A DNA stretch of 63,014 nt, the filler included, from Choristocarpus tenellus KU-1152 (Eukaryota > Protista > Phaeophyceae), in NCBI GenBank assembly GCA_964200185.2. It is 9 parts of 9 records of this genome, joined end to end, with 100 filler letters (N's around TTAATTAATTAA, not from the genome) between each part and the next. Parts side by side here need not be neighbours in the genome. Positions count along the whole stretch, not along the records: positions 48,082 to 55,028 come from CAXNAD020006994.1; 8 more parts are not named here. The stretch is one strand, 5' to 3'. A program made the position numbers and the translations under genes. The notes beneath the pieces were generated by a model. The model searched no databases, had not been told where the DNA came from, and was given only the letters and a program-made list of their open reading frames with translations. Shown one piece after another: positions 1 to 63,014 of the stretch; the first letter of the stretch is position 1; each line of letters starts with the position of its first letter.

Positions 1-173
1 TAATTTATGTCAAACTGACTAATTTATGTCAAACTGACTAATTTATGTCAAACTGACTAATTTATGTCAAACTGACTAATTTATGTCAAACTGACTAATT
101 TATGTCAAACTGACTAATTTATGGCAAACTGACTAATTTATGGCAAACTGACTAATTTATGGCAAACTGACTA
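1..173. repeat. 19-bp minisatellite (TAATTTATGTCAAACTGAC), ~9 copies
   Basis: Direct tandem copies at the window start; the last three carry a T>G change. Confidence 0.95.
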
Positions 174-277
174 AAACTGACTAAGCACTCCTTCGATATT
201 TACTTGTAAGACATATGACTAGCACAGCTATTCTGCTTATCTCAATTGGCTGCATCTCTCCCTGCCCCCCCGTCAAG

Positions 278-3200
278 GTAAGTTTGGAGCTCATGTCTGT
301 GACTATTGAACAGGCTATTGACTTCTCTCGTCTCCTGGACCAGAACAAACTCAAGCCCAAGAGGGGCAGTGTTGATCTGCATGGCCTCATCTCCAAGTGT
401 GAGAAGGTTTGTTTCTGTTATTGTTTTTTCTTACCATGTTGCTGCCCCAGTTTGGGTCTGGGATTTAGAATCTAGACAATGTGGCCTTACTTTTTGGGCA
501 TCTCATTTGCTGCATAATATGAGAAAGGGTTTATGTGTGTGGCATTGAGGAGTGTTTGTACATGGATCCGTCAATGTGCTGCACAGATTGGTGATTAATT
601 GTGTGCTTCTGAGAGTATGAATCAATCGTAGGTATTTGGTGTGTGTAATAAATGCTGGGCAAGTAGCAGATCTTCTAGCCAAGAGTGTAGGTGAGTTCTC
701 CCAAGTCTACCTATTCCATTGATTGACATGAACTGCTGAACATATTTGGAAATGCTGTAAATGGTCATGGTGTTGTCAGAGCAATCCTTTCAGATAGCAC
801 TATTTATTTGCTACTCATTCGCTAAATCTACTCTATTTGCAATCTACATGGCACAAAGCAGAACTTAATATTTCTTCATGTCTAAAAAACCCGTTGAAAC
901 AGTGCTGGTAGAGCATTTTAGTGGACCTCCTTCTGTGCACTTTGCACTTTGGGGGGCTTTTGCAAGAGAAAATATATGACCATGTGCACTGTCTGACCCT
1001 TTCTTTGACCCTTCACCCTCTGTTAACCTCTGCCTTATGCTTGCCCCCACTCACTAATGTTTGCTATAATGCAATTGTAGATATTGTCCCACTTCACAAC
1101 GACAGTTCCTATATTGTACAGCATATCACCTCAGATTGAGAGGATGGTGATCACTGATGGGGAGTGGATCTGGCAGATGGTGAGACTACTTGTCTTTATT
1201 TTGACCGGTTATGTTTGGCCAGGGTCCTCCTGTTACAGCGATGGCAGATGCCCTTGTTGATCGACCAAAAATGTGCCTTGATTCTGTTGCGTCCTCTATT
1301 GTGTCCCTGCTGTTCCAACCGCCTATGGGCAAATGTCGTCAGTGTTGTTATTGTTGACTAAAGAGAGGTGTTATGGGTATAGAGATCAAGATAATTTCAA
1401 CGTGATTGTAGCTCAGGGGTGGAAGATGGAGGACCCAGTTTTTGAAGGAGAGATCTTGCAATGACTGGGTCGTGTTGGAACATTTTGTGCAAATGGTGTT
1501 TGTTGTATAGTTAACCTTGCACTGAAATATACTATTTTTAGAAGATGGGTCGCACATCACCCAGTTTCCTCCCCTTGCGCATCTTCACTCACCATTAGTT
1601 ACACACCATTAGTTACATTCCTATGTAGTCCTAGTGTGCAAACTGCTGTGAGAGTGAAAGTATCTTAGAGGGTATGAGTTTTGCCCTGTTTGTCCATTTG
1701 GGGCTTGGCTTACCATGGGTTTAGATATTATATTTTCCTAATCCAAAATGTTTTGGAGTAGGTAAAATGTACAAGTTATGAAGATGTGTGTCCAGTCCAC
1801 AACAAGGATACTGACACTTCCTAACAAAAACGATACCCAAAATTACATAAAAATCGCAACATTGGATTTTGGCCCCCAACTGGACGCGGCCCTACCCTCT
1901 AAGATACTTTGGCTCTGAGTGTGAAGTATGATCATATTTACATGCCTATAGAGCTTCAATTTTGAAGTATGATCAATTTTGAAGGGGATACATTCGATTA
2001 TATTCTACCTTTGAGTTGAGTAGTCCAGGAGTTGGCACTCTAATAGTCCAGGTTTTGTTTTTGTGTTGGCAAGCCCCTTTACTCTTGCAGGGTAGGAACC
2101 AAGAAATCCCTATGTTCGTTAGGGTTTCTATTACCCTGACTTTATGTACGTAACATCTATGCTCAATAGAAGAGCAGACAGATTCACCATTGACCAGGTT
2201 GTCATGATGGAAATGTTATTTGTTTGCAGTATGAGTCTCAGATTGATTCTCAGATTGATTCTCAAGTGAAACGAGAAGATTTTTCGCAGAGGAATTGAGT
2301 ATTTCTCATGAACAGATATAGATTTGGGATGGAATTTCTGAGTGCTATGGTTGGGTTTTAAGTTTGCTCAAGTGGATTGATTGCATGAATATTGTTGTGA
2401 TATTTGTGTAGTTCTTGACTGTTTTTCATAACCGTTTTTCATACTTTACAGTGCCACATTTTACTTTGTCCCTCTTTCAAGGGTTTCATCACTACTCTCA
2501 CCCCTCTTCCGCCCATCCACGTGCCCTCTCCTACCCTACATTTCCCATGCTATATCCAGTGTGTGAATCTGCTGACAAATGCTGTTAAGTATACTACGGA
2601 GGGTAGCATTAGCCTGGATATCACTCTTACATCTGGTACCAAAATAAAGCCTGAGGTTGCCAAGAATGATACACCGACCTCTGGGCATCACAAGAACACC
2701 TTGGAGTGTGAGGGGAGGGGAACAATCCCCAAGTGTTATGGTGGTGCCTTCTTGGAAGAGCTGGAGGCAGTGCACCCAGAGGATACGCTGCTGCATGAGA
2801 GGGTGAGGAACAGGGTGAGGAACACTGGGGGGGAGGGGGAGATTGATACAGAGATAGATGATGGAAATGATGGAAGTACCATCTTCCTGTGCTTTTCTGT
2901 TTCAGACACTGGAATAGGAGTGCCCGATGAGATGAAGGAGCTGCTCTTCAAGCCTTTCTCGCAGGTCCAGGCCATGCAGAGTAATGGTAAGAGCAGAGGA
3001 ATGGTAGCAAGTTCATGGGTTGGGGTGTCACATTTGTTGGATTTGTTATAGGGGTTTGTTCTCAATTTTTGAGCATGGATTGGTGATTCTTGGGAAGGCG
3101 GATGAGATATGACATGTTTTATCTGACGTCTCTAGAATTTTCATAATTAAACTATATTTCACTAACACATTTTATCTGGTGTCGCTAGAATTTTTGAGTT

Positions 3201-6200
3201 TTACCATTTCCAAGTGCTGATTACGTTGGTGCATGGAGTATATTGTGGAGTATATTGTGGTGTGAAGAGATATCACAAATAAGACTAAACCCACAAAATG
3301 AAAGAAAAATCAGCCATTTCTGTGGTGAAGAAGATTCTGTTTGGTGTAACTTTATGGTGTAACTGTATGGTAGAAGGAGCAAAATGAAACAATGGTGTAC
3401 TGAATGAGCAGTTCCCCTCATCCCCAAACTGTGGTAATGTTAGCATCACTGGAACTGGAGTCTAGAGGGAGTGATCAGAAGGATCAAATGGTAGAATGGG
3501 AGGGACAAAAAAGACTACTACAGAGGAACGTTAACACTGGACCTTACACCATAGTGTATAGACCAGCAGACTTGTTTCTTCCCAGTGTTTTGCTCTACTA
3601 TCATTCACTATCCATGGACTTTTGTAACAGAAAGCTGCAACGCAGACTGGTTGCATATGGTAGGTTTAGTTCATGGCTGCCCTTCCTTCTCATGATTTGC
3701 AGTCCTTACCTCACTAGACTGGAAGGGAAAAATATCCCTATCAGTCAGAAAGTTTGATGCCTGTCTTGATGGACTGAGACTGCTGCCTCATATGAACAGA
3801 TGACCTTTTCCCCGCAAAGGGAGAGGATGGATTACCATCCCAGTTAAAGGATTCGTTGCAGGACTCACCTCCCGCCTGCCCTACATGTTACCTGCAGTGC
3901 ATTTAGCTGCATGGGGGGCGTGTGGAGCTTTTTAGGTCTCCCCATGAACCACAACCCGATCGACACTTGACTGTTTTTCCAGGGACAGGCTTAGGGTTGT
4001 ACAGTGTTATGGAAAAGGCTAATCGGTTGTCAGGCACAGCAGGGATTCGGGACAATGTGCAATATCCAAGTGGATCTGTTTTCTTCTTCACAGTACCATA
4101 CTTGCCAGATCCCAGCTCTGGCCAAGTTGCCTTTGAGGTGCGACAGTATTTTTATTGTTCTCATTTGTTGACATCATTTGTTGAGGATTAATCCTTGTTT
4201 TTTTTTTTTTGTACTGAGATGGGCGCAGTCCTGTGTTTGGGACAAGTTTGTGTTATGTTTGAAACCTTTTTGGAAGGTTGTGCTTTTTTTTTTAATTTCC
4301 AATTTCCAAGGTTGTAGGTTGCAGGATTTAGGGTCAAGTGATTGATGTTAGCTTTGATGTGAAGATGTCCTTTCCCCTAATCCTACATGCCAACCTGGTT
4401 ATGTTAAATCACTTTCTTGGGACAAGGATATGATTTTTGGGTTAAACACATGGGGAAATGAAAGTTGGCAGACAATCTAAGTTATGCTGGAACAAAGGTC
4501 ATGGAGCATGAAGACTGTGGATTCAGTCTGAGGGTGCCCTTGTCTGAGGCAGAAGAAATGGAAGAGGGAGAGGTCACTGAGACTGGAGTGTTGGTGGTTG
4601 ATGACACCTCGACTGTGCTTAGCCTCATGGGGCATGCGTTGGCAAAGATGGGTTGCAAAGTTTCAACTGCATTCAATGGCAAGGTGAGTTGAAGGTTCTT
4701 TGGGGGAGGTACTGTAGGCGTAGATGTACTATTACTTGGAGGGTCATGGTGCCCACCTGCTTCTGACAGTATGCCTACAGAATGGTGTACTGCCTATTGC
4801 CCCAGGTAAGGGTGGTAATGCCATTGACCATCGAAATCCTTGTTCAGTCGGAGGGTAGATGGGTGAAAGTGGTGGATGATCTTGATCACCTTGTGCTTTG
4901 ATTACCTTGTGCTTTGATCACCTTGTACTTTGATCACCTTGTGCTTTGATCACCTTGTGCTTTGATCATGTTGTGCTTTGATCACCTTGTGCTTTGATCA
5001 CCTTGTGCTTTGTCTGATCCAACCTGTGTATCACCGTATCGTTGAACATGCAGAATTCTGGAGTATGGAATTATAGTTTGTCTTGTATCACCCCAGATTT
5101 TGTTTTGAACCTCTCCAGCATGAAATTCTGTGGTTCACCTGGTCTCCTGAGTGTGATCAGCAATCAGAGGTATTGACTGTTCTTTTTTGTTCTACTTCAG
5201 AATGGAAGGCACAGGAGAATAAAAGAATAAACTTGGAATCTCTGAATATGTCCAGGTTATTGTGATGATAGCTTGAAGTTTTGTGCTCTGAATGTGAGGT
5301 ATCGCCTCCCAAAATGGGATTATAATGGATGCATGGTCAACAGTCTAGGCAGAGTTAATAAATTATGTTTGCTAGCAACTATTTGCTAGCAACTAGTCCT
5401 CTTGGAACAACGGTATGTTCCTACTTTTTGGTTAACTTGTTGCAGGTGACCTACCAAGCTCACAAAAGATTCTTTCGTATCAGACGATATAGAATACCCG
5501 ACATTGACTAAACCAGTTTTATTTGTCTGTACTTCAAGTCCTAGCTTGACTTTGGCATGCTTTTTTGTTTTTTCGTTCTCCTTGAGTGACACCTGTACCT
5601 CTGTTGCACATACAGCACTACTGAGCTTCTTCTAGATTGTTTTGGAATACACACATGGTGTTGGTTATTATGTGTATATTATTGTGAATTGAAGTAATTC
5701 ACAGTTGTAATTTAATCAAGTAGAAAATTTTCAATTAATAACGCTCCGGCTGTTGGTGCATGAGGAAAGTAGTTTCCCTGGTGGTGACTGGCTCCACTGG
5801 AGGCGTAAAATTTGCTTGTACTCTTTCTGTTACCCCCTCAATCGCCAAAAGCATGATTTCCTGTAGGATCTGAGATGGGCTATTGCTCAGGTTTTGCTCG
5901 AGGAAAGCTTGGATGCAGTACAATACCACTACCTCGATATATTTTATTTGCTCGGTTGTACAATTGCCTATGTTGTTATGATGCCACTCTGCAATAAAGA
6001 TGGGGCCCATTCACTAGTACTCCAGGGTTTTTGCGATGAAAGTGTAAGGAGGTGGACGGTCTGTTTTATTGCCCTCCTGAAGTGATACCATTCAAAATAA
6101 GAATAAGTATAAGGGGTTAGGGAATGTCGCATGCCTGTCACGGAGGGGAGTAGTATTCAAGGTTTTTGAAATATCTTCTGGAAATTTTCGAGTTGGACAA

Positions 6201-9200
6201 AAAAAAACAAAATATGGTTGGAATCGTGGGGGCAAGCTGGATCTTATGCAGTTGGTTTGAGGTCCTAGCCCTACCTGGAAGTCAAGATACGTTTGTTTGT
6301 TTTAGGTCAAATTCAAAGGAAATACTTTTGTCCCACAAAGTAGACTGGGGGTATTTAAACTCCTGTAATATCTGCTCCAGGTCAATTCATCCCACGAAAT
6401 ATGTATGGAGTGAAAGTCGATGCCCTAATGCATTGATCAAGGTATAGCAACACCTTTGATTCACAATAAAGTGTGTAACAGGGAGGATTTTGTTTTGGGG
6501 GGTATATATATATATTTTTCATATTTAAGCGATTGTTCACTTGTTGATGATGTGAAATCTATGCCATTGTGATGCTGATACATTACTAGACTTGATGGAT
6601 ATGTTTTTGGTTGCTCAAATCGTTTTGGTTGGCAGTGCAGAGCATTTTAAGAAAAATTGTGATTGGAGTGTACTTTGAGTACTCTGAGTGTTGCTTTGTT
6701 GTCTTTTGATGTTCATGATTAAATTACAGGTGCAGATTTGTCAGCTTCAATGTTGTCATTGATAACATCTTCCACCACGAGTTCCACCTCATAATCCTGG
6801 TGGATTATCTCATTTACTCCCCCCTCTGCAGCATCCATTGGTCTTGCTAAATTGTACATATCTTTCAGTTAGCCTACAACAATTGTCAGGTTGAATATGT
6901 CTTCCCCCAATATCTTGTCCTCTGTCTTGATGTATCTGTCATCTCTCCCTGGGCATGGGCAACCACCTTGCCACAGTGTGCTGATTTCCATCCACCCTCA
7001 ATCCGATCCCTTTTAGGGTCACTGTACCACCCCAGTCTTATCTGAGCTCTCACTTAGGCAATCATTCTCCCCTTTACAATTTCCTCCTCTAAAGGATCCC
7101 TCTAAAGGATCTCTCTAAAGGATCTCTCTAAAGGATCTCTCTAAAGGGTCCCTCTAAAGGATCTCTCTAAAGGATCCCTCTAAAGGATCTCTCTAAAGGA
7201 TTCCTCGAAAGGATCTCTCTAAAGGATCTCTCTAAAGGATCCCTCTAAAGGGTCCCTCTAAAGGATCTCTCTAAAGGATCCCTCTAAAGGATCCCTCTAA
7301 AGGGTCTCTTAGTATTCAATCTCAGTATTCAATCAACAACCTTCGATAATGTGTTTTCCTTTTGTCTGTCAGATGTAGGATCTTGATTTGATCTTGATTT
7401 GATCTTGATTTGATCTTGATTTGATCCCTTCTCCACACATAGACCAAGTGATGGCATCCAGACCTCTCAATGAGAGTTCCACCTCAAACTTTGTCTTCAC
7501 CCAGGTCACCAAATTCTGACGGAAATACAAAGATGAAGAGTTTCGATGATGAAGAGTTTCATCTTGTTGAGGTGTGATTCCAGGAGCTTGCACCTCTTAT
7601 TGAAGTTCACTTGAACAATCCCCCTCCCAGTCCCAGAGGTGCAAATGGTGTCCCCTTTCTCCAAGTTTTCATAATGTGGAAAACCTTGCTGAATTCCACT
7701 CCTGTTGCTAGATGGACTTTCAGAAAGACCCCCCTCATATTTATGTGGATGCCAACATCTGAATATTCAACTTAACCTACACTTATTGATGTTGGTCTCA
7801 AGTGTTCGATGAACTTGAAGCTGAAATCACAGGTTCTAGTCCCATTTCACCATTGCATATAAACATGATACATATAAAATGAGATAATTGCAACTAGATC
7901 TGACCAATTGAACTATATTTCACAAATGATGGAATTGAAAAGTGCCTAGAAAGTGAGATAAAATCTTGATTGGTACGTCCCTCCATAATAGTGTATCCTA
8001 CTGGCTCTATGGGTGTGGCATTTGGCTACCCATTGTTAAACATTTATTTTTTTCTGTGCGTCTTCCAGCAACTTCCTCAATCCTCAACCTTGGTATGAAT
8101 CCTTTCAAGCCCCCTAGAAACCTTTTCATTGACCCTGCAAGCGGACTGGATGTTTTCTCTATTGCAGGAAGCTCTCCTGAGGTTACAATTGGAAACATTT
8201 GCCTTGGTCCTGACTGATCTGCAGATGCCTATATTAGATGGTGAGGGGCCAAGGTTCCGACTTTAAGAATATTCTCGACTGTAAGACCAAGAAAATTTCA
8301 ATTTCCTTCATATGTTAGAAATTTGGTTCACTCAAGCTGGGCCTAGAATGGATACCTTGCTATGATTACTCAACACAACTAGCTGCTTTTAAAAAATGAA
8401 ATAATTTGTGACTGATGTTGTGTGTGCATTGCTATGGCTGCCTCACTCCGTCCCAGAAAATTTAATACTGAAGTGGTAATCGACAAATGAAAATGGTTTA
8501 TATGTGTATTGTGATTGGAAACAATTGTTATATTAAACTGAGGATCGTATTGCTGCTGCAGTGTAGTGCAAAGCACACAATTGTGATTTAGGAAATTGAA
8601 TTAAATGCTTTTGTGTGACCGTGATTTTCACTGGCTGTTGAAGCTATTTTTTTCAAGATGATTGCTAAACGCATTTGATACTGTTATATGTGTATAGCTG
8701 TTCAGCACTCATAGTATGCACGGTTATGTGTGTTCGGGGACTTACTGGATTAGCCTTGCCATGTAGTTCATCAGAACAATTTGTGTGTTATAGTTTTGTG
8801 TGTTATAGTTTTGTGTGTTATAGTTTGTGCAGTATAGTTTGTTATTGTTGAGACTGGTTAGCAGTGTATTCACATACTGCCTTATTGTTGTGATGGGTGT
8901 GATCTGCTGGTATTGGTGTGGTGAGTCTGTGCACATGGTATGCTCTCCCTCTCCTAGTATTGTTTCCTCCCTCTAGTTTTGTGATTGCCATCCTCTCCTC
9001 TCTTGATCACATTACATAGGACTGGAGTTTGTGCGTCGATTTCGCAAGTGGGAGCTGGCACATCGTGTTGGGGTAAAGCGGCAGATGATTGTGGGAATGT
9101 CTGCTAACACAGACACTGCAGATATTGAGGTGGGTGCTGGTTCCAAGTACTGTGGTACAAACCTTGGTTTTCTAGGACTTAGGTATGGAGGACCACAAAA

Positions 9201-10688
9201 GAAAATGTTTTGAGGTGGGAATACTTGTGCCCTTCGTGCTGTAGTTGATTATTTTTCATCCCGATGGATCTACAATATGTACTTAGCTTCCCTTTTTACA
9301 CGTTTTCCCCCCATAGTGTAGCTGTATGGGAATAAACATGCTCTATAGGTTTCTCAGTGGCTTTGTGGCATTGGCGGTAGTTGGAACTTCCACTGCAAGG
9401 CACTTGACTGTGCTGCATTATGTATTTGCTCCTCATCATGGTTTGTCCTCAAAGCATGCGTGGGAAAAGTGCTTTGTTGAGCAGGTTTTCGTTCATGGGT
9501 AAGGGGGTCATGGGCATGTGATTGAGTGAGACGATTTTGTCAGTATAGAATGAATCAAAATACTCTATGTTTGATGTAGTGTGTGTTGAGGGAAAGGCAT
9601 GTAGAATCAAGGGATCACTACAAACACTTCTTGGAAGCAATGCTCCATACAGGATTTACGCCTCTCCTACCAATGCTCTTGAGAGTGCATGGCAAAGACA
9701 GAAGAATTGCCACCAGTATCATTGTACAAGGAGGGCAGGTGGAAGATGGATATTGCAGGGATTGGCATGCATGCATCTTGAGGTGATTCATCACATCTAC
9801 TTGGAGTTACCCCTCCCAGGCAGACAGTATTTGTACTGAATTCAAACAAGTCAAGGACGATTTTCAAATTGTGTCCACTCCCATACGCCTGTTCACAGAT
9901 GTGTCGACAAAGTGGCATGGATGGGTTCTTTCCCAAGCCTATTAACCTCAGGACACTTACAGACATTGTAGCCACTTTTTGCAGAGGGATTGACGCGTGT
10001 GATGAGACAACTTTTTGTGCAAGCGGTCGTGACACCTCATCATGGTCAAGACAACCCTGCTGCAGAGTGCCCACTCATCAGGTGAGAAAACCTGTACTGC
10101 TGGTAGAAAATGCATACATTATACATTATGTATGTAACGAAAATGCATACATTATACATTATGTATGTAAAAAAAATGCATACATTGTACATTATGTACA
10201 TAACGAAAACGGGCCCTCTTGTTTTCTTGAGCATGCATCAGGAAAATGATTTAGTATCAGGTTATGAATTGAATACCTGTATTAATACCTGTATTTTTTT
10301 GTTACCTCAAGATGTGTATAGTTTGGAAACAAAGTGTATGCATTCCGAAGTATTTATTTTTTCACATGTTGAATATGGGACAAATTCTATTCTAGGTTGC
10401 TCACTGTAGTATGAAAACGTCTACAATAGACAGTGAGGGTTGATTGTATGTGTGCATCTTTGTATTGATCCCATTTTAAACAAACCTAAGTGTGGAGACC
10501 AGTGTTGTACTCGACGTGTTCTCTCTTTAAACCTTCAATGCGTTTTCCGTATGCGATGTTGCCTATTGAGCCAGGTGCCAGCACACAGCAAGTGCTTGTC
10601 ACCTGATGTAGAGTGTTACTGGGTGGTGCATTTGCCTCACAGAAGTACTTGCTCTTCCCGGCCACCAAAGACTGGTGACTTTTGTTAG
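278..10688 (+). CDS. Hybrid sensor histidine kinase (end of HisKA, HATPase_c, receiver), 5'-truncated. Exons 278-406, 1081-1179, 2560-2986, 3983-4137, 4498-4683, 8168-8240, 9020-9129, 9899-10081, 10575-10688
   Basis: GT..AG exons join in phase. Motifs: ELMSVTIEQAIDFSR; TDGEWIWQM|CVNLLTNAVKYT (N-box); VSDTGIGVP (G1); LFKPFSQ (F); GTGLGL (G2); receiver VLVVDD, LVLTDLQMPILDG, GMSA, FPKP. The exon 5 acceptor and the last exon are less certain. Confidence 0.9.
1652..1915 (+). mobile_element. MITE family 1 (Sola-like), copy 1, in a kinase intron
   Basis: TIRs GAGTGAAAGTATCTTAGAGGGTA ... TACCCTCTAAGATACTTTGGCTC; 3-bp TSD TGA/TGA. Confidence 0.92.
4884..5012. repeat. 16-bp tandem repeat (GATCACCTTGTGCTTT), ~8 copies
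   Basis: Direct tandem copies in an intron. Confidence 0.92.
6125..6480 (+). mobile_element. Probable solo LTR
   Basis: Starts TGTCGCA and ends TGTAACA (TG..CA, imperfect inverted ends). AATAAA lies just before the end. The flanks GGGAA/GGGAG resemble a 5-bp TSD with one mismatch. Confidence 0.5.
7087..7309. repeat. 13-bp minisatellite (CTCTAAAGGATCY), ~17 copies
   Basis: Direct tandem copies in an intron. Confidence 0.93.
7379..7425. repeat. 11-bp tandem repeat (GATCTTGATTT) x4
   Basis: Direct tandem copies. Confidence 0.88.
10108..10208. repeat. 33-bp tandem repeat x3 (AAAATGCATACATTATACATTATGTATGTAACG)
   Basis: Direct tandem copies in the last kinase intron. Confidence 0.88.
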
Positions 10689-11399
10689 GGATCCTAGAAC
10701 AACCAAAACTGGTGACATGAAATTGACTCTGATCAGAAGAGGTTCTTCTTATTCACGGAGAGGAAGTAGGGCGAAAGGTCAGTCAACCTCGAGGCCTCTC
10801 TTGTAAATTCTGAGTTCTAAATTGCGTTAAAGTAGACCTCTCACCACTTTGCTCAACTTGTGAGCCAAAATAGTTCATTTGAAGGAATGGTAACGATGTG
10901 GTCACTATCACTCACTGATTGTCTTTGACTGGTCCATCCGAACAATTAGCTGCAGCAGAACAAAACCAAGAAACAACCATTTTGTAGGTGATAATCTAGG
11001 AACTGTTTGTTGATCTAGGCATGGAACTGCGAAAAGCAAGCAGGGTACATGCTAACGAAGGCGAGTCTTCCAGTGAATACAAGAACTTGTGCTTTAATTT
11101 CTGATCACATTTTTGGTTTCATACAAACCTCCACTGGGTGTACTTGATATACTTACAGGAGCTAGAGGTTTGTAGACGCAGAATGGAGACTGTAATCTGG
11201 ACGTTTTAATATTTTGTTGGCAATAGTTTCAGTTATCTATGCATTCCTTGCTACTGTGGGACCAGTGGGCAGGACCTGTTGTTTCAGTTTGTGTTTCCCA
11301 GGCAAGGTCTCAAGTCCTCATTTTGTCATGCGGAGGATTGGTTGTGGTCTTGTAGCAGGTGCATAGTTACTTACTCGCCTATATGCACAACTAAAGAGG

Positions 11400-12812
11400 C
11401 AATATTTCAAACCTGTCCTCTCAATCATTTTCCCAAGTCGGACTCTTGTATTTTTCCACTTTTTTGCAATAATTTATTTCATACTCAAGAGTACATGATA
11501 TGTGAGACGTTGTCAGGATGATGATTTGCATCAGGGAGTTGTATTACTTGGCACACAATTTTGAATAGCACCAAGGGCACCAAGAGGATACGGGGTCATT
11601 GCAGGCTGCATTCGAATGTCCAGGGGGCACCGGTAACCTTGTCATACATCCAGTAATGCTGCGTTATCAAACAAATCCATGGAGGTGAACAGTTAGTCCT
11701 GTGAAGTGCATTTAATTGTTTTACTCACATCCGCTCTACCCTTCACGCTACACCTGCCCCAATTCTTGATTTCCGATCTCCAAAGGGACATATCTCCAAT
11801 CCACCTGGCACTCCTGGCAGTGAGGTTCGGTTTTTTGTGTTCTGAGTATGGAGAATATGTATTTGTGAGAATACCGTTTACACGAAGGGTAGTCTCCCTC
11901 ACTAGAGAGCACTAAAGAGCACTAAAGAGACAGGAGTGAGCGGAGAGAGTTGCGGAAGGCAGGTTAGGTGTGTGCTGGCCTCGGCGGATAAGCAAAGCCA
12001 CACCACAATGTGTTCCTGTGTATCTGTGAAGAGGATTCTTTCTCTCCACCTATTGATTTTCTTGTGTATGGTGCTGAACAGCTTCTTTCTCATGTGATTG
12101 CTTCTTGTATCATTGATGTTTTGTGGATGCTTCAGGTCTACCATGTCTGATGGATCCTGTTTGCAAACCATCTGTCTTTGTCCTTGAAATGCTTCGAATT
12201 GATCGTTGGTATTTTAGTATATATTATCCATCATGTCAAGTTGATGTCAATCATATTCGAAGAGGAGTCAACCCATTGCAATGAATCGTGTGTCCTTTTG
12301 ATTCATTGCTCAAACACCAAACTTCCGTGATCCCTAGTAAGCTATGGAGCAATAAATAACTCTCTGTTCTGTCACTTCGCTGGGTATTTTCACCACACTC
12401 TTGGCTGGGTTGGAACTCTCTTACTCACCACTACCACTGAATCTTGCAGTCCAATGCTTGCCGTTGTTGCAATGGCTGGTCAAGCACACTGGCATGCAGC
12501 TCAACAATGCTACTACACAGTAAGTGCTACTACACAGTAAGTGCTACTACACAGTAAGTGCTACTACACAGTAAGTGCAATCAGAACGGTGCATGGTCAC
12601 TATATTTAGGTAGTTGGAAAGTACATCTAATGCAATCAGTAGCCTGAAAGGTTGACCAGAGACAAGATCTCTTATTCTGGCTGTAGGAGTGATGGCAGTT
12701 GTTTGTTTTCGCCCTCTAAAGAGTGGTCGAACCATATGCACAAGGAGCCACAGGGGTCCTGATTACTCAACGGCACTCCTCTTGAAGTTGAAATTGCCCA
12801 CCACAAAATCCC
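11400..12812 (-). mobile_element. Highly decayed LINE remnant (APE endonuclease region)
   Basis: The minus strand at 12580-12810 gives VVGNFN (cf. GDFN), LDVL and SDHAP, interrupted by stops and frameshifts. Boundaries are approximate. Confidence 0.4.
12509..12578. repeat. 17-bp tandem repeat (TGCTACTACACAGTAAG) x4
   Basis: Direct tandem copies. Confidence 0.9.
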
Positions 12813-13019
12813 TCTTTTCCTTTTTCAGTGCATAAACAGTGGTTGCTTACAATCGAGAATAGCTGATTTTATGAGAACGAGCTTCAAGGAATTTGACAGG
12901 AGCAGTGCCTCTAGAGTTATGCATGGTGAACTATTGGAAACGTTGTTCCTTGTGTAGATTGTGTTGTTGTCTGAGGTGGTTGATGTGTGATTTTGTGGTA
13001 GGAATGCCCTGGTTCTATT

Positions 13020-13278
13020 GAGTGAAATCATCTTAGAAGGTACGAGTTTTACCCTGTTTGTCCATTTGGGGCTTGGCTTCCTATGTTTTTTTTTCATGAC
13101 ATTTTCCTCTCCAACATTTTTTCGGAGTAGGTAAAATGTGTATGTTATGAAAAGGTGTGCCTGAAACAAGGATATTGACACTTCCTAACAAACACGATAA
13201 CCAAAATTACATCAAAATCGCACATTGGATTTTGACCCCCAAATGGACGCGGCCCTACCCTCTAACATACTTTGGCTC
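13020..13278 (+). mobile_element. MITE family 1, copy 2
   Basis: Same TIRs and internal sequence as copy 1; 3-bp TSD ATT/ATT. Confidence 0.92.
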
Positions 13279-13745
13279 ATTTTTAATCCATTCCATCCCA
13301 GGTCGTTCTTTTCTCCCGAAAAATTCAGTCCACCTATGTGGATGCATATTATTCTCTTTTGAGTACTGTCATGGCGTTACCACAAATGTTTCTTTATAGA
13401 AAGCGATTCCGACTTAATTTCTTTTAAATCGTGAATTGTTCTGTGTCCGCTCTTCTAATATTCTGCGCAGAATAGCAAATATAACCCAAGTATATTTGGT
13501 TCAATGAATATGGTAAAATTGGGAGATTTCCAGAAGGTATATAATTGGAAATTTCCATGGTTCAGTACGACATAGTAAGTTACACCGCCAATATAACTAT
13601 ATACTGATGACGATACATACATTGTACTCAATAATGCAAAATGTGAGGGGGCATAATAATATAAAATATTGCATACTGTCATTGGTTTCTTTCACCATTT
13701 CACCAACAATAGAAATTTAACATATCTATTGTATTGTATTATTAT

Positions 13746-14664
13746 CAGGGCTTTTCATTGGGCCGGGCAGTTAGCATGTCCACTGTTGAACATATGGCCA
13801 TGGCCCAGTTCATGGCCTGTCCATTTTGAAATAATGCTCATGTACTTGGTTATGTTCGATTTTGGTTACAGATGTCAGGTGGTGACCCTGGTCATGTTGG
13901 GCAAGCGTTGGTCATGGGCTCTACCATGTTCAAACTTGGTTGTACATGGGGTCCAGTGGGCTCGGTCATATTGAGTAAGCGATAGCATGAACTGGGTCAT
14001 CTTAGAACATTTTATCTATGGCCGGTCAGGTAAAATATTTTTTTACACTTGGGCTGGCCACGTCATCATGGTCATGTCTTCTTTTTGAAAATTTTACATT
14101 TTACATTTTACATTTTACATTTTGCCACTCGTGAATATTGTGTCCCAAATCTTCAATTTCTACTGCTTAAATTCTAACTATATTTTATCTGTTGATATTT
14201 CTGTATTATATTTTTTATTTAGAATATCAAATTGTTAATTAATGCAAATACATGTTGAGTGTCTGAGGTGATCTGTGATCCGTGTGTGTAAATGTCTCAC
14301 ATTCACACTTGTATAACATGTAGTACATGGCCTGGACATGGTCTGGACATGCCAGAAAAAAAAAGGAACTGATGGGCGGCCATTGTCCAGATTTTCTAGT
14401 AAAAAAGTTAGGCTGGTCGACCAGTGGACATGGTCTGGACATGTCAGAGAATATTTTACCTGGTCAGGCCGGCGGACATGGACTGGTTCAATACCTAGTA
14501 GACACGGCCCGGGACATGTTAAATTATTGTGGGATTGGTCTGGACATGGACATGGATTGGTTCAACAATTGCTGGAGATGGACTGGGACATGTTAAGGAA
14601 TTGTGGGACTGGTCCGGGTAGCGGATGGGACTTTTCAAATTTGCTGGTCTGGCGAAAAGTCCTC
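13746..14664. mobile_element. Non-autonomous hAT-type DNA transposon
   Basis: Ends CAGGGCTTTTC ... GAAAAGTCCTC (imperfect TIR) with a perfect 8-bp TSD ATTATTAT. Many subterminal CATGTCC motifs on the left and GGACATG motifs on the right, in inverted orientation. Confidence 0.8.
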
Positions 14665-14870
14665 ATTATTATGGCTCTTAACATTTTGCAGATGTGTCAA
14701 AAACCAAGGCTATATTGCAAGAACACCTGTAAAAAAATAGTTAATGGAGAATATCTCTCCCTAGAAAATATTTGCTCTTTGAAAACTAACGACACAATGA
14801 TGCTCCCTTGAAGGATGGTAACTACAATGTAATATGTATACTGCTGCTGTAACTCCAACCTAACTTAGCC

Positions 14871-15152
14871 CTACAAAGGTGGGCGAGGAGCTAGGGAAGA
14901 ATCCCAAGAATCTGTCAGGCCCCTTCTTGGCCAACTACGTAGTGGTGTCTCCAGCTTGAAACACATGAAGTGTCTCGAGAAAGCCACTTGCGCAATGGCA
15001 GGAACTGTCTGTGTCAAGCAGGAATTAACAGCCCCTTTCCTACTGTATCCTCCCGCCCCTCTCCCCCCTACCACGTATGTGGCTAACTCATCCAAGAAAT
15101 TTTGTGCTTGCTTTCCAAGTTGCCCAACACTTTCCACCTTGAAGGTGTTCAA
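14871..15152 (-). mobile_element. 3' fragment of an RLE-type (CRE/NeSL/R2-like) non-LTR retrotransposon
   Basis: KVESVGQLGKQAQNFLDELATYVVGG matches the E-x2-G-x2-G-x2-A-x2-FL-x2-LA restriction-like endonuclease C-terminus. A second copy lies at 31080. Confidence 0.65.
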
Positions 15153-15749
15153 ATTAAATTACAACATTTAAAAGAACCCTCGTATTCTTGTATCCTTTTC
15201 ACATTTTACAGATATGTCAGGGGTCTATGTGGAAACACAGACTAAAACTGTATGACAATACAGTTGGTGAACCTATATAAGAGAGGGTAGGGACAAGAAA
15301 ACCCCCCCTTTCTTATATCCCGATCCTCGCTTATTTCATATAAGAGCGCTTTTCTCTTAAACCAAGGGATCCTAAGAAGAGAAACCTATTGTTACATGAT
15401 TGGTTGATCATAGGAAACACTCCCTATAAAAATATTCTGTAAAAATCTTCTGTATGGTTTATTTAATAGGTTGTTCCTGTGGAAGAATGGAACTTGCTAA
15501 AGTTTTTTTACATTTAATTCCACAAAGGAGAAAGATCATTTTAATTCAGGTCAATAAATTTCATTGTAGTTGATTATAGTACATGATATGAACGAAGGAT
15601 TGAGCCTTACGACCAGAGTGTGGAATTGTGGAAAGAATGTGTAACGACATTAACTTGACGAGCACACACACACAATGATTGCTTGAGAATATAAACTCTG
15701 GATGAGGCTTAGTTCTCATGTAGATTGGGAGGCAAGGTTTCAGATTTTG

Positions 15750-18700
15750 TGGATTGTCATCACGGTGGAGGATCGCAACAAATGACAGACAACCACGAAG
15801 TCCCTCAGAAGTGGTTGGAGCTCTTAGGAACCACTTTGCTTGGGATAGGATTACGGATGGAGCAATCATGCAGTCCAAGTTAAATTCTCTTCATCTATGT
15901 GTGGCGGAAGATCCCACTACTGTTATTATCCAGCTGACCAAGCTAGTGAAGAAGATGAGGTCGATTGATGATGAGCATAGCGAGGTGGCCCAGATCAGCG
16001 AAATGCACAATTGCCTTTCCGAGGAGATTTTTGTCGAGAATCGACAGGTTAATGGGAGAGGATATACAAACAGACTCGATCTTCAAAGGTGTGCCTGTGA
16101 GACACATCGTATGCGCAAACGTCAACAAGAACAACGAGTGGAGAGTAATGGTGGGGCGATGATGATGGGTGGAGCGCATGTGAGAGGTGGAACCACAGGT
16201 TGTTGAAAGGATCGAAAATCAGGATGTGTGGAGTGCTGGCTGTATGGTGGACTGCACTTTCAATCTTCTTGTCCCACTGTTGTTACCTCAAGTTTTGGAT
16301 ACACATGTGCCTGTTATGTTTGTGGAGTGACTGGACTTAAGGCCTACTTCTGTCCTAAACGTTCTGGAGCTGTTGGGGCGACTGGGCAAGAATCGAATAA
16401 TTCTGGGCCAAACCCCAGAAGGAAGAGGAGAAACAGTAAAGGAAAGGGAGAGGCGATGCTAACGTGGCTGGTGTAGCTGGTGACGGAGAAAGCAAAACTA
16501 ATGGTACGCCAGTGCAGCTTGATGGATTCTTGTCGGTAAGCGATGATGGGAGTCTTGTGGAATAGGATGAGCTTTGGTTCTTTGACGGTGGGTGTTCAGG
16601 ACACATGACAATTAACCCTACTGTTCCGAAACCTTTTGTAGAGAAATTGGGACTGTTGGAGATGGAAAGGTTCTACAAGTTTCAACCATATACAACTTCA
16701 TCTTGCATAATGTGTCAAATCCAATCTCTTCTCTATGATTCAAGTAAGCAACAATCTGGGGGAAAATTATATTGGAAAGGGGAAAATTCTTTACAATTAA
16801 CCCCTTCTTCTGGAGGACCAGGATTGGAGCTGTGAAGATGGGTAGGAAGAAATATGGATTGTTTACTTTGAAGGCCAGGTGGGTTAGAGGAGATGCCATT
16901 GACCTAGGGGGGACTGTTGAGGAGGAAAGGCCTACCTCTAAGATGAGCCGATTTGTTGTTGATCTTGAGCGGTTGATTGGAGCGAACGCAACGTCAGAGG
17001 AGGGTGTTGTAGCAACTGATGAGCTGACCTTTGCTGGGGCTGTAGCACATGTCACTTTCTTGTGAAGGCTGAGTTGAGGAGTGAGACCTGCTATGTGTAT
17101 TGACATTTGTCAGATGCACCACCAGCTGGGACATTACGATGAGGTGATGATTCGAAAGTATGCCAAGGAGTGTGACAATATTTTGACAGGTGAGTGGAAC
17201 AAACATTGCAAGGGATGTGTGCTATTGGCAAGGCTTGTTAGAAATCAGTCCCGAAAGTGACATGGAGAAGATTGGAGACACATCTTTGCAGGGTCTTCAT
17301 TGATCTGAGTGGTCTGAAGCCTAGGGTGAGCTCCCCAGAAGGTTATTTGTACAATATGTTAGTGGTCTGCGATAAGACTGGGATGGGGTGCGTAAGATTC
17401 CCGAGATCCAAGTATGAGACAGTGGAGGTATTCTGGGTATTTATCCGTGATGTGGCAGAAGAGGAGAACATATGCATTGGGTTTATGAGGACTGATGAGG
17501 GGACGGAGTTCAAGAATGCTGACTTTGAGGATGTACTAGATGAAAACAAGAGAAGGCATGCATACACTGTGCCTGGAACTCCTCAACTCAACGGGAAAGT
17601 GGAGTGCTCCATTGCACTGATTGCAGAGAAAGGCTTGGTCATGATGAATGCAGCTGGTCTTGGGGATTGACTGGGATTGTTGGCAGAGGCACACAATATG
17701 GATAATATCCTCACTAACTTATCCTCCACGTCTGCCAATCCCCACTGGAAGTTCCTATACGAAATGTTTTATGGTGTTCAAACTCATCCCCATCTACTTC
17801 CACTTTGGGGTTCGAGGGGTACGACTAGAGTGGATAACCGCATGCATAAATTGCCTCCGACAACTGCCATGGTCGATGATGGGACTTTCCTCCAACCATG
17901 CTTCCGATTCACTGAGGGTACTGCTCCTCAATTAAGGGCAAAATAGTTCATGGGAGGGACTGTGTGTGGGAACCTTACTCTGATCTGGTGTCAACAATGA
18001 CTGATAATGGGGTTATAGTTAACAAGGAACCCGCTTTGGATCTAGGAGGAGGTCTAATGTTTGAAGGTAGGATTATGTCCGTGTGGTGGACCATTGGACA
18101 TGTCAGGAGGAGATGACACTATGGAATTTGTTTCAAGTCCTGAGGTACCAGGCAGTGAGTGGGAGTTGGAAGTGGAGACAGTGGCATCAGATAGCATATT
18201 AAATACAGGTATGGGTGATGTGGATCAATAGTCAGAGCAGGTTAGTGGGAGGAATACGTTGATGCTGAAACTTGCAGATCACAACAATGATCCTCCACCT
18301 AAGCCAAGTACACCACCCAAACGACAACTGAGGTATGAGCAGAGACTGGTTGATCTCCTTGTTGGTGGGAAAGCGAGAATACTACAACCACCTGAAACCA
18401 AAACTATGAGAGAGGCAATTGAGTTGGAGGAGTGGCAATTGTTGAAAGGGTGTGTGGATGAGGAAGTAATTGATTTGGATAGCAGGGGAGTGTGGATTCA
18501 AGTACCTTTCCTCACAGGTGACCACAAGGTGCTTGGAACTAAGATTGTGTTCACTAGGAAGGTGGATGCAAATGGAGAAGTTGATTGGTACAAGGTCAGG
18601 TTGGTCGTGCAGGGATTTAGGCAGAGGAAGGGGAAGGATTATTTCGAGTCATTTGCACCTACACCTACTTTTACTTCTCTTTGCATGCTTCTTGCATTAG

Positions 18701-20411
18701 CGGCAAAGCTGAACTATGTGTTGATCAATAGTGATGGGAAGGGCTTCACCAAAGCTCACCTAGAGGGGATACTGTATATGGAAGTACCAGAAAAAGTCCC
18801 TGTATGGGATAGTACAGATGTCTCGGAACTGGAACTTTCTTCTGGTGGATGCTTTGCTGGAGCTGGGATCAGAACAGTCTGAGGCAGATCAATATAGTGG
18901 ATGGCAAGGCTGTGATGATTACGATCGTCTATGTGGATGACATGTTGATAGCTTAGGAATCAGGGGCAGGCTATGCTGTTGGTATCATTGAGGGACTGGG
19001 CAAGAACTTCCTGGTGGTGAATTTGGTGAGGTGACCAAGTTCATGGGCTACAGGATCAGGAGGAACAGGAAGGCTGGGACACATGTGGTTGACCAGAGCT
19101 TGTACATAGGAGATGCAGTAGAAAGACATGGGATTGGCACAACGTACGAGCTACCATCAATCACCAAGAGAGTGGGGCAGGAGGGGACTGTTCCAGGCGG
19201 CTACAGATCAATTGTTGGTGGGATGCAGTAGGCAACGATAGTGACTAGGCCTGATGCGTCTTTTACAGTTGGAGAGTTGTCATTTTGTGTAGAGAATCCA
19301 AGTTGGTCTGATTGACTGAATGCTGAGAGAGTGATAGGGTATCTGTTAGGCACAAGAGAGAATGACATTACCTTTGGAGGCTTTGACTTGTATGGTAATG
19401 GACTGAGGGACCAGGTAATTGGCTATACAGATGCTGATTATTCTAATTGCAAGGAGAGTAGGTTGTGTCTTGTGGTGTGGTGATATTTGGGGGAGGAAGC
19501 CAAAGTATCTTAGAGGGTAGAGCAGTGTCCATTTGGGGGTCAAAATCCAATGTTGTGATTTTGATGTAATTTTGACTATCATGTTTGTTAGTAAGTGTCA
19601 ATATCCTTGTTCCAGACACACCTTTTCATAACATGTATATTTTATCTACTTCTAAACATTTTGGAGTAGGAAAATGTCATTAAAAAAAACGTGCGAAGCC
19701 AAGCACTAAAGGGACAAACAGGGCAAAACTCGTACCCTCTAAGATACTTTCACTCAAGGATGTGTTGACTGGTGGTCTAGAAAGCAGAAAACAGTTACAC
19801 TGTCTACTGCTGAGGTTGAGTATGTTGCATTGCGTGAGTTCGAGAAAGAGGATATGTTCCTCAAGCAGGTGCAAATGTTCATGCAACCACTTTGTGAGGA
19901 TTACTTTGTATCAGTGTTTGAGGATGGTGTAATAAAGATTGCTCAGAAGGCATTATCCGGAGATAGAACAAAACACATTATGTACACCAATTGGAGAGGG
20001 GAAGATCGCAAATGAATATTTTCTGTTGATGATACGTGTAAGAGTGGTTAAGGTATTAATTTCTCACCAGAAGTTCAAAGCAGGGGAGTGTGTCAAGAAT
20101 ATATACCTTTTATTCATGTGAAAAAGTAGGTCCTGTAAGAAGCAATCTGATGGAAAAGATCATGTTTGTGTGCTGAAGAATAGAAGAAAGGTATGGGTTA
20201 ATTAACTAGAAAATGGAAGCGTACATGACTAGGAAATATCCAAGCAAGCAATCTGTGATCTGCAGAATTGGATTGGTGACAAGGACCCCCCCCCTTGGTC
20301 TTTGATGTTCACTCCTCCTTTCTCCTTACTTCATCTACAACCTGTCCAACCCAAGGGAATTAAGCAAGTCATTTATATACAACAGTGTTGAGAACATCAA
20401 GTACTTCAACA
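15750..20411 (+). mobile_element. Decayed Ty1/Copia LTR retrotransposon (gag, PR, INT, RT, RH, candidate 3' LTR 20091-20411)
   Basis: Domains occur in Copia order: gag knuckles CYVCGVTGLKAYFC; protease WFFDGGCSGHMT; HHQLGH; integrase FIDLSG, RTDEGTEF, PGTPQLNGKVE; RT YKVRLVVQGFRQ..DYFESFAP and YVDDML; RNase H YTDADY, WWSRKQKTVTLSTAE, RTKHI. PPT-like AGGGGAGTG is followed by TGTCAAG...CTTCAACA. Many stops and frameshifts; no 5' LTR found. Confidence 0.92.
19497..19755 (-). mobile_element. MITE family 1, copy 3, nested in the Copia RNase H
   Basis: Full MITE in reverse orientation; 4-bp TSD GAGG/AAGG. Removing it restores IFGGGCVDWWSRKQ. Confidence 0.92.
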
Positions 20412-20605
20412 GCGGCGGAATCATAGATAGGTATAGGCTGCCCCATCTTGCTTGGGATTTTTGGTGGGTAACATTTTAGAGTCAGCATAATACACTAAAA
20501 AAATATGAACATGTGAAAAAAATCTTGCATCTTCTTTGCGGCTGCAAAAGTTATGTTACATTTAATTCTGAACGGAGGAAGTGGGTCAAAGTATCTGTGG
20601 GGGGG

Positions 20606-20705
20606 NNNNNNNNNNNNNNNNNNNNNNNNNNNNNNNNNNNNNNNNNNNNTTAATTAATTAANNNNNNNNNNNNNNNNNNNNNNNNNNNNNNNNNNNNNNN
20701 NNNNN
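20606..20705. other. Artificial contig linker (also 31158-31257, 34472-34571, 39403-39502, 43586-43685, 47982-48081, 55029-55128, 59772-59871)
   Basis: Identical 100-nt N44-TTAATTAATTAA-N44 blocks; the 12-mer gives stops in all six frames. Confidence 0.98.
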
Positions 20706-20988
20706 TTAAACAACCGCGATATCCTAAGTCGTATCACAAGTTTACGGAGACAATTTGGTCGATATGTGTTGAGAACATATGTTGAAACAGGTCGTTACCC
20801 CACCCACACCCCGATGCGTTCATGCCTCTATCGGAGTGTTCCCAGAATTTTACAGGGAACTGTAGATTTTTCTATTATTATTAATTAGAGGAGAAGATAC
20901 GCGTATTATTTCTTGGTTTAAGGAAGAATACAATGCTTGCATTTTGTAGGAATACATGTTTTTGGATATACAAAAATAATTTCATATC

Positions 20989-21153
20989 CTCGTATTATTA
21001 CGAGTTCCACAAAAGACCAATCCATCTTTTAGTCTTATATCTTTTGGAACTCGTATTATTACGAGTTCTACAAAAGACTAATCCATCCATCTTTTAGTCT
21101 TACATCTTTTGGAACTCGTATTATTACGAGTTCCACAAAAGACTAATCCATCT
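20989..21153. repeat. ~60-65-bp tandem repeat (~2.6 copies) containing the hairpin AACTCGTATTATTACGAGTT
   Basis: Units start near 20989, 21050 and 21115. Confidence 0.85.
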
Positions 21154-21262
21154 TCTGATGTTACACCTTTTAACATTGATTGATTCGTCGATGCGAGTTT
21201 TAGGAAATTGGTCCTTTCCTTTGTCTCATACAACAAAATGTAATCACTAATCTTTTCCTCCC

Positions 21263-24200
21263 TTGCCCTCCTTCCCAACGTCCGCACCCCTTTTGCGACT
21301 CTCCAGTTCTAACGCCGCACAAGTGAACGAGGGAGTGAGGAAGGTTCACATAACTAACTTGCATATCACCTTCCAGCAATTGATGATGCTTGTGAACTCG
21401 GGCCGATTGGTCCACAACTACAACGCGAACCTTCTGGGTATGCAGAGGGTGAGCGCCATGATCGAGAAGGTTGTAAAGGACCGGAAGTATGCGGCCAAAA
21501 TGCTATACAGCATATTAGGCAGTCAGCAATTCTCCTTCTTCTCGAAGTGGTAAAATCACGAAGGCTTCAAGAAGTCCATGCGGGCAGATGGGGCTACCGA
21601 AAACTGCCCCACCGACCACATGCTCGGCGAGTACATCGCGAACGGGTCCTTAACTCACAATAGTGATGGTGGACGTAAAGATGCCGACAAGGACGAAACC
21701 CTTTCGTTCTGTCTCAATGGCCAGCACCGCGCCATGATGTCGAGGGCCCTTTCAAGACGAGCCAAGAACAAGGTGTCGAAGTTGGGGAAGGTGAACAAGC
21801 TGGTGACGCAGGATTTGGCCAACAGCATACTCATGTCTCTGGTGAGCGATTACGACCCCAGATATGCTTGGAAAATGTATCCTAACAACGACAAGGAAAC
21901 GGCGCAGCTCTTTTCGGTCAGAGAGGGGGTGGTGGCAAGCCAAGGAAACTTGCCCGGCATGGCTGACATCTTCGAGAGGATGGTCACCTGGGTAAGGTCC
22001 ATGATCGAATACCTCGAAGCAGGTTATGGACTGGACAAGGCCCACCCCTGTATTGAGAGGGACAATGATAAATCTGATGAGGGGCAGAGACGTCAACGGT
22101 TGGTGGAACTATGTCATCAGTATGACATGGGGGCCATCGACTTTACCACACGAAAGAAAGGGGGAACTTCGCAACGAGAGTGAAGAAATCTGTGGCGGGA
22201 AAAATTGAGACTTTCCTCGATGAGGCGTGGGAAAGGACGACGAAAGAAAGGACGACGAAAGATTGCCTCAAACGAAAGCAGGACTGGACGGAATTATTTA
22301 ACGCTGTGGCAACATGCGTTGACAACTACGATAACGAGGGTGAGAATGATGCTTGGGTCTTCTCCCTCCCTAACTCTGCTTCACTGACACGCACCCAATT
22401 TCTTATTATACAAAACGTAATTCTCGGAGACAGAAACGAAACAAAAGTGCTCCAATACTAATACCTAACACCCTGCCCTAACTCAGATGAAGGGGAGTTC
22501 CAAGACCTACTTATGGAGGTCTGTAAACGGAACAAAGATAGCCCAGCAAACGTGAGTTTCGTAACCAACATGAGCACTTTTCCATTTCAAACATTATGTC
22601 ATCCTCGCTTTGAAGTCCCTGTTGTTGAAAATCGAGATCAAAACTTTATTCCTCCTGTATTGTTGTGTCACTCTGTCCCTTTCCTCATTTTTTTAGCTGG
22701 ACCCGCTTTCACTCATTGCCCATTTAATTATCTCCCCGCAGTCTTCATTCGACCACCGCAGCGTCCACTACTTCACACTTCTCTGGGCGGTCAATCCCGA
22801 CACAGCCTTTGATCTTTTGAAACGTAGGATGGCCTTCGACAGCTAGACTAAGATAAAGGTGAGCACACTTCGAAATTTTAGCTCGTTTTCCATCTACCTC
22901 CACAATGACTTGTGTCGTGCACTCAGGGGTAACCTTTCTTCTTGTTAATGCGCAGATTGTGGCAGCTCTTATGACCCATATAGACCGGCACGCTCGCAAT
23001 ATCATGACCAAATCATCTTACCTCGTCTTACTAAGACATCAAACCATTTTGTCCTGTCCAACCATCGACAGCTTCATTCAACCATAAAGGAAGAATACTT
23101 CCGTCTCATGTGCTGGAATGCTCTGGTGGGACAGGAGAGGTTTCGGATGTCGAGAGACGACATGCCTGAAGATCACGACTGGTCCGACATCGTCGACATG
23201 GCCCCGCAAACGTCTTTGCCAGGAAGCTGGGTCTAGACTGCAATGGGACACACTCTCCCTATTCTACGTGCCACACAATGGGAGAAACAGGGGTCATTCG
23301 ACGCTTGGTGAGTACCACCTTTACTTCATCACGCCCATGAAATTTATGAAATGGGAACAAACTAACCATCAGCCTAGAAGACCTGAGAAGTGAAGGTTTC
23401 AAACTTCTTCGTCTTGGAATGTATTAACCGCATTGCTCACAGCTCAGATGGTAACAGGATGAACAACTCGGATGGTAAAAGAAAGGACAAACAAATTTTT
23501 CTCCTTGGCGTAAGTTCATCGTAAGTCGTAAAGATAAAAAAAATATTAGACTCACAAACATTATCACCTCAAAGTACACCATTAAACGTAGAGACCGAAA
23601 ATAAAGTTGATCGCTGATTTTTCACCTTCTACCAAAATCACAAGCAATCTGACAAACGGAAAATTTAAGGATTGAGAATACATGGGCTTGGATTCTGTTC
23701 ACTGTAATTGGTAATAATGAAATGTTGAAGGGATAATGGATTTCATTCACCTTACACTAGGTTCGGCCTCATTAAAAAACATTTCTTCACCCTTCAATTC
23801 ACCAGCATCCTGGCAGACTGAAAATATAAACGAGTAGGTTTTTTTCGATTTCACCATCGGTCTGACAGTCAAGAAATCAAAAGGATTAAAAACCTTAAAC
23901 CGAATTCAACATCAACCTCAAGAGTGTACCATCTGTTGGGAGTGCAAAACGAAATTTCCCATTTTTGTATTGCACACGATACGGTGTTTTGTTAGGAAAA
24001 TCATCAACACGCTTCGTTGTTTTAGTTATACACAACTTAAAGATGAATCCAGCTGATGCGTATCCATCCTTCCCCTCACCCAGTTCTCCAAGACCCTGCG
24101 GGGTATGCGAAACCAGAAAGCGGTTAAGAAGCAGGAAGAAAGTACGAAGGCAGACTTAACAAACTTCGAGGCGGCCTACAAAAAAAGAATGCGCTCAAAT

Positions 24201-24930
24201 TGTGGGCGTTGAAACACAAAGAGGAGCACAAAAGGACCTACAGGGAAAAGGTCGAAGGCAGGGCCATCAAGGCGCAATGACCACAATGGGAGAGGGGAAG
24301 TGAGGAATGATGAGAGTGCCTCTGTCCTCGAAGCAGACTGACTATCTCTTTCCTCCTTGTTTGATGGAGGAAATGGGGCCAGTACGCTAGGGAATGATCC
24401 CACTGAGGAAAATGAGGAGGAAGCCATCACATCTGACGGTAAGATCAATTATGGGTTACTATCGAATTTCTTGAAGATTGCGCCGATGTTTTGTTGAGAT
24501 ATGGTTTTGAGAAGGAGTGCATCAGGAGCGGAATTTTCAAAAATCGAGACCCGACAGTAACATCCAATGTTCTGAAACAGGTGATTGGCCGTCACGGGTT
24601 TGTGACGGCGAAGACAGGGGTTAAGGCCAAACCCATCATTGTTGACGATTACTGCTATGTCCACCGCGCTATCCTCAAGGGGTGCAATGGTAGCGGCAAG
24701 ATCACAAGGCGTATGTTGCAAATATGGAGGATATAAATATCCTCATCAAGATAAAGGCCATGTTCCTGTGCGGTGTGGAAGCAGAGGAGTGGAGCGACCG
24801 ATATTCGTCGCCTCATAACTTGTGGCACATTCTGACATAAATGTTCCCCAGGCTACGGGGTTGGTGGAAGATGAAAGATGGACACCTTTGCCTAAGTTTC
24901 AACAAGATGATGGAGAAGAAAATCCAAAGT
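21263..24930 (+). pseudogene. Decayed spliced gene of unknown function with a ParB/DGQHR-like motif (FCLNGQHR), probably transposon cargo
   Basis: Long coding-like frame 21263-22339 with an in-frame TAA (21551) and a frameshift near 22180. Further GT..AG exons at ~22487-22551, ~22742-22858 (internal TAG) and ~22956-23307, and a broken frame at ~24040-24930. Confidence 0.55.
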
Positions 24931-26764
24931 AAGAACTAGAGTAGTAGAGTATCAAACGTTGTTGATTATTTCAACGATTGATTAGCGAAAGAGCGTAAAA
25001 ATTGGTCTTCGTAGATCAGTATCGAACATGTACACTTGATGGATACTTATGTCAGTAGTTTGGACCGAGTCCATGTCTTTAACATTTTTTGGTAACGGTG
25101 TTGTTGGGTTAGGAGACTGTGATGCGTTATCGCGAATCACCTTCTTGGAGATTGTTGCAACCCATAGGCACAAGATACGGCCTACGCTCCTAAGGAGTGA
25201 CTGCCAATGTGGGCTTGATTGTTTTTCAGATCTTGAGAGAGACCATGTTATCTTCGCGGAAGCATAATGCTTCCCTTTTCCTAGAGTAACAGTTCAATCT
25301 CTCTTGGTCGATAAATTACATGCGTTTCGAGTGTGTGTGAAATGCAGTTGCTGTGTGTTAGACAGATCGATGTGTTGTTTTCGACGCTTTCTTCCCAAAA
25401 AATTGATGCAATCTTCAGACCCAAGATGCTCATTCCATACTCATGTGTTAGATGCATGTGAATGTAGAGTAGACCTCGAATGATTTGGCGTAGGTATTGC
25501 AGATGTTACTCTTTTCAAGAGTGTAGATTTGGTTGAGTTGGGTAATGCAACGGCACCTCTTGGTTAATCGAGTAGTTGTGTTTCGTTTGTGTTTCAAATG
25601 ATTTTGCTGGACTGGGGGGGCATGGATTTGTGTTATGGTTTATAGTTTCACCATTGCGTGTTAAATTTAACTGCAAACTTTAACACCCAACATCTATTTA
25701 ATGTTCACATGTTCCATGACTGGTAATGTATTGTATAACTTACATCATTTTGAGGTATTGAGCCAAAATCGATTCTTTCTTTACGATGTTTTGCGTGCCT
25801 CTTCTGCAAGAGTTCAGCCTATCTTGATCACGACAAGCGCTTCCTCACATGTTCAACGCCTCACGAGTTGTTCTCACCTATGTACTATGTGCTTTAGAGT
25901 TGGACAGTTTCCAACGAAAGCCTCCGGTTTGTATCGAGTCTATGAAATGCAAAATCTTTTCAGGTGTCACCTACACATGCAGATCTCCATGTACGTGGTG
26001 TCCATCAAGAGGTCATATATTTCACCATCCTAGACAAAGCCGTCTAGAAAAGTGGTTTTCCTGAAATGTTTCAAAGGTGAACTTAGGTACACCTCGAATT
26101 TCCAAAGGCTAAGTGTTTTATGCTACATTATCTAATGCTACACTCGTGAACATATCCCACTTAGTATTTGCTTTTTCAACGCACTTCGTTTAACAAGATC
26201 AGAGCAAAGGAGTGCACCTCCTTCTCATTTCAATCTCCTACTTCCGTGCACGATTGCCCTGCATTGAGTCTGTTACATATGGGAAACATTTCTCACTATG
26301 CACACGACATGTGCAACTGGCCGTTTATGTGATGTCCACTATGGTAAAAAGTTATGCACTGTGACAAATGCTTCAAGGGTCATCAAATGTACACCTCCAT
26401 TTTTTTGAGGCTAACAGCTTTTTTAAACGCTATCTAATGCCACATGTATTAACATACGCAACCATAGATCTATTTTTTTCACGCACTAAACTCAATAGGA
26501 TCAGAGGCAAGGATTGCCATCCACTTACACTTAACCCCCCGCCTCCGCGCATGTTCTTCCTCCATACTTGTCCTTCACCTGCTGCCATCCTCCAAATAAC
26601 CCGACCCTACCCTCACGAACAGAAAAAAGGTTGCCATGAAATTCGTATAGATTAAGAACTTTGTCATGCTCCACCTGTATTTGCATAATACCAGCTTTAT
26701 TTACTCACATCTCATTCATTTATTCCACCAGCACACCGTTTTTTATTTACTCACATCTCTTTCA

Positions 26765-27022
26765 GAGCCAAAGTATCTTAGAGGGTAGAGCCGCGTCCAT
26801 TTCGGGGTCAAATTCCAATGTTCCGATTTTGATGTAATTTTGACTATCATGTTTTTGAGGAAGTGTCAATATCCTTGTTCCGGACACACCTTTTCATAAC
26901 GTGCAAATTTTACATACTCCGAAACATATCGGAGTAGGAAAATGTCATAAAACACCTGTGGGAAGCTAAGTCCCAAATGGACAAACAGGGCAAAATTCGT
27001 ACCCTCTAAGATACTTTCACTC
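26765..27022 (-). mobile_element. MITE family 1, copy 4
   Basis: Full TIRs; 4-bp TSD TTCA/TTCA. The flank is an older local duplication (26696-26736) that shows the empty-site sequence. Confidence 0.92.
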
Positions 27023-27789
27023 TTCATTTGTTGCACCAGTACAATGGGTACAGGACAAACGACTCCAGTTCACTGTTGGGGCCATCCCCTTATTCCTTGC
27101 GTCTTGTTCTTATTGTGTTTCCGCCTCACTTAGTCAAAACACACAACACTTAAGTCGCTCCATCCCAAGTTACCCGCTAAATTACGATGAAATCTCAATG
27201 AGAGAATTGGTTCATTGTCACACCACACCCCACCAGAGTGCAACAAATATATGCTTAGATCATTCTTTCCGAGGAATCCACCCCATCTGTTCGCATCTTC
27301 TCAACACATTTGTCATCTCATCGCACATAATAGGTCACAATAACTAATACAAAAACTAACACATCGCACATACATCGCCATCAACCTAGAATGACAATGC
27401 CATCCTCCCCCCCAAAAGGAATAGGATATTACTCCTGGCAATATCTCGTAATCCTATTCTTTTTTATGTGCCACAAAGGACTACGCTCGCTCTTTGCTTG
27501 GTTGTCCTCGCAGCGACCCGCGCGTTCTTGCTGCGTTTGTGCTCTCAACGTTATCCTGCTTGGCAAAAATTGTCCTACCATCAAAACTCGAAAAAATTGA
27601 CTCCAATTCCAAAATTTCACGCAAATTCATCAAATAAACAGGCATATCGTCGTCGCATTTCCAAAACCACAATAAATGGGGACACCAGCAATACCTTAAC
27701 GATTGATATATATATGATAACAAAACCAAAAAGAAGCAACTTTTCGAAGGTGCCCCTGTGAATCGGGGGTTCATCACTCTCACCAACTA

Positions 27790-27880
27790 AGACGCTTTCC
27801 CATAATTACATTACAAATCGTCCACATCGGATCCGAGACCCCATTTGGACGGGGCCGTACCCTCTCAGATACTTTGGCTC
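27790..27880 (+). mobile_element. Right terminus of a longer element related to MITE family 1
   Basis: CCCCATTTGGACGGGGCCGTACCCTCTCAGATACTTTGGCTC matches the MITE right end, but the upstream sequence diverges and no left TIR is present nearby. Confidence 0.7.
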
Positions 27881-29339
27881 AAGTCCAAAGTGTCCTTCTC
27901 TTACAAAAATAGTGAATCAGCTTTGGTTCCATATTTGAGTGATCAATTTCATATTGCATTTGCCACATGTTCTACCGAAGCACACACCTCCTCATAAATA
28001 TATTACTTTATGCCGCGGGAAAAAATATTTCAACCCCCTCAACTCTTCTTCTGATGCACCAATATCGCAACTGTCTCTTCTTACCCAACTTTTGTTTACT
28101 TTTGTCTTCTTCTGATGCAAAGCGAGGTTGACAATTTTTAACAAAAACAAATACCTAACACGACATATCGTCCTCATCCTACCGTGAAGGTGAACACCGC
28201 AATTCACGGCTGTGTTTTCCACGCACCGTTATGGGGAGCTTCGGTAGTAACAGGATAAGACTGATAGTCTATAGTTTACAAATACCATACGCGTGCACCA
28301 TAACACACATTCGAAAGTTGGCCTAAGCACTACACCAAACAAGGGTATGATTCAGTCTTATTTTCAATCGTCCAAGACTTTTCCGAGTGTTCAACAATAT
28401 TTCACATAGACATATTAACTTTGATCAAGCCTGCGTCGCTGTGCGTCGTACCTCTGGAACAGATATCATTTGGCCCAAACTGTCACATCCTTCTCTTCCA
28501 TTGAGCTTTTACATACATACGAAAGTAGGCATGCTGTTATCAACAGCCTGTATCCTTCATGGTGTCACAATGTTTAACATTACAAGTTTCAACATAGTGT
28601 CATCGGTTTGTTAATCGGTCACGTTGTTCCTAACCCTAAGTAGTCAACGATTTAACGTCTCTAAATCACACACCCTGTTTCCCATTATATATACTCAAAC
28701 CTACATATATCAATATACAAGCAGGTTATTGTATCATACATTGTTCATGCCGCGTTTGTCAACAAAATCTACCTACATTCCTTACTCCACCCACCCATCA
28801 CCCACATGGACAGCTGTGAACCCAACAAGCCAACCACAACACTACCCTCATGTGGACATACTCCGGAAAATCGTCACATAGCCCCTCAAGAAACATTATA
28901 CTAACCCTTTCAAAATATGGAATTACAACAATATTCGTCACCATACAACAAATAAAACTGCTAGGCGAACTCCAATTAATCCGACTAATCCAAAACCCGT
29001 TAGTCTCATGCCTCCTCACTATGGATTTAGACATTTGTTCACCTCACGAAGCACAAACCACCACTTAACCCTAATCAATGACCATTTCTTTCAATACTTC
29101 AATTGAACAAAAGCACACGAAAATGGGCACTTTCGACCATGTACCAAAAACCTAACCCCAACCATGTACCTTTCGTTATTTCAAGTCCAGAGATCAAAAA
29201 TCCTCAAAGCAGTGGCGCTCCATTTTAGCAGGACTTAAGCCCTACCACGACCATAACCAAATGTGTAATCCGCACACACGCCCACGAAACACACCTTAAA
29301 CACCCCTCATACAAGCAACTTATCTGAGGAACGCGATAT

Positions 29340-29391
29340 GGTAAAATGGACCCCAAACGGACACCCCCCCTCTCCCCAGATACTTGGCCCC
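29340..29391 (+). mobile_element. Right terminus of another related element (family-2-like TIR)
   Basis: GGACCCCAAACGGACACCCCCCCTCTCCCCAGATACTTGGCCCC shares the CCCCAAAYGGAC subterminal motif and the AGATACTT terminus. Confidence 0.55.
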
Positions 29392-30019
29392 TGAGTGTCA
29401 CACGGTACTTGCTTTTACGTCGCCTCTCGACAGAGAAGGTGCCGAGGGTAGATCCAGGGGACAGAGTAACCTCTGCGGCTCTCTTTGTTTCACTGTCGTG
29501 GTTCATGTTGCTGTGTAAGTGATGTGCGTGTGTGCTCACAGCCTGTCTGCACATGGCGTTAAGAAGATGTCCGGAACTCTTGAGTTTTTTTTTTTTTCGG
29601 TATCGCCACACTGACCGGTCAAACTCAGGCAGCGACGTATCCCGGACCAGGTTTTTGCAAGGAGTTCAGCCAACCATTTCATTTTTGTCCGTTTTGAAGT
29701 CGTGACCTTCAAAATTGCAGGGGAGAAATCCCCCTGTGTTTTTGGCATTCTTTGATCGGGATATAGTTCCCGTTCCCCGAAGCCTGGACATTCGTCGATG
29801 CAAACCTCCAAAAGCTCTTGTCATACACGTTCATTTGATATATGCACCGTTGTATAACTGTTGTGGCGTTCTGGTGAAAAAAACTACGATTGCCACAGAA
29901 GGCGAAGCTACTAATACCACCTTACACTACTTCTTCTGATATGGTGGGTATGATTTATACATCGAGAAGAAAGTGGTTAATTGATATGGTCTGTACATTG
30001 AAGAAGTAAGTTAGATCGA

Positions 30020-30290
30020 CTGGCGATAGGACAAGGAAGGGGTGGTACAATTACCTGGTGGACATGATCCGGAAATATTCGAGAATGCTAGACCTGGTCT
30101 AACTGGCGAGCAGGGACTGGTACAGTGCACCATGGATATGGTCTGGACATGTTAGACAATATTTGACTGGGTCCGACTGGCGGACAAGGACCAATTCAAC
30201 ACCTAGTGGACATGGATTAGGGCATGTTGAATAATTGTGGGAAGAGTTCGGCCAATGGACAAGAACCTTTAATTTGGAAGTCAGTTCCAG
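30020..30290 (+). mobile_element. Diverged partial copy of the hAT-like element (right half)
   Basis: 30133-30241 aligns by eye with 14426-14533 (TGGTCTGGACATGT..AATATTT..GGCGGACA..CCTAGT.GACA..CATGTT.AAT.ATTGTGGGA). Confidence 0.65.
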
Positions 30291-31079
30291 ACTTAAAATG
30301 GTATTATACTACTATATTAAGATATATTTCTAGTTTTTCCTACATGATGATTCCTGTATGTGATTGGATGAAATTGAGACGCATTCCTTTTTCTTATTTC
30401 TTGAATAGAGTACAAATTACTAGGAACTTACAATATCTGTATCATTCTTTCCAACGATTCTGGTTGGTTGTTACATCAACAACCGTTTCATCAGTCTATC
30501 TGCATATTTTATTATTATGCCCTCTGACATTTTGCAGATGTGTCAGGGGGAAACCAATGAAAACTATATACTATCTGCATCATATTCTAGGTATGATGTC
30601 AACCTCTTCTTCCTCCGATGTATTGCGTATTTCTCTCTATTATCTTCCTTAAAACGAAAAAATAGTTGCAAGCAACAAGAATAGTCTTACTATCTGTAAA
30701 ATTGTGTGATTGACATAGTTGTGTTCGAATTTAATGAGTATACTCGTTTCGCCAACGTTGACCGTTGTGGAACCTTTCCTGGTTGTACTTCAACATATTT
30801 CGTTTTCCTTGACATTCAACACATCTATACCTACCTACTTTTCTCATTTTCATCATCACGACCAGTTACATTTTTGTTGTTTGATTTTCATGATATATAT
30901 TTGGAGTGGAGTATAGAGAGATTGATATGTGTGAGGTTTCTGACCAGTTCGATTTCGGGATCGGTTTGATATGATGTATCTTTCCGATAATACCTACTGA
31001 AAGGACCATAGAGGTGTAGAACTGTCTTTGTAAGTAATGTTGATCGATATAACATAATATACATAAAATAATATATACA

Positions 31080-31157
31080 CCTTTGCGGTGGAAAGTTTTG
31101 GGCGCTTCGGCAAGCAAGCGGATTGCTTCCTGGACGAGCTGGCTACTCACATGGTAG
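31080..31157 (+). mobile_element. RLE-type non-LTR retrotransposon fragment, cut by the contig end
   Basis: PFAVESFGRFGKQADCFLDELATHMV, homologous to 14871-15152. Confidence 0.65.
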
Positions 31158-31540
31158 NNNNNNNNNNNNNNNNNNNNNNNNNNNNNNNNNNNNNNNNNNN
31201 NTTAATTAATTAANNNNNNNNNNNNNNNNNNNNNNNNNNNNNNNNNNNNNNNNNNNNAAGGAAACACAAAACAAGACACCAAAAACGAAAAAAAAGAAAA
31301 CGGACTTTTTCTTAAGAGCGGCAAAGGAACGAGGGGGGGGGGGGGGGGCGGGGTCCATCAGATATTAAGAATTTCAAAAATATATATATACTAAACATTG
31401 CACACGCCTGTACCGAAGCATCACGACGTGCTATACGAAAAGGATACTTGGGAGGCGTGCGTACGCATGCGGATGACCCGCGAAATGATCGAAGGAATCA
31501 ATCAGAAAATAAAAATATTGGGTCATCAGTTTTTATCGGA

Positions 31541-31686
31541 ATCAATCGATTTTATCAATCAGAAAATACTAGGTAAATCAATCAATTTTATCAATCAGAA
31601 AATACTTGGTAAATCAATCAATTTTATCAATCAGAAAACACTAGGTAAATCAATCAATTTTATCAATCAGAAAATACTAGGTAAAT
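31541..31686. repeat. 36-bp tandem repeat x4 (AATCAATCAATTTTATCAATCAGAAAATACTAGGTA)
   Basis: Direct tandem copies. Confidence 0.92.
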
Positions 31687-31757
31687 CTCATGCGGCCAAC
31701 TAGAATTGGCACTGATTCAATGCCCTGTTAATTGAAAAGTAATCTTACGTGTATATT

Positions 31758-31760
<3 letters not shown>

Positions 31761-31789
<29 letters not shown>

Positions 31790-31826
31790 TGTATGTATGT
31801 ATGTATGTATGTATGTATGTATGTAT
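31761..31826. repeat. (ATGT)n microsatellite
   Basis: ~16 perfect units. Confidence 0.95.
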
Positions 31827-32532
31827 TCCTGGAACATACAACACAACACTTGCTCCTCACCAGGGGGCAATTCCCTACCAAACACTCAGCTACCTACCAC
31901 ATAACACCATCCACCACTATCACCAAAGGAGGCACACACCGAGCACATTATACACACAAAGAAGGGACAGGAATAGGGTTAGGGTTAGGGTTAACTCAAG
32001 GGAAAAAATTGACAAAGGCTCGACACCGGATTGAGGTTTCTTTTTTTTATAGAAGAGAAAAGGTGGGATGATGAGAAAAAATAATGCAACAGAAACTACA
32101 CATTAGTAATCTTACTGAAATATTCTTTAAAAAGGAAAAGAACAAAAAATATGAAAAAAAGAACAAACCAAGACAAGAGAACAAAAAAAAATCAAAACGA
32201 AATAATGGATCATTTTAAATAAAAAAAATGAGCTGAACGGACAACACATAAAATCAGAATTACAGAGTTAGTTGCAATCACAACAAAAAAATTTAACACA
32301 AATAAAATAAAAAGAACAGCTCAACTGGCAAAAACATATTTCAAATTTTAAAAGAAACTAGTCAAAAAGGTCAAAAATCTGACATGCAAGAAAACTAAAA
32401 AAAAATAGCAAAAGAAAAAAAGAAAATCCTGAACTGGAAATCAAAAAGGTTTAAAAAGGAGGCAACCAAAACCCTAACCCTAACCAGACTAGATCAAAAC
32501 AAAAACAAACAAAAAGCTGAAGTTCTAAACTG

Positions 32533-32882
32533 CTCACAAAAAAATAAACAAAATTATCAACCTCAACCTCAACCTACCCTAACCCTAACCCTAAACCTGA
32601 CCCTAAACCACTCACACAAAAATAAACAAAAAATCAACCTCAACCACAACCTCAACCTCAACCTAATCCTAACCCTAAGCCCTAATCCTAAATCACTCAC
32701 AAAAAAATAAACAAAATTATCAACCTCAACCTCAACCTCAACCTAACCCTAACCCTAATCCTGAACCTAAACCTACTTCTAAACCCCTCACACAAAAATA
32801 AAGAAATAAACCTCAAACTCAACCTCAACCTCAACCTAATCCTAACTCTAACCCTAACTCTAACCCTAACCCTAGCCCTAAC
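32533..32882. repeat. Interstitial telomere-like (CCCTAA/CCTCAA) compound repeat, 4 higher-order units
   Basis: Each unit is a CTCACA..AAAAATAAA header followed by degenerate CCTCAA/CCCTAA hexamers. Confidence 0.85.
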
Positions 32883-32888
32883 ACACAC

Positions 32889-33056
32889 CTCCACAATGGT
32901 AGGAGTGCTGATCGTCAAACTGCCAGCCTTGACAATGATTCCCTTAATCCTGGGGTCAATCGCGGCAGTGGCCAGGGTCCTCTTCACTTCAACCAGCGAC
33001 AGCGCCTTCTCTCCACCAAACAACCCTTCATCCTCGCTCCAGTACGGTATGCTCCC
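32889..33056 (-). CDS. sppA: Internal exon of signal peptide peptidase SppA (protease IV, 67K/plastid type)
   Basis: In-phase CAG|...|GT exon encoding GSIPYWSEDEGLFGGEKALSLVEVKRTLATAAIDPRIKGIIVKAGSLTISTPTIVE, which matches the SppA LS..AA.D.RI.GI..E signature. Other exons were not located. Confidence 0.65.
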
Positions 33057-34414
33057 CTGCATGATAGAGGAATGCAAGAAAATAATATGAATATATATAT
33101 ATTTATTTATTTATTTATTTTTTTAATTTATATTTCCGAATCAAAATATTAATGTGTGCCCAATGAAGTATGCACAAAGGTAATTAATTGTCCAGGGACA
33201 AAAAAACGAAGGTGTACCTCACAAAGTCACAAAGTCACAAAGTTTGGGACACTGTACAGACAGGGCCGACGATGTCTGTATGCCCAATTTGCTAAACGTC
33301 GGGTAGGGAGGGGTTTCCCCCCCAGCAGCCTTACTTCACTCGTTATTGCGACTGACTCAATCCGTGTACACATACACGGTATATATTGAATGGCAACAAT
33401 ATATACATCAAATGTCTTGAAGAGGGGGTTAGGGTTACGGTATCGGGATCGGTTCTTGCTTCAGAAAAAGAGGAAAAAAGGATGCACTAAAACTGTAGAA
33501 CATGCAATCAAAAAAGAATAGTGAGCCGTCAACCAATGACACGTGAAGACTCTTTCCTCGTCATGCGTTGGCAACGTGCTCTACCTTCAAGTCCAAGATT
33601 GCTAAACGGTCTCATCTTCTCAGAACCCTTGTAAGGGGTTTAGCACGGAGATAAGCAGTGAACCAAAAAAAAAATACAGAAATGAAAAATATATATATAT
33701 ATACATATATATATATGTATGTATCATGTAAGTACGGGAGAAAAAAAAAAGGAAAAATGTTAAGCCGTGTGTATCAATCAGTTCCAGTCAATAGCAGTAC
33801 CAGTACAAATGTTCAGCCCCGATATATTCAAAACGATAGATTCACTTAGAAGAAAAAAAAAAAATGGAAGGGGAAAACGAAAAAGAAAAAAAAAAAGAAA
33901 AAAAAAAAAAAAAAAAATGGAAGGGGAAAACGTAATGGAGAAGACACTAGAGAAAAGAATGTAGAAAAAACAATGGAGAGAAAACAATAGAGACAAAACA
34001 ATGGAGAGAATACAATACAGAAGATACGACAAACAAAAAATAACAGACAAAAATCAACAGACAAAAATAAATCGCAAGACTCCAACAGACAACCGTTACA
34101 GCAAGCACCACAGGCATACATATGCACATTGTACATAAAATCATTCACTCAGGAGCTGCAAACCTTACTCTTTTTATTCTCTTGATATCACACACATATA
34201 AAAGGGTTAGGGTTAGCCTGGAAGCAAACAATCAGCAATTAAGACCACACCACATGTGCTCTGCAAATTGCAAAACGCTCATCCCAGTTTGTTCATAGCA
34301 TTAGTGCAGGGCATACGCTACAGGTGCCACTGACCGAAAGTGACTGGCAGAGCTATACACATGGTTTAATATGTTAAACGCACGAGTTCACTCCCATTCC
34401 TAGGGTTCCCCTAC

Positions 34415-34450
<36 letters not shown>

Positions 34451-34722
34451 TTCCCCCCCCCACCCTCTCCCNNNNNNNNNNNNNNNNNNNNNNNNNNNNN
34501 NNNNNNNNNNNNNNNTTAATTAATTAANNNNNNNNNNNNNNNNNNNNNNNNNNNNNNNNNNNNNNNNNNNNGGATAAGGCTCGCCATGTGTTTACATGCA
34601 CCTCGACACATCAATAAAACATCTGTGTTTTGGAGGGTCGACCATGCAGTCCGAAGCCCAAGGTTGTTAAAGAAATATCCGAACGCCAAAAGCCTCACAT
34701 GTAGGGGGCGGGGATTGCTCAC

Positions 34723-35633
34723 CCGGCTCCCCATCATCGCTGTAGCGGTGCTCGCCCCCCAGCCCTCTCCATGCCCAGCAGTTGTGCCGAGCTTTGATAT
34801 GCTTTTTCTGGACAGAGGCAAGTATCTCCTTGGCTTGCTCGAAGGTGGTAGCTGGGGCACTCCGCGCAATGAAACGACTCTTTCATAGGCAATGAGGAAA
34901 AATTATGGGAGGGGAGGACGATACCAACGAGGAGTCTGCAAATTAGACCTAAGAAATGCAACCAGGATACTTGCGGAACATTGTTGGTACATCGCAATCG
35001 CTCTTGACACTAACTAACTGACATCACTGCATGCTATGAGAATGGTCATCTATTCCAAGTCATTTTCGGCAGTGTACAACTCCATCGAGTATTCCCACGT
35101 TTGTTCTTATGCTAGGTGCCTGATCATGTTCATTTGGATAGCGTAAAGGACTTTTAGAGACAACTGTAGTTGCATTAGTCCCATCGTAGAGATGAAGAAT
35201 ATTAAATGACAAGAACAAGCTATATACCACGATCTTACCACCACTCTCGCCATGGTTTGAGGTAATATAACGCTCAAAAGGCTCCTCGCGGGATACGCAA
35301 CCGCCTTCACAAATATTACACCCAACCTCTCTTCGTTCACACCTTCTTTGTTATCTCCTCCGCCTCCATTTCTCCACGAATACTTACGATTTCATCCAAT
35401 GGGGAGGGAGACGAAGATGGGGACGCGCCAAGAACATCATTCCGCACCCCTCCAACAAACTGTATTGGAGGACCATGGAAGGCTCTTCCCCGGATTCTCC
35501 TTTGTAATTGAAAACCAAGAGTCAATTGCGGCGACATCATGTAGGCAGCGGGGTCGATCCTCAACATCACCGCAGAAACGGTCCCACCTAAACAGGCAGC
35601 ACCGAAGACAGCCCCACTCCAGCGAAGAACCAT
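34723..35633 (-). CDS. IMPACT/YigZ (UPF0029) family protein, 3'-truncated; exons 35633-35343 and 34879-34723
   Basis: The spliced product reads EEITKK|SRFIARSAPATTFEQAKEILASVQKKHIKARHNCWAWR..RYSDDGEP, carrying the KKSRF, ARHNCWA and SDDGEP motifs. The long N-terminal extension may be a targeting peptide. Confidence 0.88.
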
Positions 35634-35872
35634 GCCTGTTGTACTATCAACAACGTTGAAGTGCGTCGGGTGTTCATTACCTTGGGGAAGCCATTAGTCT
35701 ATAGATATTTGATACAAACAAATCAACACTACCAAGTTGGGTTGACATCCTCCTGTCTCCTTGGAGCAGGCTTATGTCTCGAATCAGAATATCCAAGTTC
35801 TTTGGTACCCTGCATTATAGATGGAGGTAATCCACCCGTAGCTGGGAAATAGATTTCGATCATCGAGTCAAC

Positions 35873-38800
35873 ATGAGTAAGCGTAACCTCACACCTTGCT
35901 TTTCCTCCATCTCTTGCAATGGCAGCATATTCATCCTCGCTCTTGTCGTTGTGGGTGTGCTGACTGCTGATGGTCTCGGAGATATATTGACTGGAAATCC
36001 CTCGCCGGGAACGCTATGGGAAGTCATCCATGGTGAATCTTCGTTTTCAAAACTGAAAGCTTGCATTGGGGCTGCAGACCCGTCCATCTTCGCTATCCTC
36101 AATGAATCATCCTCTCCCTTCCACACGCTTTTTGCACCGAGAAATGAAGCATTCGACGACATCGACTGGGCATATCCTGGGTCTGGACGTACCATCTTCG
36201 AGAGCAGGTGTGTGCGGCAAGGACAGACACGGGGAGGAGGGTTTTCTCAACGAAAACACCAAGGTTTGAAAACGACGAACGTCTGTAAGGTAGAACAGGA
36301 AAAAACAACGAAGGATACCAACGGTCGTTATCGCGTTTGATGCCAAGTAATATGCTTAATGCAAGAATTAAGCGAAATATCTGAACCGCTTATCGCTATC
36401 CTTGATGTCATTATTTGTCGGCACCAAGTACGATATCTCCTTCAGGTGATGAAAGCACGTCACGTGTTGGCTGAGTGCACAACAACAAGAGACAAGATAA
36501 CGTTCTGGGTCATTTTTTCCTTTACATCTGCACATTCGCTCTAACTCAATATGACTGAAGCTGACCTTTTTATGTCTATGTCAACTAATGCTGATCCCCT
36601 TCTGGTGGCGTTTTCGAGTTTGAAGCACTTGTGGACCCATTATGTACAGAGTGAACTTGGACGGCTGTTACGTTTCTAGTGCTAGTGTTTTAGCATGTTT
36701 TCTGCTCATAGTTGTATGCGATATTCAAAATCGAGTCAAGAGTTGGTTTTGGGAAATCCGAGCCAAATCAGAGCTCCAAGAAATGTGCAAGTAGTAGGAT
36801 TGTATTATTTTACTCCTCTGTTTCTTCCAGTATGTGCAAATAACGTGTTGCTATTATTTATGAGAATCACATTCTTAACAAGATTGGACTCAGAGTAGTG
36901 TGGTCGACTCTGAGCCAATGATCAATGGCGAGAAGTTGTGGGGGTTTGGTCTTCTTCAAAGGAGCGTAGTGGATGGAATACGATTTTCCTCTGTAGTAGT
37001 CGTAAGACGGGAAACAAGTTTAGATGATGATGGTACCGCCCTCTGTAACTGTTGTGGTTCCCCTCTGTATACTTCGTTGTGCAGGCAATGCTGCCTTGAT
37101 GTGTGCTGTTTGTCTCAGGTCCGAGGTATGTACAATGGATTGATTGTCCGTATGTGCCCCCCCCCTCCCCCCCTATCCTCGGTTAAAAACAGGTGTACGG
37201 ATGAGGAAACTGCTACATCCTTGATAGGATACCATTTGTCGACGGTTTCATACCCCACACCGTATATTGGTGAGATCAGATTTGAACAGAAGGCAAAATA
37301 CTATATTATACTCCTGGTGTGTATATTGGATGTGAATAGGTCCTTGTGACAGAGTGGTTGGCACTAGTGAGCGGTGTGTGGTTAGGGAGTAATGAGGGAG
37401 TAGCAAACCGATAATTGAGATGCACCACAGATCCATGGAAAGATAGATGACGAACAGATTGACTCACATAAGAGACACACATGAAAGGCAACATATGCAC
37501 TATTGGAATGCCATATCTGTGCTGCATGAAGCCAATGGGATACATTTGCCTTGCAATATACCCCCCTCTCGGCTCCTTCTCAGTCATCCTTTGTACACAC
37601 TCCTACACTTCCGCACTTCCTGCCCCCATACTCACCCTCTGCAAGTGTCCTACTCACGCTACCCACTGCCCCCTCCCCCATCCTCACATACTGCCATGCC
37701 TACATGGTTGTGCAAGACAGGTGCGGATTTCCCAGACATACTCGGCAATGGTCGTGCATCCCACTACTATAGCATCACCAAGACCATGGATGTGCCCTCC
37801 CACCTTTACCCCATACAGTTTATTGACTCAGCAAATGTCACCAGTGTGCCTTTGTTCGTGGGGCATGGGGATCACCTCATGGCTGTAGACAGAGTCCTAC
37901 GTCCTCCCTCTGGTGAGAGCTGATTAGAAACATTTGCTATGTGTGTGTGGCATCAACAGTGGAGTTGTTATAGGACAGTATGGCGCATGAAGGGTAGGGA
38001 TCATTTTCTTGAAGCTTATTGTATCAACACTGAAGAAGATTACCTCTACTGTTGCCAGAAGTGTGCGGGATGAGGTCTCAATGTCTTGGGCTCATCCTTC
38101 AGAGTGGAGAGAATTTCAGTAGGGCTCCCCTCAATACACCCTGTGGTCGGAGAAAGACTGTATGTACCAACCTTGAGAGCAGTTTTCATGTGGCTAATGT
38201 GTTAGAAAAGGGAGAGAAGTACAGGAGTCACACATAGAAGCAGAGAAGTAGGAGGGGGCTGAAAAAAACCTTTCAGGGGTGCCTGCACAGAACCCTGGCA
38301 TATCTACATCTACACTCTCTGCACTCCAAAGATAGACATATTCAACGGAAACATTCAGCTAAGGCACAACAACACAAGATACAATCTGTATGGTAGGCTC
38401 AAAATGCACAGATAGAACATCAAGACCGATGTGTGGTATATGTTGCTCCATTGTTGCTGATGCCACCTCTACTCTTTATTTTTTCCTCCTCCCCCTGCTG
38501 CCCTACTTTTTGGGACATATTCTAGGAACTATCTGGGAAACACTCGTAGCAGATCCATCGTTCTCACGCCTGACCAAGGCATTGAACTCTACATCAGCTG
38601 CGGAGCTGCGTTTACGGTTGGATTCAACAGATGGGTCAGCGTGTTATACACTCTTTGCCCCTGATGACGGAGGCTTCAACCGCTCATCAATCTTCCCAGA
38701 AGGTGATTTTTTTATTGTTGACAGGTCAGTTGGTAAGGGTTTTGGTAGCGAGATCGTGGGGTTGATTATTGAGCTGATGGGTAAAAGGGGTAGATCCAAA

Positions 38801-39363
38801 GCGGTGGAGGTTGATGGCAATAGTGTAACATTACTACTCTAGGGAGTTGAGAGGATAGGGCAAAATGTATTTGTTGGTTACGGAAGGGGACTTGTCATTG
38901 AGTTCGAGGTAAAGGCTCCTTCTTGAGTGTTTTTTTGTAGGCTTGTGATTGTCCACAATTGCATTCAGGCGATGAAAAGCCAGGTACAATCGCAGCAGGG
39001 CATGAAAAAGCAATCGATCCTTGAGCTTTTTTTTCGCCCCTCTCTTGCAGCGGGAAGTTCTTGATGTAGTGAATCCTTTGCCTTACCCACTGCCTAATTC
39101 CATGAACCCTACATCCATTGTGCTGATGCACTTGCCCTCCACCTCTCTCCTTCCCTGCTGTTGACTGCTTGTCTTCACGGCCCCAAGGTGATGAGGAAGG
39201 CCTTGATACCCTCTTGACCTTCCACACCGTGGGATCAGGCTCTTATCCACGTGCCCTCGACGGGAGACATTTTTCACAGCAGCTATTTGTAGTAGGTCCA
39301 GCCGACACGCTCGGGCGGGATTTCTATAGAGATTTTTACTCAGAGGCGTTTGTGAATGCACAG
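35873..39363 (+). CDS. Secreted fasciclin (FAS1) tandem-domain protein, 3'-truncated; exons 35873-36207, 37193-37269, 37721-37912, 38526-38702, 39188-39363
   Basis: Hydrophobic N-terminus (IFILALVVVGVL). Two FAS1 units: TLWEVI..FSKL..TLFAPRNEAF..LIGYH..MAVDRVLRPP and TIWETL..FSRL..YTLFAPDDGGF..LLTFH. Exons join in phase. Confidence 0.85.
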
Positions 39364-39502
39364 GTATGCCACAGGTATGCCAGGCTGTGTGTGCCTTTGG
39401 GGNNNNNNNNNNNNNNNNNNNNNNNNNNNNNNNNNNNNNNNNNNNNTTAATTAATTAANNNNNNNNNNNNNNNNNNNNNNNNNNNNNNNNNNNNNNNNNN
39501 NN

Positions 39503-39694
39503 ATCTAAGTGGAAAAGGGGGGGGGGGGGGGGGGGGTGGGGGCTCTACACCAGGGTGTCCATTTGGGCCCTGACCAGGAAAAGTGCACTTACATTGTCCA
39601 TCCAACACATGCAACCAAATCACCATAAAAATAGAAAATAGAAAAAATAGGCCCTATATGGACAGCCACCACCACCCCCCAGATGCTTTGAGCC
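39503..39694 (-). mobile_element. MITE family 2 (poly-G), nearly complete copy at the contig start
   Basis: Reverse-complement homologue of 53270-53471; ends CCCCCCAGATGCTTTGAGCC. Confidence 0.75.
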
Positions 39695-39908
39695 CATGAG
39701 CAGGGAGATTGCTTATGGCCCTCATATTTAGATAATTGGGTGCATGGAGCCACCTGAATGTGAAGTAAAAACATAGTGAGAAGCAACCCTTATACAGTCT
39801 CATACTCCTCTGTTCACACTCAGTGTTTCTAATTTTGTGAGGCCTCTCTCGAAATACAGTAAAAATATGCATCCTGGCAGAGAGCCTTGTGTCTTGATTT
39901 TGATTCAC

Positions 39909-42900
39909 CTGCTGGAGTATCATTTCACGTCGAATAACATGCCATGCCTCAAAGCTGACAGATATTATTTTTGTATCCTGTCCCATCTGCTGTTGCCATT
40001 GCTCCATAGCATCTGTTGACTGCCCCAGGGAAATTTCTCCAGTTCCTGCCTGGTTCAAAGCCTGGACTTGAGGTTGAGCCAAGGCTTTACTCAAGGCCTC
40101 TACTTTTCCTATCAATTGCGGCAGGCTAGGTGCACTATGCCCTCTTTTGGTTGTTGGTTGTAAATGGTTGCTGTTCACCTCCCCTCGCAGTAGACAGAAA
40201 TTTGCGTCACTGAACCCTTCCGAGAACGTTCCACTTCGATTCTTCTTCTTTCGGGTAGATGCCTGACACAAAGTCTACAAAAAATCACCAAAAAAAGTAA
40301 GTTTGGGAGGAATATTTCAGCTTTCAATCTGAGCATGTCGGAGCAGCGGTAGTACAGAAACTAAAGAAGAGATATTGTAATCATGATCATTTATATTGTT
40401 ATATAAGTAGTTGTGGCATGTAGTTGCAGGATGAATCAGAGCACTGTACAATGATTCTGAGAAGATGACAAAGTTTGAGGCAATGTGTGTGTATATACCA
40501 CACCCAATGAACTATAGTCTCCAACCACCATAGGTTGTGCGTGGCAACATATTCATGATAGCTTGCCTCATTTGTTAGAGATGGTCAAATCCTATGGCTA
40601 AAATGAAAAGGTTCCTCGAAAAAAAATGCCATGGTTTCAAATATGGATGCCATACTGACCAAGCAACGAGTCAAAGTATCTTAGAGGGTAGAATCGTGTC
40701 CATTTGGGGTCAAAACCCAATCTTGCGATCTTAATGTAATTTTGGATATCATGTTTGTTAGGAAGTGTCAATATCCTTGTTTCGGACATATGCCTACTCC
40801 AAAAAGTATATATTTCACCTACTTTGAAATATTTTGGAGTAGAAAAATGTCATTAAAAAAAATGTGGGAACCAAGCCCCAAACAGACAAACAGGGAAAAC
40901 CCCGTACCCTCTAAGGTACTTTTACTCAATAGCTTGGGCTATAGTGGTTATGCAATAGCCCATATCTGTAGGTTACATATGTATTCAAGGTACAGGTAGC
41001 CTTGGGACCTGTCCTACTGTGCAACAATTTACATACTGCTCTTCTCTTTTTAAACTATTCAGACACTCTTGACCTTTGGAGTGGATATTCACCACATCCG
41101 TTTCTGCATTGTATAACTATATGCATATATATACGCACAAGAGATTTATAACATTGCTCTGGTCTATGAGTCACCCCACCCTCTCATACCTTCAACTTTT
41201 TATTCTCTGGGCCAAAAGGTGCCCATCGGGAGAGGACTGTTGGGGCGCAAATGCCATCTTGGGACCAACATACCTCACCCACTCTCTCCCTGCGACCATC
41301 CTTGTGGTTGGCAGCCTCCATGAATACTACATAGCCACGTTGTAAGCCAGCATCAATGATATTGTCTGTTTCTCTCTGATGAGTTCCTCCTAAAGTTGCC
41401 TCAAGAGGTGGATAGGCCAGTTCTGCCACGGCCAGCCTTCTCTCCTGGGCAGGATTTACTGCAACACCATCCCTGTAGATGAATCGGAAGTTGTCTGCAA
41501 GAGCAAGACCACCCCGGTCAAATAGCTGCCTCCGAATGGAAAGGCGAAGTACATATAGGGAGTCTGTGGGAGGGAGGAATGCCTTGGCCATCTGCCTCGA
41601 CTTGATTAAGGAAGGGGATATTTGAGAGTGGAAAGTAGGGGTTGAGTAATTGTGTTAGGTTGCGGGAAGAAGTGAATAGTTTGGGGCAGGGAGGTTGGAG
41701 GGGATAGAGGGACTGGAGGGACTGGAGTGTGGGCTGGAGTGTGGGTTGGAGAGAAAATGAGTGGCGGTGTGGATGGAACATTAATGCACGATTATACTCG
41801 ACCGATACTGCCATAGTGGTTATAATTATGCACACAAAGGTAAAGGTGCGGAAAGATCAGCTAGGATGGAGTCACAGGTAATGATATCAGGAAGATGAAA
41901 TGGATACAGTATGAGTTTCAAGACAGCAAGAGGCAGAGAGCATACTATGCAGAATCTTCCAAGATTAGAGTAAAAGTATCATAGAGGGTACGAGTTTTGC
42001 TCTGTTTGTCCATTTGGGGCTTGGCTTCCCATGGGTTGTTTTAAGATATTTTCCTACCCCAAAACGTTTAGAAGAAGTTAAAGTGTATATGTTGGGAAAA
42101 GGTGTGTCCGAAACATGGATGTTGACTCTTCCTAACAAACACGATAGCCAATATTACATCAAAATCGCAACATTGGATTTCGGTGCCAAATGGACGCGGC
42201 TCTACCCTCTAAGTTACTTTGACTCATTATCGAAGTCTTGCACCGTACTTTGACTCAAGCCACATAAAGACAATTGATACGGACATACCTTACTCCCTGC
42301 AGTACTGGGCAACTCCATCAGAAGAACAACAATATACATAGCGGGTGAATCAGTTGCCTCCTCACTTCCTCCATTACTATCTGGAAGAGTCAGAAAGGAG
42401 AACCCCGATGAATAAGACAAGGTGCTAGCACAAGGAGACCCAGCAGTGCGCGCCCTCTCACTGTTGTTTGAAGGACAGTCAGCACCATATCCTGACATTG
42501 AGGGCGGCATGATGAGTAAAGGAGGAAAGGAGATATGTGGTTATGTGGTGAGTGGTCGTGTTTTTTGGAAATGAAAGGTGTACTGAGCTTACCCAGACAT
42601 TTTGGAGCAAGAAATAGGCTCATGGACAAAGGAAGAATCGGTCTTCCTAACAAGGCATGGGTTGAGGAATCAAATTGCATGGAGGAGTCGCTGCCTCTGA
42701 AAAGTATAGGAAGTTGTATAGAATCAAGCACACTTTCATTGACAAACCACGTAACATTGGTGCCATTCAATTTGTCACTGCCTCTCGAGGATACTCCATA
42801 GTCAGATATGTACGTGGATTTGGAGTAGATGTAGACAATGTCCTGAAGTGTCATCAGAGAAAATGCCCAGCACAAACCTTGCAGGCTCAGTACCCCCGGG

Positions 42901-43375
42901 TCAGTCTTTGGACGTGTGAGCTCATCCTGGGTCATGACGAGCAGAGCATAAGAGGTGGGCAGAATTTAACGGATCGATTAAGTCATAGTACAACGCCCAG
43001 GCATGTCTTTGCCGTCTTCTCAGTAACAGATAAGTGAAGTTCGGACCAACTTCTTTGCCACAGTTGAGCCATGTTGTGGTTCATATATTCTAGTACATGA
43101 ATGATACCATGACAATAATGCTTGTTGTATACACTATGGTGTAAGGATGTGGTCGTCAGTTTCCTTAACTCAGCAACTGCACCTCCGGCATTTCCAAGGC
43201 ATTCCTTGCTGAAGGGAGTGTTCCAGGAAGTATTTCCTCTACTGTATTTGCCCTGAAAAGGCCAGTGAATTGAGTAGGGGTGCGCCTATTGTTCCCGACA
43301 AGAGCATGAGCCTTGAAATTTGTCCACGACCATGATGGGAATTTTCCAGGAGGATCTCTGTTATCTAGTGGATAC
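39909..43375 (-). CDS. Hypothetical multi-exon protein (internal part) with a ubiquitin-like/SPATA1-N-like segment; exons 43375-43183, 42842-42593, 42491-42289, 41600-41190, 40274-39909
   Basis: Five consecutive AG..GT exons join in phase without stops. The segment SLYVLRLSIRRQL..FRFIYRDGVAVNPAQERRLAV has a beta-grasp-like pattern; the domain call is tentative. Confidence 0.75.
40668..40927 (-). mobile_element. MITE family 1, copy 5 (intronic)
   Basis: Full TIRs; flanks AAC/AAT. Confidence 0.9.
41968..42225 (+). mobile_element. MITE family 1, copy 6 (intronic)
   Basis: Full TIRs; 4-bp TSD ATTA/ATTA. Confidence 0.92.
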
Positions 43376-43756
43376 CTGTGCAGTCCATAAAATGAGGACT
43401 GCGTGCACCTGGCCAGGAAAATTGCACAAAGAAGATTGGTGGGATGGTTCTTCACATGTAGGATTTGAACACTGCATTCGGTACAAAACCTTCAGAGTCT
43501 CCTTTCTGAGAACTTGATCGTTGCAATGCTACGTGACACTTCAATTACTCAAAGTATCTGGGGGAGGGGGGGGGTCTACACCAGGNNNNNNNNNNNNNNN
43601 NNNNNNNNNNNNNNNNNNNNNNNNNNNNNTTAATTAATTAANNNNNNNNNNNNNNNNNNNNNNNNNNNNNNNNNNNNNNNNNNNNGCTATTCGCGTGTAA
43701 CAAACGTTTGCACTTCGTTGAAATATAAGAAGAAATACTCGCTCTATTCGCCTGTA

Positions 43757-44400
43757 ACAGAGAGTCTTGCTACGACACTCCCTATTTTTCTGTTATGTTG
43801 AGGAGATTGTCTTTGTTATATTTTCTTAGTTCCTAGGGAGGGCAAGCCCTTCCATGGAAACACCCTATTTTTTTGTGACGATGAGACATTATCTTGGTGT
43901 TCTGTACTTGCTTGTGATTATAGTTCTGACGGGGTAGAGCTTATAGCAATACCCCCTATTTCACTACTATTGTGATTTTGTGCCTGTATTAATTTGTGTT
44001 GAGAGTTGTTAAGGGAGAGAGTCTTGCTGTGACACTACCTATTATAATTTTGCTGCAAGACGTTTGTAATAATTTATTATTTTTATATACATAGTTCCTA
44101 GGGAGGGTAAGCCTTTCCATGGCAACACCCTATCTCTTTGTGACCGTGAGACATTGTCTTGGTATGTTTTACTTGTTTGAGTTTATAGTTCCGAGCGGGA
44201 GAGCGTATGGCAGTACCCGATTTCAGTGTTACTATGATTCTGTGTATGCGTATGTGTTGAAAGTTTTGAAGGGGTGGAGTCTTTCTATGACAGCACCCTA
44301 CTATTTTGTGATTTGCTTACATGTTCATAGTCCTCGAGGAGGGAGAGCCTTTCTCTGGCAGCACCCTCTTTCTCTGTGATTGTGGGACATTATTTATGCG
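43757..44400. repeat. Higher-order satellite: ~70-95-bp monomers organised as ~260-bp trimers
   Basis: Conserved core AGTT....GGG...AG.CTT..ATG.CA.CACCCTAT at ~43757, 43828, 43922, 44003, 44093, 44187, 44262 and 44329. Monomer n resembles n+3 most closely. Confidence 0.8.
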
Positions 44401-44624
44401 TTTGTATAACCCATCTTCTACCTTGCTGCATGAATGATGTGAGTCACCACAATGTTTGCCTTGCCGTTTCCAAGTGGGGACTTTGCATTGTGAAACTCAC
44501 TGAGGGCTCTGCTTGGTGGAATTATGGATATGCCACAACAAGGGACAGGACAGTGCTTGATTAACGAAACCCGGAACTGCTGCACACAAATATTCCTGTT
44601 AGAACTAAATACTCTTGCCTTCAT

Positions 44625-44883
44625 GAGTGAAACTATCTTAGAGGGTATGAATTTTTCCCTGTTTGTCCATTTGTGGGGCTTGGCTTCCCATGGGTTTTTT
44701 TATGACATTTTCCGATTCCAAAATGTTTCAGAGTAAGTAAAATGTATTCGTTATGAAAGGTTTGTCCGAAACATAGGTATTGACACTTCCTAACAAACAC
44801 AATAGCCAAAATTTCATCAAAATCACAACATTGTATTTTACCCCCAAATGGACGCGGCTCTACCCTCTAAGATACTTTGGCTC
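44625..44883 (+). mobile_element. MITE family 1, copy 7
   Basis: Full TIRs; 4-bp TSD TCAT/TCAT. Confidence 0.93.
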
Positions 44884-45785
44884 TCATGCCCTAACCCTCA
44901 GGATCACAAATACTACTGTGCGAGCAACACATAACATTTCAAGACCTCTACCTTGCAAAAGTGAAGTTTTGATGCAGGTGCCTTGTACGTCTTTTTATTA
45001 GCATCTTACCTCATTCTTTCAATGTGAACCTTACAGGATACCAAATTTGACACTTTGTCGGTTTGTGTTGCACTTAAGCTAGAATTGATACACAAGTTCG
45101 AGGAACCGACACAGACCTATCCGGTGTGTTCCTGATAATGTACAAATTGTTTGTAGACATTGCTCACATGATCTAGATACATCACATGAGCAACATGGAT
45201 CTAGCTAGCTGTGTGGTACAATCATATCTCCCTCATAATGCCCAGATGGTTTTTTCTATTTTGATCAAAATAAAAAAAGGCAAAAAAAATCAAGAGGCAT
45301 TACAGAATGATAGGTTCGTTGATTCATATGTTGGTTTCTGGAGTAATTGCCATTACCTACTGATAGCAAATGAGGATTGCTGCGAACAATTTTTCAGCAA
45401 CTATGTGTACCTTAGGAGTTTGTTTATACATTATCACAGTGTATATAAAATTTATCACAAGCACACAACTCAATGAGTTGACTAATGTGTACACAATCTG
45501 TCCGTGTTGGCAAAAAAATGTGCAAGTGCAACTCTGATATAGGGCATTATCTCTCATTTAGTGGTTTGATGATTGATTGGTAGGAGTTGTCCCGGACTTG
45601 AGCTATCAAATGTGAGTCAATCAAGCCTGGGTTATCCATTGAGTTCTATCTCACCTCAAGTCCTCCATACTACCATGTCCTCATTTTTCATTGCAGCTCA
45701 GCAATGAAGGCAAGTTCACAAGTGCACCTATGTTTTTAAACCCACGTTGATGGGTAGAAATTCGAGCCACTCCCGCTGATTCATG

Positions 45786-46043
45786 GAGTCAAAGTATCTT
45801 AGAGGGTATAGTCGCGTCCATTTGGGGACCAAAATCCAATGTTACAATTTTGATGTAATTTTGGCTATCATGGTTGTTAGGAGATGTCAATATCCTTGTT
45901 CTGGACACATCTTTGCATAACGTAGGCATTTTACCTACTCCAAAACATTTTGGAGTAGGTAACTGTCATTAAAAACCCGTGGGAAACCAAGGCCCAAATG
46001 GACAAAGAGGGAAAAACTCGTACCCTCTAAGATACTTTCACTC
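45786..46043 (-). mobile_element. MITE family 1, copy 8
   Basis: Full TIRs; 3-bp TSD ATG/ATG. Confidence 0.93.
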
Positions 46044-46376
46044 ATGCAGTGGCGACCAAGCCAATATCATGACCTTTCGCATTCTGAGCCATCTTTCTTA
46101 CCCTTTGCAATACACACCATTTCGTTGCTTTGTGTATACAATAGTTAACGAATAATTGACAGTTCCTCTTTCCACCTCAAAAATTACACCACAAATTAGC
46201 AAAGTCTCATTTTTGCACTGCTACAAAATGATACTTATTTGCCCTTTCTCGGGATCTTCAAAATGCAACCCTGCCTACCTCTCACTTGATTTAACTCTCT
46301 GAGCTTCAAGTCTCACTCAATGAGCTCAATCTAAGCGGGAGTTACAACAATCATGGGAGTTCCATCGCTCGTTTTA

Positions 46377-46942
46377 TTATGTAGCATTCCTTTTTGGGAT
46401 CCGAAGATGTGGTTCTATGATGATCTTCGTTGTTTTCAAGCATTTCAGCAGTTTTTTCCAACTTTTGGTGATGAGACCCCACTCACACCTATATGGCGAA
46501 TCCCGAAATAAGCTCTTGACCACTCTAACAGTCCCTGCCAGGCCGATCTTACCTTCTCTGAAGACCCCCCTTGCTACAGATTCGAGCCATCTTTTCGATT
46601 AGTTGGTAGTTTTCGCGCTGGATAGCAATCGCTTTCTCCTGATCTTGAATGGTCCGTACGGGTCGGTTCAAATTTACCCCCCGCTGAAGTGGAGCACAAT
46701 CCTTCAGAGCTCGATTTGCATGTGAATGGCATCCAACGGCGGCCATCTGGAGCATGGTAGAGCGATTGCCATCGGATTCCTTGACTGATAGAGTGGCATT
46801 GTTGCTGGTAATCTATATGTCGTAGTTTTTCCAGGTAAGTTGACTGACTGACACGGTCCTCTACCTTCTTTCTGTGGCTCCCCTGGAAACGGTCGACCTC
46901 CCATTGAAAGCACAGTCGGTTTCCTCGTCTCGAGGTCAGCAT
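46377..46942 (-). CDS. CFAP97/KIAA1430-like (flagellar) small protein; exons 46942-46865, 46746-46553 and possibly ~46488-46377
   Basis: The spliced product MLTSRRGNRLCFQWEVDRFQGSHRKK|MAAV...KAIAIQRENYQLIEKMARI shows the N..W..HR.K and I.REN..L..KM..I patterns of CFAP97D-type proteins. Confidence 0.6.
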
Positions 46943-48279
46943 GGCTCGTTGGGGGTGACTATATCTATATATGAATCTGGAGTAAAATGTACTCGGAGAT
47001 TAGCACCCTCCTTTTTTAGTCATCAAAGACAAGTCGCCGACTATGATCCCGGAATGTACAAAGATCACATAAAAAAGTTTAATGATACAAAATAACCTTC
47101 GGTTACAGAAAAGAGGCAGATTCTCTCCCCATTAAAAAGTAAAAAAAAGTCCATTCCAAGGTGTGAGAGTTTATGAAGTAAACTGAGTTTTGTGGGCGGG
47201 AGAATTCTGGTTGGCTGGGGGGGCACAGGACAAGAATGTGGGGATAGAAAAGAAAGAAAGAAGAAGAGAATGAATAGTTAAGGAACGAGATAGTTAATGA
47301 AATTGAGTGGTAGGCAGAAACAAAGGATAGCAGTCAGGAAAATAAGGGGTACGAGATAAGGAGGGGAGGATAAGGCAACCTCCGAGCAAGCTTCTCGCCG
47401 GAGTGGATCAAGACATAATCTGAACAATCTTTCCGAAAGCTGGAAGGGAGAAAGGTCCGAGGGAAGGGGCGGGGATGCTTGAGAAACGGATATGGGAATG
47501 GTAAGAGAAGGTCGACAAGGTAAGGGGGCTGATGAGTGAGACGATGAACAACAGTGTGGATAGGTGTAGGGTAGGTAGGGAATACGGGTAGTGAAGTAGG
47601 TAGAGTCAGATATAATACAAGGGGTATCGAAAAATAAATACATAGGAGAAGAAAAGTACGAAATATAGAACTCGACGTAATGGTGGGGTGAAACAAGGGA
47701 AAGGGTTGAGGGCCACGCTAGAGCAAAAAGACAAGAGGGTGACGAAACGTAGGAGTAGAGTGTGCCGGTTATGCCACAAACATGGTTAGCCCATGGAGAC
47801 CACGATAAAAAGGGGAAAGTTATGGTTCGGGGACGGAGTAGCGTACCTGCAGTAATCTCGTGGATTAAGTGCATTTTAGATATCGCTCGAACGATAGGGC
47901 TAGGACGGATGTTAGGTCTATATCGATCGGTGGGATTGCGTGGATTTGTTTTGTCCGCTGCTTGCATCGGTTAACCTAATCNNNNNNNNNNNNNNNNNNN
48001 NNNNNNNNNNNNNNNNNNNNNNNNNTTAATTAATTAANNNNNNNNNNNNNNNNNNNNNNNNNNNNNNNNNNNNNNNNNNNNTGGTGTAGACCCCCCCCCC
48101 CCTCCCAGATACTTTGTGTCTCATGAGTTTTTGAACCTCTTCTTGAGTGATCGTACCTTGTCAGGTCCTACAATTAACAATTCAGGCATTCATATGCACG
48201 GACCAACTGTTGAGCAGCACATAGGGAGTGGGGGGTGTTTGCTGCCACTCTGACCAGGTGTGGTCCTAAGTATTCTCAC

Positions 48280-50825
48280 CGCATTGGCATACATATGCAC
48301 TACATAAGCAAAGCTTGAGACAGACTTGGCCGCCGCCTGTAGCACTTTGCTGGCATTGGGAAGCAACTCTGGCACGGACTTAAGTACCCCCCTGTCATGA
48401 AAAATGTAAACAGAGGACTGGCTATGAATTGGGAGCAATTATTTGTGTACTTTTTTTGTGCTTGTTAATTTTGCAGTGGTTTTGCAGTACAGCAACTGAA
48501 GTCACTTGGCAGCGTCTTAGTCCAATGTATCTAGTGCAAAACTGTTTCATGTGCTTGAAGTATCTCTCACCTCAAATTACGTGCACCCGGCAGCCATAAT
48601 ATTCATCTTCAGAGTGAAAGTATTTAATAGGCTATGAGTTTTGACCTGTTTGTCCGTTTGGGGCTTGGCTTCCCACGTGTTTTTTTATGACATTTTCCTA
48701 CTCCGAAATGTTTCAGAGTAAGTGACTTGTATACGTTATGAAAAGGTGTGCGTGGAACAAAGATATTGACACATCCTAACAAACACAATAGCCAAAATTA
48801 CATCAAAATCACAACGTTGGGTTTTGGTCCCCGAATGGAGACGGCGCTACCCTCTACTAAGATGCTTTCGCTCTGACCTTGCGCTACATAACTATGGTGT
48901 TGTGGCTCTGGGGTGTGCCAGAGGTTCGAGAAGAGAAAGAAGAACAAAAATTATTGAGTTTTGGCACAGCTACTGCTACCGATTAGAGTCAAAGTATCTT
49001 AGAGGGTAGAGCCGTGTCCGTTTAAGGACCGAAATCCAATGTTGCGATTTTGATGTAATTTTGGCTATCGTGTTTGTTAGGAAGTGTCAATATCCTTGTT
49101 CTGGATGCACCTTTTCATAGTGTATATATTTTACCTACTCTGAAACGTTTCGGAGTAGGAAAGTGTCAAAAACCCCCGAGGGAAGTCAAGCCCCAAACGG
49201 ATAAACAGGGTAAAACTCGTACCCTCTAAGATACTTTCGCTCATAGCAATGCGTTACCTCTACAATCGAGTAGAATGAATCCAGAGAGAGGGGAGAGACA
49301 CTCCTAGCGAGTTGAGTGAGTTCATTTCTAGGGTTTAACCTTAGTGCTGTTATGTTGCTTTCGATGTGTATATATCAACATTTGAATTATTGTTTTTATC
49401 TAGAAGGAGGGTATGAAGTGGGGGGTGAAAGCGTGTTCCAAGGAATGGCTAAGTTATTTGAGGTTACTGTTGTGAGGTTATTGTTTCTACCTGTTAAAAA
49501 TATTGTCAGCAAGGTCGTCATCAAATGCCCCCCTTTCGTTTGTCCAGAAGGCATTGAGGTCCATGAAACTGTTATCCATAGCTCCTAACTCAGCCCGCAC
49601 GAGAGTTCGTTCAAAATATACGGAAAGAGCTTCTCCTGAATCCTCCCCAAAGGGTTGCATGAGAGACAAAATATGATATAAAGAGTAGGTGAAGAGGATT
49701 TACGATGCTATCCCAAATGCAAAGAGAATGGTCCGACTGGCCGTGTTTCTAATGAGTATCTTTGAAGGAACATAACAAATGAAAGATATGAACATGCAAT
49801 CTTGCTTTTTGTGAATGTGTGACTTATAGACCTTCACAAAATGGGAATGAATGTGATGTCGTACTTCCTTTCTACTCGAGCAGAAGCCAGCTACAGCAAC
49901 GAAGCAACACAAGGTACAATTGTAACGGTTCTCAAATTTCTTAGTGTACATCTTCTACTTACCAGGGTTGGCGTCTCCATCACTTAGACTGTTAACTGCT
50001 GGCTTGCCCAAGGCGAATATCCGGGAGTAGTAACGACCCAGATCCCACAGGTCATCTACTCTAGAAAAGGAGACCGTTTCAAATGCCCCGTTTAAGCTCA
50101 GCTCCACTGTAAGAGCTGGGACTTTCCCTCCATGCTCGGTTGGGAGCGTGGGGCTCAAGCTGGAGTGGAACCATGACTGGAGGGTACTTTCTTGCTCTGA
50201 CTCCGAAGGGGGAAGAGTTATATGCTCTCCTTGACCACTTTTTTGTTCGGTCGCGTACGTCGCCACCTTGTTTAATCATTAATACCGATGTGAAATCATT
50301 GAGCGATCAGAGGAAGTTTTATCTGGACGTAGTCCTGCTTCAAGCGAGTACGACCCCTCTTAGATTTACCTCAATCCCTCAAGTAAAAATTCTTGGCATA
50401 TGAGGCTAAGGAAGAAATTGTGACTCGGGATTAGCTAGGCTGAGTGAAAGGATAAATATGTCACAGACCTGGTGATAGCCAGGGCGAACGAGATTTATCT
50501 CAACACCCAGAACCATTGCGTCGGGTTTGCCGCAGTATATCCAATCCCCAGAAAATTGGAAGCAGTATACGCAACGTTCTTCGCCTAGCTCGTCTCCCTT
50601 TGCTCCTCCTGCTTCCTTGTCCAAGCTCTCAAAATTTATTTTACCCCACTGCTCACCGTCCTCTACCACTTCTGACCGACGTTCCAGCTTCAGCAGCAGA
50701 TTCCTACCTACAGTGGTCCCGTTAGCTGGATGTGTGAGAACAACACGATGTTCATGGCAGCTGGCGGAAGCAAGATATACCAACCAGTGCAACATGACCA
50801 GACACTCGAAAATATGGCGTCCCAT
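48280..50825 (-). CDS. Putative secreted protein of unknown function, 3'-truncated; exons 50825-50469, 50266-49963, 49635-49491, 48391-48280
   Basis: Signal-peptide-like MGRHIFECLVMLHWLVYLASASC, followed by VVLTHPANG; four exons join in phase. Confidence 0.7.
48612..48873 (+). mobile_element. MITE family 1, copy 9 (intronic, more diverged)
   Basis: Recognisable TIRs; flanks TCA/TGA. Confidence 0.88.
48986..49242 (-). mobile_element. MITE family 1, copy 10 (intronic)
   Basis: Full TIRs; flanks TTA/ATA. Confidence 0.9.
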
Positions 50826-51037
50826 TACTGCTACCTTTGGTTTATTTGGTATCGAGACAATCCTATAATCCTATAATCCTATAATGATATCTTATGGATA
50901 TGGAATATTCTTTGATCTTGTCTAAACAAATGCCTCCGCAGAGGTAAAACCCGTTTCAAACAAGAAACAACGCTTGTCAGTCAATACAACAAAAATAGCA
51001 GTACTACTGATTGACAGCAGAGGGCATTTTTTGGAGT

Positions 51038-52258
51038 ATGAGAATCCCAACGCTCTATCGCTATGTCTACCATGATCTCTCCAGGATCATGGCACGATCC
51101 TCAGAGCCCTTTCTACGGACCCAGGGCAGGTGCTTTCCTTTCTCCACAAATTCTACGGAATGGAAGGACCAAGGCGACTTGACGTTTGTGTTGTCCCAAG
51201 TGGCCGATGGAAAGCTAGACCCATCATCTGCAGCCGCTCAATTGGAGCCCCTTCTTGTTTCTGGCGGTGCTGGAGCTGAAGGTGTGGGAAATTTTGCAAG
51301 AATTGACCACGATCGGAACCGACGAACAGGATTTCCAGAGGTCGTGTTTGGAGAAGGCAAGAGCACAGAACAACTCATTCGCATCCTGGAATCTATGATA
51401 CGAAACAGAGAACAAGATTGGAGCGAAGAAGGTGGCGTTAATGCGGCATCCCGATATCGTCCGCCTCCTATTGTGGCGACAAGGGTGTCACCAGATAAAT
51501 GGTCTGGTATTAGCAAGTGTTTGTCAGGTCTGTTGTACCATCCAGAAGCTCGCATCGTGGTGTACGAGGGAAAACGTGAAGGCGTTACAAGGACGGGTCG
51601 AAAGCTACCAAACGTCGAGAGTATTGGAAAGATTGCTGTCCTTAGCGCAGGAACTTCAGACCTGGATGTGGCTGAAGAGGCAGCTTTGCTTGCTGAGGTG
51701 GCAGGAGCAGAGGTAAGGGTAGCATTAAGTTCTACAGTACACACAGCACATGTTTTCCTCAACCGGAGGTGATTCAACATCATCTTCTCGTTTCATCCCC
51801 TTTAGTTGTCCTTGCACCAAATGCTGGTACCCCTACCCAACTCTACTCCCTCCACACCGTCTAAGCAAACGTACAATCCCTCCATATATATGTGTATGTA
51901 TTATCCTGATGGGCACTTTGGAAAATGGTGAATACAGGTGTTGAGATTCCATGATGTTGGGGTTGCCGGTTTGCATCGACTACTCCGCATCATTCCTGAG
52001 GTCAAGAAGGTAGGGGTTGTGGTGTGTGTTGCGGGCATGGATGGGGCATTGCCTGGGGTGGTAGCAGGGCTTGTTCGTTGCCCAGTAGTAGCGGTACCAA
52101 CCAGTGTTGGGTACGGGGCAGCAATGGGAGGGATAGGCCCTCTGTTGACCATGCTGAATGCATGTGCTCCAGGAGTGGCTGTAGTTAACATTGACAATGG
52201 GTTTGGGGCTGCAGCATTTGCTGTCAAGACACTCAATGGGGCAGGGGTGGGGGACTAA
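51038..52258 (+). CDS. larB: LarB, pyridinium-3,5-biscarboxylic acid mononucleotide synthase (nickel-pincer cofactor biosynthesis; CpmA-like); exons 51038-51712 and 51938-52258, ~331 aa
   Basis: Motifs [98 protein letters not shown]. One phase-0 GT..AG intron. Confidence 0.95.
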
Positions 52259-53269
52259 GCAGTTCACTGAAGGACTTTAGTGTGCAATTCAGGGTAAGGG
52301 TCAGGGGTGAATTTTTTTTACTACAGGTGGCGATAGATGCACTTGGATTCCGCAATGCCAAGGCAGTTGCCTTATTGTATTGCATTTGCTCTAGGTAGTA
52401 GGTAATTTACTGGCACAGCTAATGATCAATAACTGTTACTTGTTTTTACGGAAGGAATTACAGAATTAGGTAGGCGTGTGCTCATAGCTTTGCAACTTCT
52501 CAAATTGGATAAGAAGTGCATGACATGGAAGCTGAGGGCAAGGTGCATCTGGAAATAGTTGTGAAGTCTTGAATTTCAATGTGTATTATCTGATGGTGAA
52601 CGATTTTCGAGGGAGCCAGTCTATACCTCAATATTGAAGTGCTGCTTAAATGCTCATACCGCACTAATTGTGAACAAGCATGCAGTGCTTCAAAAATGGA
52701 GTTCATAAGCATGCCTGGCTCTAACATGATACCTATGCATCCTAACCCAAGTATAGAAGAGTGTATGAGTGTTTTAGCAACCACTCCAACGCTGGGTTAT
52801 TGACAGTTGACAGTTTCTTGGTGCTTTGAGATTTTCGAAGATTGCCTGATGTGGTAGGTTCCCAGCTACGAGATATGGAATAATTATTTTCTTTTTTGCA
52901 TGTTTGTCTGGTAGTGGAGGAGTGAGGAGCTGTAGGTCATTCTTACAAACTTAGAAGTACTGTGTACAGTATTCTATAGTTTGAAGTATAACATAGCCTT
53001 GAGCAGTGACCATCACGAAGTTTGAAATACAAACCCAGCTCTAGGAACTAGAGCAAGGTATTAAAAGGAGAACAAGGAGTGTGACTGAACTGCTACTGCT
53101 TGTTACTCACATAACCTCTCTTCAACTTTTTGTTCATCTCACCCTGAATGGTGTGTATGCTGTTGTAAATTGAGCTCTTGTGAGTGCTGGTACAACCATA
53201 TATCATGACATGATAGTTTCATGTGCAATTTAATATACTTTGAAGTAGTTCGTAGGACAAACAGTGATA

Positions 53270-53471
53270 GGCTCAAAAGTATCTGAGGGGGGTGACGGCT
53301 GTCCCTTCAAGACCATTTTTCCATGTTGCGACACTTGGGTGAAATGGTTGCATGCATCAGATAGATAATGTAAGTTCACTTCTCTTGATCAGGGCCTGAA
53401 TGGGCACCCTGGTGTAGCCGAATGGACACCCTGGTGTAGCACCCCCCCCCCCCCCCCAGATACTTTGAGCC
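53270..53471 (+). mobile_element. MITE family 2 (poly-C tract), full copy; partial termini also at 20583-20605, 43546-43585, 48082-48120, 55129-55146
   Basis: TIRs GGCTCAAAAGTATCTGAGGGGGG ... CCCCCCAGATACTTTGAGCC; flanks ATA/ACA. Confidence 0.85.
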
Positions 53472-53479
53472 ACAGTGTA

Positions 53480-54670
53480 TCATATTGTACATGTTATATT
53501 GAGTCAGATCAGATAGGAGCGTGTCACATGACTCTGCATAACAATATTTGACTGAAGGACTGTCCCATGAACAATGAACAACATTCCACAAGGCCTTATT
53601 CAAAATGGTATTTTATGAGGCCTGTGTGCAGTTTATTCCATACCCTTTCCTATTCCTCCCGGGCTTCCCATGACATTTTCTTGAGCTTGATGTCTTCATG
53701 CCACCCTCTTGGAAGCACCCTCAGTAAAGGGGTTGGGAGGACTTCTGAGGCAGGTTCCAAGTAGGCTGTGTATGAAGATGCCATGTTGTTGGCATTGGCA
53801 ATCATACCAGTCATATCTTTGGTTGGCACACCCTCATCTCCAGTACGAATTTTCCAGCAGCCATACTCACCAGTTCAGACCTCAAGGGGGGACTAGACCT
53901 CAGGGCTCTTCTTGGTTGAGAAAAAGACATATCTTGCCACTGAAGTACATCTTTCAACTGGGAACAAAACAGTCAAGGAGAAGGGCCAATGCTGATATGA
54001 TAAGGTGATCCAACTCCGTTTGGCAAAGCGGAGTGCACCCTCTTGTTGTCTACAAGGCATTGGTCAACCTGCCATTTGAGGAGTTAATCAAAACTAAGAT
54101 ATTCCGTTCACCTCAATGGCCCAAGTATGTGTGAGATCCTTTCCATTTGGGCACACACACAAATGTGTTGGCAAGTGAAGGTCTGTCCATTCCTGCAAAC
54201 ATCTATAGGCACTCACCGTTGCTGTTCAACATAAACTGCCCATAGTATGCCCAAAGAATCCTGGTGTCATGATCCTGCCCTCCCTTTACTCTCATTCCGA
54301 TGCAAGTATTCACGTCCATCAGAATATAGAACTTAATTGTCCTTGGAGGGTCTGCTGCACCATGGCGCGAAACTTCTCCCAAAAAGCATCCTTGGTTGTC
54401 TCTAAGCCCTCTTCATTTGAGGCATATCCCACAACAAGCTTACACTTGGCCTGCCTGAGGTCAACAACCTGAACTTCATCATTTGCTCATTGAGATATTC
54501 TACTTCAAGTGCGGCCTGTTGTAGGATTGAAGATTGAAGAATATAGTAAACACATGAGCTGTTTAATATTTGACTGGGGCAGATAGTCGCGCAGCTTTCT
54601 GCCCCATTGGAACAGTGGTATCTCATTGTTCGACATCAAACGCACAAATGGAGTGCCAGGTTGTTCTTTT
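53480..54670 (-). mobile_element. Decayed RTE-like LINE, APE endonuclease region
   Basis: The minus strand gives EVEYLNEQMMKFRL, LVVGYASNE..KDAFW, MDVNTCIG, LNSNGECL*MFA..LANTF..PK and ELDHLII, with stops and frameshifts. Confidence 0.7.
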
Positions 54671-54679
54671 TTGGGTGGA

Positions 54680-54940
54680 GAGCCAAAGTATCTTAGAGGG
54701 TAGAGCCGCGTCCATTTGGGGGCCAAAATCCAATGTTGCGATTTGGATGTATTTTTGGCTATCGTGTTTGTAAGGAAGTGTCAATATCCATTTTCCGGAC
54801 ACACTTTTTCACAACTTGCACATTTTACCCTAACCCTAAACATTTAGGAGTAGCAAAACGTCCTAAAAAAACCCATGGGAAGCCAAGCCCCAAATGGACA
54901 AACAGGGCAAAATTCGTGCCCTCTTACGGTACTTTCACTC
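54680..54940 (-). mobile_element. MITE family 1, copy 11
   Basis: Full TIRs; no TSD visible (TGGA/TTTG). Confidence 0.88.
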
Positions 54941-56121
54941 TTTGTTTTTCATTTCAAACAGGTTCCCCCCCCCCCCACCTTCGCTCTCAAAATGTTCCAG
55001 TCTTCTCCTAAACAGCAGCCCCCAATTTNNNNNNNNNNNNNNNNNNNNNNNNNNNNNNNNNNNNNNNNNNNNTTAATTAATTAANNNNNNNNNNNNNNNN
55101 NNNNNNNNNNNNNNNNNNNNNNNNNNNNCCCCAGATACTTAGGGTCTGCTACAAGAATAGATTCTGAATTCGGGTGCTTTTGATTGTGGGGTGGTTTGTG
55201 AGCTGGAGGTAATGTGTAATGGACTGGAGGTATGAAGGTGTAACTCCTGTATCCCCGTTAGGGTGGTTGATGTCAGTGGTGTATGTTGACCCTTGTAACA
55301 TGATACATGATCCAGCATTTTAAAATGTGCAGCTTGTTTGAAAGGAGTATACGTACTGTACTATTTTTGTTTTTCAAGAGTGTGCGAAACCTCATGCTCT
55401 ACTGTTTTTATTTATTATTGCTGCTGATACTGGGTTCTTTATTTTTTTCTAGTTTTTATTCAAATACTCTTTTTTTAAAATTGTTGGCTGTTTGTATTTA
55501 CCCGTAAGAGGGGTCCCTTCATGGCACGTGAAGAGTCAAATTCTCCTGTGTTTTTTTTTTTTTTCCATCATCGCAAGATATACAAAAAAAGAAAAAAGTA
55601 GTGTAATTTAAATCTTCCTTTTTCCTTTAAATAGAAAAAATAATGTATATATATATATATATATATATATTTGCACACTCTTCCTTTAGCTTCGGGCATT
55701 TTCTTTTTGTACATTCTTTTTATTCCTTCTTCTCAAGTCATACATCATTATTATTATTATTTTTTTATTGCGTGTCTTTTTTTTGTATTGTCTTTTTTGA
55801 GGTACCGCCTTCCCTACCCCTTCCACCCCCCCCTCCCACCCGCACCAGGCATTTGTATCCCTTGCCTTGTTGATGATCAGAGTGCTCCCTATGCTTGCTC
55901 TCACACATTTAACAGGCAGACAGACAGACACTCTTTGGATCAACTGGCCTGCTTAAAAAAAAAAAGTTTGCTCATATAATATTGATATCGTGTGTTCTTT
56001 TTTTTGTCACTAAATTGTAAACCTCTTTTTTTTATAGTATCATAAAAAACATACACTTTTTATCCACCTGCCTGCTCTCTCTCTCTCTCTCTCTCTCTTT
56101 TTCTTATTGTTGAAGAACAAG

Positions 56122-57541
56122 ACCATTGGCAGCGGAGGTTATGGAGTGGTAGTGTCAGCAATGGACTTGAATACTAATACCAGGGTGGCCATAAAAAAGG
56201 TGAGGGCGTTTTTTTCTTGATATGTTCGATGATCTGCGGTTACAACCGACATTTTTGTGGGGTGCGGGAGAGGGAACGGGGGGGCGGGGGGGGGGGTGAT
56301 GATTTTTTTTAAAGTGCATACAGGCTGTTTTTTTGGTGATAATGAAAAGAATGATGATGTCTTTTGTACTTTTAAATTTGATTTTTGTATATATTCACTA
56401 CCGTTACAATGGCAGCAGTTTCGTTGTGCAATAATTATTTCTAAATATATATTTTAATTTTTGTTTTTTTTATTCAAACAGTGTCAGCTGTTGAGTTTTG
56501 GTGTATGAGTTTTTAATGGAGTGTGAGGTGTGAAGTATGTACCTATATAGATAGACACACTGAAATATGTACCCATATAGACGTACTCAAGTGTGCATGC
56601 AAGTGGATGTCCCCAACCAGCAAGTCTATGGTATCCCTCGCCTCACTCAAGAAGTAGACATGCCATGGACAAGCAAGCATCCATTTGGAAGAGATTGCTT
56701 CTTCAGTTTGAAACTGCGTGAGTGTCCTCATCAGCGAAGTGGGTTTGAGACACGTCGCTTTGTTTTGTACCTGTTGAATTGTGTGTTCGAGGGAAGATAG
56801 TGTAGATTTTTCTTCTCATTTTGTAGAGGTGGTGCCGTTTTGATTACTTCACCTCTTTTTTTTTTTCATCTATTATTATTATTGTTATTATTTCCTGACT
56901 TGTTTTGTATACATCGGATGCAGAGGTTTAATCAGCATTCTAGTCTCGATTTACGTTCTGACACATTGTGTATATATATATATATATATTGATTTTTTTA
57001 ATGGAACAGGGAGTGAAGTCGAAATACTGCTGGGAATATACTATCTTTTTTTCGAAAAAGGATGATCGCTGTAGTGTGTGTGTCCACACGTGTACGAATT
57101 TTCAGAACGGTTCGCTGATTTTATTCTTCGTGTCGCAATTTTTTTTTTTTTTTATATTATTATTGATGCTGATTTTTTTTGTTTCTGTGCTCGACAATGT
57201 ACAGAACTTCGATAACGTAAATGATATATATATGTATATATATATATATTCGTTTGATGTTTTTTTAAATTTTACGATGTGCATTGATCCCTTTAATAAA
57301 AAATAAGAAAAAAATATTGACCTCATTTTTTTTTTTTTTTTTTTTGCTAAAAATAAAATAAAAATAAAAACAGGTGGTTTCAGCGTTTGATGACATGCTG
57401 GTAGCGAAAAGAATGATTCGGGAGATACGCCTTCTGAGGCAATTCAACCACGAAAACATCATCAAGATCGTCGACATGCTGCCCCCCCCGAGCATAGCCA
57501 AATTCGAGGATGTTTACATGGTGCTGGACCGCATGGACACT
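56122..57541 (+). CDS. Mitogen-activated protein kinase, two internal exons (56122-56199, 57374-57541)
   Basis: TIGSGGYGVVVSAMD..RVAIKK|VVSAFDDMLVAKRMIREIRLLRQFNHENIIKIVDML..FEDVYMVLDRMDT: kinase subdomains I-V with the MAPK F-x10-RE signature. Confidence 0.92.
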
Positions 57542-58835
57542 GTGAGGAAAAGAAAAAAAAAGGGGGAGAGAAAATTATTTGCGGAAGAAGAGTCTCTTTT
57601 CTTTTCTTAAAAAAAAAAATTAAAACAGAGTAGAAAAGGTTCAGATTTTTTTTTTTAACTTAAAAAAAATTATTTCTCACTAGATTAGTAGTTCTACTAC
57701 TTTGCTACAATGGATGTGAAAATGCTGTGTGTGTGTGTGTGTGTGTATTTTATTTTTTTAAATAGTGAATGAGAAGAAAACAAAATTAGAAATTATGTAT
57801 GTGGAAGGAGGTTCTCTTTATAATAATAGAAGTGGTTAATAATTTTTTTTTTTAGTCTTTTGGCTGCTGGATTAGCTCTACTACTACTGTGCTATAGTGG
57901 ATGTGAATATGGTATGTGTGTGTTTAAAAAAAAAACTTTAATAGTTTAAGATTTGTACATGGTCTTGGGGGAATCAATCGCATGGGTAGCAAAGCTGTGT
58001 TTTGGTAATTATTACTGCGAGTTGGAATGAGTACTTACAGACTAAAGTGAGAAAGGGAATCAAGCAAGTGGAGTACTTACTTTTCATTTGTCTTGGGATG
58101 GGGGGGGTGTTTTAGGTGTACAAGGGTGATCCAGGAAGGAAGTGTGTATGCTTGTACCATGTGCACTGTAGCGTTGTGCAGTACTGGTACCATATGTTGT
58201 GGTACTGGTAAGCACTATAGTGTGGTACTTACTCATACAGTGTAGGTACCATAGTGTGGTACTTGATAGTACACTGGTACTTGTACTTGAACGAAGTACT
58301 GGTGTATGGTACTTTTACAGACTGCAGATGTGGTACTGACTGTTATTGACTGTTACTGACTGTTACAGTGGTGTGTGATAACTGTGCACAAGGTTAAATT
58401 TCCCACTACAATCAAGATGAAAAGATAAACCTGTTGTTGTGCCTTTAGCCTTCTGTAGGAGTTGGACTTCAAGGACTGTGAAACACACAGTTCTTTAGAG
58501 TACAGGGTTCTATTGTTATATTGGGAGAAATGATTTTAGTGTAATCTTCTACTGTACAGTGCTACTTCAATACTAATATTAACATAGATATTACTTTAAT
58601 ACTAATGTTAACATAGGCACTACTTTAATACTAATATTGACATAGACACTCTTTTTCTGTGTGTTGTTTTATTTCATGTTTTAGGATAACTTTAACCCGG
58701 AGTAGCCCTGCAATTTCATTAACTTTTTTTTTTTTATGGGTTAGTTAGTCAATGGTCTGAAGTAGGAGGATGGTCAGTGTGGTGTTGTACAGACAGAGCA
58801 TGCTGTGTTTGCTGTCACTGTAAGTTTGAGGTCAA

Positions 58836-59008
58836 TCAGTATCAGTGTCATTGTCAGTATCAAGTATCAGTATCAAGTATCAGTATCAAGTATCAGTATC
58901 GAGTATCAGTATCAGTATCAGTATCAGTATCCTTATCGAGTATCAGTATCGAGTATCAGTATCAAGTATCAGTATCAGTATCAGTATCAAGTATCAGTAT
59001 CAAGTATC
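58836..59008. repeat. (AGTATC)n / (AAGTATC) microsatellite
   Basis: Direct tandem hexa- and heptamers. Confidence 0.93.
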
Positions 59009-59299
59009 CAACGAGTGTTGCTGTGAGCCAAAAGGTATTTCAAGTTCAGATTGTGTTTGGTGTGCTCGATTGGTTAGAATCGGAAGGTGTGTTGTGTTGC
59101 TGCTTCTAGCCCCCTTTTTTATTATTATAAAATAAGGGTTAGAGTTTTTGTTGATAGTGTAGTTGAGTGCTTGGAAGTATTTATAGAGTGCCTTATTATT
59201 ATTATTTCCATTAGTTTTGATGCTATTGATTAGGGTCGGTGAATTGTGGTCAATTGAATTTGAGTGGACAGAACTTCTAACACTATTGTGTTGTTTATT

Positions 59300-59435
59300 A
59301 ATTTATTATATTACCATTATTAAATTATTATATTACCATTATTAAATTATTATATTACCATTATTAATTTATTATATTATCATTATTAATTTATTATATT
59401 ACCATTATTAAATTATTATATTACCACTATTAATT
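59300..59435. repeat. 22-bp AT-rich tandem repeat (ATTATTAAATTATTATATTACC), ~6 copies
   Basis: Direct tandem copies. Confidence 0.9.
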
Positions 59436-59871
59436 TGTTCAAGGAAGCATTTCATCAGGTATTGAGAATGGTTGTTTGGACGCAGACGAAAGACTGAGCA
59501 CATTGGTTGTTCTTAGTAGCGATAGTAGTAACTACAATCATTATAATTATGTATGGCGTTTGATTAAGGGTTAGGGTTAAGGGTTAGTAGCATTATGATC
59601 ATAGTGTTTGATTAAGGGTTAGGGTTATAGGGTTAGTAGCATTATATAATTGTAGTGTATGAACTATCTGTAATTTTTTTAAAATCAGTATACCTGACGC
59701 TACGTGTCGTATCACTCTTTAAATCCTGTTGCGCCTTCCACATCAGCCCCGCCACCCTCCCCCTTCACCCCNNNNNNNNNNNNNNNNNNNNNNNNNNNNN
59801 NNNNNNNNNNNNNNNTTAATTAATTAANNNNNNNNNNNNNNNNNNNNNNNNNNNNNNNNNNNNNNNNNNNN

Positions 59872-62838
59872 CCACGCTCCCCATCCTCGCCGCGCGCTCT
59901 TCTAGGATCTTGCCGACCAAGAGCGGCGCCTCCGTTGCCACAAAAAAGGCAAACCTGCCTTCCTGCACTGAGACTAGGTTTCCATGGTTCCCCGATGTCA
60001 ACGTAGTACGAAGCGAACCCCGTCGAATGGAGCCAGGTTCTTCCTTGTCACTTTCCGATGAGGAAGAGTGTGTTTCGTCGAGCCCACCGAGATCATTGTC
60101 ACTATCGACGAGATTATCCCCCCCACCCGAACGTTCGCCCTAGTCGTTGTCTTCGACGTCGCCGGTGCTAGTTCCAGCGTCATCATCATCGGTGGGAAGC
60201 CAATGGACTGGGAGGTCGAAATCTCGTTCCCCTGTCTTTTGGAGAAGTCGCACAGAATCGCTTTGCTCGTGTTTCGCACAGCTTCATCGTCTGCGAAGGT
60301 GGAATACATGAGCATGAGGACATCAACGGTATGGATGTATGAATATTACTTTGTTACCCGGCAGGAGGTTTACAAATGCGCTCGGGGAGCATGCGGTGAG
60401 AGGGATGGTGTATATTCCGTCGGAATTGTCTCTGTTGAGTACAAGACCGGTACCCTCAAAACATTTATGGGGAGCAATCTATGGTAATTTTTATTGCAAC
60501 ATTCGACGATCACTACATGTGCTAATGCAATCTTTTTCAAGATTTTTTTTTCTAAAGGCTGCAAATGCTGCCTCGTACAAAACTTGCACCTGATTTTTTT
60601 GGCTGCCACCGAATACCAAAATTAGCTATCAACTCCCCTCACGAAAAAATCGACTTACCCAGTGGGTACACAGCAGGGAGGCGCTCGTGTGACGCCTGGT
60701 ACCGCTGCTCCACCTTCAGGATGACGTCTTTGGGAACGCTCTTGAGCTGGTAGGGTGGTGCATCTTGGATACGAGGCGGGTGGCCGATGAAGAGGTCGTG
60801 CGGAGGGGCGTTGGGGTCGATAGCAAATTTGGTGCCTATCCCACTCCATTCGGTGCTGTGCATGTATCGCTTTACGCTAACCTTCACCCGCCCATCACCG
60901 CCTTTTTCAACGCGAAAAGCCCTGTAGCTGGTGATGTTGGGGACATGGTTGACGCGACCGCGAAGGAGTCCCTTGAAGTTGCCCTCGTTCCGCAGGGTCT
61001 TGTAGCATACTGGAACCTCCGTGTAAGAGGCCTGCAGCTCTTCACCCAGCTGTGTTCTTGTGAATATGTTCTTGCCTTTTATACCCCGTGAGAACCTGAA
61101 GGTGAAATGCAAGGAAGTAAATTTCGAGGCAGGGCCGAAAGAAGCGAAGTGGATAAGCAAGATATATATGCAGGCACATGCTCTGATGCATGTATATGGA
61201 AGTATAGATATAAAAATGGGTGATGCGTACATTTTTTTTCATTGTTTTGTTTCGACAGTATGTTACCAAACAGTTTTGGCAGCTGCTCTTATCGTTCAAT
61301 TTTGTTGTGGGGAAATCAAAAGTCAATTGATCAATTACAGGGTACGACCATAAACCTTCCAGGAATGCAACAGGCTTGAGCTGTAAGCCTCGAGGAAGTA
61401 TCTGTCTGAATAAAAACACTATGTGGCTATCGAACTTGCATATCTTGCCTATTTACCTGGAGAAGATCTGATCGATTTTGATGTGCGTATGCCCCACCAT
61501 CATAAAATGTATCTCGACCACACGAATGACACTCGCCGCAACCAACAGCCCCGCGTATCCGAGAATGAAATTGTTCTTGTTCTCTGAGACGTAGTTGTCG
61601 ACCTGGTCAGTTTGGGGAGTTGGGAGCGAGGGAGGAATAGGCGTGAGGCCGATATATCAGCCCATTTCGCCGCGTTTCGTGGAGGAACAGGGTAGGTTTC
61701 CAGTATTGCTAGAGCGCAATCTCTACATCACCGCCATCATACATGTAGGTTGCAACACACAAACCAATCCGAAAGACCGTGCAGTTAGTTACTTGGTGAC
61801 TGATATTCAGGGAGTATATGTTGAGTGGGTCGTGTCAAGATGAAACCTTCTTACCTGCCAATGCGCGTGCTGGATGATGCAATTCCCCGCGTGCTCTAGG
61901 CTGTTGTGGTACTTGTCGATAAGCCTTGTGAGGGCAAGGTGGGTGGCTGTGCAGACAAGGTTACAACCTGCGCGAACAATAGTGTTCTACAACTGTTGGT
62001 AAAAAGTACTCTGCTCACTTACGCATTGTTTATTCGGAGCTAAAAAGAGGGGTAATGTAATATATTTATGCAATGTAGAGGACATACACCCATATGGCTG
62101 ATGTACATGTCTGCGATCTCCACCACCCGTTGATTAGCTCTTACGCTCCTCTCGCCCTAACCCTAAGGTGAGGCGTAGGAGGGCAGGGGAGCACAGAGCA
62201 TCATCAGTTAATCGACTGTTCACTAAACCTGCGGTATCTGTAGGCACATCGTGTAAGGATGTACTCGTCCTTACGGATTTACCCTATGGCAGGTCCACTC
62301 GCCGCGACAATAAATCAAGTGGTGCGTGCGCAACCAGCATCTATTCGGGCACGTGATTGTTCGCCACGACCCACAATACGTACCTCCTCCAAGATTGATA
62401 GGAGTGAATAACACCTCCACGAACTGGCCTTCGACGTATGCAGCCATGATCTTCTGGCGCTCGGAGTAGCCCCTGATGAGGGGGACATGAACGAAAGGAA
62501 CTATTAAACAAAGGTCATCATGATGGTCGGAATAGGTATTGGAATTATGTGCGTTTGTTTTGGCGATTATTTCTTGGGACTTTGTACTCATCCGTAGAAT
62601 AAAACATGGTCGTCTATTCTGTTCCGTGCGGCTGCAAATTTCTTGTCGGATGGACTATGCGTGCAAGTGGTTACCTGTCACCGCCTTGGGTAGGTGGGTA
62701 AAGTGCTGGGAGGGCGTGTGCTGTCTGGTTCGCGGCGTCTACGGACATGAACACGAAGTCAAGAGGTTTGCCGTCGGATTTGGCCCGCATGGTGCTGCTG
62801 GTGCTGTTGGCGATGACCAGCCGATCCGCTTGGATAAT
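59872..62838 (-). mobile_element. Spliced Sola-type (Sola2/DUF7869-like) DDD transposase gene; exons ~62838-62675, 62472-62384, 61967-61855, 61602-61457, 61095-60659, 60290 to contig end
   Basis: The spliced product contains FMSVDAANQ, GGGCNLVCT, HWQ|VDNYVSENKNNFILGY and FMMVGHTHIKIDQIFSR|FSR, the DNxxxENKN and GHTHxxID motifs of Sola transposases. Core exons are open. The last exon appears to have a frameshift and a TAG at 60140-60142. Confidence 0.85.
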
Positions 62839-63014
62839 CTGGCTTTGGGGGACAGCAACATCACGTGAATTAATCAAGTAAATCCGCTCAGAGTTTTTTT
62901 TTTTAATTGCCACTTGTTAACACGTATCAGGTTAGTAACAAAAATGTAGTCTGGGTAACAATAGATGTTTGTATTGGGATATGTTTTTTATTGCTGCGTT
63001 CAAGACAAACACAG

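Follow-up and report, generated by a model that had tools for sequence, protein, structure and literature searches.

LarB has a single known role, the opening reaction in the synthesis of the nickel-pincer nucleotide, after which LarE and LarC act in turn (PMC13510736). The three enzymes of Synechocystis make the cofactor in Escherichia coli (PMC11796402). Most cyanobacteria possess LarB, LarC, and LarE and lack LarA, which implies a further enzyme that uses the cofactor (PMC11796402), and in 2026 the aldo-keto reductase NphT was reported as a user outside the LarA family (PMC13524815). Bacteria have been the setting in which this biochemistry was established, and the eukaryotic cases in the literature comprise unicellular organisms and one oomycete LarA homologue. 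That eukaryotic homologues had already been noticed, as an earlier note on this DNA remarked, is borne out by the report of cofactor genes and LarA homologues in "some unicellular eukaryotes" (PMC11770544). All eukaryotic LarA homologues fall into the gluconate 2-epimerase branch, of which LarAH15 of Phytophthora nicotianae, a D-gluconate 2-epimerase, has been characterized (PMC11770544); its host is a stramenopile like the alga considered here, and it exemplifies a nickel-pincer enzyme able to function in that supergroup. Our literature search found no paper linking nickel-pincer enzymes to algae, and nickel goes unmentioned in the Phaeoexplorer genome paper.

Against this background, we analyzed LarB in Choristocarpus tenellus, a brown alga that belongs to the order Discosporangiales (assembly GCA_964200185.2). 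Positions 48082 to 55028 of the window, the whole stretch of 63,014 nucleotides that was analyzed, are one entire contig of 6,947 bp, on which LarB is the sole annotated gene (model 51089 to 52258, plus strand). Its product, P0001 (314 aa, "unnamed protein product"), is the best database match for exon 1, to which it is 100% identical. G+C content ranges from about 39 to 55% on the contig with no abrupt change near the gene, and a Pfam scan of the five other open reading frames there gave no matches. The reading frame extends from an ATG at 51038, with an in-frame TGA upstream at 51008 to 51010, to the donor site GCAGAG/GTAAGG at 51712/51713 (a slash marks splice and cleavage sites throughout), resumes after ATACAG/ at 51938, and closes with a TAA at 52256 to 52258. 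Coding exon 1 (51089 to 51712) encodes an N-terminal extension, then the N-terminal domain that is specific to LarB, and then the start of the PurE-like domain; the remainder of this PurE-like (AIRC) domain, as delimited by Pfam, NCBIfam, and 7mj0 matches, lies with the stop codon in exon 2 (51938 to 52258). The two-exon LarB described in the earlier note is therefore present with the same intron boundaries, and both exons match LarB collinearly.

The gene is transcribed and spliced. Three sequencing runs from one study contain the stretch, two of them DNA-like (X1 and X2) and one RNA-like (X3). In X1 and X2, the whole stretch is covered and the intron is retained, whereas X3 yields a single RNA-like contig of 1,738 nt (record 17) that aligns to 51096 to 51710 and 51936 to 53058 and leaves out 225 nt bounded by GT..AG. 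The segment predicted as an intron, at 51713 to 51937 (225 nt, phase 0, plus strand), is exactly what is absent from this RNA-derived contig. The intron is therefore genuine and is spliced out. The gene is expressed, and its 3' untranslated region, into which the contig continues unbroken, spans about 800 nt (52259 to 53058).

A relative of solved structure is LarB of Lactiplantibacillus plantarum (7MJ0 and 8SOQ), a pyridinium-3,5-biscarboxylic acid mononucleotide synthase, with which the Choristocarpus protein shares the LarB-specific N-terminal region and the PurE-like domain, collinear over residues 7 to 240. Exon 1 aligns with residues 7 to 143 of 7mj0 (E value of 4e-18) and exon 2 with residues 148 to 240 (E value of 5e-30), the two alignments meeting across the splice site. 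The DNGFGAA and VPTSVGYG blocks are retained, as are Cys221 and Ser127-Asp128. The equivalent of Cys221 is the Cys codon at 52163 to 52165 (plus strand), in LNACAPG; it is residue 76 of exon 2, the exon-2 alignment is ungapped, and the residue is invariant among 12 aligned sequences (alignment A1). In work by Rankin et al. in 2021, Cys221 of the L. plantarum enzyme was reportedly the nucleophile that forms a cysteinyl-pyridine intermediate, and the Choristocarpus cysteine is its counterpart by position. The Ser-Asp pair of the AGTSD loop, encoded at 51656 to 51661 (plus strand) and equated with Ser127-Asp128 by the 7mj0/8soq alignment, is kept in Choristocarpus; among relatives, the Thr and Asp never vary, and at the Ser position either Ser or Ala occurs. 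The sole difference between 8soq and 7mj0 is an Ala at Ser127.

Variation from the bacterial protein is detectable as well. Asp replaces Glu180 of the AGMEGA block in Choristocarpus and in all algal LarBs aligned, and the conserved block seen across prokaryotic LarBs has either Asp or Glu there. The algal protein is additionally extended by about 29 residues at its N terminus and carries insertions of about 18 residues in its N-terminal half and about 11 residues before AGTSD, and its gene is nuclear, interrupted by an intron, and not adjacent to larC or larE.

Profile scores separate the protein from PurE (N5-CAIR mutase or AIR carboxylase), with which it shares a common fold family. P0001 reaches 243.6 bits on the NCBIfam LarB equivalog model NF033503, for which the curated cutoff is 175; the single exons score 72.8 (exon 1) and 151.2 bits (exon 2), and the orthologues of Discosporangium, Ectocarpus, and Phaeothamnion score 229.7 to 236 bits. 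On the PurE model TIGR01162, P0001 attains 31.7 bits, far under the cutoff of 149.6, and the proteins of the other three genera behave alike. Exon 2 does match the Pfam AIRC (AIR carboxylase) family, at 44.4 bits, but the Choristocarpus protein differs from PurE in having the N-terminal region typical of LarB together with the catalytic Cys. A PurE identity is rejected on these scores; the earlier assignment to LarB holds, and by these family models the protein is securely a LarB orthologue. Nothing in the gene's sequence is out of the ordinary, and public databases already list it under generic names; what is new is a member of a known family in a multicellular lineage.

The intron also places the gene within brown algal history. 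Direct inspection found identical phase-0 boundaries, GCAGAG/GT...AG/GTG, in three genera, with intron lengths at this shared position of 225 nt in Choristocarpus, 371 nt in Discosporangium, and 1,311 nt in Ectocarpus. Many prokaryote-style open reading frame calls of brown algal LarB terminate in "GAEVR...", a sign that the called frame runs on into this intron. Brown algal proteins or fragments (Discosporangium, Ectocarpus, Laminaria, Hapterophycus, and many unnamed transcriptome products) make up the best 40 or so protein matches, followed by Phaeothamnion and then cyanobacteria. Between C. tenellus and Discosporangium, the nonsynonymous distance (dN) is 0.10 for exon 2 and 0.31 for exon 1; synonymous sites are saturated, so that dN alone is given, and this combination indicates purifying selection. 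LarB is accordingly a long-resident nuclear gene that is conserved across brown algae under strong purifying selection, and the claim that it is a nuclear eukaryotic gene and not contamination is upheld by a spliceosomal intron that is spliced out in RNA and shared in position by three brown algal genera.

Phylogeny and database searches both point to cyanobacteria as the nearest prokaryotic relatives. A scan of 185,579 prokaryotic genomes returned cyanobacteria as best matches (45 to 47% identity), followed closely by Bacillota and Thermodesulfobacteriota. A protein search seeded with the eukaryote-like match P0066 retrieved LarBs of the green lineage, from Cymbomonas tetramitiformis, Chlorokybus, and three models with names beginning SM000..., which we take from those names to be Spirogloea muscicola. 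A careful maximum-likelihood tree of 61 sequences (supports given as UFBoot/SH-aLRT) recovers an ochrophyte clade (100/99) and a green algal clade (100/95), which join, together with one further long branch, at 81/85. The crown cyanobacteria (100/99) are sister to this ochrophyte and green algal group at a node supported by 80/60, which a long-branched archaeal sequence adjoins, and the remaining prokaryotes split from the algal and cyanobacterial side at 96/82. As the algal LarBs group beside cyanobacteria, the likeliest history is that the gene entered with the plastid endosymbiont and was later relocated to the nucleus; inheritance from the cyanobacterial ancestor of plastids is thus the most likely origin suggested by a tree in which the key node has moderate support.

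Cyanobacterial LarB, or CpmA (e.g., Synechocystis LarB), resembles the algal genes in that larB is unclustered with larC or larE, but identity is only 45 to 50%, and the algal proteins bear extensions and low-complexity inserts. The green algal LarBs, 341 to 374 residues in length, are, like those of brown algae, eukaryotic proteins with long N-terminal extensions and an Asp at the Glu180 position, and they sit beside cyanobacteria with the brown algae; they differ in forming a separate clade, in their identity of about 50%, and in having longer extensions (80 to 100 residues). No oomycete-labeled LarB occurred among the best 120 matches, and none ranked above cyanobacteria, so that a separate origin of the oomycete system is possible.

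When these results are placed together, the joint explanation that we consider very probable is that Choristocarpus has a nuclear, two-exon, transcribed LarB orthologue that derives from the plastid endosymbiont and carries a short extension that may be organellar. By analogy with its bacterial relatives, the enzyme would add a carboxyl group to nicotinic acid adenine dinucleotide (NaAD) at C5 of the pyridinium ring and would then release AMP by hydrolysis, so that pyridinium-3,5-biscarboxylic acid mononucleotide forms as the initial product on the way to the nickel-pincer cofactor. The gene would have arrived with the plastid endosymbiont before its transfer to the nucleus, and the short, basic, Ser/Thr-rich extension may be an organellar presequence, which would most simply be mitochondrial. 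The structure of the gene, its expression, its family, the retention of active-site residues, and its place in the tree are direct results, and the activity, the compartment, and the downstream enzymes are inferred from them. Points that weigh against this explanation are the Asp at the Glu180 position, the limited support (80/60) of the node that joins algae to cyanobacteria, and the failure to find other pathway genes next to LarB in the three brown algal genera.

The extent of the extension depends on which ATG is used. The earlier note had described about 40 residues; the peptide that it quoted is indeed in the sequence, but its first 17 codons (51038 to 51088, plus strand), a possible 5' coding extension from the first ATG, lie outside both the public model and the RNA contig. 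As this segment is upstream of the annotated start and of the RNA contig end, the supported length is about 29 and not about 40 residues (51089 to 51175, plus strand), or 46 when counted from the first ATG, in each case up to the conserved "GDL...VA.G" domain start. The annotated ATG at 51089 has an A at -3 and a G at +4, and the peptide encoded by 51038 to 51088 shows no similarity to the Discosporangium N terminus. The annotation and the RNA are not independent evidence against the ATG at 51038, as the annotation probably used the same RNA, and it is possible that this first ATG is the true start. A relaxed tblastn search with orthologue N termini against 48082 to 51200 gave only noise besides the known match from 51116 onward.

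The composition of the extension agrees in part with what had been proposed. It has no counterpart in cyanobacterial or other bacterial LarBs, in which the "GDL" domain start follows after 5 to 8 residues, and it is a candidate targeting peptide. The Arg-Cys-Phe (R-C-F) motif is present within it at 51128 to 51136 (plus strand). The 29-residue form has three Arg, one Lys, seven Ser/Thr, and three acidic residues (Glu6, Glu23, and Asp27), for a weakly basic net charge of +1; in the 46-residue form the net charge rises to +3, with three to four acidic residues across both forms. Neither form has a hydrophobic core (maximum 10-residue Kyte-Doolittle mean of 0.36), and the helical moment, an uncalibrated value, is 0.65 to 0.68. 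The orthologues are more strongly charged, at +5 in Discosporangium, where the first 42 positions hold seven Arg and are free of acidic residues, and +7 to +8 in the longer, three-exon Ectocarpus models. All brown algal orthologues have basic, Ser/Thr-rich extensions, of 13 to 80 residues, and in nearly all of them an Arg or Arg-Arg is followed 2 to 4 residues on by a hydrophobic residue and then a Ser/Thr run, 6 to 13 residues before the domain. The motif takes the form Arg-Cys-Phe-Pro-Phe-Ser-Thr in Choristocarpus, Arg-Thr-Asn-Leu-Phe-Ser-Thr-Ser in Discosporangium, Arg-Ser-Leu-Ser-Ser-Thr in Ectocarpus, and Arg-Ser-Arg-Phe-Ser-Thr-Ser in another orthologue. HECTAR targeting output for brown algal proteomes is among the data released by Phaeoexplorer (bioRxiv 10.1101/2024.02.19.579948).

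Weighing these features, a mitochondrial and a cytosolic location (the latter without targeting) both appear possible at a rather low probability, a plastid location would be improbable, and the rest of the probability we leave unassigned. The proposal of the earlier note, a mitochondrial presequence that brings LarB into the matrix, where it would belong to an organellar nickel-pincer pathway, is one that we would entertain only tentatively. Mitochondrial processing peptidase cleaves with Arg at position -2 or -3, a hydrophobic residue at -1, and Ser/Ala at +1, and the motif layout of the basic, Ser/Thr-rich extensions in nearly all orthologues matches the Arg part of this rule: Ectocarpus offers a clean Arg-Ser-Leu/Ser-Ser, and other orthologues have Arg-Ser-Ile/Ser-Ser or Arg-Phe/Ser-Thr. 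The Arg-rich, acid-free Discosporangium extension and the lack of a signal-peptide-like hydrophobic core in Choristocarpus also speak for it. The Choristocarpus extension, however, is short and weakly charged with its three acidic residues and has a Pro directly after Arg-Cys-Phe; the ancestry of the gene is cyanobacterial; and the green algal LarBs show similar Arg-Arg-Ser motifs in extensions that look equally like chloroplast transit peptides. The likeness of the extension to organellar presequences, in composition and in the conserved Arg-x-Phe/Leu-Ser-Thr motif, is qualified by its length, acidity, and weak charge, and the pattern fits a processed mitochondrial presequence and proves nothing.

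It is conceivable at a comparable, rather low level of probability that the extension is instead the unstructured tail of a cytosolic enzyme and has no targeting role. The tail is short and weakly charged in Choristocarpus, several database models begin merely 13 to 22 residues before the domain, and the substrate NaAD is made by the cytosolic or nuclear Preiss-Handler route in most eukaryotes. What argues against such a tail is that the Arg-x-hydrophobic-Ser-Ser/Thr motif is conserved across orders amid a sequence that otherwise diverges freely (dN of 0.65 over 28 aligned codons), which is the pattern of a processed presequence and not of a random tail.

Given the cyanobacterial ancestry, with brown and green algal LarBs together sister to cyanobacteria, a plastid role is to be expected a priori no less than a mitochondrial one. 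A plastid protein would require that the Choristocarpus model misses an upstream exon encoding the endoplasmic reticulum (ER) signal peptide of a bipartite presequence, which we consider improbable. Ectocarpus does have an extra upstream coding exon with a GT donor and an AG acceptor (L001, 9621 to 9704), the product of which begins moderately hydrophobic (maximum of 2.28 in Ectocarpus sp. 4), and Choristocarpus has a plausible acceptor, tctctccag/g, at 51084/51085, which is 11 nt upstream of where the RNA contig ends. Yet this hydrophobic stretch is not conserved, as the Ectocarpus sp. 12 sequence has an Arg inside it (maximum of 1.18), Discosporangium reaches a maximum of 1.56, and no Phe comes after a predicted signal peptide cleavage site. 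The search of 48082 to 51200 gave no homologue of the upstream exon of Ectocarpus, and the RNA contig, which begins at 51096, 7 nt inside the coding sequence past the annotated start, carries no added 5' sequence, with X3 depth at zero over 49300 to 51069. In the present gene model, the Choristocarpus extension is without the ER signal peptide core of heterokont bipartite plastid presequences, which argues against the usual heterokont plastid route. Finally, that the gene is bacterial contamination, or a purine biosynthesis (PurE) gene misnamed LarB, can be dismissed as next to impossible, as the Pfam match solely to the generic AIR carboxylase family and the label "NCAIR mutase (PurE)-related" on the Ectocarpus orthologue are outweighed: an intron that is spliced from RNA and conserved in three genera refutes contamination, and the scores on the LarB and PurE models refute the misnaming.

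Returning to the preferred reading of a plastid-derived nuclear LarB, an organellar nickel-pincer pathway would be a reasonable hypothesis. Its most interesting form is not one that concerns mitochondria specifically, but one in which algae kept the cyanobacterial pathway without LarA. An expressed and conserved LarB in multicellular brown algae and their green relatives suggests, from sequence relationships, that the cofactor may be made in algae too, and Choristocarpus may likewise have the downstream enzymes and produce it. It could be speculated further, although we regard this as a doubtful extension of our findings, that a complete pathway from the plastid ancestor has been kept in brown algae and in prasinophyte and streptophyte green algae, where it would serve, as in most cyanobacteria, an enzyme other than LarA, here within an organelle. 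Were this so, photosynthetic eukaryotes, one multicellular lineage among them, would have a conserved need for nickel that has been overlooked and that goes beyond urease. As most cyanobacteria have LarB, LarC, and LarE without LarA, the algal genes could also help to pin down the cofactor user of phototrophs by co-occurrence.

The immediate surroundings of the algal genes resemble those of cyanobacteria in that larB is not clustered with larC or larE. Neither larC nor larE nor larA was found beside LarB on the Choristocarpus contig, within 10 kb on either side in Ectocarpus, or in Discosporangium, and LarC and LarE were likewise not found beside LarB at the cyanobacterial loci L003, L004, L006, and L007 or at the crown cyanobacterial loci from the prokaryotic genome scan. 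At the locus of "Cyanobacteria bacterium UBA8530" (L080), LarC does adjoin LarB, but this LarB groups with the other prokaryotes. Among other prokaryotes, Mesobacillus stamsii has both LarE and LarC1.

In Ectocarpus siliculosus (locus L001, 9621-9704 and 9947-10000), the old 332-aa model of LarB leaves out a coding exon that lies upstream and is flanked by good splice sites. When this exon is added, the presequence comes to approximately 67 residues, matching the newer Ectocarpus sp. models P0022 and P0026. LarB is also encoded by green-lineage algae (P0066 and P0121-P0128), namely Cymbomonas, Chlorokybus, one AT-rich transcriptome, and models that we take to be from Spirogloea. The N-terminal extensions of these proteins are 80 to 100 residues long, and several contain Arg-Arg-Ser-x-Phe/Ile-Ser motifs resembling those of brown algae.

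A long-branched, 279-aa LarB from a 905-nt JGI metagenome contig (P0096) clusters with the algal LarB clades, and not with crown cyanobacteria, in both trees. In a Brocadiaceae MAG (locus L066, 6900-8864), LarB lies within an open frame of 655 codons, which may represent a fusion or merely an open frame; the approximately 370 residues preceding its LarB part match neither the LarE seed nor the LarC1 seed from Mesobacillus stamsii.

Around the LarB gene of Choristocarpus, an interspersed repeat of approximately 250 nt occurs three times on the contig, at 48612-48856 (minus strand), 48985-49242 (plus), and 54679-54926 (plus). The copies are 81-85% similar to one another, and the first two form an inverted pair spaced by 143 nt. 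Short ORFs crossing the repeats share a peptide, e.g., "...FGVGKC.K..R.KPSPK.TN...", and the repeat is probably a small, nonautonomous mobile element. At its extreme start (48090-48123) and again downstream of LarB (53441-53474), the contig carries a stretch of poly-C with CAGATACTTTG directly after it. As depth at both sites is thousands-fold, with many loose ends, in all three runs (DNA-like X1 and X2 and RNA-like X3), we regard it as a high-copy or low-complexity element, which probably caused the assembly break at the contig edge.

Upstream of LarB, minus-strand ORFs of 103 aa (49955-50266) and 139 aa (50406-50825) are probably not genes; both are absent from the annotation, gave no match in a Pfam scan, and have zero depth in X3. 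The 139-aa ORF opens with a signal peptide-like stretch. A short tandem repeat of CCTATAAT, with three full copies and a small part of another, lies at 50862-50886; the first ATG of LarB follows approximately 150 nt downstream.
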